DNA of 32,000 nt. It comes from an uncultured Planctomycetia bacterium. GTDB lineage: Bacteria > Omnitrophota > Gorgyraeia > Duberdicusellales > 4484-171. The position numbers were made by a program, and so were the translations under genes. Positions 1-32,000 of the stretch are shown here, one piece after another. Location: the NCBI GenBank assembly GCA_964536865.1, contig CAZHYN010000016.1, forward strand, positions 1 through 32,000, in the 5' to 3' direction. The notes under the pieces are model-generated. The model was not told where the DNA came from, ran no database searches, and worked only from the letters and a program-made list of their open reading frames with translations. Positions within the stretch are counted from its first letter, which is position 1. Each line of letters opens with the position of its first letter.

Positions 1-614
1 CTATGATAACGTAAAATATTTTGTGGACTTTTCTCTTGACAGAATAATAAAAAAGCTAACCTCCTGTATCCAGGAATATTTAAATTAAAAGAAAGGAGGC
101 AAGGATTTGGATACTATCAAAGGGATAATTTTTGATAATAATTTACTATACCGATGCAATTTTAAAGGAAATTTACAGGCAACAACACCCCTCAAGAAGT
201 AGTAATTGATGAATGGTTAAGAAATTTCTACAATATGTGGCTAAAAGAAGAATTTAAATTACAGGTTGGGGCAGATTACTATGAAAGAACCCCTACGCGA
301 TTAGATTACTCCTTAGGCTATTACAAAAGAAGGCTAATAACAAAGAGGGGTATATTAAAATTAGATGTTCCCAGGGCAGAGAAGATGAAGTTGAAGTTTA
401 GTTTGTTTGAAAGATACAAACGATACAGTAAAGATTTTGAAGAGATAGTATTAGAAAGCCTTCTTTTAGGGCATTCTACAAGAAAAGCAAAGATGTTCTT
501 TAAAAAAAGTATTAGGAGAAAATACGGTATCCCATCAATTTGCCTCCTCTTTATTAAGAAAGTTTGATTCTGAGATTGAGAAATGGAAGAAAAGAAGGAT
601 AGATAAAGAAGTAG

Positions 615-644
615 CCTGCCAGAGGCAGGTCCGCCTCTGGCGGA
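615..644. repeat. GC-rich twin-hairpin mini-element, copy 1
   Basis: cctgcc-aga-ggcagg followed directly by tccgcc-tct-ggcgga: two adjacent 6-bp stems with 3-nt loops. It sits in very AT-rich surroundings, inside the transposase frame between ...RRIDKEV and VLVLDV. Confidence 0.85.
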
Positions 645-1202
645 AAGTATTAGTTTTAGATGTTCTACACTTAAAAGGCTCAATAGCAGCAGTAAAAAGG
701 GCAAAACCTGTGCTTTTTTGCTTATGCAGTGTAAAAGCGTGGAAAGAAGAAGTATTAGACTTTGAAATGGCTACTTCAGAATCAGTAAATAACTGGCTTC
801 TTTTTCTAAATAAACTCTATTATAGGGGTCTAACTAATCCTAAATTTATTGTAAGAGATGATAATGAAGGTTTAAAGCAGGCAATAGCAATAGTTTTCCC
901 TAATTCTTTTCAGCAATACTGCCTATATCACCTAATAGAGAATTTCAAAAAGAAGCTAAAAAGTTTAAAAAACAAGCAATTAAAAGAAAAAATTCTTTAT
1001 TATCTTAAGTGGCTATATGAGGCAAAAGATAAAGAAGAGTTCTTAAAAGCCTCTAAAATTCCTCATTATCTTTAAATCTTATAAAAACCATCCTGCCTTT
1101 AAATATCTACTTACTCATCTGGAAGAAACACTACAATTTTATAAACTACCTTATTCTTTAAGATCCATAGCTAAAACCACCAACAGATTAGAGAGATTAT
1201 TT

Positions 1203-1232
1203 CCTGCCAGAGGCAGGTCCGCCTTTGGCGGA
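1203..1232. repeat. GC-rich twin-hairpin mini-element, copy 2
   Basis: cctgccagaggcaggtccgcctttggcgga is identical to copy 1 except for one base in the second loop (c->t). It sits between TTNRLERL and EIRRR of the transposase. Confidence 0.85.
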
Positions 1233-1417
1233 AGAGAGATAAGAAGAAGAGTTAAAGATTTTTTAGATTCTCTAACTCATTAAGCTGTCAGAGATGGCTA
1301 TATGCATTGATAACAGAAGGATTAATCCCTAAATACAGGGGGCCAGCTTAATAGAAAAGTATAACGATAAAATAAAAAGTCCACAATTTTCTTGACACTA
1401 TGGGGCTCTCACATTTT

Positions 1418-1446
1418 TTGACAGAATCTTTGAAATAGAATATAAT
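1418..1446 (+). promoter_or_regulatory. Consensus sigma70-type promoter (TTGACA-17 nt-TATAAT)
   Basis: ttgaca at 1418-1423, a 17-nt spacer, tataat at 1441-1446. It lies 30 nt upstream of the ATG at 1476. Confidence 0.55.
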
Positions 1447-1475
1447 ATTTTAATCACTGCTAAAAAGTGGAAATT

Positions 1476-1849
1476 ATGAGAGCTATTAATAATAAAGAGA
1501 AGTTATTCCAAATATGTAAGAATAATGACATTATATTTTTGGCAATATTTGGCTCCTTTGTAAAAGGAGGCTTTACAAAAAAAGCGATATTGACCTTTTG
1601 GTTCGTTTTTCTAAACCCAAAAGTCTCCTTGAGCTTGTAAGGATAGACAGAATATTTTCTGAGGTTTTGGGTAGAAAGACAGATTTATTAACCAAGGCCT
1701 CTATCAGTCCCTATTTAAGAGATAGGATTAAAAATGAGATGGAGGTGATTTATGAAAAAACGGGCAGTTTAGTCCACGACCAGAAAAGGTATTCCGATAC
1801 TAAAAGCAGAACTGAAACAAATTTTAAAGGATATAGAGAAGGAGGGTAA
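1476..1849 (+). pseudogene. MNT-type minimal nucleotidyltransferase (HEPN/MNT antitoxin family), frameshifted in an A7 run
   Basis: From ATG 1476: MRAINNKEKLFQICKNNDIIFLAIFGSFVKGGFTKK. After the A-run at 1577-1583 the homologous reading continues in another frame: SDIDLLVRFSKPKSLLELVRIDRIFSEVLGRKTDLLTK...EMEVIYEK. This matches the GSxxxG...DxD NTase signature. An A8 run would restore the frame. The tail after VIYEK (about 1764-1849) runs into the duplicated cassette leader. Confidence 0.7.
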
Positions 1850-1887
1850 CTGATGTATAAAAAGGTTATTTTTGGGAGTCTGGTTTT
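1821..1887 (+). repeat. Conserved cassette leader, copy A (5' UTR, RBS and first codons)
   Basis: attttaaaggatatagagaaggagggtaactgatgtataaaaaggttatttttgggagtctggtttt matches 3665-3731 with 4 mismatches in 67 nt. Confidence 0.9.
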
Positions 1888-2548
1888 GGCTGGGATGATG
1901 GGGTTAGCTATCGGGTTTTATAACTTATCCTGCTTTGCCCAGGGAGGAGAAACCATTACCATCACTACCTATTATCCTGCACCTTTCGGGGTATATAAGG
2001 AGTTGAGAGCAAAGAGGATGGCTATTGGAGATAATTACTATGATGCTTCTGGCTATGCTTGGGGAGTTAATATTGATTCTAATGCTGATTTGGTTGTTGA
2101 AGGCAATGTCGGTATCGGGACGATAACACCTCAGGATCTTCAAGATGGCCGAGACATAAAACTTGATGTTAAAAACAATATCATTACTGACGATGTATAT
2201 TTAAGGAATCCTAAAAATGGTAATGCCAGATGGGCGAGTGAAGGAGCGGGTGGTATAATAATACATAGATTTGAGAATTTACCTAACGATGGAGATACTA
2301 ACACAGGAATTTCTGCTGATGCTTATTATTGTGTAGCTACTGGATGGTCTGCTGATTGGGATACTCAAGAGGATGGTAGTGGGATCAATATGGTCTGGAC
2401 CCATTCCTCAGGTGGAACTTGGTGGATTCGTGCTCAGTTTCATAGCCATAAAGGTAGACATGAACACCCAGACGTAGATGTATTATGTTTTCCAAAAGAA
2501 ATGGTTACATGGCAGGGGGCTTCAACTTCGTTAAATAGACCGGATTAA
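1853..2548 (+). CDS. Secreted protein, cassette paralog 1 (signal peptide, TITTYYPAPFGVY module, tail-fibre-like GNVGIGT motif, Trp/His-rich C-terminal domain)
   Basis: RBS aggaggg upstream. N-terminus MYKK plus a hydrophobic core plus FAQ|GG. ETITITTYYPAPFGVYKEL is shared with 3697..4299. LVVEGNVGIGTITPQ resembles the GNVGIGT motif common in tail-fibre and adhesin-like proteins. I recognise no family for the C-terminal half. Confidence 0.8.
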   Translation: MYKKVIFGSLVLAGMMGLAIGFYNLSCFAQGGETITITTYYPAPFGVYKELRAKRMAIGDNYYDASGYAWGVNIDSNADLVVEGNVGIGTITPQDLQDGRDIKLDVKNNIITDDVYLRNPKNGNARWASEGAGGIIIHRFENLPNDGDTNTGISADAYYCVATGWSADWDTQEDGSGINMVWTHSSGGTWWIRAQFHSHKGRHEHPDVDVLCFPKEMVTWQGASTSLNRPD

Positions 2549-2592
2549 TAAACAAAATAGAGATGTTTCTCAAGAATGAGTAATCAGGGCTT

Positions 2593-2657
2593 AAGGTCTT
2601 GATTTTTGAACAAGTTCGAAATTGATAACACATACCCATTTGAAAATCAAGAGCCTT
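2593..2657. repeat. Long imperfect inverted repeat (about 17-bp stem, one bulge, ~28-nt loop)
   Basis: aaggtcttgatttttgaa (2593-2610) pairs with tttgaaaatcaagagcctt (2639-2657). It is 45 nt downstream of the 1853..2548 stop. No T-tract follows it. Confidence 0.7.
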
Positions 2658-2698
2658 GAGGTCGTAAAGATTAAATGTAAATAAAATAAGTAGGAAAA

Positions 2699-2962
2699 AT
2701 GGGGGCAGCTCTATTTTTCTTGCAGAAGAAGAGATTGGAAAAGTGGTCCGAAATCCAAAAAGAGAAATGTGGTTTAAAAAAGTTCTCAATTTTTGGACTA
2801 CCATATGGGGTGTATAATCAGCTGGAGGCTAACAAATTGGCAGTAGGGGATACGAATGACGATGAAAATTTAACTGCTGCTCACCAGCCAGACGCGGATA
2901 AAGCTGAGGATTTCGGCCCTCTCAATGAGAGATATTTGAGGAAGGCGCTACAGGTATATTAA
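2699..2962 (+). pseudogene. Deletion relic fusing the 5' part of a cassette-2-type gene to the 3' end of an M64-like peptidase gene
   Basis: From ~2801, PYGVYNQLEANKLAVGDTNDDENLTA parallels PYGVYNELQSNKLAVGDTNDDGELTA of 3697..4299 (nt ~80% to 3838-3917). Then PDADKAEDFGPLNERYLRKALQ parallels the last residues PDKAEDFGPVNERYLRKELER of 4350..5108. There is no signal peptide and no metalloprotease core. The first ~100 nt of the ORF have no homology. Confidence 0.75.
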
Positions 2963-2973
2963 GGTGTATACAA

Positions 2974-3471
2974 ATGCTTGATTATCTGGGTATTTTCAGG
3001 GAACTTAATAATAGGGAGATTAAATATATTGTTGTAGGAGGTATGGCGGTAAATTTTCACGGTATTCCTCGCGCTACTTATGATATTGATTTGTTGCTTT
3101 ATCTTGAAGATAGGAACCTTAAGAAATTTCTAATTCTGTTAAAGGAATGGGGTTTTAGGCCACGCGTTCCAGTTGACATTATGGATTTTGCTGATAAGAA
3201 AAAAAGGCAGGATTGGATAAAAAATAAAAATATGAAGGCATTTAATTTAATTAATCCTGACTGGGCAATCCGTGAAATTGATATCATAATCGATACCCCG
3301 GTAGATTATAAAAAGGCTATAAAATCTGTCAAGAATATCAAATTCTATAATGTAGTCGTTCCTACTATCTCCATAGATAATCTTATCTTAATGAAAAGCA
3401 AATCAAATAGAGAGCAGGATAAGGCTGATATAAGGAATCTTAGAAAGCTGTTGAAATATGGCAAAAAATAA
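2974..3471 (+). CDS. Nucleotidyltransferase-fold protein (DUF2204/DUF6036-like)
   Basis: IKYIVVGGMAVNFHGIPRATYDIDLLL fits the GG.A...HG..R.T.DID pattern of small stand-alone NTases. This is recalled from memory, not searched. Confidence 0.6.
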   Translation: MLDYLGIFRELNNREIKYIVVGGMAVNFHGIPRATYDIDLLLYLEDRNLKKFLILLKEWGFRPRVPVDIMDFADKKKRQDWIKNKNMKAFNLINPDWAIREIDIIIDTPVDYKKAIKSVKNIKFYNVVVPTISIDNLILMKSKSNREQDKADIRNLRKLLKYGKK

Positions 3472-3631
3472 AGGTTTTGATTACTATTTGAGCATAAAAG
3501 CGATACGCGAATACCAAAAAATTCCCATTGAAAAGAGACTCCGCTGGTTATATCAGCTCAATCTTTTAAGAAAGGCCTATCCCAAAGAAATTATTAAGCT
3601 TCAGGATAAATTTCGGGAAGGAAAAATCTAA
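3458..3631 (+). CDS. Small 57-aa ORF overlapping the NTase stop by 14 nt (possible partner protein)
   Basis: Hand-translated: MAKNKGFDYYLSIKAIREYQKIPIEKRLRWLYQLNLLRKAYPKEIIKLQDKFREGKI*. It is absent from the ORF track, probably because of a length cut-off. The overlap suggests translational coupling. Confidence 0.45.
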   Translation: MAKNKGFDYYLSIKAIREYQKIPIEKRLRWLYQLNLLRKAYPKEIIKLQDKFREGKI

Positions 3632-3664
3632 GAATATGGACAAGCTTCCAAGCAATACAGTCCT

Positions 3665-3731
3665 ATTTTAAAGGATATAGAGAAGGGGGGTGAGTGATGT
3701 ATAAAAAGGTTATTTTAGGGAGTCTGGTTTT
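3665..3731 (+). repeat. Conserved cassette leader, copy B
   Basis: Matches 1821-1887 with 4 mismatches in 67 nt. The ATG is at the same offset (3697 vs 1853). Confidence 0.9.
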
Positions 3732-4299
3732 ATTTCTGGCAGTGGGGCTGGTATTTGGCTTTGGGGTTTTATCTTCTTTTGCCCAGGAAGAGGAAAAAGA
3801 AGGAGAAACCATTACTATCACCACTTATTATCCCTCACCATATGGGGTGTATAATGAGCTGCAAAGCAACAAGCTCGCAGTAGGGGATACCAATGACGAT
3901 GGAGAGCTAACTGCTCTTGATTTGCCAAACAGAGATGGGGATATCCGGCTTAGGCCACAGCCAGGTAACCCTGATAATTGGGACCCTGGTGAGGAAGGGC
4001 AGTTTGCCTACTCAAAAGATGAGGAGGCTTTGTATCATTGGAGTGATTTTGAGTCTAAGTGGGTAAAGCAGGCAGGGGCAGGCACAGCAGTGATTTCTCT
4101 TAAGTGTAAATGGTGGTGCTTTAGAAGCTGGGCGGGTGGAATATTTTTCGGTTCCGCTTCGTGCGAACCACCTTCTTGTCCCTCTGACTGGACAGATCTT
4201 GGCACAGGCTGTGTGTGTACGAGCATGACTGATGCTACTGATAGCACCACTCCCCATAATTGCGCCGGTTATTGCGAGCGGTGGTGTAAAGAGGAGTAG
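3697..4299 (+). CDS. Secreted protein, cassette paralog 2 (signal peptide, TITTYYPSPYGVY module, EF-hand/dockerin-like loop, 9-Cys C-terminal domain)
   Basis: Start chosen at ATG 3697 by analogy with 1853; the track ORF begins at GTG 3694. Signal peptide ends in FAQ|EEE. DTNDDGELTALD fits DxNxDGxLxxxD. The last 64 aa contain 9 Cys (CKWWC, CEPPSC, CVC, CAGYCERWC). Confidence 0.8.
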   Translation: MYKKVILGSLVLFLAVGLVFGFGVLSSFAQEEEKEGETITITTYYPSPYGVYNELQSNKLAVGDTNDDGELTALDLPNRDGDIRLRPQPGNPDNWDPGEEGQFAYSKDEEALYHWSDFESKWVKQAGAGTAVISLKCKWWCFRSWAGGIFFGSASCEPPSCPSDWTDLGTGCVCTSMTDATDSTTPHNCAGYCERWCKEE

Positions 4300-4349
4300 A
4301 AATGTAGTCAGAATTATTTTTAATTAGGAAACCTTGAGATTAAATTCTG

Positions 4350-5108
4350 ATGCGTTTATTTGTTTTGCTTTTTTGTTTCTGGTGTTTTGCTTTTAGTTGT
4401 TTTGCCTATGATATTGAGTCTTATTATTCAGAAAAGATACCAGAGAGTGTTCTTAACCTTGTATTCTGCCCTTTAAGTTATCAGGATAAAGAAATCTTCC
4501 TTAAGGATATAGATATAATTATTGAGAGGTTAGGCAAAACCAGGCCATTTGATGAATTTGTAGAGAAAATAGGTTTTTATTATATTAACCTCTCCAGAGA
4601 AGAAGAAAATACGATTTTTAAAAGAACTCAGGGTTTTCCACCTCTTAAGGTTCGCCAGGATTTTTTAGATAATATTTTAGATGAGCTTAACTCTAAATAT
4701 AAACTAATCATCATTGATTATTCAGGTTCTGTCTCCTGTGCTGAGCTTTCCTCAATTGATAAGGTGTCTTTGGTTATCTTAGGAAGAAAAAGGTATAAAA
4801 ACAGAAGCAGTTTTGCTAAAGGGTTTTTACATGAGTTGGGTCATTGCCTTGGTCTTCGTGATGAATGTGTTAATTGCGAAAGGCTCTGTCCTCCAGGGCC
4901 ACCTAATTGTGCCACAACTGAAGAAGAAGCAAAGAGGTGGTGGGCTGATCTGGTAGGAAAAAAGCCGAGAGTAAACTACATTGCTGGCTGCTGTGGGAAT
5001 AAAGACTATATCCGGCCAACCATTGCCTCATTGATGAATAACCCCGATAAGGCCGAGGATTTTGGTCCGGTGAATGAGAGGTATTTGAGAAAGGAATTAG
5101 AAAGATAA
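4350..5108 (+). CDS. Secreted Zn-metallopeptidase, peptidase M64 (IgA-peptidase)-like
   Basis: Hydrophobic signal peptide MRLFVLLFCFWCFAFSCFAY. HELGHCLGLRDE (4830-4865) fits the HExxHxxxLxDE arrangement of M64. Upstream, NLVFCPLSYQD...RPFDEF...FYYINL and KLIIIDYSGS resemble the M64 core. A Cys-rich stretch follows the active site. Confidence 0.6.
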   Translation: MRLFVLLFCFWCFAFSCFAYDIESYYSEKIPESVLNLVFCPLSYQDKEIFLKDIDIIIERLGKTRPFDEFVEKIGFYYINLSREEENTIFKRTQGFPPLKVRQDFLDNILDELNSKYKLIIIDYSGSVSCAELSSIDKVSLVILGRKRYKNRSSFAKGFLHELGHCLGLRDECVNCERLCPPGPPNCATTEEEAKRWWADLVGKKPRVNYIAGCCGNKDYIRPTIASLMNNPDKAEDFGPVNERYLRKELER

Positions 5109-5114
5109 CGCCTA

Positions 5115-5285
5115 ACCGAAACCGACCGACGAAGCCAATGGACGATAGCACCCTTGGTTTTGTAAAGCGGTTGTGGTTACGGCTAATACTCCTGCGGAGT
5201 AGTTCATAGCTCATAGTCATGATTAAAAGACGATAGACGAAACTGATAGACGAAACCAATACTTAGCCGAAACCGATAGACGATA
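5115..5285. repeat. Relatively GC-rich intergenic tract with degenerate short direct repeats (gatagacga / ccgaaaccga)
   Basis: gatagacga at 5232-5240, 5245-5253 and 5275-5283. ccgaaaccga at 5115-5124 and 5267-5276. A related gacgatagca is at 5141-5150. No frame is open. Confidence 0.6.
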
Positions 5286-5401
5286 AACGTGTGGTTGTAT
5301 AGATTGGGTAAGATTTGCTCTTAAAAATAGACTTAGTTAATATAACGCTTCAATTATTAATCTCTTGACTAAACTCCTTTTTATGTTAGGATTTATTAAC
5401 T

Positions 5402-5716
5402 ATGTGGGCAGTAGTAGAGATAGGGGGTAAACAGTATAAAGTAAAAGAAGGGGATATTTTAGAGGTAGAGAGAATAAAGAAGGATTTCCCTATTACTTTA
5501 GATAAGGTTTTACTTTTCTGTAAGGATAAGAAAGTAAAAGTAGGGGCTCCCTATCTTGATGATGTAAAAGTTACTGCCGAGATTCTGGAAGAAAAAAAGG
5601 GAGAAAAAGTTGTTATTTTCAAATATAAGAGAAGAAAAAAATATCGAAGGAAAAGAGGTCACCGCCAAATTTTATCCCGCCTTAAAATCTCTCAAATAGT
5701 AGAGAAAAAAGAGTGA
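5402..5716 (+). CDS. rplU: 50S ribosomal protein L21
   Basis: MWAVVEIGGKQYKVKEGD... is the classic L21 N-terminus, and the C-terminus is basic. Confidence 0.95.
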   Translation: MWAVVEIGGKQYKVKEGDILEVERIKKDFPITLDKVLLFCKDKKVKVGAPYLDDVKVTAEILEEKKGEKVVIFKYKRRKKYRRKRGHRQILSRLKISQIVEKKE

Positions 5717-6624
5717 TTGTTGATTTCATAAGAGTCCATCTTAAAGCAGGTAAAGGTGGTGGGGGTGGTTTCTCTTTTGCAAGATATAGGAATAAGTTAG
5801 TTGGCAATGGAGGTGATGGTGGTAAAGGAGGGGATATCATCTTCAAAGTGAATTTAAATCTTTATGATTTGAGTAAGTTTAAGTATAGAAGGAAATTTGT
5901 TGCTCAAGATGGAGAGAGAGGTTCCTCCTCTCTTAAAAAAGGTAAAGATGCACCACCACTTTTTATAGATGTTCCTCTGGGGACCCTGATAAAAGATACC
6001 CAGGGAAGAATAGTTGCTGATTTAGCTTCTTCTTCAGCAACTTTTCTAGCTGTGCGAGGAGGTAAACCAGGGAAAGGCAATTACAAAAGAAAAAGCGCTG
6101 AGGAGGGTAAAGAAGGTCAACAGAGAGAGTTAATTTTAGATTACAGAATACCTTCGGATATAGCGATATTAGGTTTCCCTAACGTAGGTAAGACTTCTCT
6201 GTTAAACTCCTTAAGCGGCAAGGAGTTTAAAGTAGGTGATTGGCCATTTACCACGGTGCATTGTCAATGGGGTGTTTGGGAATATAAGTTTAGGCAATTT
6301 ACCATTCTAGATACCCCTCCTTTAAAAAAGAAGTTAACCAGTGGTGAGGGAGAAGATTTCTTAAAACATCTATTTAGAGTAAAGCTTATTTTGATAGTTA
6401 CTGATAATTTTAAAGATGGTAAGAAAGAGGTAGAAGCTGTAAGAGAAAGGGTAGTTAAATTTGATTCTCGTTATAAAGATAAAAAATTTTTTTACTTGCT
6501 GAACAAAATTGATAAAATAAATAGAGATTTTAAAATGAGAGGATTTTTGCCCATCTCTGCTAAGAAAGGGTGGGGGATAGACAAATTAAAAGAAAGACTG
6601 TATGAAGCATTATCCGCTAACTAA
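5713..6624 (+). CDS. obg: Obg-family GTPase (short, divergent)
   Basis: Gly-rich Obg fold (KAGKGGGGG, GGDGGKGGDI, RGGKPGKGN). G1 is GFPNVGKTSLL, G2 is PFTT, G4 is LNKID. The GTG start overlaps the rplU stop by 4 nt. Confidence 0.85.
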   Translation: MIVDFIRVHLKAGKGGGGGFSFARYRNKLVGNGGDGGKGGDIIFKVNLNLYDLSKFKYRRKFVAQDGERGSSSLKKGKDAPPLFIDVPLGTLIKDTQGRIVADLASSSATFLAVRGGKPGKGNYKRKSAEEGKEGQQRELILDYRIPSDIAILGFPNVGKTSLLNSLSGKEFKVGDWPFTTVHCQWGVWEYKFRQFTILDTPPLKKKLTSGEGEDFLKHLFRVKLILIVTDNFKDGKKEVEAVRERVVKFDSRYKDKKFFYLLNKIDKINRDFKMRGFLPISAKKGWGIDKLKERLYEALSAN

Positions 6625-7672
6625 AAGGATAGTAATAAAGGTAGGTACTAGTGTATTGGCTCCCCAAGGAAAGATAGATTCTCGTCTAGTAAGTAACATA
6701 GTAAAAGAAATTGTAGACTTAGATAGAAAGAATGTAAAATCGGTACTGGTAAGTTCAGGAGCTATTGTTTCCGGAATGAGCCTATTAGGTTATAAAAATA
6801 GGCCTTCCGATATAAAGTTACTTCAGGCTTACGCTAGCTTAGGTCAGGTGGTTCTTATGAATGTTTATGCTCATAGATTTAAAAGACATAGGAAGCTATG
6901 TGCCCAGGTTCTTCTTACTTGGGATGATTTCAACGATAGAGTTCGATATCTAAATGCTCGGCATACTATAGAGAGACTTCTCAACTTAGGAATAGTTCCT
7001 ATTATTAATGAGAATGATGCTGTTTCTACCGAGGAGATTAAGTTTGGAGATAACGATACCTTAAGCGCTTTGGTAAGTGACCTAATTAGAGCGGAACTTT
7101 TACTCATTCTTTCTGATGTCGAAGGTCTTTTCTGTGGTAAAGAGGTGGTGAAAACAGTAGAGAATATTGATGATCAAATTATGAAGTTGATTAAAAAAAG
7201 AATTTCCCCTCTTACTGCAGGAGGTATGGGTAGCAAACTTAAAGCAGCTAAAATCGCTACTCAAGCAGGGATAAGAGTAATAATAGCTAACGGTAGAACC
7301 CCTAAAGTAATTTCTAAAGCAGTAAAAGGAAAGTCGATAGGCACCTTATTTTTACCTAAGAGAGAAATTGAAAGAGCAAAGAGACGGTGGATAGCTTTTG
7401 GTAAGAAAATTAAAGGTAAGCTTTATGTAGACGAAGGAGCAAAAGAAGCAATTCTTTATCGAGGGAAAAGTCTTCTTTCCTGTGGGATTGTTAAAGTTGA
7501 GGGAGAGTTTTCTAAGAAAGATGCAGTAGAAGTTTTAGATAGTCAAGGTAAAGTTTTGGGGTGTGGGTTAGTGGAGTATAACTCTACAGAGCTTATGCAG
7601 GCAAAAGGTAAGCATCTAGATAGAGAGGTTATCCATAGAGATAATTTTGTTAAGAGGGGGGTAAATTGGTGA
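6602..7672 (+). CDS. proB: Glutamate 5-kinase with C-terminal PUA domain
   Basis: IVIKVGTSVL, NENDAVSTEEIKFGDNDTLSA, GGMGSKL, and a PUA-like C-terminus (LYVDEGA...GKSLL..GI). Confidence 0.92.
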   Translation: MKHYPLTKRIVIKVGTSVLAPQGKIDSRLVSNIVKEIVDLDRKNVKSVLVSSGAIVSGMSLLGYKNRPSDIKLLQAYASLGQVVLMNVYAHRFKRHRKLCAQVLLTWDDFNDRVRYLNARHTIERLLNLGIVPIINENDAVSTEEIKFGDNDTLSALVSDLIRAELLLILSDVEGLFCGKEVVKTVENIDDQIMKLIKKRISPLTAGGMGSKLKAAKIATQAGIRVIIANGRTPKVISKAVKGKSIGTLFLPKREIERAKRRWIAFGKKIKGKLYVDEGAKEAILYRGKSLLSCGIVKVEGEFSKKDAVEVLDSQGKVLGCGLVEYNSTELMQAKGKHLDREVIHRDNFVKRGVNW

Positions 7673-8919
7673 AGGATTATGTAAGAAGAATAGTAAAAGA
7701 AGCAAAGAAAAACAGTTACTTACTATCTACCATTAGCTCAAAACTGAAAGACAAAGCTCTCCTTACCATGGCAAAGCTCTTATTGGAGAGTAAAGATTTT
7801 ATTCTTAAAGAAAATGAAAAAGATGTTCGCATTGCAAAGAGAAATGGGCTCAAGCAAAGTTTTATTGATCGCTTAACGCTTACGCCCAAACGATTGGAAG
7901 AGATGAGTGAGTCTTTAAAAGAACTTACTAACTTACCCGACCCTATAGGGAGAGTAATCGATGGTTGGAAGAGACCCAATGGTTTATTTGTCCAAAAAGT
8001 AAGGGTTCCTGTAGGAGTAATTCTTATAATCTATGAGGCAAGACCTAACGTCACTAGCGATTGTATAGGGTTATGTTTTAAATCATCCAATGTTGCTATT
8101 CTAAGAGGCGGAAAGGATGCTATAAATTCTAATAAAGCTATCTTTAAGGTTCTTCTTAAAGCAGTTAACTCATTAGGTATAGATTTTTCTCCTTTCTTTT
8201 TAATCCAAAGAACCGAACATAAAATCGTAGATTACCTTCTTAAGGAGAGTGCCTATATTGATTTAGTTATTCCCCGAGGTGGAGAAGCTCTGATTAGAAA
8301 AGTTACTCAAGATTCTTCAATTCCAGTTATAAAACATTACAAAGGTGTATGTCATATCTTTGTCGATGCCTTTGCTGATATAAGTAAGGCTTTAAAAGTA
8401 TGCCTTAATGCTAAAGTACAACGCCCTTCGGTTTGCAATGCAGTAGAAACAATCCTTGTCCATAAAAATGTAGCTAAAAAATTTCTACCTAAGTTAAAAA
8501 AAGAGCTAGATAAGTATAATGTTGAGATAAGAGGAGACTTTATGACTAAAAAGATTCTAAGAGGAATAAAGTTAGCTAAGGAGATTGATTGGTTCACAGA
8601 GTATTTAGATTTAGTAGTCTCAATAAAAGTAGTAGAAGATATTGATAAGGCAATAGAACATATAAATTTTTATGGCTCTCATCATACCGATGCTATTATT
8701 ACAGAAAATGTTAATAATGCCCGGAAATTCGTTGAGGAAGTAGATTCTGCTTGTTGTTTTGTTAATATTTCTACTCGCTTCAGTGACGGTTACCAATTTG
8801 GGTTAGGAGCAGAAATTGGTATCTCTACTGATAAACTCCATGCACGTGGACCTATGGGATTAGAAGAACTCACTACTTATAAGTACGTGGTATATGGGAA
8901 TGGCCAGATTCGAGAGTAA
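7666..8919 (+). CDS. proA: Gamma-glutamyl phosphate reductase
   Basis: PIGVILIIYEARPNVT, ILRGGK, IPRGG, CNAVETILVH, HHTDAIIT. Overlaps the proB end. Confidence 0.92.
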   Translation: MVKDYVRRIVKEAKKNSYLLSTISSKLKDKALLTMAKLLLESKDFILKENEKDVRIAKRNGLKQSFIDRLTLTPKRLEEMSESLKELTNLPDPIGRVIDGWKRPNGLFVQKVRVPVGVILIIYEARPNVTSDCIGLCFKSSNVAILRGGKDAINSNKAIFKVLLKAVNSLGIDFSPFFLIQRTEHKIVDYLLKESAYIDLVIPRGGEALIRKVTQDSSIPVIKHYKGVCHIFVDAFADISKALKVCLNAKVQRPSVCNAVETILVHKNVAKKFLPKLKKELDKYNVEIRGDFMTKKILRGIKLAKEIDWFTEYLDLVVSIKVVEDIDKAIEHINFYGSHHTDAIITENVNNARKFVEEVDSACCFVNISTRFSDGYQFGLGAEIGISTDKLHARGPMGLEELTTYKYVVYGNGQIRE

Positions 8920-9499
8920 GTTTAAGGTTAAAAAGGGAAAGAGAATAGGAATCTTAGGAGGAACATTTAACCCTCCTCATATTGGTCACATCATTTTGGC
9001 TCAAGAAGTTCTAGATAAGTTAAGCTTAGATAGAGTTCTTTTTGTTCCTACAAATATCCCTCCTCATAAAAATGCGAGCTTAATAGAAGCAAAGCATCGG
9101 CTAAAAATGGTTAGACTTTCTATAGAAGGTAATAAAAAATTTTCTCTCTTAGATTGGGAAATAAAAAGAGGTGGTGTCTCTTATACTGTGGATACCCTTC
9201 GAGAATTAAGAAATAATTTTTCTTCTTATGAATTTTACCTTATAATTGGCTCTGACTTAGCTAAAGATTTTAATACTTGGAAGGATTACCAAGAAATAAT
9301 GAAGATTGCTAAGGTGGTGGTGGGAAAGAGGAAGAAATTCCCTTGGGAAGACAATCGTAAGTTTATCCCGATAGATATTTTAGAGATAGATATTTCCTCT
9401 TCTTTGATAAGAGAATGGATTAAGAAAGGATGGTGTGTAAGATACCTTCTTCCTCCCAAAGTTTTTAATTATATAGTGAGAAGAAAACTCTATCTTTGA
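8894..9499 (+). CDS. nadD: Nicotinate-nucleotide adenylyltransferase
   Basis: IGILGGTFNPPHIGH (HxGH motif), SYTVDTL, ISSSLIR. Confidence 0.9.
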   Translation: MGMARFESKFKVKKGKRIGILGGTFNPPHIGHIILAQEVLDKLSLDRVLFVPTNIPPHKNASLIEAKHRLKMVRLSIEGNKKFSLLDWEIKRGGVSYTVDTLRELRNNFSSYEFYLIIGSDLAKDFNTWKDYQEIMKIAKVVVGKRKKFPWEDNRKFIPIDILEIDISSSLIREWIKKGWCVRYLLPPKVFNYIVRRKLYL

Positions 9500-9519
9500 T
9501 TACGAAAGAGGAGGTGACA

Positions 9520-9783
9520 ATGTCCCGGAAGATTGATTTAGAGGGGATGAGGAAAGAGATTAAAAAATTAATTTCTGAGATAGCGGAGGTTCCTCAAGAT
9601 CAGATAAAAGATGACGCGCGATTTGTTGAGGATTTAGGGATAGATAGTATGATGGCTTTAGAAATTATCGCTAGTATCGAGAAGAAATATAAGATTGTTA
9701 TTCCTGAAGAGAAAATTCCTACTATAAATAGCCTTAACGCTATCTACTCTTTGATAGAAGAGATTGGTACCAAAAAGAAGTGA
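9520..9783 (+). CDS. Acyl carrier protein
   Basis: FVEDLGIDSMMALEII carries the phosphopantetheine-Ser DS(L/M) motif. GAGGAGG lies 5 nt upstream of ATG 9520; the track ORF starts earlier at 9496. Confidence 0.85.
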   Translation: MSRKIDLEGMRKEIKKLISEIAEVPQDQIKDDARFVEDLGIDSMMALEIIASIEKKYKIVIPEEKIPTINSLNAIYSLIEEIGTKKK

Positions 9784-9966
9784 ATATTCAAGAGGAGAAG
9801 AGGCATTATAGGAGTTGTGAGAATATCTATTCTACCTAATCCAGAAATTTTCTTTGGGTAAGGACGAGGTATGTATAAGAGGGAGTTAAAGAAGGAAAGT
9901 ATCTTGAAAGGAGTAAGAAGTTTAAAGAGAGATTTTAAGTTTTCTTTTTAAGAAAAAGGGGGAGTA

Positions 9967-11358
9967 ATGATAAAATTTGGTACCGACGGCTGGCGAGCAG
10001 TTATCGGAGAGGATTTTACTTTTCACAATGTAAGAGTAGTTTCTCAAGCTGTTGCTGATTATCTTAAAAAGGAGATTAAGAAACCAAAAAAAGTTATAGT
10101 TGGTTACGATACAAGATTCCTTTCTAAGGAATTTGCCTTTGCTAGTGGGTTAACATTAGCAGGAAATGGGATAAGGGTAGATATCTCTAGAGAAAATATC
10201 CCTACTCCTGTAGTGAGTTTTAATGCGTGGTATAAGAATTATGATTTGGGGATCATGATTACTGCTTCGCACAATCCCTATAAATTTAATGGCTTGAAGA
10301 TAAAAACTAAAGATGGAGGAGCGGCGGATAAATCTTTAACTGGTGGAATAGAAAAATTCCTATATCGGAGTAAACCTAAGACAATTTCTTTAAGAGAGGC
10401 AGAGAGAAAGGGTATTCTAAGAGTGAAGGATTTTACTCTAAACTATAAAGATTTTCTTAAGAGTTTTTTTGACATCAAGAGAATAAGTAAGTTAAAACTT
10501 AAAATTCTAATCGATCTGATGTATGGCGCAGGCAACAGCTTTGCTCAGCAAGTAATTTCTCCCTCATCCTTAACGATAGATTACCTCCATAAGGAATTTA
10601 ATCCTTACTTTGGAGGGATTCACCCTGAACCTGTGGAGGATAACTTAAAGGAGTTAATTAGAAGAGTAAAAAAGGATGGTTACGATCTAGGAGTAGCTTT
10701 GGATGGCGATGCTGATAGAATTGCTTTGGTAGATAACAAAGGGAATTTCATAGATGCTCAATTAATCTTACCTCTTTTAGCAATTCATATGATAAAAAGT
10801 AGAAAAGAAATCGGAGGTATAGGTAAAACTGTGGTAGGAAGTAACCTAATAGATGAGGTAGCTTTATCTTTAGGAGTAAACTGCTTTGAAACCCCTGTAG
10901 GATTTAAGTTTATTTCTAATCTTTTTAAGGAGAATCTAATTTGTATAGGAGGAGAAGAAGCAGGAGGGATAGGTTTTAAAGGATATATTCCAGAAAGAGA
11001 TGGCACAGCTTCTCTCCTCATGATGTTAGAAATGATGGCTTATAAAGAGAAATCATTGTTTTCTTTAGTAAAAGAGCTTTCCAAGAAGTATGGAAAATGG
11101 TATTATACCCGAGTATCCGTATCATTAGGAAAGTTAGCTAAAAGTATGGAGAAGTTAAAGATACCTTCTAAGCTGTTAGGGAAAAGAGTTGAGAGAGTTA
11201 ATCGCCTGGATGGGATAAAACTTATTACTAAAGATAGCTGGCTTATGTTCAGGAAATCAGGAACTGAACCGATAGTAAGAATTTATGCTGAGGCAAAGAC
11301 TAAAGAAGAAAGAGATAGATTAATAAGATTAGGTGAATATCTAATCCATGCTCTATAG
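9967..11358 (+). CDS. Phosphohexomutase (phosphoglucomutase/phosphomannomutase family)
   Basis: Active-site TASHNP, Mg loop ALDGDADR, sugar loop GGEEAGG, and C-terminal RKSGTEP. Confidence 0.9.
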   Translation: MIKFGTDGWRAVIGEDFTFHNVRVVSQAVADYLKKEIKKPKKVIVGYDTRFLSKEFAFASGLTLAGNGIRVDISRENIPTPVVSFNAWYKNYDLGIMITASHNPYKFNGLKIKTKDGGAADKSLTGGIEKFLYRSKPKTISLREAERKGILRVKDFTLNYKDFLKSFFDIKRISKLKLKILIDLMYGAGNSFAQQVISPSSLTIDYLHKEFNPYFGGIHPEPVEDNLKELIRRVKKDGYDLGVALDGDADRIALVDNKGNFIDAQLILPLLAIHMIKSRKEIGGIGKTVVGSNLIDEVALSLGVNCFETPVGFKFISNLFKENLICIGGEEAGGIGFKGYIPERDGTASLLMMLEMMAYKEKSLFSLVKELSKKYGKWYYTRVSVSLGKLAKSMEKLKIPSKLLGKRVERVNRLDGIKLITKDSWLMFRKSGTEPIVRIYAEAKTKEERDRLIRLGEYLIHAL

Positions 11359-11914
11359 GATACTTAGGCCGTTAGCCATTCTATTGTTTAAGCTATTCTT
11401 TCGTATAGAGGTAGAGGGCAAAGACAAAGTTCCTAAAGAGGGGGGGTTTATTTTGGCTTCTAATCATTTAAGTTTCTTAGACCCCGTAGTGTTAGGTTTA
11501 GCATCCCCTCGGAGGTTATATTTTTTAGCAAGGAATGATCTCTTTACCAATAAGTTATTTTCTTCTCTTATAAAAAAACTAGGTGCTGTGCCTTTAAAGA
11601 GAGAAAAGCCTGATATAACTGCTATGCGCACTGCTCTAAAAATTATTAAGAATAATTGTCCTTTGGTTATTTTTCCCCAAGGTACAAGAGGACAACTTAT
11701 GAGAAGTAAGCCAGGGGTAGGATTTCTGTTTAAAAGAACACATGTTCCTATAATTACAGCAAAAATATACGGGACGGATAGGGCTCTACCGAAAGGAGCA
11801 AGGATGATAAGATTCAAAAAGATAAAAGTTTTCTTCGATAGAATAGATAATTTAGAGGAGGAAGATGATTATCGGAAGGTCTCTCTTAAAGTCTTAGAAA
11901 AGATAAAAGTTTAG
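11348..11914 (+). CDS. plsC: 1-acyl-sn-glycerol-3-phosphate acyltransferase
   Basis: ASNHLSFLDP (NHxxxxD) and FPQGTR (FPEGTR block). Confidence 0.88.
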   Translation: MLYRILRPLAILLFKLFFRIEVEGKDKVPKEGGFILASNHLSFLDPVVLGLASPRRLYFLARNDLFTNKLFSSLIKKLGAVPLKREKPDITAMRTALKIIKNNCPLVIFPQGTRGQLMRSKPGVGFLFKRTHVPIITAKIYGTDRALPKGARMIRFKKIKVFFDRIDNLEEEDDYRKVSLKVLEKIKV

Positions 11915-11921
11915 TTTTTCA

Positions 11922-11950
11922 TTGACAAACAATGTTAATTAGGAGATAAT
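11922..11950 (+). promoter_or_regulatory. Sigma70-like promoter upstream of rpsA (TTGACA-17-GATAAT)
   Basis: ttgaca at 11922-11927 and gataat at 11945-11950, 28 nt before ATG 11978. Confidence 0.5.
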
Positions 11951-11977
11951 TTTAGAAATTTTCTGCGAAGGAGGGAG

Positions 11978-13543
11978 ATGAGTGTGGAAGGAAAATCATT
12001 AGAATTAGAGAATGCTTACTTTGGTTCGATTAGAGAGCTTAAAGAAGGAGAGATTGTAGAGGGGAGGATTGTTGCTTTAACTCCTAGAGAAGTTATAGTA
12101 GATGTGGGGTATAAATCTGAAGGTATAATACTTCGTGAAGAGTTTGATGACATTAAAGATTTAGAAAGATTAGAGAAAGTAGAGGTTTACGTAGATAGTG
12201 TGGAAGATGAAGAGGGTAAAGTTGTTCTTTCTTATAGAAAGGCAAAAGAGGCCCGGGGCTGGGAAAAGCTTTTGAAAGACTACCAAGAAGGAGACCTTGT
12301 GGAAGGAGTAGTATCTAGGAGAGTAAAAGGTGGTTACATCGTGAATGTTTTTGGTATAGATGGGTTTTTACCTCAAAGTCTTTCTGCTTTTCGAGGAAAA
12401 GAAGATGAAATAATTGGTGAGAAGTTCTATTTTCAGATAATTAAATTGAGTAAGTCAAAGAGTAACCTTATTCTTTCTCGCAAAGATGCCTTAAGAATAG
12501 AAAGAGAGATAGCGAGAAAAAAACTATGGGATACTCTTAAAGTAGGTCAGGTATATAAGGGTAAGGTGAAGAGTATTACTAACTTTGGAGCGTTTATAGA
12601 TCTGGGAGGGGTGGATGGACTTCTGCATATTGCTGATATGAGCTGGAAAAAGATTTCTCACCCTAGCGAAGTGGTAGCAGTGGGAGATGAGATTCAAGTA
12701 ATAGTTTTGGATTTCGACCGTCAAAAAGGCAAGATTTCCTTAGGGCTTAAACAAACTATGCCCGACCCTTGGTTAGAAATTGAGAAAAAGTACCCTGTAG
12801 GTTCCATAGTAAAAGGTAAAATTGTGAATATTCAAAACTACGGTATTTTCGTAGAGCTAGAGAAAGGTATTGAGGGACTTGTTCATATTAGTGAGATTTC
12901 TTGGACAAAAAAGTTTATTAATCTTAATGAGACTTTTGCTATAGGAGATGTTATAGAAGTAAAAGTGATAGGCGTGGATTCTTCTAATAGGAAGATTTCT
13001 TTAAGTATAAGACAACTAGAGAGAGATCCTTGGGAGGAGATTGAGAATCTTGTTACTATTGATTCCCAAATGAAAGGAAGAGTTACTGGGTTTGCTGAGG
13101 GTTGCGCTTACATAGAGTTAGAAAATGGCTTAGAAGGTATAATATATAATGAAGACCTTTCTTGGACTAGACGATTCTTGAAGGCAAATGAAGTGTTAAA
13201 GAAAGGACATACCTACGATTTTAAAGTGTTAGGGTTGGATAGAAGTAATCGAAGGGTAATTTTGGGAAGAAAGCAGTTAACTTCAGACCCTTGGCCACAA
13301 ATTTTACAACGTTATCCCTTAGGTAAGGTAGTAGAGGCAGAAGTAGTTAAAGTTACTAATTTTGGGGTATTCGTTAAGCTAGAGGAGGAATTAGAGGGGT
13401 TGGTTTTTTCTGGAGAAATTGATAGGGAGAGGATGAATTCTCTTAATCCCCAAGATAAACTTAAAGTTAAGGTAATAAAGATAGACCCTGCCTCAGCTAA
13501 AATTGGCCTTTCTGCCAAAGTAGATGAAGAGAAAAATAGCTGA
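11978..13543 (+). CDS. rpsA: 30S ribosomal protein S1 (six S1 domains)
   Basis: Repeated G.V..G.V......G.F(V/I).L..(G/E)..G(L/F)(V/L)H.S(E/D) units, six times. Confidence 0.93.
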   Translation: MSVEGKSLELENAYFGSIRELKEGEIVEGRIVALTPREVIVDVGYKSEGIILREEFDDIKDLERLEKVEVYVDSVEDEEGKVVLSYRKAKEARGWEKLLKDYQEGDLVEGVVSRRVKGGYIVNVFGIDGFLPQSLSAFRGKEDEIIGEKFYFQIIKLSKSKSNLILSRKDALRIEREIARKKLWDTLKVGQVYKGKVKSITNFGAFIDLGGVDGLLHIADMSWKKISHPSEVVAVGDEIQVIVLDFDRQKGKISLGLKQTMPDPWLEIEKKYPVGSIVKGKIVNIQNYGIFVELEKGIEGLVHISEISWTKKFINLNETFAIGDVIEVKVIGVDSSNRKISLSIRQLERDPWEEIENLVTIDSQMKGRVTGFAEGCAYIELENGLEGIIYNEDLSWTRRFLKANEVLKKGHTYDFKVLGLDRSNRRVILGRKQLTSDPWPQILQRYPLGKVVEAEVVKVTNFGVFVKLEEELEGLVFSGEIDRERMNSLNPQDKLKVKVIKIDPASAKIGLSAKVDEEKNS

Positions 13544-14735
13544 GCACCTCAAAATTATAAGAGAGGATGCTGTAGATTTAATCTCTGAAGAGGAATTAGT
13601 AAAAAAAGTTACTTATTCAATTAAATTTCAAAATCCCTTAAGGTTGAAGATTGGTTTTGACCCCACTGCCAAAGATTTACATTTAGGTCACACTGTCCTT
13701 TTAAAGAAGTTAAGAAAACTTCAAGACTTAGGCCACCACGTTTACTTTATTGTAGGAGATTTTACTGCCCAGATAGGGGATCCTTCGGGAAGAAAAGAGT
13801 TAAGACCTGTTCTTACTATTAAGGAGATAAGAGAAAATGCTAAGACTTATACTGAACAGGCATTCAAAATTCTCCAGCGTAGAAGGACTAAAGTAATATT
13901 TAATAGCAGTTGGTATAGAAACTTAAACTTATCTCAATTTCTTCCTCTTCTTTCCTCTTATACAGTGGCGAGGATGTTAGAGAGAGATGATTTTTCTCAA
14001 AGGTTAAAAGAGAATAGACCTCTTTCCATTTTAGAATTTATTTATCCTCTTATTCAGGGTTATGATTCAGTAAAGATAAAAGCAGATATAGAGTTTGGGG
14101 GGACAGATCAGAAGTTTAATTTGATCGTAGGAAGACATATTCAGGAGTCTATGGGTCAGAATCCTCAGATAGTGGTAACTATGCCTCTCCTAGTGGGTCT
14201 AGATGGCAAAAGTAAGATGTCTAAGTCATTAGGTAACTATGTAGGGATAACCGAGGAGCCTTTTCAGATGTTTGGGAAGCTAATGAGTATTTCCGATCTC
14301 ACTATGTGGGAATATTTCAGACTTCTAACCGATCTTGATATAGAAAAAATAAAGAATATGCATCCTAAAGAAGCTAAGCTCCTTTTAGCAGAAAAGATTG
14401 TCTCTGAGTACCATTCTCCTTTAGTAGCTAAGAGAACTAAGGATGAGTTTGAGAGAATTTTTTCCCGCAGAGAGACTCCCAGAGATTTACCAACATTTAC
14501 TGTTTCCGAAAAAAAAGTAGATTTAGTAGAACTTCTTTATAACAGCAAACTAGTTTCTTCACGTAATCAGGCACGTCGTCTCCTTCTGCAAAAGGGGATA
14601 AGGGAGAAAGAAAAAGATGCACCCTTGGAAGATAGAATATTAGCGATCCCCCCCCAAGGTTTAATCTTAAAAGTAGGAAAGAGGAAATTCTTAAAAGTAG
14701 TATACAAAGGAGAAGATAAAAATGAAGGAAGATAG
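13524..14735 (+). CDS. tyrS: Tyrosyl-tRNA synthetase
   Basis: HLGH (DLHLGHTV), GDPSGR, KMSKS, and a C-terminal S4-like domain (SRNQARRLLLQKGI). Confidence 0.93.
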   Translation: MKRKIAEHLKIIREDAVDLISEEELVKKVTYSIKFQNPLRLKIGFDPTAKDLHLGHTVLLKKLRKLQDLGHHVYFIVGDFTAQIGDPSGRKELRPVLTIKEIRENAKTYTEQAFKILQRRRTKVIFNSSWYRNLNLSQFLPLLSSYTVARMLERDDFSQRLKENRPLSILEFIYPLIQGYDSVKIKADIEFGGTDQKFNLIVGRHIQESMGQNPQIVVTMPLLVGLDGKSKMSKSLGNYVGITEEPFQMFGKLMSISDLTMWEYFRLLTDLDIEKIKNMHPKEAKLLLAEKIVSEYHSPLVAKRTKDEFERIFSRRETPRDLPTFTVSEKKVDLVELLYNSKLVSSRNQARRLLLQKGIREKEKDAPLEDRILAIPPQGLILKVGKRKFLKVVYKGEDKNEGR

Positions 14736-15027
14736 GCGTATTTTTCATCGCATTAAAAAGGAACTACCTTTGAAAGTTAAATTTTTAGACTATCTTATTG
14801 ATGGAAGAAGTTATGACTTGAGTGCAAAGGGAATAGGGATAGTTTTAAATAGGTCTCTCCCTTACAAAGAGAGAGTGGATTTATTTATCTCCTCTCCTAC
14901 GATAGGGAGAGATTTGGGTTTGGAAGGATGTGTGATTTGGTGTAAGAAGTTAGACAGAGATTGCTGGCGAATAGGGATGGAGATCGATAACCTTCAACTC
15001 CTTCTTTTCTCTAAGTTATTAGGTTAG
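14722..15027 (+). CDS. PilZ-domain protein (c-di-GMP receptor)
   Basis: RRIFHR (RxxxR) and DLSAKGIG (D/NxSxxG). Overlaps the tyrS end by 14 nt. Confidence 0.75.
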   Translation: MKEDRRIFHRIKKELPLKVKFLDYLIDGRSYDLSAKGIGIVLNRSLPYKERVDLFISSPTIGRDLGLEGCVIWCKKLDRDCWRIGMEIDNLQLLLFSKLLG

Positions 15028-15049
15028 ATTAACTCACTTAGAGATCTTA

Positions 15050-15078
15050 TTGCAAATTAATGCAAAATATGTTAAATT
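15050..15078 (+). promoter_or_regulatory. Candidate promoter for the ABC/glycan locus (TTGCAA-17-TAAATT)
   Basis: ttgcaa at 15050-15055 and taaatt at 15073-15078. A tgcaaa(t)t motif is repeated at 15051 and 15061. Confidence 0.35.
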
Positions 15079-15102
15079 AAACTCCCTATAAGGAGGTAAG
15101 TT

Positions 15103-16395
15103 ATGTACGTTAAAAGGATGCTAAAAGTTGTTCTTTTTTTCATCCTAGTTTCTGTTGCAGGAAGCTGTATAAAAAGAGAAAAGATTCCTCACCTAGTTAT
15201 CTGGCATTGGATGGTTGATCGTCAGAGTGCTTTTCAAGCTCTGGCTGAAAAGTATGAGTCTGAAACAGGGGTAAAAGTAGATTTTAAATTGTTTTTCCCT
15301 CCAGATATTTACTCCCAGAAGGTGATTGCTGCTGCTCGTGCGGGAAATCTTCCTGATATATTTGGTATTCTGGGGGAGAAGAGAATGTTAGCTTCTTTTG
15401 TAAAAGCAGGACATATTTTAGACTTAACTCCTTCGATGAAAGAGGATAGTGATGCTTGGGGGAAAAGATTTTATCCCCAGACTTTAAGGATAGTTAGTTT
15501 CCCTCCTAATAATATCTATCAGGTTCCTTCAGGCATCTACGGTGTTCCCATCGATACTACTGTTTTGCAATTTCTCTATAACAAAAGCCTGTTTCGAGAA
15601 GCAGGATTAGACCCTCAATCTCCTCCCAAGAGTTTTGGTGATCTTATAAGTTATGCTCAGCAGACAAAGAGTAAATTAGGTATTGATGGATTTGTATGTG
15701 GATGGGCAGAATCATGGCTTCTTAATGCTTTGGCTACAGAATGGGCGATAAATTTAATGGGGGAGGAGAAGTTTTTAAAGACCCTGAAAGGAGACGTCTC
15801 TTATACAGATGAGGATTGGATAAAAGTTTTTTCTCTGTTTGCTAAGTTGAAAGAATCAGGAATTTTAGCTCCTAATATAACTACAATGACCAATAAAGAA
15901 GCAGAAGATGCTTTTGCTAAAAGTAAAGCTGTTTTCTCTTTTAATGGTAGTTGGGCAGTTAATGTGTATAGGCAGTTAAATCCTAAGTTGGAGTATGCCT
16001 TCTTCCCTCTTCCTCAAGTTTCCTCAAGTTTCCCTATTAAAGTGTGGGGAGGAGCAGGTTCCTCTTTTATGGTTAATGCTCATTCTCCTTATAAGGATAA
16101 AGCAGTTAAGTTCCTAAAGTGGCTTACCTTGCCAGAGCAGCAGAAGTTCCTAATCGAAGCAACCAATAACCTTCCTGCGATTAAGGGATGTGAGGATAGT
16201 TTACCTCCTTTGCTTAAGAGTCTAACTGAGAGCTTTGCTATTCTTACTCACCCTGATATTTGGCCTTACAATGAGGATTCTCGAGTTATCGAGGTAATGA
16301 ATAGAGGTCTTCAGCAGATCGTTATGGGGTTAAAGACTCCCCTTGAGGTGGCTAAGGAGATTCAGACTACAAAAGAGAGATTATCACAGAGATGA
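15103..16395 (+). CDS. ABC sugar transporter, extracellular solute-binding protein (family 1)
   Basis: Signal/lipoprotein-like N-terminus (VSVAGSC). General similarity to MalE/UgpB-type binding proteins. Followed by two permease genes. Confidence 0.85.
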   Translation: MYVKRMLKVVLFFILVSVAGSCIKREKIPHLVIWHWMVDRQSAFQALAEKYESETGVKVDFKLFFPPDIYSQKVIAAARAGNLPDIFGILGEKRMLASFVKAGHILDLTPSMKEDSDAWGKRFYPQTLRIVSFPPNNIYQVPSGIYGVPIDTTVLQFLYNKSLFREAGLDPQSPPKSFGDLISYAQQTKSKLGIDGFVCGWAESWLLNALATEWAINLMGEEKFLKTLKGDVSYTDEDWIKVFSLFAKLKESGILAPNITTMTNKEAEDAFAKSKAVFSFNGSWAVNVYRQLNPKLEYAFFPLPQVSSSFPIKVWGGAGSSFMVNAHSPYKDKAVKFLKWLTLPEQQKFLIEATNNLPAIKGCEDSLPPLLKSLTESFAILTHPDIWPYNEDSRVIEVMNRGLQQIVMGLKTPLEVAKEIQTTKERLSQR

Positions 16396-17288
16396 AAAGA
16401 TGGTCTTGGGATAGATTTCAGAATTTCTCTTTTATTTTCCCAGCTCTTGTTATATTTTCTATCTTTTATATTTACCCTTTTTTCTATACGTTTGTTCTTA
16501 GTTTTCAAGATTACGATTTTATCTCTACGCCAAAATTTATTGGTTTCAGCAATTTCCGTGAAGTTCTTACTGATAGAGAATGGTGGTCATCAATGTATAA
16601 TGGAGCTTTTATTACCTTGTGGGCTTTAACTTTTCAGAATATTTTAGCATTTATGCTTGCTTTAGGGGTAGATAGAGTCATAAGGATGAATAAATTTTAC
16701 CGAGTAGTATTTTTTATGTTACCTATTCTCTCAGAGATTATAATCGGCTTGCTTATGAAGCAACTTTTGAGTTCCGAACCTTTAGGTAGAGATATATTCA
16801 ACCGCTGGATAACCAATTTAGGTTTAGGATTTTTTGCTCAAGACTGGTTAGGATCTCAGCGGGTAAGATTAGTTACTGCTTTGGTGCACTGCTGGAAAGG
16901 ATTTGGCTGGGCATTTGTAATTTTCTTAGCGGGCCTTCAAAATGTTCCTCAACAGCTTTATGAAGCTGCCCGTATAGATGGAGCGAATGCCTGGCAGGTT
17001 TTTAGAAAAATTACTTTACCTTTACTTACTCCCGTAATTGCTCTGGTATTGGTTCTTACCATCTTGGGGACAATGCAAGCTTTTGCTATGATTCTTGCTT
17101 TAACTGGAGGAGCAGGAGGATTAACTGAAGTTCCTGTTATGAGAATTTATAATCATTTAAGGTTTAGGTTAGCAGGATTAGCTTGTGCCGAGGGGGTAAT
17201 TCTAGGTTTAATTTTAATAGTAGTTTCCTTCGGGATGTTTTTTATATCTAAGAAGATAAGAGAGAAATATGGGGTATTACCGAGCTAA
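16392..17288 (+). CDS. ABC sugar transporter permease (MalF/UgpA-like)
   Basis: EAA loop: LYEAARIDGANAWQVFRKITLPLL. Multiple TM segments. Confidence 0.88.
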   Translation: MKRWSWDRFQNFSFIFPALVIFSIFYIYPFFYTFVLSFQDYDFISTPKFIGFSNFREVLTDREWWSSMYNGAFITLWALTFQNILAFMLALGVDRVIRMNKFYRVVFFMLPILSEIIIGLLMKQLLSSEPLGRDIFNRWITNLGLGFFAQDWLGSQRVRLVTALVHCWKGFGWAFVIFLAGLQNVPQQLYEAARIDGANAWQVFRKITLPLLTPVIALVLVLTILGTMQAFAMILALTGGAGGLTEVPVMRIYNHLRFRLAGLACAEGVILGLILIVVSFGMFFISKKIREKYGVLPS

Positions 17289-18303
17289 GAAGATATTTAT
17301 TTTAGTGCTTATTCATACCTTTCTTATGAGTGTGGCATTAAGCTGTCTCCTTCCTTTCTTCTGGATGGTTAATGTTTCCTTTAAGAGTCAAGAAGAATTT
17401 GATAAGGGTTATGTGGCTAAAAAAGCATTTTCTCCTCAACAGCTGGAAGAATTACTTGCAGATAAGATAGTGAAGGAAGCTAAATTTAACCGTAAGTTTC
17501 TAATCTGGAATATTTCCACTGAAGATATGTTGATGGTGAAGTTGGCTCAGTCCAGAGTAGAAGATAGAGATAAAATCTTAAAAATATGGAGAAGAACTCG
17601 GGACTATGGATTAAAGCCCCCTCTAAGTTTAAACTTGAGTAACTATAAAGAGGTTATATTCAGAGAGAAGTTTTGGTGTTACTTCTTAAATAGTGTTTTT
17701 TACACTTTTGTTACTGTATGTTCTATCGTAATTATTTCTTCCCTTGCTGCTTATGCCTTTTCTCGTTTACACTTTCCCGGCAGAAACGTTATATTCTATA
17801 TGTTCCTGGCAGCAATGATGATTCCTCTTCCTGCAGGTTTTGTTCCTGTATACGTACTGTTGAATAAATTTCATCTAGTAAACAGGACAGGGTATGTTTT
17901 GGCAATGACCAACGTAGGTCTTTCTCTAAGTATCTATCTTTTAAAGACTTTTTTTGATCAGCTTCCTAAAGATTTAGAAGATGCTGCACGAATCGATGGA
18001 TGCAATAAACTCAGGATTTGGTGGAATGTTGGGTTACCTTTGGTAGCTCCCGCTTTAGGCGTAGTGATAATATTTAACGCTTTGAATGTATGGAATGAAT
18101 TTGTATTAGCTTCCCTTATGTTTACCGCTGAGGAGCTAATGCCTTTACAGGTAGGGTTGATGGAGTTTTCCAATCGCATGGTTACTCAACATACCTTAAT
18201 TGCTTCTGCTCTAACAGTAGCTGCCTTACCTATAATTCTTCTCTATTTAAGACTTCAGAGGCAGTTTATTAAAGGCCTTACTGCGGGAGCAATGGTAGGA
18301 TGA
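17269..18303 (+). CDS. ABC sugar transporter permease (MalG/UgpE-like) with an enlarged first extracytoplasmic loop
   Basis: EAA loop: LEDAARIDGCNKLRIWWNVGLPL. A hydrophilic segment of ~100 aa lies between TM1 and TM2. Confidence 0.88.
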   Translation: MGYYRAKKIFILVLIHTFLMSVALSCLLPFFWMVNVSFKSQEEFDKGYVAKKAFSPQQLEELLADKIVKEAKFNRKFLIWNISTEDMLMVKLAQSRVEDRDKILKIWRRTRDYGLKPPLSLNLSNYKEVIFREKFWCYFLNSVFYTFVTVCSIVIISSLAAYAFSRLHFPGRNVIFYMFLAAMMIPLPAGFVPVYVLLNKFHLVNRTGYVLAMTNVGLSLSIYLLKTFFDQLPKDLEDAARIDGCNKLRIWWNVGLPLVAPALGVVIIFNALNVWNEFVLASLMFTAEELMPLQVGLMEFSNRMVTQHTLIASALTVAALPIILLYLRLQRQFIKGLTAGAMVG

Positions 18304-20585
18304 GGTATAAATTGCGAAGTTTTCCACAATTAAAAGTTGTATTTCTTTCTTGTCTATTTTCTCTCTTTTCTTGCTATATTTATGGAAATGCTCAGGACTC
18401 TTCTCACTATGTAAACAAAGCTTGGGCTCAGTTGGGAAAAAGAAATTTTAAAGAAGTTTACAGTCTTGTTGAGGAATGTATTAAAAGGTATGCCTCTCAA
18501 GCAGATAGTTTAGCTCAAAAGTTGAGTAGTTTTCCTCCTCAAGGTAAAGAGAGTAGCTACCAGGTTATGAATGATGTAGCTACCTGTTACTTTATAAAAG
18601 GGGAAGCTTTAATGCGTGAGGGGAAAATAGAGGAAGCAAAGAAAGTTTTTAAAGAGGTTATAAAGAAGTATCCTTTTGCTTCTGCATGGGATCCTCGAGG
18701 GTGGTTTTGGTCTATTAAAGAAAAAGCGGAGATTACTTTGAGGAAATTAGAGAAGGGAATTATAGAAGAGGAAGAGGAAAAAAAGGTCATTATAACTAAA
18801 GTCAGTTTACATGACGGGGGAGAGGAATTTCCTGTTGATTACTCTCGATATGGGGAGTTCAAAAATTTAGGAACTTCTGAGTATACCTATGTTATTAAGG
18901 ATCCTATAGGGTTAGCTAAAGCAGTAGGAGAAGGAATATACCCCAATACTACCTCTGTAAAATTTGACCCTAATTTTGTGAAAGTGAGAAAAAAACTATC
19001 TAAGATTGACCATTGGAAGATTCTTAATTCCCGAAACCTCTCACTTGCTTTTTACAAATGGTGTATAGCTCCAGAACCTCAAGGAGTGAAGCAGTTTTAT
19101 ATTGGAGATATTTTAGAGAAAAGTGGGCTTATAAAACAGGCAATAAAGGCTTACTATGCAGTATTAGTTCATTTCCCTAAAACTATAGGATGGACTTATT
19201 GGAATACTCCTTGGTATGTAGGGAAGACTGCTCTGTACCGGATAAAGTTTCTTCTTAAAGAGTATCCAGAACTAAATTTGAAGTTAGAGGGTGCATATAT
19301 AAAAGTTAAAAATGGGACTAACAACAATGTAAGAGATGATATTTTCATTGTTAATCCTGGGAGACTGGTGCCAAAATCTCTAAAAGATAGGCTGATTTAT
19401 TTTAAGAAAAGGAAGTTAGGTAAGCCTATAAAGATCCAAGGCAAAGGAAAGGTAAAATTGGTAAGATATCAAAGTGGGGATTGGCAGCTATTAGTAGATG
19501 ATTTCCCTTTTATAGTAAAAGGGATGACTTATTCTCCTACTAAAGTAGGGGAGTCTCCTGATGAAGGAACACTATCTAATTGGATGTACCAGGATACCGA
19601 TAACGATGGGATAATTGATGCTCCTTATCAAGCATGGATAGATAAAAATAGGAATAATATTAAAGATGAAGACGAAGAGGTGGTAGGTGATTTTCGTCTT
19701 ATGAGAGAGATGGGAGTAAACTGCATAAGAATTTATCATCAGCCTTTTAAATTGAATAAGAAAATCTTAAGGGATTTATATTACAATTATGGAATCTACA
19801 CTGCGGTAGGAGATTTTTTGGGAAAATATGCTTTAGGAAGTGGAGCAAGCTGGGAAGAGGGTACCGACTATGATAATCCTCTTCATCAAGAGAATATGCT
19901 TAATAGTGTGAGAGAGATGGTAGAGGAGTTTAAGGATGAGCCATATATTCTGTTTTGGATTTTAGGTAATGAGAATGTTTACGGGATTGCCTGTAATGCT
20001 GATAAAAAGCCCATTAGTTTCTTTAGATTTGCTAATCAAGCAGCAAAACTGATTAAGTCCTTGGATCCTTTTCAAAGACCTGTGGCTATTGCTTCAGGAG
20101 ACATTCTTTATTTGCATATCTTCGCTAAGGAATGTCCAGATATCGATATCTTTGGTACCAACGCTTACCGTGGTAGGTACGGATTTTTAGATTTATGGGA
20201 AGAAGTAAAAACCCTTGCTGATAAGCCTGTAGTAGTAACTGAATACGGAGCTCCCTCTTATGGTAGTGGGTATACTCAGGAGGAAGCAGAGACTTATCAA
20301 GCGGGTTATCATAAGAATGCCTGGTTAGATATTTATGAAAATCGTGCAGGGTATGGTCAGGGGAACAGTTTAGGAGGATTCGTATTTGAGTGGGTTGATG
20401 AGTGGTGGAAGGCTTACGAACCTGGATATCACGATAGGAAAGGAGTATTTGCAGGTCCTTTCTTAGATGGATATATGCACGAAGAATGGTTAGGAGTATG
20501 TAGTCAAGGAGATGGTAAACATTCTCCTTTTTTAAGGCAATTAAAGAAGGTTTATTTTACTTATCAGAAGTTGTGGAAAAAGTAG
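18300..20585 (+). CDS. Secreted multidomain glycoside hydrolase (TPR-like N-terminus plus clan GH-A (beta/alpha)8 domain)
   Basis: Signal peptide. WILGNENVYG (acid/base NE), VVVTEYGAPSYG (nucleophile E), GGFVFEWVDEWWK and EEWLGV. Paralogous to 21827..23053. Confidence 0.7.
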   Translation: MRYKLRSFPQLKVVFLSCLFSLFSCYIYGNAQDSSHYVNKAWAQLGKRNFKEVYSLVEECIKRYASQADSLAQKLSSFPPQGKESSYQVMNDVATCYFIKGEALMREGKIEEAKKVFKEVIKKYPFASAWDPRGWFWSIKEKAEITLRKLEKGIIEEEEEKKVIITKVSLHDGGEEFPVDYSRYGEFKNLGTSEYTYVIKDPIGLAKAVGEGIYPNTTSVKFDPNFVKVRKKLSKIDHWKILNSRNLSLAFYKWCIAPEPQGVKQFYIGDILEKSGLIKQAIKAYYAVLVHFPKTIGWTYWNTPWYVGKTALYRIKFLLKEYPELNLKLEGAYIKVKNGTNNNVRDDIFIVNPGRLVPKSLKDRLIYFKKRKLGKPIKIQGKGKVKLVRYQSGDWQLLVDDFPFIVKGMTYSPTKVGESPDEGTLSNWMYQDTDNDGIIDAPYQAWIDKNRNNIKDEDEEVVGDFRLMREMGVNCIRIYHQPFKLNKKILRDLYYNYGIYTAVGDFLGKYALGSGASWEEGTDYDNPLHQENMLNSVREMVEEFKDEPYILFWILGNENVYGIACNADKKPISFFRFANQAAKLIKSLDPFQRPVAIASGDILYLHIFAKECPDIDIFGTNAYRGRYGFLDLWEEVKTLADKPVVVTEYGAPSYGSGYTQEEAETYQAGYHKNAWLDIYENRAGYGQGNSLGGFVFEWVDEWWKAYEPGYHDRKGVFAGPFLDGYMHEEWLGVCSQGDGKHSPFLRQLKKVYFTYQKLWKK

Positions 20586-20612
20586 AAAAAACAAAAGTTA
20601 GCTAAAATACTC

Positions 20613-20642
20613 TTGAAAACGCTTACAGAAAAAAGGTATAAT
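20613..20642 (+). promoter_or_regulatory. Candidate internal promoter (TTGAAA-18-TATAAT)
   Basis: ttgaaa at 20613-20618 and tataat at 20637-20642, upstream of 20665. Confidence 0.4.
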
Positions 20643-20664
20643 ATAAAAACTATCAAGGAGGTGA

Positions 20665-21837
20665 ATGATGAAAAGGATAGGTAAGATTGTGTTGACCATT
20701 TCTATCTTGTGGAGTCTAAGTTTCTTAGGGTATGCTCAGGAGAACATTTTCTATATTTATCAAGATAAAAATTCACCCTCTAATCACTTCATCCCTAGTG
20801 GATGGATGGGCGATTATGGAGATTTGAAGTTTAATGACCAATCTACCGAGGAGGTAGCTTCAGGTTCTACATCTATCAAGATAACTTATACTGCCAAAAA
20901 ATCACAAGGTCAGGGTTGGGCAGGAATTTATTGGCAGTCCTCCGCTAATAACTGGGGTTCTCGTCAAAGTGGGTATGACCTTACAGGGTTTAACAAGTTA
21001 GTATTTAAGGCTAAAGGCAAAGAAGGGGGAGAAGTAATTACTAAGGTAAAAGTAGGAGGAATTGTAAGAGATTCCCAAGGTAATCTTTTACCTTACCCTG
21101 ATACTGTAGATAAAGAATACGGACCTATAAGACTAACTGATCAATGGCAGGAGTTTTACATTAATCTAGCAGGAGAAGATCTTTCCTATGTAAATGGAGG
21201 ATTTTGTATTGTGTTTAATGCTGATCAGGCTCAAAAAGAACAGACTATTTATCTCGATGATATGTACTTTACTTATGATACTACGCTTAAGAAGGAAGAG
21301 GTAAAGACGGTTTTCCCTTTTTATGTTTATGCCGATAGTGGTTCTTTAGATAATCACTTTGTCCCCAGTGGATGGATGCCTGCCACTGCTGCTCAAGATC
21401 TGAAGATGTATATTAATTGGAAGGAAGCACCTTTGAGTGGAGATTCCTGTATCCGTATAGAGTATACTAATAAATCTGGCACACGCTGGGCAGGGATTTA
21501 CTGGCAAAATCCTCCTAATAATTGGGGGACTATCCCCAATGCCGGATTTGATTTAAGAGGAGCAACTAAGCTTACCTTTTGGGCAAAGGGAGAACGTGGA
21601 GGAGAGATAATTAATGAGTTTAAAGTAGGAGGTATATCTAGTGGAGATTATCCCGACTCTGACAGTGCTTCCCTGGGCCCTATTCAGCTTACTAAAGAGT
21701 GGAAAAAATATGAAATTGATCTAAGAGGTAAGGATCTCTCCTATGTAATAGGAGGATTCTGCTGGGCAACTAACATAGATGTGAATGATCCTAATGGGAT
21801 TGTCTTCTACCTTGATGAAATAAAATATGAGGAATAA
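20665..21837 (+). CDS. Secreted protein with two tandem carbohydrate-binding-module-like domains
   Basis: Signal peptide GYA|QE. Internal duplication: NHFIPSGWMGD...WAGIYWQSSANNWG...GYDLTGFNKLVFKAKGKEGGEVI..VKVGG vs NHFVPSGWMP...WAGIYWQNPPNNWG...GFDLRGATKLTFWAKGERGGEII..FKVGG. ATG 20668 is an alternative start. Confidence 0.7.
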   Translation: MMKRIGKIVLTISILWSLSFLGYAQENIFYIYQDKNSPSNHFIPSGWMGDYGDLKFNDQSTEEVASGSTSIKITYTAKKSQGQGWAGIYWQSSANNWGSRQSGYDLTGFNKLVFKAKGKEGGEVITKVKVGGIVRDSQGNLLPYPDTVDKEYGPIRLTDQWQEFYINLAGEDLSYVNGGFCIVFNADQAQKEQTIYLDDMYFTYDTTLKKEEVKTVFPFYVYADSGSLDNHFVPSGWMPATAAQDLKMYINWKEAPLSGDSCIRIEYTNKSGTRWAGIYWQNPPNNWGTIPNAGFDLRGATKLTFWAKGERGGEIINEFKVGGISSGDYPDSDSASLGPIQLTKEWKKYEIDLRGKDLSYVIGGFCWATNIDVNDPNGIVFYLDEIKYEE

Positions 21838-23053
21838 TGATATCTTCCTTAAGGCAGCTATAATTTTTAGCTGCCTTATTTTTTTTCCTCTAATTATCAG
21901 TGCTAAAGTTACTATCCAGAAGAATTCTCAAGGAGGATATCAACTCTACGTAGACAAAAGACCCTTCCTTATAAAAGGAGTAATTTACAATCCTACTCCT
22001 GTATGTGGTGGCTACGATTATGTTTTTTTGGCTGATACTAAGAAACCTTGGCTTGTGGATGGTAAATTGATGAAAGAGATGGGAGTAAATACCGTAAGGA
22101 TATACTTTTGTTGTGCTCAGTTAGATAAAGTTAAGGAGTTTATAAGGGATATGTATACTAATTTTGGTATCTATACTATCGTAAGTGACTGGTTAGGATT
22201 GTGGGATAAACCTTCTCCTAATTATGCTGACAGGGAATCTCGTGAAAGAATAAAAATGAATATTCTTAAGATAGTAAAGGCATTAAAAGACGAAGAAGGA
22301 CTTCTTATGTGGATTTTGGGTAACGAAAATAATTATACTTTCTCAGGAAAGATTGCTTTCTGGACTTCTCCTGAAATAGAAGAAATTCCTGATCTTTATA
22401 AGAGAGTATTAAAGCGAGCAGAGATTTACTATTCTTTTGTTGATGAGTTGGCTAAGGAAATTAAGAAGATAGATCCCAACCATCCTGTAGCTTTAGGTAA
22501 TGGAGAAGTGAGTACTTTAGATGTAGCCTCTCGGGTGTGTAAAAATATTGATGCCTTAGCTATTATTTCTTATCGAGGTAAGCGTTTTGGGAATCTTTTT
22601 GAGAATATAAGATATGTTTTTGATAAACCTGTTCTAATTTCCGAATTTGGTTGCGACTCTTATGATGCTTACCGTAATAAGGAAGCCGAAGATATCCAAG
22701 CTGAATATATACAACTTCAATGGAGCTCTATATTTAAAAACACAACTTTTTGTGGTGACGAACGAGGCAACTGTATAGGGGCAACCTTATTTGAATGGAG
22801 TGATGAATGGTGGAAGCATAACCAAGGGTATACTCCTGATTGGTGTGTGCATAATACTCAAGCAGGGTGGTCTAACGGTTCCTACTATTTTGATATAAGA
22901 GCAAAGGATAATTTAAATATGAATGAGGAGTGGTTTGGGATAGTAAAACTTCTTGAGGAGAAAGACGAGAAAGGATTAAATAAGCGAGTTCCTAAAAAAG
23001 CTTACTATATCCTTAAAGATATTTGGAATAAACCACTTCCTACCTCTTCTTAA
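21827..23053 (+). CDS. Secreted clan GH-A glycoside hydrolase (catalytic domain only)
   Basis: Signal peptide. MKEMGVNTVRIY, WILGNENNY, VLISEFGCDSYD, ATLFEWSDEWWK and NEEWFGIV. Confidence 0.7.
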   Translation: MRNNDIFLKAAIIFSCLIFFPLIISAKVTIQKNSQGGYQLYVDKRPFLIKGVIYNPTPVCGGYDYVFLADTKKPWLVDGKLMKEMGVNTVRIYFCCAQLDKVKEFIRDMYTNFGIYTIVSDWLGLWDKPSPNYADRESRERIKMNILKIVKALKDEEGLLMWILGNENNYTFSGKIAFWTSPEIEEIPDLYKRVLKRAEIYYSFVDELAKEIKKIDPNHPVALGNGEVSTLDVASRVCKNIDALAIISYRGKRFGNLFENIRYVFDKPVLISEFGCDSYDAYRNKEAEDIQAEYIQLQWSSIFKNTTFCGDERGNCIGATLFEWSDEWWKHNQGYTPDWCVHNTQAGWSNGSYYFDIRAKDNLNMNEEWFGIVKLLEEKDEKGLNKRVPKKAYYILKDIWNKPLPTSS

Positions 23054-23158
23054 TCCTCCTCCTTATTCCTAAGGTAAGTTTCTTCTTAAGGATAGTTTTT
23101 AGATGGAATTAAGAAAAAGGATAATTACATAGAGAATATACTTCTAAAGAGGTTTCTC

Positions 23159-23186
23159 TTGACAATTATCTCTCTCCAGTTATAAT
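23159..23186 (+). promoter_or_regulatory. Near-consensus promoter upstream of the Rrf2 gene (TTGACA-16-TATAAT)
   Basis: ttgaca at 23159-23164 and tataat at 23181-23186. AT-rich short inverted arms (tctat..ataga) follow immediately. Confidence 0.5.
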
Positions 23187-23222
23187 TCTATTAATTTTAT
23201 AGAATTTATAGATAGCAGAAGG

Positions 23223-23669
23223 ATGAAAGTATCTACAAAAGCTCGCTATGGGTTAAGGGCAATAATGGAGTTAGGGGCAAATTACTCTAAGAAGAGGCCC
23301 CTTCTCCTGAAAGAGATAGCAAAGAGACAGGAAATTTCTTTAAAGTATCTTGATCATATTTTTTCTCTTCTAAAGAAAATAGGGATAGTGAAAAGTGCTG
23401 GCAAAGGTAAAGGTTATATTCTTAGCAAAGCCCCTTCTCAGATAAAGGTTTGGGAGATAATAGAGGTATTGGAGGAGACTACTCTTTTGGATTGCTTAAC
23501 TACCCCTAACTTGTGTAAAAAAGCACAATTTTGTGCTGCAAGAAGTTTATGGCGTAACTTAGCTAATAGTTTAAGAAGGAGTTTAGAGAATATCTCCTTA
23601 GAAGATTTATTGAGAGAACAAGAGGATATTCTTAAAAGAGAAAATAAAAATGCAATGTACTACATCTAA
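23223..23669 (+). CDS. Rrf2-family transcriptional regulator with three-Cys cluster signature
   Basis: [18 protein letters not shown] is the Rrf2 wHTH N-terminus. [14 protein letters not shown] (Cx6Cx5C) resembles the Fe-S ligands of IscR/NsrR. Confidence 0.88.
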
Positions 23670-23686
23670 AATTTTGGGAGGCTGTG

Positions 23687-24610
23687 ATGGAGATAGCTAA
23701 TAGCGTGATTGAATTAGTAGGTAATACCCCTCTGGTAAGATTAAATAAGATAGGTAAGGATTTGGATGTAGATTTAATAGCTAAATTAGAATTTTTTAAC
23801 CCCCTTTCTAGTTTAAAAGATAGGATTGCTGTAGCTATGATTGAAGATGCAGAAAGAAAGGGAGTAATTAGAGAAGGGGCCACCATTATTGAACCTACTA
23901 GTGGTAATACTGGGATTGCCTTGGCTTTTGTATGTGCAGTAAAAGGCTACAGATTAATTATCACCATGCCAGAGTCAATGTCAGAAGAAAGAAAACGTTT
24001 ACTTAAAGCCTTAGGAGCGGAGGTGGTACTAACCAAGAATAGAGAAGGAATGAAGGGGGCAATAAAGAAAGCCGAAGAACTTCTCAAAGAAATTCCCGAC
24101 TCTTTTATGCCTCATCAGTTTAATAACTTGGCTAATCCCCATGCTCATTATAAGACTACGGGCGAGGAGATTTGGCAGGATACCCAAGGAAGGGTAGATA
24201 TAGTTGTTGCTGGTGTGGGTACTGGAGGAACTATCACAGGTGTTGCTCAACTGATAAAGAAAAGAAAGAAGGAATTTAAGGCGATAGCAGTGGAGCCTCA
24301 AGATAGTGCTATTCTCTCCGGGGGACATCCCGGGCTCCATAAAATTCAGGGAATTGGAGCAGGGTTCGTTCCTCAGGTTTTAAACTTAGATTTAATTGAC
24401 GAGGTAGTAGCTGTATCTGACGAAGAAGCTGCCCAGTTAACTAGGCGATTGGCTAAAGAGGAGGGGATTCTTGCGGGAATATCTAGTGGGGCAGCAGTAG
24501 CTGGTGCTTTAAGAGTTGCTCAAAGAGAAGAGAATAAAGGGAAGTTAATAGTAGTTATACTTCCTGACACAGGAGAAAGATATCTTTCTACTTGGGTTTT
24601 TAAAGATTAA
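23687..24610 (+). CDS. cysK: Cysteine synthase A (O-acetylserine sulfhydrylase)
   Basis: NPLSSLKDR (PLP lysine), [16 protein letters not shown]. The track ORF begins at GTG 23684. Confidence 0.92.
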
Positions 24611-24644
24611 ACAAACTTCTATATAAGCAAATAAAAAGTTAGGT

Positions 24645-25574
24645 ATGGTTAGAGATACTTTGTTTACTGATGAAGAGAAGCTAAAAGAGGCAATTATAAG
24701 GTTGAAAAAGAAAAAAGAAGCTGTGATTCTAGCTCATAATTATCAGATATCCCAAATCCAAGATGTAGCCGACTTTGTAGGTGATTCCTTAGAATTAGCA
24801 AAAATTTCTGCTAAAGTTGATGCTTCCTTAATAGTTTTTTGTGGAGTTTACTTTATGGGAGAGACTGCCAAGATTCTTTCCCCCCAAAAGAAGGTGCTTA
24901 TTCCTGTAGCTAGTGCCGGCTGTCCACTAGCAGATACTATTATTCCTAAAAAACTTTTGGAGTTAAAGAATGTTTACCCGGAGGCGTGGGTGGTAAGTTA
25001 TGTTAATACTTCCGCAGAGATTAAGGCGTTGACAGATGTCTGTTGTACTTCCAGTAATGCTGTCCAAGTAGTAAAAAATATTCCTGCTAAAAAAGTTATA
25101 TTTGTTCCTGATAAAAACTTAGGATGGTGGGTTAAAAGAAATGTCCCTCAAAAAGAGATAATTCTCTGGGAAGGGTTTTGTTATGTGCATCAGAATTTTA
25201 CCTTAGATGATTTACATAAGCTGAGGAGTAAATTTCCTCATGCGCAGGTATTTGTCCATCCTGAGTGTAAGCCAGAAATTTTACAAGACGCTGATTTAGT
25301 TTTGTCTACTTCAGGGATGCTAAGTGAAGCAAAAAAGTCATCAGCAAAAGAAATCATTATTGGAACTGAAGAGGGTTTAATTTACAGATTAAAGAAAGAA
25401 AATCCTGAGAAGAAGTTTTACCCTTTAAAGAAAGCTGAGTGTGTAGATATGAAGAAGATTACCTTAAAAGAGCTTTACTTAGCTTTAGAACACCAAAGAT
25501 ATGCTATAGAGTTGTCTCCCCAGATTATTCAAAGAGCTCAGAATTCTCTTAGGGAAATGATAAAGTATACCTAA
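24645..25574 (+). CDS. nadA: Quinolinate synthase A
   Basis: ILAHNYQ, FCGVYFMGETAKIL, VSYVNTSAE, VHPEC. Confidence 0.9.
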   Translation: MVRDTLFTDEEKLKEAIIRLKKKKEAVILAHNYQISQIQDVADFVGDSLELAKISAKVDASLIVFCGVYFMGETAKILSPQKKVLIPVASAGCPLADTIIPKKLLELKNVYPEAWVVSYVNTSAEIKALTDVCCTSSNAVQVVKNIPAKKVIFVPDKNLGWWVKRNVPQKEIILWEGFCYVHQNFTLDDLHKLRSKFPHAQVFVHPECKPEILQDADLVLSTSGMLSEAKKSSAKEIIIGTEEGLIYRLKKENPEKKFYPLKKAECVDMKKITLKELYLALEHQRYAIELSPQIIQRAQNSLREMIKYT

Positions 25575-25579
25575 AATAA

Positions 25580-26476
25580 ATGAAGTGCAGAATATGTAAA
25601 AAGGAAGCCAACATAACTTTAAAGAGTTACAATCTAAATCTCTGTCCCGATTGTTTTTTAGAATTCTTTAGGAAAAGAGTATATACTACCATAAATGAGT
25701 TTAAAATGTGCACTCCTAAGGATAGGATTTTGGTTGCTGTATCAGGTGGAAAAGATAGTTTATCTTTATGGCACATTCTTAATGATTTGGGATACAGAAC
25801 CTGTGGACTTCATATTGTCTTAGATATAGAAGAATATTCTCAAAAGTCTTATCAAAAGGTAATAAAATTTGCTCAAACTAAAGATTTGGAGATTAGGATA
25901 GTGAGTGTAAGGGATGAGTTCGGCAAGAGTATAAGAGAGCTTGCTAGGATAGCTAAACGTCTTCCTTGTAGAGTTTGTGGAATGATAAAAAGATATCTGA
26001 TGAATAGAGAGGCTAAGGATTTTGATTGTTTAGCTACCGGTCATAATTTAGATGATGAAGCCAGCACTCTCTTAGGGAATCTCCTTAACTGGCAGGAAGG
26101 ATTCTTAACTCGGCAGTCTCCGGTTTTGGAAGAAAATTATACTCTCAAGAGAAAAATTAAACCTTTTGCTTTTATTTCTCAAGAAGAAATTGCTCTGTAT
26201 GCTGAGTTATGTGGTATAGATTATCTAAAAGAGGAGTGTCCTTTTTCTAGAACAGCTACTTCTTGTATCTACAAAGGAGTTCTGGATAAGATTGAGGAGG
26301 AGATGCCTGCAACTAAGTTAAGATTCTATAAGGGATTTATTAGGAAGGAATATTTCAAGAGAGAGAAGAAGGATAAACTCTCTCCTTGTAAAAGTTGTGG
26401 TTACCTCACAATAGGGGAAGTTTGTAATTTCTGTAAGTTAAAGGAGAAAGTTTTAGAGGGAGAAGGTTCTTATTAA
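25580..26476 (+). CDS. ttuA: PP-loop tRNA sulfurtransferase, TtuA/NcsA-like (Zn fingers at both ends plus Fe-S Cys triad)
   Basis: CRIC..CPDC at the N-terminus, SGGKDS PP-loop, PCRVCG plus ECPFS (candidate [4Fe-4S] ligands), GHNLDDE, and C-terminal CKSCG..CNFC. Confidence 0.75.
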   Translation: MKCRICKKEANITLKSYNLNLCPDCFLEFFRKRVYTTINEFKMCTPKDRILVAVSGGKDSLSLWHILNDLGYRTCGLHIVLDIEEYSQKSYQKVIKFAQTKDLEIRIVSVRDEFGKSIRELARIAKRLPCRVCGMIKRYLMNREAKDFDCLATGHNLDDEASTLLGNLLNWQEGFLTRQSPVLEENYTLKRKIKPFAFISQEEIALYAELCGIDYLKEECPFSRTATSCIYKGVLDKIEEEMPATKLRFYKGFIRKEYFKREKKDKLSPCKSCGYLTIGEVCNFCKLKEKVLEGEGSY

Positions 26477-26487
26477 AGGAGGGGACG

Positions 26488-27261
26488 ATGTTGGAAGAGA
26501 TAACTATCTCAAGAGCAATCATTGATTCTTATTGGAAGAAACTCGGTAAAATTTTGGAAGTGGATGTGGCTATCTGTGGTGCCGGGCCTTCGGGATTAGT
26601 TTGTGCAACCACATTAGCTAAGAAGAAGAGAAAGGTAGTAATATTTGAGAAGAAGCTTTCTATTGGTGGAGGGATGTGGGCAGGAGGTATGTTTTTTAAC
26701 GAAATTGTAGTCCAAGCATCAGGCAAGAAGATTTTAGAGGAGTATAAAGTGAGACTAAGAAAGTATAAAAAGGAATATTACCTTGCTGATGCTATTGAAT
26801 GCGTATGTAGTTTAGGATATCATGCTGTTAAATCAGGAGTAATTATTATTAATGGAGTATCTGTTGAGGATGTTGTAATAAGAAAGAACAGGATTTGTGG
26901 GGTAGTGATAAATTGGTCAGCAGTTGAACTGACTAATTTAGACGTTGATCCTTTAGCAGTGAGAGCTAAATTTGTTGTAGATGCCACAGGACACTCTTCA
27001 GATGTGGTGAGGATTGTGGAAGAGAAGAGTGGGTTGAAACTTAATACTGAGATTGGGAAAAGAGTTGGAGAAAGGTCTATGTGGGCGGATTTGGCAGAAA
27101 GTATGGTGGAAAAGAATACTCAAGAGGTTGTTCCAGGCTTAGTAGTAGCAGGGATGTGTGTCAATGCTGTATTTGGTTCACCACGGATGGGACCTATCTT
27201 TGGGGGGATGCTTCTTTCAGGGAAAAAAGCGGCAGAAATCATTCTTTCTAAGATTAAATGA
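26488..27261 (+). CDS. thi4: Thi4-family thiazole synthase (archaeal/bacterial short form)
   Basis: VDVAICGAGPSGL, GGGMWAGGMFFNEIVV, VVDATGH, and PRMGPIFGGMLLSG at the C-terminus. Confidence 0.88.
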   Translation: MLEEITISRAIIDSYWKKLGKILEVDVAICGAGPSGLVCATTLAKKKRKVVIFEKKLSIGGGMWAGGMFFNEIVVQASGKKILEEYKVRLRKYKKEYYLADAIECVCSLGYHAVKSGVIIINGVSVEDVVIRKNRICGVVINWSAVELTNLDVDPLAVRAKFVVDATGHSSDVVRIVEEKSGLKLNTEIGKRVGERSMWADLAESMVEKNTQEVVPGLVVAGMCVNAVFGSPRMGPIFGGMLLSGKKAAEIILSKIK

Positions 27262-27285
27262 TTTAAACTTATATTTTAATTACAA

Positions 27286-28332
27286 ATGGATAGAGAGAGA
27301 ATAGCTGTGGCTTTAAGTGGAGGTGTTGATTCTGCATATTCTGCTTACCTTCTTAAGAAAGAAGGGAAGGAGCTGGTAGGAGTAACTTTTAAACTTTCTT
27401 TCTTTAAAGAGGAAAATATTCGAAAAGCACAGTATGTATGTAACTTTTTGGGAATTCCCCATCATCTAATTGATGTTAACCAAGAGTTTAAGAATATTAT
27501 AGATTACTTTGTCAGCTCTTACTTAGACGGTTTAACCCCTAACCCTTGCGCTTTATGTAATCAAATCATTAAGTTCGGAAAACTCTTAGATTATATACGT
27601 ATGTTAGGTTGTTATTATTTAGCTACCGGGCATTACTGTCGACTAATTAAAACTGAAAAAGGTGAAATATACTTAGCTAAAGGAAGGAGTATGTTTAAGT
27701 CTCAAGAGTACTTTTTGGCATTAACTCCTAAAGAGAAGTTTAATTCAGTAATTTTCCCTCTAGGAGACTATACTAAAGAGGAGGTTAAAAGGAATATTCA
27801 AAAGGAAGGGTTTTACCCTTTCCCTATCGAAGAGAGTAAAGAGGTGTGTTTTATAGGGAATAGTACCTATAAGGATTTTATTAGAAAACGTATCTTAAGA
27901 GATGGTGATTATTCGGGACAGATAAAGCATCATAATGGGAAAGTCTTAGGAACTCACCAGGGAGTTTATTTTTTTACCTATGGACAAAGAGAGGGATTGG
28001 GGGTTTCTTGGAGAAAGCCTTTGTATGTAATGGACATCCTTCCTTCAAAAAGAGAAGTGATTGTAGGAGAGAGAGAGTTTATTCTAAAGGAGCGTTTCTT
28101 TGTAAACCACATAAATTGGTTTTACCCTCCTTCTAATTATCGGAATTTGAGAGTTAAGCTTCGTTATAACTCCTACTCTTTACCTTGTGATATAGAAATT
28201 TCTTCTCATAATCGGATTCTGTGTATTTTAAAAGACAAAAGAGAAATTCCTGCTCCGGGGCAGTTAGCTGTTTTCTATGATAGAGATTTAGTAGTTGCTG
28301 GAGGATTAATTGAGAAAGAAAGTGCTTCTTAA
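27286..28332 (+). CDS. mnmA: tRNA-specific 2-thiouridylase MnmA (Cys-x-x-Cys type)
   Basis: VALSGGVDSA PP-loop, NPCALCNQIIKF (C88/C91), ATGHY, KEVCFIG. Confidence 0.9.
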   Translation: MDRERIAVALSGGVDSAYSAYLLKKEGKELVGVTFKLSFFKEENIRKAQYVCNFLGIPHHLIDVNQEFKNIIDYFVSSYLDGLTPNPCALCNQIIKFGKLLDYIRMLGCYYLATGHYCRLIKTEKGEIYLAKGRSMFKSQEYFLALTPKEKFNSVIFPLGDYTKEEVKRNIQKEGFYPFPIEESKEVCFIGNSTYKDFIRKRILRDGDYSGQIKHHNGKVLGTHQGVYFFTYGQREGLGVSWRKPLYVMDILPSKREVIVGEREFILKERFFVNHINWFYPPSNYRNLRVKLRYNSYSLPCDIEISSHNRILCILKDKREIPAPGQLAVFYDRDLVVAGGLIEKESAS

Positions 28333-28381
28333 GAAAAACTGAAGCGGTAGATTTGGAAGGGTTTGTCCCTGCAGGATTAAG

Positions 28382-29368
28382 ATGAAGGCAGTCTCTCTAT
28401 TCTCAGGAGGTTTAGATAGTATTTTAGCTACCAAAATTATAAAGGAGATGGGTATAGAGGTAGAAACTATACACTTTTGGAGTTTATTTTCCCCTGCCAC
28501 CTACCAAGAGACAGTTAAAAAGTTATCATTTTTTACAGAGAAACTAGGGGTTTCCCTTCATATAGAAGATATAACTCTTCAGCTCTTAGAAAAGGTAAAA
28601 AACCCTCGCTATGGCTACGGGAGTTGTCTTAATCCTTGCATCGATTGTAAGATTTTAATGTTTAGGAGGGCAAAAGAGTATATGGAAGATGTAGGAGCGA
28701 AGTTTTTGATAAGTGGGGAAGTATTAGGAGAACGTCCTTTCTCTCAGAGGAGAGGGGCTTTAGCGATAATAGAGAGAGAAGCTTCAGGGGAAGGAATAAT
28801 TTTGAGACCTTTATCTGCAAAATTGCTAAAGTCAACTATTCCTGAGAATAAAGGATGGGTTAAGCGGGATAAACTTTTTGCTATAAAAGGAAGTAAGCGA
28901 AGACCCCAGATAGAGTTAGCAAGAAAATTGAAGATTTACTCTTATCCTTCTCCTGCAGGAGGATGTCTCCTTACCGACAAAAATTTCTCTAAAAAATTGC
29001 AGGATTTATTTTCTTACTCTAAAGATTTTGGAGTAAGAGATGTATTTCTTCTTAAGATAGGAAGACACTTTCGCCTCTCCCAGAGAGGGAAGTTGATCGT
29101 TCCTCGCAACGAGAGAGAGGAGCAGAGACTATTAGAGAAGAAGGAGGAAGCAGATACCTTATTTGTCCCTTTAGATGACGGAAGAAGATGTTTAGGAGTG
29201 GGGTCGTTAGATACTGATGATATCCAGTTAGCTACTCGGATAGTTGCTTCATATGTTAAGAGAGACTCTTATCCTAAGAAAATAAGGGTTATCTCTTTCT
29301 GGGGAGAGAAGGAATTAGAGGTAAACCCTTTATCCTCTCAGGAGTTAGAGAGTCGACGAATAAGTTAG
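28382..29368 (+). CDS. PP-loop ATP pyrophosphatase, ThiI/MnmA-related but lacking a THUMP domain; function unassigned
   Basis: SLFSGGLDS at the extreme N-terminus, NPCIDCKILMFRRA, ISGEVLGERPFSQ, PAGGCLLTD. Confidence 0.65.
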   Translation: MKAVSLFSGGLDSILATKIIKEMGIEVETIHFWSLFSPATYQETVKKLSFFTEKLGVSLHIEDITLQLLEKVKNPRYGYGSCLNPCIDCKILMFRRAKEYMEDVGAKFLISGEVLGERPFSQRRGALAIIEREASGEGIILRPLSAKLLKSTIPENKGWVKRDKLFAIKGSKRRPQIELARKLKIYSYPSPAGGCLLTDKNFSKKLQDLFSYSKDFGVRDVFLLKIGRHFRLSQRGKLIVPRNEREEQRLLEKKEEADTLFVPLDDGRRCLGVGSLDTDDIQLATRIVASYVKRDSYPKKIRVISFWGEKELEVNPLSSQELESRRIS

Positions 29369-29386
29369 GTAAAATTTATTTTTTTC

Positions 29387-29415
29387 TTGAGAAATGGACA
29401 AATTAGTGGTATTAT
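29387..29415 (+). promoter_or_regulatory. Candidate promoter (TTGAGA-17-TATTAT)
   Basis: ttgaga at 29387-29392 and tattat at 29410-29415, upstream of ATG 29442. A second tataat lies 5 nt further on. Confidence 0.4.
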
Positions 29416-29441
29416 TCTATAATTATCGGTAAGAGAAGGAG

Positions 29442-30962
29442 ATGGGAGAAGGTAAGATTTTAATTATTGATAATGATGTTGAGTTTCCACAGAAGCTAAG
29501 TAGCTTCCTAAAAGAACAGGGTTATATTCTTCATGTTTATCAAGAAAGTAGAAAAGGTTTAGATGCTTTCCTTAAGGAAGAGTTTGATGTGGTGATGGTA
29601 GAGCTAGCTATGCCTCAAATGAATGGGATCGAGGTTATAGAGGAGATTAAAAAAATTGATCCCGAAAGTATAACTATTATTATGACTACTCAACCTTCTC
29701 TGGAGACAGTTCAAAGAGCAATAAGAGCAGGGGCATTTGACTATATTACCAAGCCTTTTAGTAAAGAGGAAATCTCATTCGTAATGAAAAGAGCACTTGC
29801 CTTTCGCAATTTAAGTGTAGCTAGAAGGAAACTTATGGAGGAGTTAGAGAAACAGAATGTAAGGTTAGAGCGCCAGATTAAAGAAAAGACAAAAGAGTTA
29901 GCTCTTATATACCAAGTAGGTAGAGATATTTCCTCCACACTGAACTTAGAAGAAATTTTAGAGATTATCTTAGATAGAGTGTGTGTAGTATTGAACATAG
30001 AAAAATGTTCTATTCTTCTATTGGATGAGGGTAAGGGAGAGTTATATATAAGAGCTGCTCGAGGTCTATCGGAGGATGTTATAATTCAAACAAGACTTAA
30101 AGTAGGTGAGCCTATCTCTGGATGGGTACTTAAAAATAAGAAGCCCGTGTTTGTAGAAGACATAGAGAAAGATCCTCGTTTTGCTCGAAGAAACTATGAG
30201 AGGTATTATACACACTCTTTTATCAGTGTGCCTTTGATAGTGAAAGAAGATGCTATTGGGGTGATAAATGTGAATAATAAGAAAACAAGACAGCCTCTCA
30301 CTGAGGATGATTTCAGAATCGTGAAAGGAATAGCTAACAAGGCATCTATAGCTGTAGAGAATGCCCGTCTTTATTCTACCTTGGAAGATAGTTATATTCG
30401 AACAGTCACTGCTCTTACTTCAGCAATTGATGCTAAGGATCATTATACTAAGAGTCATTCAGAACATGTTTCTCAGTATGCGGTAGCTATAGGGAGGGAG
30501 ATGGGTTTATCAGACCGTGAGATTGAAGAAATTCGTCAAGCTTGTCAACTTCATGATTTAGGAAAAATTGGAGTCCACGATTATATTCTTACTAAACCTG
30601 GCAAACTTACTCCTGAGGAGTGGGAGGAGATAAAACAGCATTCCTTAAAAAGTGCGGAGATATTGAAGCCTCTAATTTTCTTAGGAGGAGCTATTGATTT
30701 GATAAGGCAGCATCACGAGAGGTATGATGGGAAGGGGTATCCTTACGGTCTTAAAGGCGAGGAAATAAAGCTAGGAGCAAGGATAATAGCAGTAGCTGAC
30801 AGTTTTGACGCTATGACTACCGATAGACCTTATCGTCGAGCACGCACTAAAGAAGAAGCCATTGAGGAAATTAAAAAATGTAGTGGCACCCAGTTTGATC
30901 CTAAAGTTGTAGAAGCTTTTTTAAGGATAGTGGACAAACTTCCTCCTAAACCCAAAAAGTAG
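29442..30962 (+). CDS. REC-GAF-HD-GYP protein (c-di-GMP phosphodiesterase type) with Glu at the phospho-acceptor position
   Basis: Receiver fold (ILIIDND...VVMVELAMPQMNG...IIMTT...ITKPF). GAF region (ILLLDE..LYIRAARG..VPL). HD-GYP core (HDLGKIGV, HHERYDGKGYPYGL, DSFDAMTTDRPYR). Confidence 0.88.
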   Translation: MGEGKILIIDNDVEFPQKLSSFLKEQGYILHVYQESRKGLDAFLKEEFDVVMVELAMPQMNGIEVIEEIKKIDPESITIIMTTQPSLETVQRAIRAGAFDYITKPFSKEEISFVMKRALAFRNLSVARRKLMEELEKQNVRLERQIKEKTKELALIYQVGRDISSTLNLEEILEIILDRVCVVLNIEKCSILLLDEGKGELYIRAARGLSEDVIIQTRLKVGEPISGWVLKNKKPVFVEDIEKDPRFARRNYERYYTHSFISVPLIVKEDAIGVINVNNKKTRQPLTEDDFRIVKGIANKASIAVENARLYSTLEDSYIRTVTALTSAIDAKDHYTKSHSEHVSQYAVAIGREMGLSDREIEEIRQACQLHDLGKIGVHDYILTKPGKLTPEEWEEIKQHSLKSAEILKPLIFLGGAIDLIRQHHERYDGKGYPYGLKGEEIKLGARIIAVADSFDAMTTDRPYRRARTKEEAIEEIKKCSGTQFDPKVVEAFLRIVDKLPPKPKK

Positions 30963-30967
30963 CTTGC

Positions 30968-31192
30968 CTACCATCTCCACAGAATTAAGAGAGTAAAGGA
31001 AATTACTACAATTATTGTTGTCCACACCATCCACTTAGCCTTTGCTGGAGATGGTAGACTTTTTCCACAGTAAAGACAGATGGTAGCGTTATGAGGAATG
31101 GGTTTTCTACAGTAAGGACACTTCTTAAGCTGTGAGAAGTCCAGTTTCTCTTCTTCTACTACTTCTTGGAAGGGAAAATACTCTTCATTCAT
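30968..31192 (-). CDS. Small Zn-ribbon protein with C-terminal transmembrane helix
   Basis: CPYCRKPIPHNATICLYCG (CxxC-x11-CxxC) followed by WMVWTTIIVVISFTLLILW. It is the only supported minus-strand gene. Confidence 0.6.
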   Translation of the reverse strand: MNEEYFPFQEVVEEEKLDFSQLKKCPYCRKPIPHNATICLYCGKSLPSPAKAKWMVWTTIIVVISFTLLILWRW

Positions 31193-31292
31193 CGTCTATA
31201 ATAAGTAGTATACAACTTTTTTCTCTTGTATCAATAGGTATTTACCTTTGAGGTATTTTTTATATAATTAATTAAAGAAAGAGAGATAGTCT

Positions 31293-32000
31293 ATGAGGGA
31301 AAGGAAGTTTATAGATTTATCTATGATCTCTGAAGAGGAACTTCTCAATTTAAAAATCTGTGATCTTCCTCTAAAAATAGAGGGTACATGGCTCCAAGGA
31401 TGTGTAGAGCAGCTCTATCAGGAGTTAGAGAAGAAAGGAATAAAATTTAAGCCTCCCTGTTACTTGGCAGACGAGTGGCTTACTCCTGACGGTGAACCGG
31501 TAATAGGTATCCCTTTTTTCTTAGCTCATCCTACACTTATGAAATTAGAGAAAAAGATGATGCTTGATGTAGAAGGAGAAACTAAGGGCTGGTGTATGAA
31601 ACTGTTGCGTCATGAAAGCGGCCATGCTATAAACTATGCCTATAGGTTGTATAGACGGAGAAAGTGGCAGAAAATTTTTGGAAAGTTTTCCCAAGTTTAC
31701 TCAGATACTTACCGTTTCCGTCCTTATAGTAAAAGTTTTGTACGCCATCTAGAGGATTACTACGCTCAGTATCATCCCGATGAAGATTTTGCGGAAACTT
31801 TTGCTGTTTGGCTTACTCCCGGTTCTAATTGGCAGGAGGCTTATAAGGGATGGAAGGCCTTAGAGAAGTTAAATTATGTAGAGGAATTAATGGAAGAAAT
31901 AAAGGAAAAGCCACCTCTCGTTAAACGAGGGAGAAGGTATTGGCATATTAATTCCTTAAGAATCACTCTTAAAAATTATTATAAGAAAAAAAGGCTCTAC
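31293..32000 (+). CDS. Putative zinc-binding metallopeptidase (Peptidase_Mx-like), 3' end outside the window
   Basis: Hand-translated from ATG 31293, open to the window end (236 codons). LLRHESGHAINYAY (HExxH) and HPDEDFAETFAVWL. Not in the ORF track because there is no stop codon. Confidence 0.6.
   Translation, partial: MRERKFIDLSMISEEELLNLKICDLPLKIEGTWLQGCVEQLYQELEKKGIKFKPPCYLADEWLTPDGEPVIGIPFFLAHPTLMKLEKKMMLDVEGETKGWCMKLLRHESGHAINYAYRLYRRRKWQKIFGKFSQVYSDTYRFRPYSKSFVRHLEDYYAQYHPDEDFAETFAVWLTPGSNWQEAYKGWKALEKLNYVEELMEEIKEKPPLVKRGRRYWHINSLRITLKNYYKKKRLY

Follow-up and report, generated by a model that had tools for sequence, protein, structure and literature searches.

Genes A and B, two neighbouring genes of the 32,000-nt window (the whole stretch of DNA analysed here), are best read as tandem paralogues from a large family of Sec-exported, tail-fibre-like receptor-binding proteins that would form a cell-surface system, a reading to which we assign a probability of about 0.65. 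Both encode a signal peptide, a constant N-terminal module, a stalk and a tip, and gene B is followed by a gene for a secreted metallopeptidase. The features of the region are as follows.

1821..1852, + strand: leader of gene A, 32 nt, with a GGAGGG ribosome-binding site; first copy of direct repeat D3
1853..2548, + strand: gene A, 231 aa; signal peptide (residues 1-30, ending FAQ), module, stalk, tip
2699..2962, + strand: decayed cassette, with profile matches and direct repeat D1; intact fusion counterparts are P0002 and P0003
2974..3631, + strand: inserted toxin-antitoxin-like pair (Pfam PF19502, E 2.9e-8)
3665..3696, + strand: leader of gene B, within the second copy of the 67-nt repeat (3665-3731); duplication boundary
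3697..4299, + strand: gene B, 200 aa; signal peptide (residues 1-30), acidic linker EEEKE, module, stalk, tip
4350..5108, + strand: secreted, predicted M64-like zinc metallopeptidase, 252 aa; signal peptide ending CFA, before YD

Tandem duplication in the window

The direct repeat (1821-1887 and 3665-3731, both on the + strand) is 67 nt long and 94% identical, with 4 mismatches, as the initial annotation had reported. It is composed of the 32 nt 5' of the ATG, including the ribosome-binding site (GGAGGG/GGGGGG), and the first 35 coding bases. Since the homology between the two genes starts only 32 nt upstream of the ATG, what had been described as a shared 5' UTR is the boundary of a tandem duplication and nothing more. 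The sequence 5' of the gene A start codon is also conserved in the related locus L041. Both proteins begin with MYKKVI(F/L)GSLVL...FAQ, followed by GETITITTYYP(A/S)P(F/Y)GVY(K/N)EL. They share 62% identity over residues 1-61/65 (E 1e-22) and are unrelated beyond, in line with the earlier description of a common signal peptide ending in FAQ, a conserved mature N-terminus and complete divergence past about residue 60.

Two profiles match the ORF at 2699-2962: that of the module at its positions 14-46 (E 9e-13) and that of the peptidase at its final 26 residues (E 2e-7). In this ORF, part of a module (nt 2801-2899, PYGVYNQLEANKLAVGDTNDDENLTAA) is joined in frame to the last ~26 peptidase codons (nt 2876-2953, PDADKAEDFGPLNERYLRKALQ), and the ORF lacks both a signal peptide and the ITITTYYP strand. 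Because it matches the module as well as the peptidase C-terminus, it represents the remnant of an internal deletion running from module to peptidase, with the gene order kept, which agrees with the decayed third copy proposed previously. The same fusion is found in other assemblies as intact, secreted ORFs of 92-100 aa (P0002, P0003). The two paralogues and the deleted copy would have originated by tandem duplication beginning 32 nt 5' of the ATG, leaving in the window a retroelement-free pair (gene B and the peptidase), an extra paralogue (gene A) that differs from gene B in stalk and tip, and the deleted copy. The inserted pair, composed of a DUF6036/AbiEii-like nucleotidyltransferase (2974-3471) and an overlapping 57-aa ORF (3458-3631), lies outside the system; locus L041, which contains a nucleotidyltransferase, a module gene and a peptidase, has no such insertion between these genes.

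A constant module with exchangeable tips

The module corresponds to no family in Pfam or NCBIfam, and its placement outside any named family is therefore retained. A profile search of 1.84 billion protein-cluster representatives returned 3,859 clusters at E <= 1e-3, 855 of them at E <= 1e-10. Among the best 150 of the 3,859 matches, the match starts at residues 10-49 and the proteins are 69-596 aa long. The module is located directly behind the signal peptide, and every member examined possesses a Sec signal peptide. Residues Y45, P46, P48 and G50 are invariant among 136 members, which have only the module in common and differ in their C-terminal Pfam domains, as expected from the earlier proposal of a constant N-terminus with swappable C-termini. 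All source-named members belong to Candidatus Omnitrophota, a taxonomy drawn from the minority of matches that carry names, and metagenome contigs yielded more than 450 module relatives.

The Pfam tips of the 136 members comprise Peptidase_S74 (18 members), Gp53-like_C and T4 gp36 (2 each), and YadA_head, Lcl_C and H_lectin (1 each); P0254 carries the source name 'tail fiber domain-containing protein'. Genes A and B themselves lack the Peptidase_S74 domain. Judged from these domain matches, the C-termini appear to be fibre, adhesin or lectin tips and intramolecular chaperone domains rather than toxins. In a typical member, the signal peptide is followed by a tag of ~55 aa that hardly varies and stands at the mature N-terminus, then by a stalk whose length differs between members, and finally by an exchangeable C-terminal tip. 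The tag, with the consensus [DE][DE]x-ITITTYYP-[SA]-P-[YF]-G-x-Y-N-x-L-Q-x-N-K-L-A-V-G-D-x-N-x-D-G, runs from a short strand through a Pro-x-Pro-x-Gly turn into a dockerin-like Ca loop, and the stalk is built in one of two ways, from GNVGIGT repeats of the beta-helix type or from the G.L.Y....LY.YNGS.W hairpin motif.

In gene A, the module (profile match at nt 1946-2110) is followed by the stalk RMAIGDNYYD...ADLVVEGNVGIGT, the junction DDVYLRNPKNGNARWASEGAGG and then a Trp/His-rich tip that is rare, with only 2 homologues, confirming the GNVGIGT-type segment and Trp/His-rich domain noted before. An identical protein (P0186) is encoded on a 359-kb public contig, and its cluster at 90% identity includes a protein with the source name Candidatus Omnitrophota. 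P0281 has the stalk and junction of gene A yet another, Cys-rich tip, amounting to an exchange at the conserved junction, and P0178, an N-terminal relative, ends in Peptidase_S74.

The module of gene B (nt 3802-3963) includes the loop D64-T-N-D-D-G-E-L-T-A-L-D75, in agreement with the pattern DxNxDGxxxxxD of dockerin-type Ca loops. It is followed by the stalk motif GDIRLRPQPGNP..W.PGEEGQFAYS...ALYHW....KWV and a tip (nt ~4081-4296, last residues CAGYCERWCKEE) with exactly 9 Cys, so that the Ca-loop and 9-Cys domain of the initial annotation are both recovered. The AlphaFold model has a mean pLDDT of 79.9; residues 59-200 are mostly at 74-95, with one 10-residue block at 63, and residues 31-58, the module core, are at ~50 and apparently unstructured in the monomer. 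The model shows the tip as a small Cys-rich knob made wholly of beta structure, in which no C-type lectin fold could be detected, and Foldseek found no match to the gene B model in the PDB or BFVD. As the model has no fold relative in these databases, the designation of a receptor-binding tip leans on context. This type of tip occurs twice at the end of P0168, a GNVGIGT-type fibre of 338 aa. The GC content of gene B is 47.6%, against 36.5% for the window.

A minimal M64-like peptidase paired with short members

The peptidase gene starts 50 nt past the end of gene B, and its product combines a signal peptide with the catalytic motif HELGHCLGLRDE (residues 161-172, nt 4830-4865), as expected for the secreted HExxH peptidase recognised earlier. 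Residues E172, C187 and C214 are invariant, C215 is nearly so, and the C-terminal motif SLMN...KAEDFGPVNERYL is conserved. At E <= 0.001 we found 217 homologues; the 120 listed show 56-82% identity, and all source-named ones among the matches listed are from Omnitrophota. The AlphaFold model (pLDDT 87.4, pTM 0.85) retrieves M64 structures as its top 17 PDB matches (E 3e-9 to 5e-7). PF09471 matches 17/28 homologues, and no Pfam family reaches threshold with the window's own peptidase. The enzyme is thus predicted to be M64-like by fold and weakly by profile, which upholds the previous assignment. IgA was rejected as a substrate, given the environmental lineage.

Of 27 genomic peptidase loci, 19 have a same-strand module gene no more than 2 kb away; the figure is 14 of 16 when only loci whose upstream sequence extends for 2 kb or more are counted. 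Seeded from the module, linkage is found in 9 of 29 informative genes (those with at least 2.5 kb of downstream sequence), all nine of them short. By mature length, the proportion is 8/13 up to 185 aa, 1/11 at 185-260 aa and 0/5 above, and the peptidase adjoins short Cys-rich members only. The recurrent linkage suggested by the initial annotation hence holds for the short Cys-rich subfamily that includes gene B, but not for longer members. Where present, the pair is 1:1, spaced by 0-60 nt and duplicated as a unit, as in the tandem array of L009 and in one MAG with three loci, and the flanking genes vary. Clustering of neighbouring genes gave the peptidase, bAvd and a reverse transcriptase as the only recurrent non-housekeeping partners, and no partner structure for the tag. 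Because most module genes have no adjoining peptidase, a general relationship between tag and peptidase is unproven.

Diversity-generating retroelements target the tip in related loci

At least eight related loci contain a diversity-generating retroelement between or beside the module-peptidase pair. The reverse transcriptase (PF00078) and bAvd (PF22296) are located between the two genes in L010, L015, L018, L047, L065 and L118 and adjacent to the pair in L020 and L028; remnants are present in L016 and L017. Six loci have pairs of variable region and template repeat, with templates rich in AAC codons and mismatches mostly at template adenines (for example 18/22 in L065). The variable region takes up the final ~100-130 nt of the gene of the gene B type. 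The template repeat and its adenine-biased mismatches mark the tip as the target of the retroelement in sister genomes. This targeting was not part of the initial annotation. The targeted tips seen are all of the '...GEGCLCCQ' type and gene B is of the 'CERWC' type; the window itself contains no reverse transcriptase, bAvd or template repeat.

Proposed function and alternative explanations

We infer that the family proteins are displayed at the cell surface, possibly as trimers, and that one common envelope structure receives all of them by way of the constant tag, which would dock, assemble or sort them there, as proposed for the invariant N-terminal domain of Bdellovibrio MAT fibres (PMC10769870). 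The variable tips would bind differing ligands on hosts, prey or particles. Gene B belongs to a short Cys-rich-knob class, which forms an operon-like pair with the minimal secreted peptidase. In several sister genomes the retroelement rewrites the knob, which suggests that diversifying pressure acts on it as a surface for ligand binding; such targeting is characteristic of ligand-binding proteins (PMC8144416). The peptidase most likely acts on or with its partner through the partner's constant part, the invariant, unstructured YYP-x-P-x-G stretch being a candidate site. The preference of characterised M64 enzymes for cleavage after proline (PMC12402451) keeps the idea of a protease acting on the tag alive.

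This idea could be taken further, to a protease-activated polymer resembling type V pili, in which the peptidase clips the ITITTYY pro- or donor strand at the invariant YYP-x-P-x-G (candidate peptide EESITITTYYPSPYGSYNEL), subunits polymerise by strand exchange, and the short proteins are tip subunits, retroelement-diversified in relatives. No more than ~15 residues separate the strand and Pro-x-Pro motif from the predicted mature N-terminus, and the monomer model shows both without structure; the M64 enzyme BF3526 acts near N-termini (PMC12402451), the peptidase duplicates along with its module gene, and retroelements reportedly diversify the tip adhesins of Bacteroides type V pili, according to the accessible part of a preprint (bioRxiv 10.1101/2024.11.15.621889). 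We nevertheless regard such a polymer as unlikely: inspection of the sequences reveals no lipobox or lipoprotein signal of the type V pilin kind, neighbours include no recurrent usher-like or stalk-subunit gene, many members have the S74 chaperones and beta-helix repeats that are typical of trimeric fibres, not of pilins, and most module genes have no peptidase nearby.

Another rather improbable arrangement is an effector of two components directed at surface proteins of hosts or prey, in which the small variable protein, its tip retroelement-diversified in relatives, binds the peptidase and steers it to tip-recognised ligands. The peptidase is a bare catalytic domain of ~230 aa, compared with ~400 aa for BF3526 and BACOVA_00663 and more than 840 aa for the T. 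ramosa enzyme, which needs the IgA Fab region for substrate recognition (PMC12402451), and the tight 1:1 pairing would suit such a role. DPANN archaea fuse the same catalytic domain to very large Cys-rich, dockerin-like regions; these N-terminal regions, however, are not homologous to the module proteins, and operon partners may instead be related through maturation.

Tail fibres of a prophage or tailocin, docking on a baseplate by their conserved N-terminus, would account for the tail-fibre-type domains (Peptidase_S74, gp53-like, T4 gp36), the sub-threshold matches to Mtd_N and DUF2793 and the mobile-element debris adjoining the cassette. This origin is very unlikely, since phage fibres assembled in the cytoplasm have no Sec signal peptide, the 2.9 million IMG/VR viral contigs contain no module relatives, and the neighbours have housekeeping roles and include no gene for a capsid, tail or baseplate. 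Least probable is the toxin half of the 'polymorphic surface or toxin family' suggested initially, with a trafficking N-terminus and swappable toxins each paired with an immunity gene: despite the constant N-terminus, hypervariable C-termini and tandem paralogue arrays, no toxin domain is found at E <= 0.01 in 136 members (the lone Ntox1 match, among 50 members, has E 0.77), clustering of neighbouring genes gives no recurrent small immunity-like gene downstream, the tips are Cys-rich knobs, lectins or chaperone domains, and retroelements typically target ligand-binding proteins (PMC8144416).

Comparison with known systems

The surface-fibre reading that we prefer can be set against four known systems. 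The best fold matches of the peptidase are the M64 enzymes (T. ramosa IgA protease and B. fragilis BF3526; PF09471; PMC12402451), with a query-normalised TM-score of ~0.65. Like these, it has HExxH followed by Gly and Asp-Glu, conserved Glu and Cys that could form a second (structural) zinc site, and a conserved Met-containing segment followed by DFGPVNERYL. Its motif is one residue shorter (HExxHxxGxxDE against HExxHxxxGxxD), and it is a stand-alone catalytic domain without M64_N or any other accessory domain.

The variable proteins of known retroelements (Bordetella phage Mtd, Treponema TvpA and cellular targets; PMC8144416) likewise have an AAC-rich template and a reverse transcriptase with bAvd alongside, and most cellular targets combine an N-terminal signal peptide with a C-terminal variable tip. 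Unlike them, the window copy is free of a retroelement, and the gene B tip is modelled as a Cys-rich knob where known variable regions are C-type lectin folds. We found no description of a conserved N-terminal tag or peptidase partner for these targets.

Type V pili of Bacteroidia, as presented in the accessible part of the preprint (bioRxiv 10.1101/2024.11.15.621889), are also made of exported subunits activated by proteolytic removal of an N-terminal strand, and their tip adhesins are reported retroelement targets. Those pilins are lipoproteins processed by a gingipain-type cysteine protease and assembled by strand exchange, whereas we saw neither a lipobox nor a pilin fold nor an assembly gene in the Omnitrophota family and its loci.

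The closest functional analogue is probably the mosaic adhesive trimer (MAT) fibre family of Bdellovibrio bacteriovorus, as far as the accessible part of its report describes it (PMC10769870). Compared by description, the conserved element differs, being a linear ~55 aa with an apparently unstructured core here and a beta-rich domain of ~130 aa in MAT fibres. Many Omnitrophota members are tiny (150-230 aa), and coupling to an M64-like peptidase and a retroelement was not found in that part of the report. In both cases, a small bacterium with a predatory or host-dependent life carries numerous paralogues, in which a signal peptide leads directly into an invariant N-terminal domain, a beta-helical fibre and exchangeable C-terminal tips, and both families contain S74-chaperone and non-S74 subclasses.

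Organization of the cassette region

The cassette region contains two tandem paralogues and a peptidase gene, preceded and interrupted by transposase and nucleotidyltransferase sequences.

235–1075, disrupted Mutator-family transposase, in pieces 235–567 and 710–1075 (PF00872, E 2e-14 and 2e-18)
1467–1849, nucleotidyltransferase that looks like a frameshifted MNT type, two overlapping ORFs in different frames (weak Polbeta and NTP_transf_2 matches)
1853–2548, + strand, gene A, 231 aa (ORF list and sequence)
2974–3631, DUF6036/AbiEii-like nucleotidyltransferase of 165 aa with an overlapping 57-aa ORF, looking like a toxin–antitoxin pair
3697–4299, + strand, gene B, 200 aa (the mechanical ORF start is a GTG one codon earlier)
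4350–5108, + strand, peptidase gene, 252 aa, starting 50 nt past gene B

Both paralogues carry the shared signal peptide ending in FAQ and the mature N-terminus GETITITTYYP(A/S)P(F/Y)GVY that the initial annotation had described. Its GNVGIGT segment is present in gene A, its Ca-loop and 9-Cys domain are found in gene B as a DxNxDGxxxxxD loop and nine cysteines, and the secreted HExxH peptidase 50 nt after gene B contains HELGH. The claim of a shared leader followed by full C-terminal divergence also holds: a 67-nt direct repeat (1821–1887 and 3665–3731, repeat finder) is 94% identical, and BLASTP aligns the two proteins over their first 61/65 residues with 62% identity (E 1e-22) and finds no similarity beyond. 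The repeat finder also detects weaker module-coding repeats at 1945–2033 and 3801–3889 (73%) and at 2800–2893 and 3837–3930 (78%). Gene A is identical to the homologous protein P0186, encoded on a 359-kb public contig.

The remnant ORF at 2699–2962 matches positions 14–46 of the module profile (E 9e-13), followed by the last 26 positions of the peptidase profile (E 2e-7). These matches identify it as a cassette that has lost an internal stretch, from the module to the peptidase end, as expected from the proposal of a decayed third copy with matching gene order. Intact secreted versions of this fusion exist in other assemblies (P0002 and P0003, 92 and 100 aa). The small intact ORFs of 92–100 aa, to which L091 1758–1979 belongs and with which L032 6001–6177 was also grouped, consist of signal peptide, module and the last ~25 peptidase residues, and their deletion junction is that of the window remnant. 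In L032, a 358-aa module gene is followed by a C-terminal peptidase fragment only.

The related locus L041 has a simpler gene order (nucleotidyltransferase, gene-B-like gene, peptidase), and its upstream sequence matches that preceding gene A, which suggests a history of duplication, deletion and insertion for the window cassette. The sequence comparison suggests that the cassette was duplicated in tandem from a point 32 nt upstream of the ATG, that one duplicate may have gained a different stalk and tip to become gene A, that another may have lost an internal segment to become the remnant, and that the toxin–antitoxin-like nucleotidyltransferase pair was probably inserted at 2974–3631. Tandem copies with common 5' halves also occur in L008, L009, L091 and L103.

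The disrupted transposase represents an insertion-sequence remnant at the upstream edge of the cassette region. The DNA at 1467–1849 is 85% identical to L041 383–667, upstream of the L041 module gene, and the 2974–3631 pair sits between the decayed cassette and gene B. Core genes, including rplU, obg, proB, proA and nadD, lie downstream of the cassette. The 290-nt spacer between the peptidase gene and rplU contains four degenerate copies of TAGACGAAACYGATAGACGA with imperfect inverted repeats (5113–5283). Further downstream, at a distance of 10 kb, the 15103–23053 block encodes a sugar ABC transporter, a TPR+GH2 protein (761 aa), a 390-aa protein and a GH72-like protein of 408 aa; a similar block with permeases, MFS, TPR+GH2 (777 aa) and three proteins without assignment lies directly upstream of the module–peptidase pair in L001 (1–9147). 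Promoter and terminator scans of the window gave background levels, and Rfam had no match anywhere in it.

The N-terminal module defines a large family

Pfam and NCBIfam scans gave no significant match for gene A, gene B or the remnant, in agreement with the initial annotation, which had assigned the module to no named family. A 56-position module profile, searched against 1.84 billion representative proteins, matches 3,859 clusters at E <= 1e-3, or 855 at the stricter cutoff of E <= 1e-10. In the 150 best matches listed, the module begins at residues 10–49 of proteins that are 69–596 aa long. All named homologues are Candidatus Omnitrophota, and metagenome contigs yielded more than 450 relatives.

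An alignment of 136 members has a mean column identity of only 7% over its whole length. In it, Y45, P46, P48 and G50 never vary (gene B numbering), and conservation reaches at least 90% at T40, I41, T42, T43, Y44, Y52, L55, G63, D64 and D75. About 100 inspected N-termini share one layout, namely a signal peptide ending in ...FA(E/Q), one to a few acidic residues, and x-ITITTYYP-[SA]-P-[YF]-G. Gene B residues D64–D75 fit the dockerin/EF-hand-type loop pattern DxNxDGxxxxxD, from which Ca binding is predicted, whereas the gene A equivalent, GDNYYDASGYAW, does not fit it. Six of 50 relatives match Dockerin_1 below threshold; in dockerin 2ccl_B, the segment aligned with the profile is the Ca loop.

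The motif TTYYPSPYG occurs in no paper in a full-text literature search, and the family is mentioned neither in the Omnitrophota literature examined nor in the global retroelement survey. The module, the family and its coupling to the peptidase are described in no resource searched; tail-fibre-like adhesins with swappable or retroelement-diversified tips are already known as a general kind.

Stalks and tips are fibre and adhesin parts

Pfam analysis of the 136 family members shows that the C-termini are fibre and adhesin parts. Peptidase_S74, the intramolecular chaperone of trimeric phage fibres, is found in 18 members (best E 1.3e-18), including the gene-A-like P0178; gene A and gene B themselves have no S74 chaperone/protease domain in Pfam. 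In addition, Dockerin_1 is present in three members, Gp53-like_C and T4 gp36 in two each, and YadA_head, Lcl_C and H_lectin in one each. Many members run from the module into GDVWIKGNVGIGT..P..KL.V repeats, and the source annotation of one member reads 'tail fiber domain-containing protein'. In a retroelement-targeted relative, Mtd_N (E 0.013) and DUF2793 match the stalk motif G.LVY....LY.YNGS.W below threshold. A match of YNELQTNKLAVGD to the DC-SIGNR neck repeat was treated as chance, as were faint Imm3, RumC and FXa_inhibition matches.

The tips are swapped at conserved junctions. P0281 follows the gene A stalk up to DDVYL.SPKSG..KWASEGGGG and then continues into a Cys-rich knob, and P0168, a 338-aa GNVGIGT fibre, ends in two copies of the gene-B-type knob. 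The gene A tip is rare, with two homologues.

The gene B structure model, built with 50 relatives, has a mean pLDDT of 79.9. Residues 59–200 form a mostly confident all-beta region (10-residue block means 74–95, with one block at 63), and the module core, residues 31–58, is modelled at pLDDT ~50. The model suggests that the core may be linear and acquire a fold only upon partner binding or oligomerization. At E <= 1e-3, Foldseek found no fold relative of the model in PDB or BFVD.

These observations bear on three other readings of the family. The initial annotation had likened the constant N-terminus with swappable C-termini to polymorphic toxins as well as to surface proteins; the toxin part is disfavoured, as Pfam recognises no toxin domain at E <= 0.01 in any of the 136 members and no small, immunity-like gene recurs downstream. 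A prophage reading is also disfavoured, since the members carry signal peptides, no phage-structural genes were found, and the 2.9 million viral contigs searched yielded no relatives. Type V pilins are argued against by signal peptides that end in ...FA|EE or ...FAQ| with no lipobox and by the gene B model without a fold match.

The peptidase has an M64-like fold

A word-indexed search (E <= 0.001) yielded 217 peptidase homologues; the 120 listed are 56–82% identical, and every source-named one among them is from Omnitrophota. Conserved features are FLHELGHSLGLRDE, PNCA, GCCG and SLMN..DKAEDFGPVNERYL. The window peptidase falls short of the Pfam score for PF09471 (Peptidase_M64), which is unmatched even at E <= 1, but 17 of 28 close homologues match it at E <= 0.1 (best E 2.3e-6). 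A profile search against PDB retrieved IgA protease chains at E 0.002–0.09 only.

The peptidase model (pLDDT 87.4, pTM 0.85) has the M64 catalytic-domain fold. Its Foldseek PDB ranks 1–17 are all M64 structures (9qdi, 4df9, 3p1v, 9ekk, 9qa6, 9i4z and 9qdh; E 3e-9 to 5e-7, TMq 0.63–0.68) and represent BF3526, BACOVA_00663 and the T. ramosa IgA protease, with other metzincins ranking behind at E >= 1e-4. The catalytic motif, H161-E-L-G-H165-C-L-G168-L-R-D171-E172, reads HEXXHXXGXXDE. Compared with the published M64 signature HEXXHXXXGXXD (PMC12402451), it has one residue fewer between the second His and the Gly, a spacing equal to that of metzincins/snapalysin in general; the enzyme is therefore called M64-like and not a canonical member. 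The earlier M64-like assignment is thus upheld by the fold and by the PF09471 matches of homologues, but not by a Pfam match or a canonical motif in the window protein.

The second zinc site of M64 enzymes is formed by the Glu after the catalytic Asp and three Cys (PMC12402451). Across 28 homologues, E172, C187 and C214 never vary and the conservation of C215 is at least 90%, which makes these four residues candidate second-site ligands. M64 enzymes cleave after proline, and BF3526 acts near N-termini (PMC12402451).

In DPANN archaea, distant relatives of the C-terminal half of the peptidase are found at the ends of very large secreted proteins rich in Cys, which carry the canonical HEFGHAFGKLADEY. 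Relatives of this half are encoded by Pacearchaeota, Woesearchaeota, Aenigmatarchaeota and one Methanosarcinales-labelled MAG (L033 2248–6315, L036 4270–6495, and also L034, L035, L037 and L038). In the two loci inspected, L033 and L036, the M64-like half is the C-terminus of proteins of 741–1355 aa, and L033 reads HEFGHAFGKLADEY ... DFGPVNER.

The peptidase partners the short Cys-rich subclass

Of 27 peptidase-seeded Omnitrophota genomic loci, 19 have a same-strand module gene no more than 2 kb away; where 2 kb or more of upstream sequence is available, the count is 14 of 16. The spacing is usually 0–60 nt. Conversely, the peptidase is present in 15 of 80 module-seeded metagenome loci. The linkage depends on the length of the module protein.

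Linkage to the peptidase by mature length of the module protein, counted only where 2.5 kb or more of sequence follows the module gene
Up to 185 aa: 8/13
185–260 aa: 1/11
Above 260 aa: 0/5

Since linkage falls with length, the peptidase partners the short Cys-rich subclass, to which gene B belongs, and not the whole family; the recurrent linkage proposed at first applies to the short members but not to the family at large.

The flanking genes of the pair vary between loci. In neighbour-ORF clustering, the only recurrent partners are the peptidase (41 loci), the retroelement accessory protein bAvd (12) and a reverse transcriptase (9); other recurrent clusters are housekeeping, unannotated or overlapping ORFs in at most nine loci each, and no usher, secretin or anchor recurs among them. 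The module–peptidase pair duplicates as a unit. In L009 (2188–6704), module and peptidase sequences alternate in tandem (module, peptidase fragment, module, peptidase, module), and one MAG (JBAZIT01) has peptidase genes at three separate loci (L018, L027 and L028), of which two carry retroelements.

A diversity-generating retroelement targets short members

In L010 and L018, the module gene and the peptidase are separated by genes for a reverse transcriptase (PF00078, E 1e-17 to 1e-27) and for bAvd (PF22296, E 1e-23 to 1e-25). Both proteins are also present in L015, L020, L028, L047, L065 and L118, retroelement remnants are found in L016, L017 and the N-terminus of P0024, and P0050 reads through from reverse transcriptase into peptidase. 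Six loci have, downstream of the module gene, a template repeat that is rich in AAC codons and corresponds to the last ~100–130 nt of this gene. Mismatches fall at template adenines in 13 of 17 cases in L018, 18 of 22 in L065 and 14 of 21 in L118. At the sequence level, such adenine-concentrated mismatches together with a template repeat are the signature of a diversity-generating retroelement, and the full target signature is found in L015, L018, L020, L047, L065 and L118. All targeted tips are of the '...FFRPPGGGC..GW...GEGCLCCQ' type. In L010 (4003–5985), where the reverse transcriptase and bAvd lie between a '...GRSVRVCVK'-type module gene and the peptidase, no template repeat matching the 3' end of the module gene was detected.

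The gene B 'CAGYCERWCKEE' tip aligns with the targeted tips through PPSCPSGWT and the terminal Cys. Nowhere in the 32-kb window is the 3' end of gene A or gene B repeated, and tblastn detects neither reverse transcriptase nor bAvd there. The 'CERWC' tip type of gene B has no template repeat in the window, L008, L029 or L030, and other 'CERWC' loci lack reverse transcriptase and bAvd. Gene B has 47.6% GC and its tail 51% GC and 20.5% A, compared with 36.5% GC and 33% A for the window; the peptidase gene has a normal GC content of 36.9%. The A-poor, GC-rich tail may reflect past adenine mutagenesis, and amino-acid composition is an equally possible cause. The interpretation in the initial annotation stands in part, and the retroelement link extends beyond it.

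Proposed function and comparison with known systems

The best-supported reading is that the family comprises exported, probably trimeric, tail-fibre-like receptor-binding proteins, so far named only from Omnitrophota. The constant tag, common to all members, would anchor, assemble or sort these proteins onto a common envelope element, and the interchangeable tips would provide specificity. The short subclass is a retroelement target in several genomes and is coupled to the M64-like peptidase; the window version is retroelement-free. The peptidase could either clip the invariant, unstructured YYP-x-P-x-G or be steered by the variable protein to the ligands of that protein.

A more far-reaching proposal, which we consider unlikely, is that the tag is a new sorting or assembly signal for thousands of Omnitrophota surface proteins and that the short Cys-rich member and the peptidase form a dedicated two-component machine. 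If so, the peptidase might clip the tag at YYP-x-P-x-G and thereby activate assembly, or the variable protein might act as a protease targeting subunit, yielding a retroelement-programmable protease for host-cell attachment or attack.

Omnitrophota are uncultivated ultra-small bacteria that are believed to live in dependence on other cells or as their predators (PMC10066038). The family of tail-fibre-like proteins is a candidate for their recognition apparatus because it comprises 3,859 clusters, is absent from Pfam and NCBIfam, and has an architecture paralleling Bdellovibrio prey-recognition fibres (PMC10769870). Moreover, the close coupling of one subclass to an M64-like protease and the retroelement hypermutation of this subclass point to a testable system of tag, fibre, variable tip and protease, and the invariant 15-residue tag offers a handle for metagenome cataloguing, antibodies and the design of cleavage assays.

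The closest functional analogue is provided by the Bdellovibrio MAT fibres, which share with the present family a signal peptide, an invariant N-terminal domain, a beta-helix, swappable tips, and both S74 and non-S74 classes (PMC10769870). The conserved N-terminal domain of MAT proteins is ~130 aa long (PMC10769870), and the comparison with the module is one of architecture.
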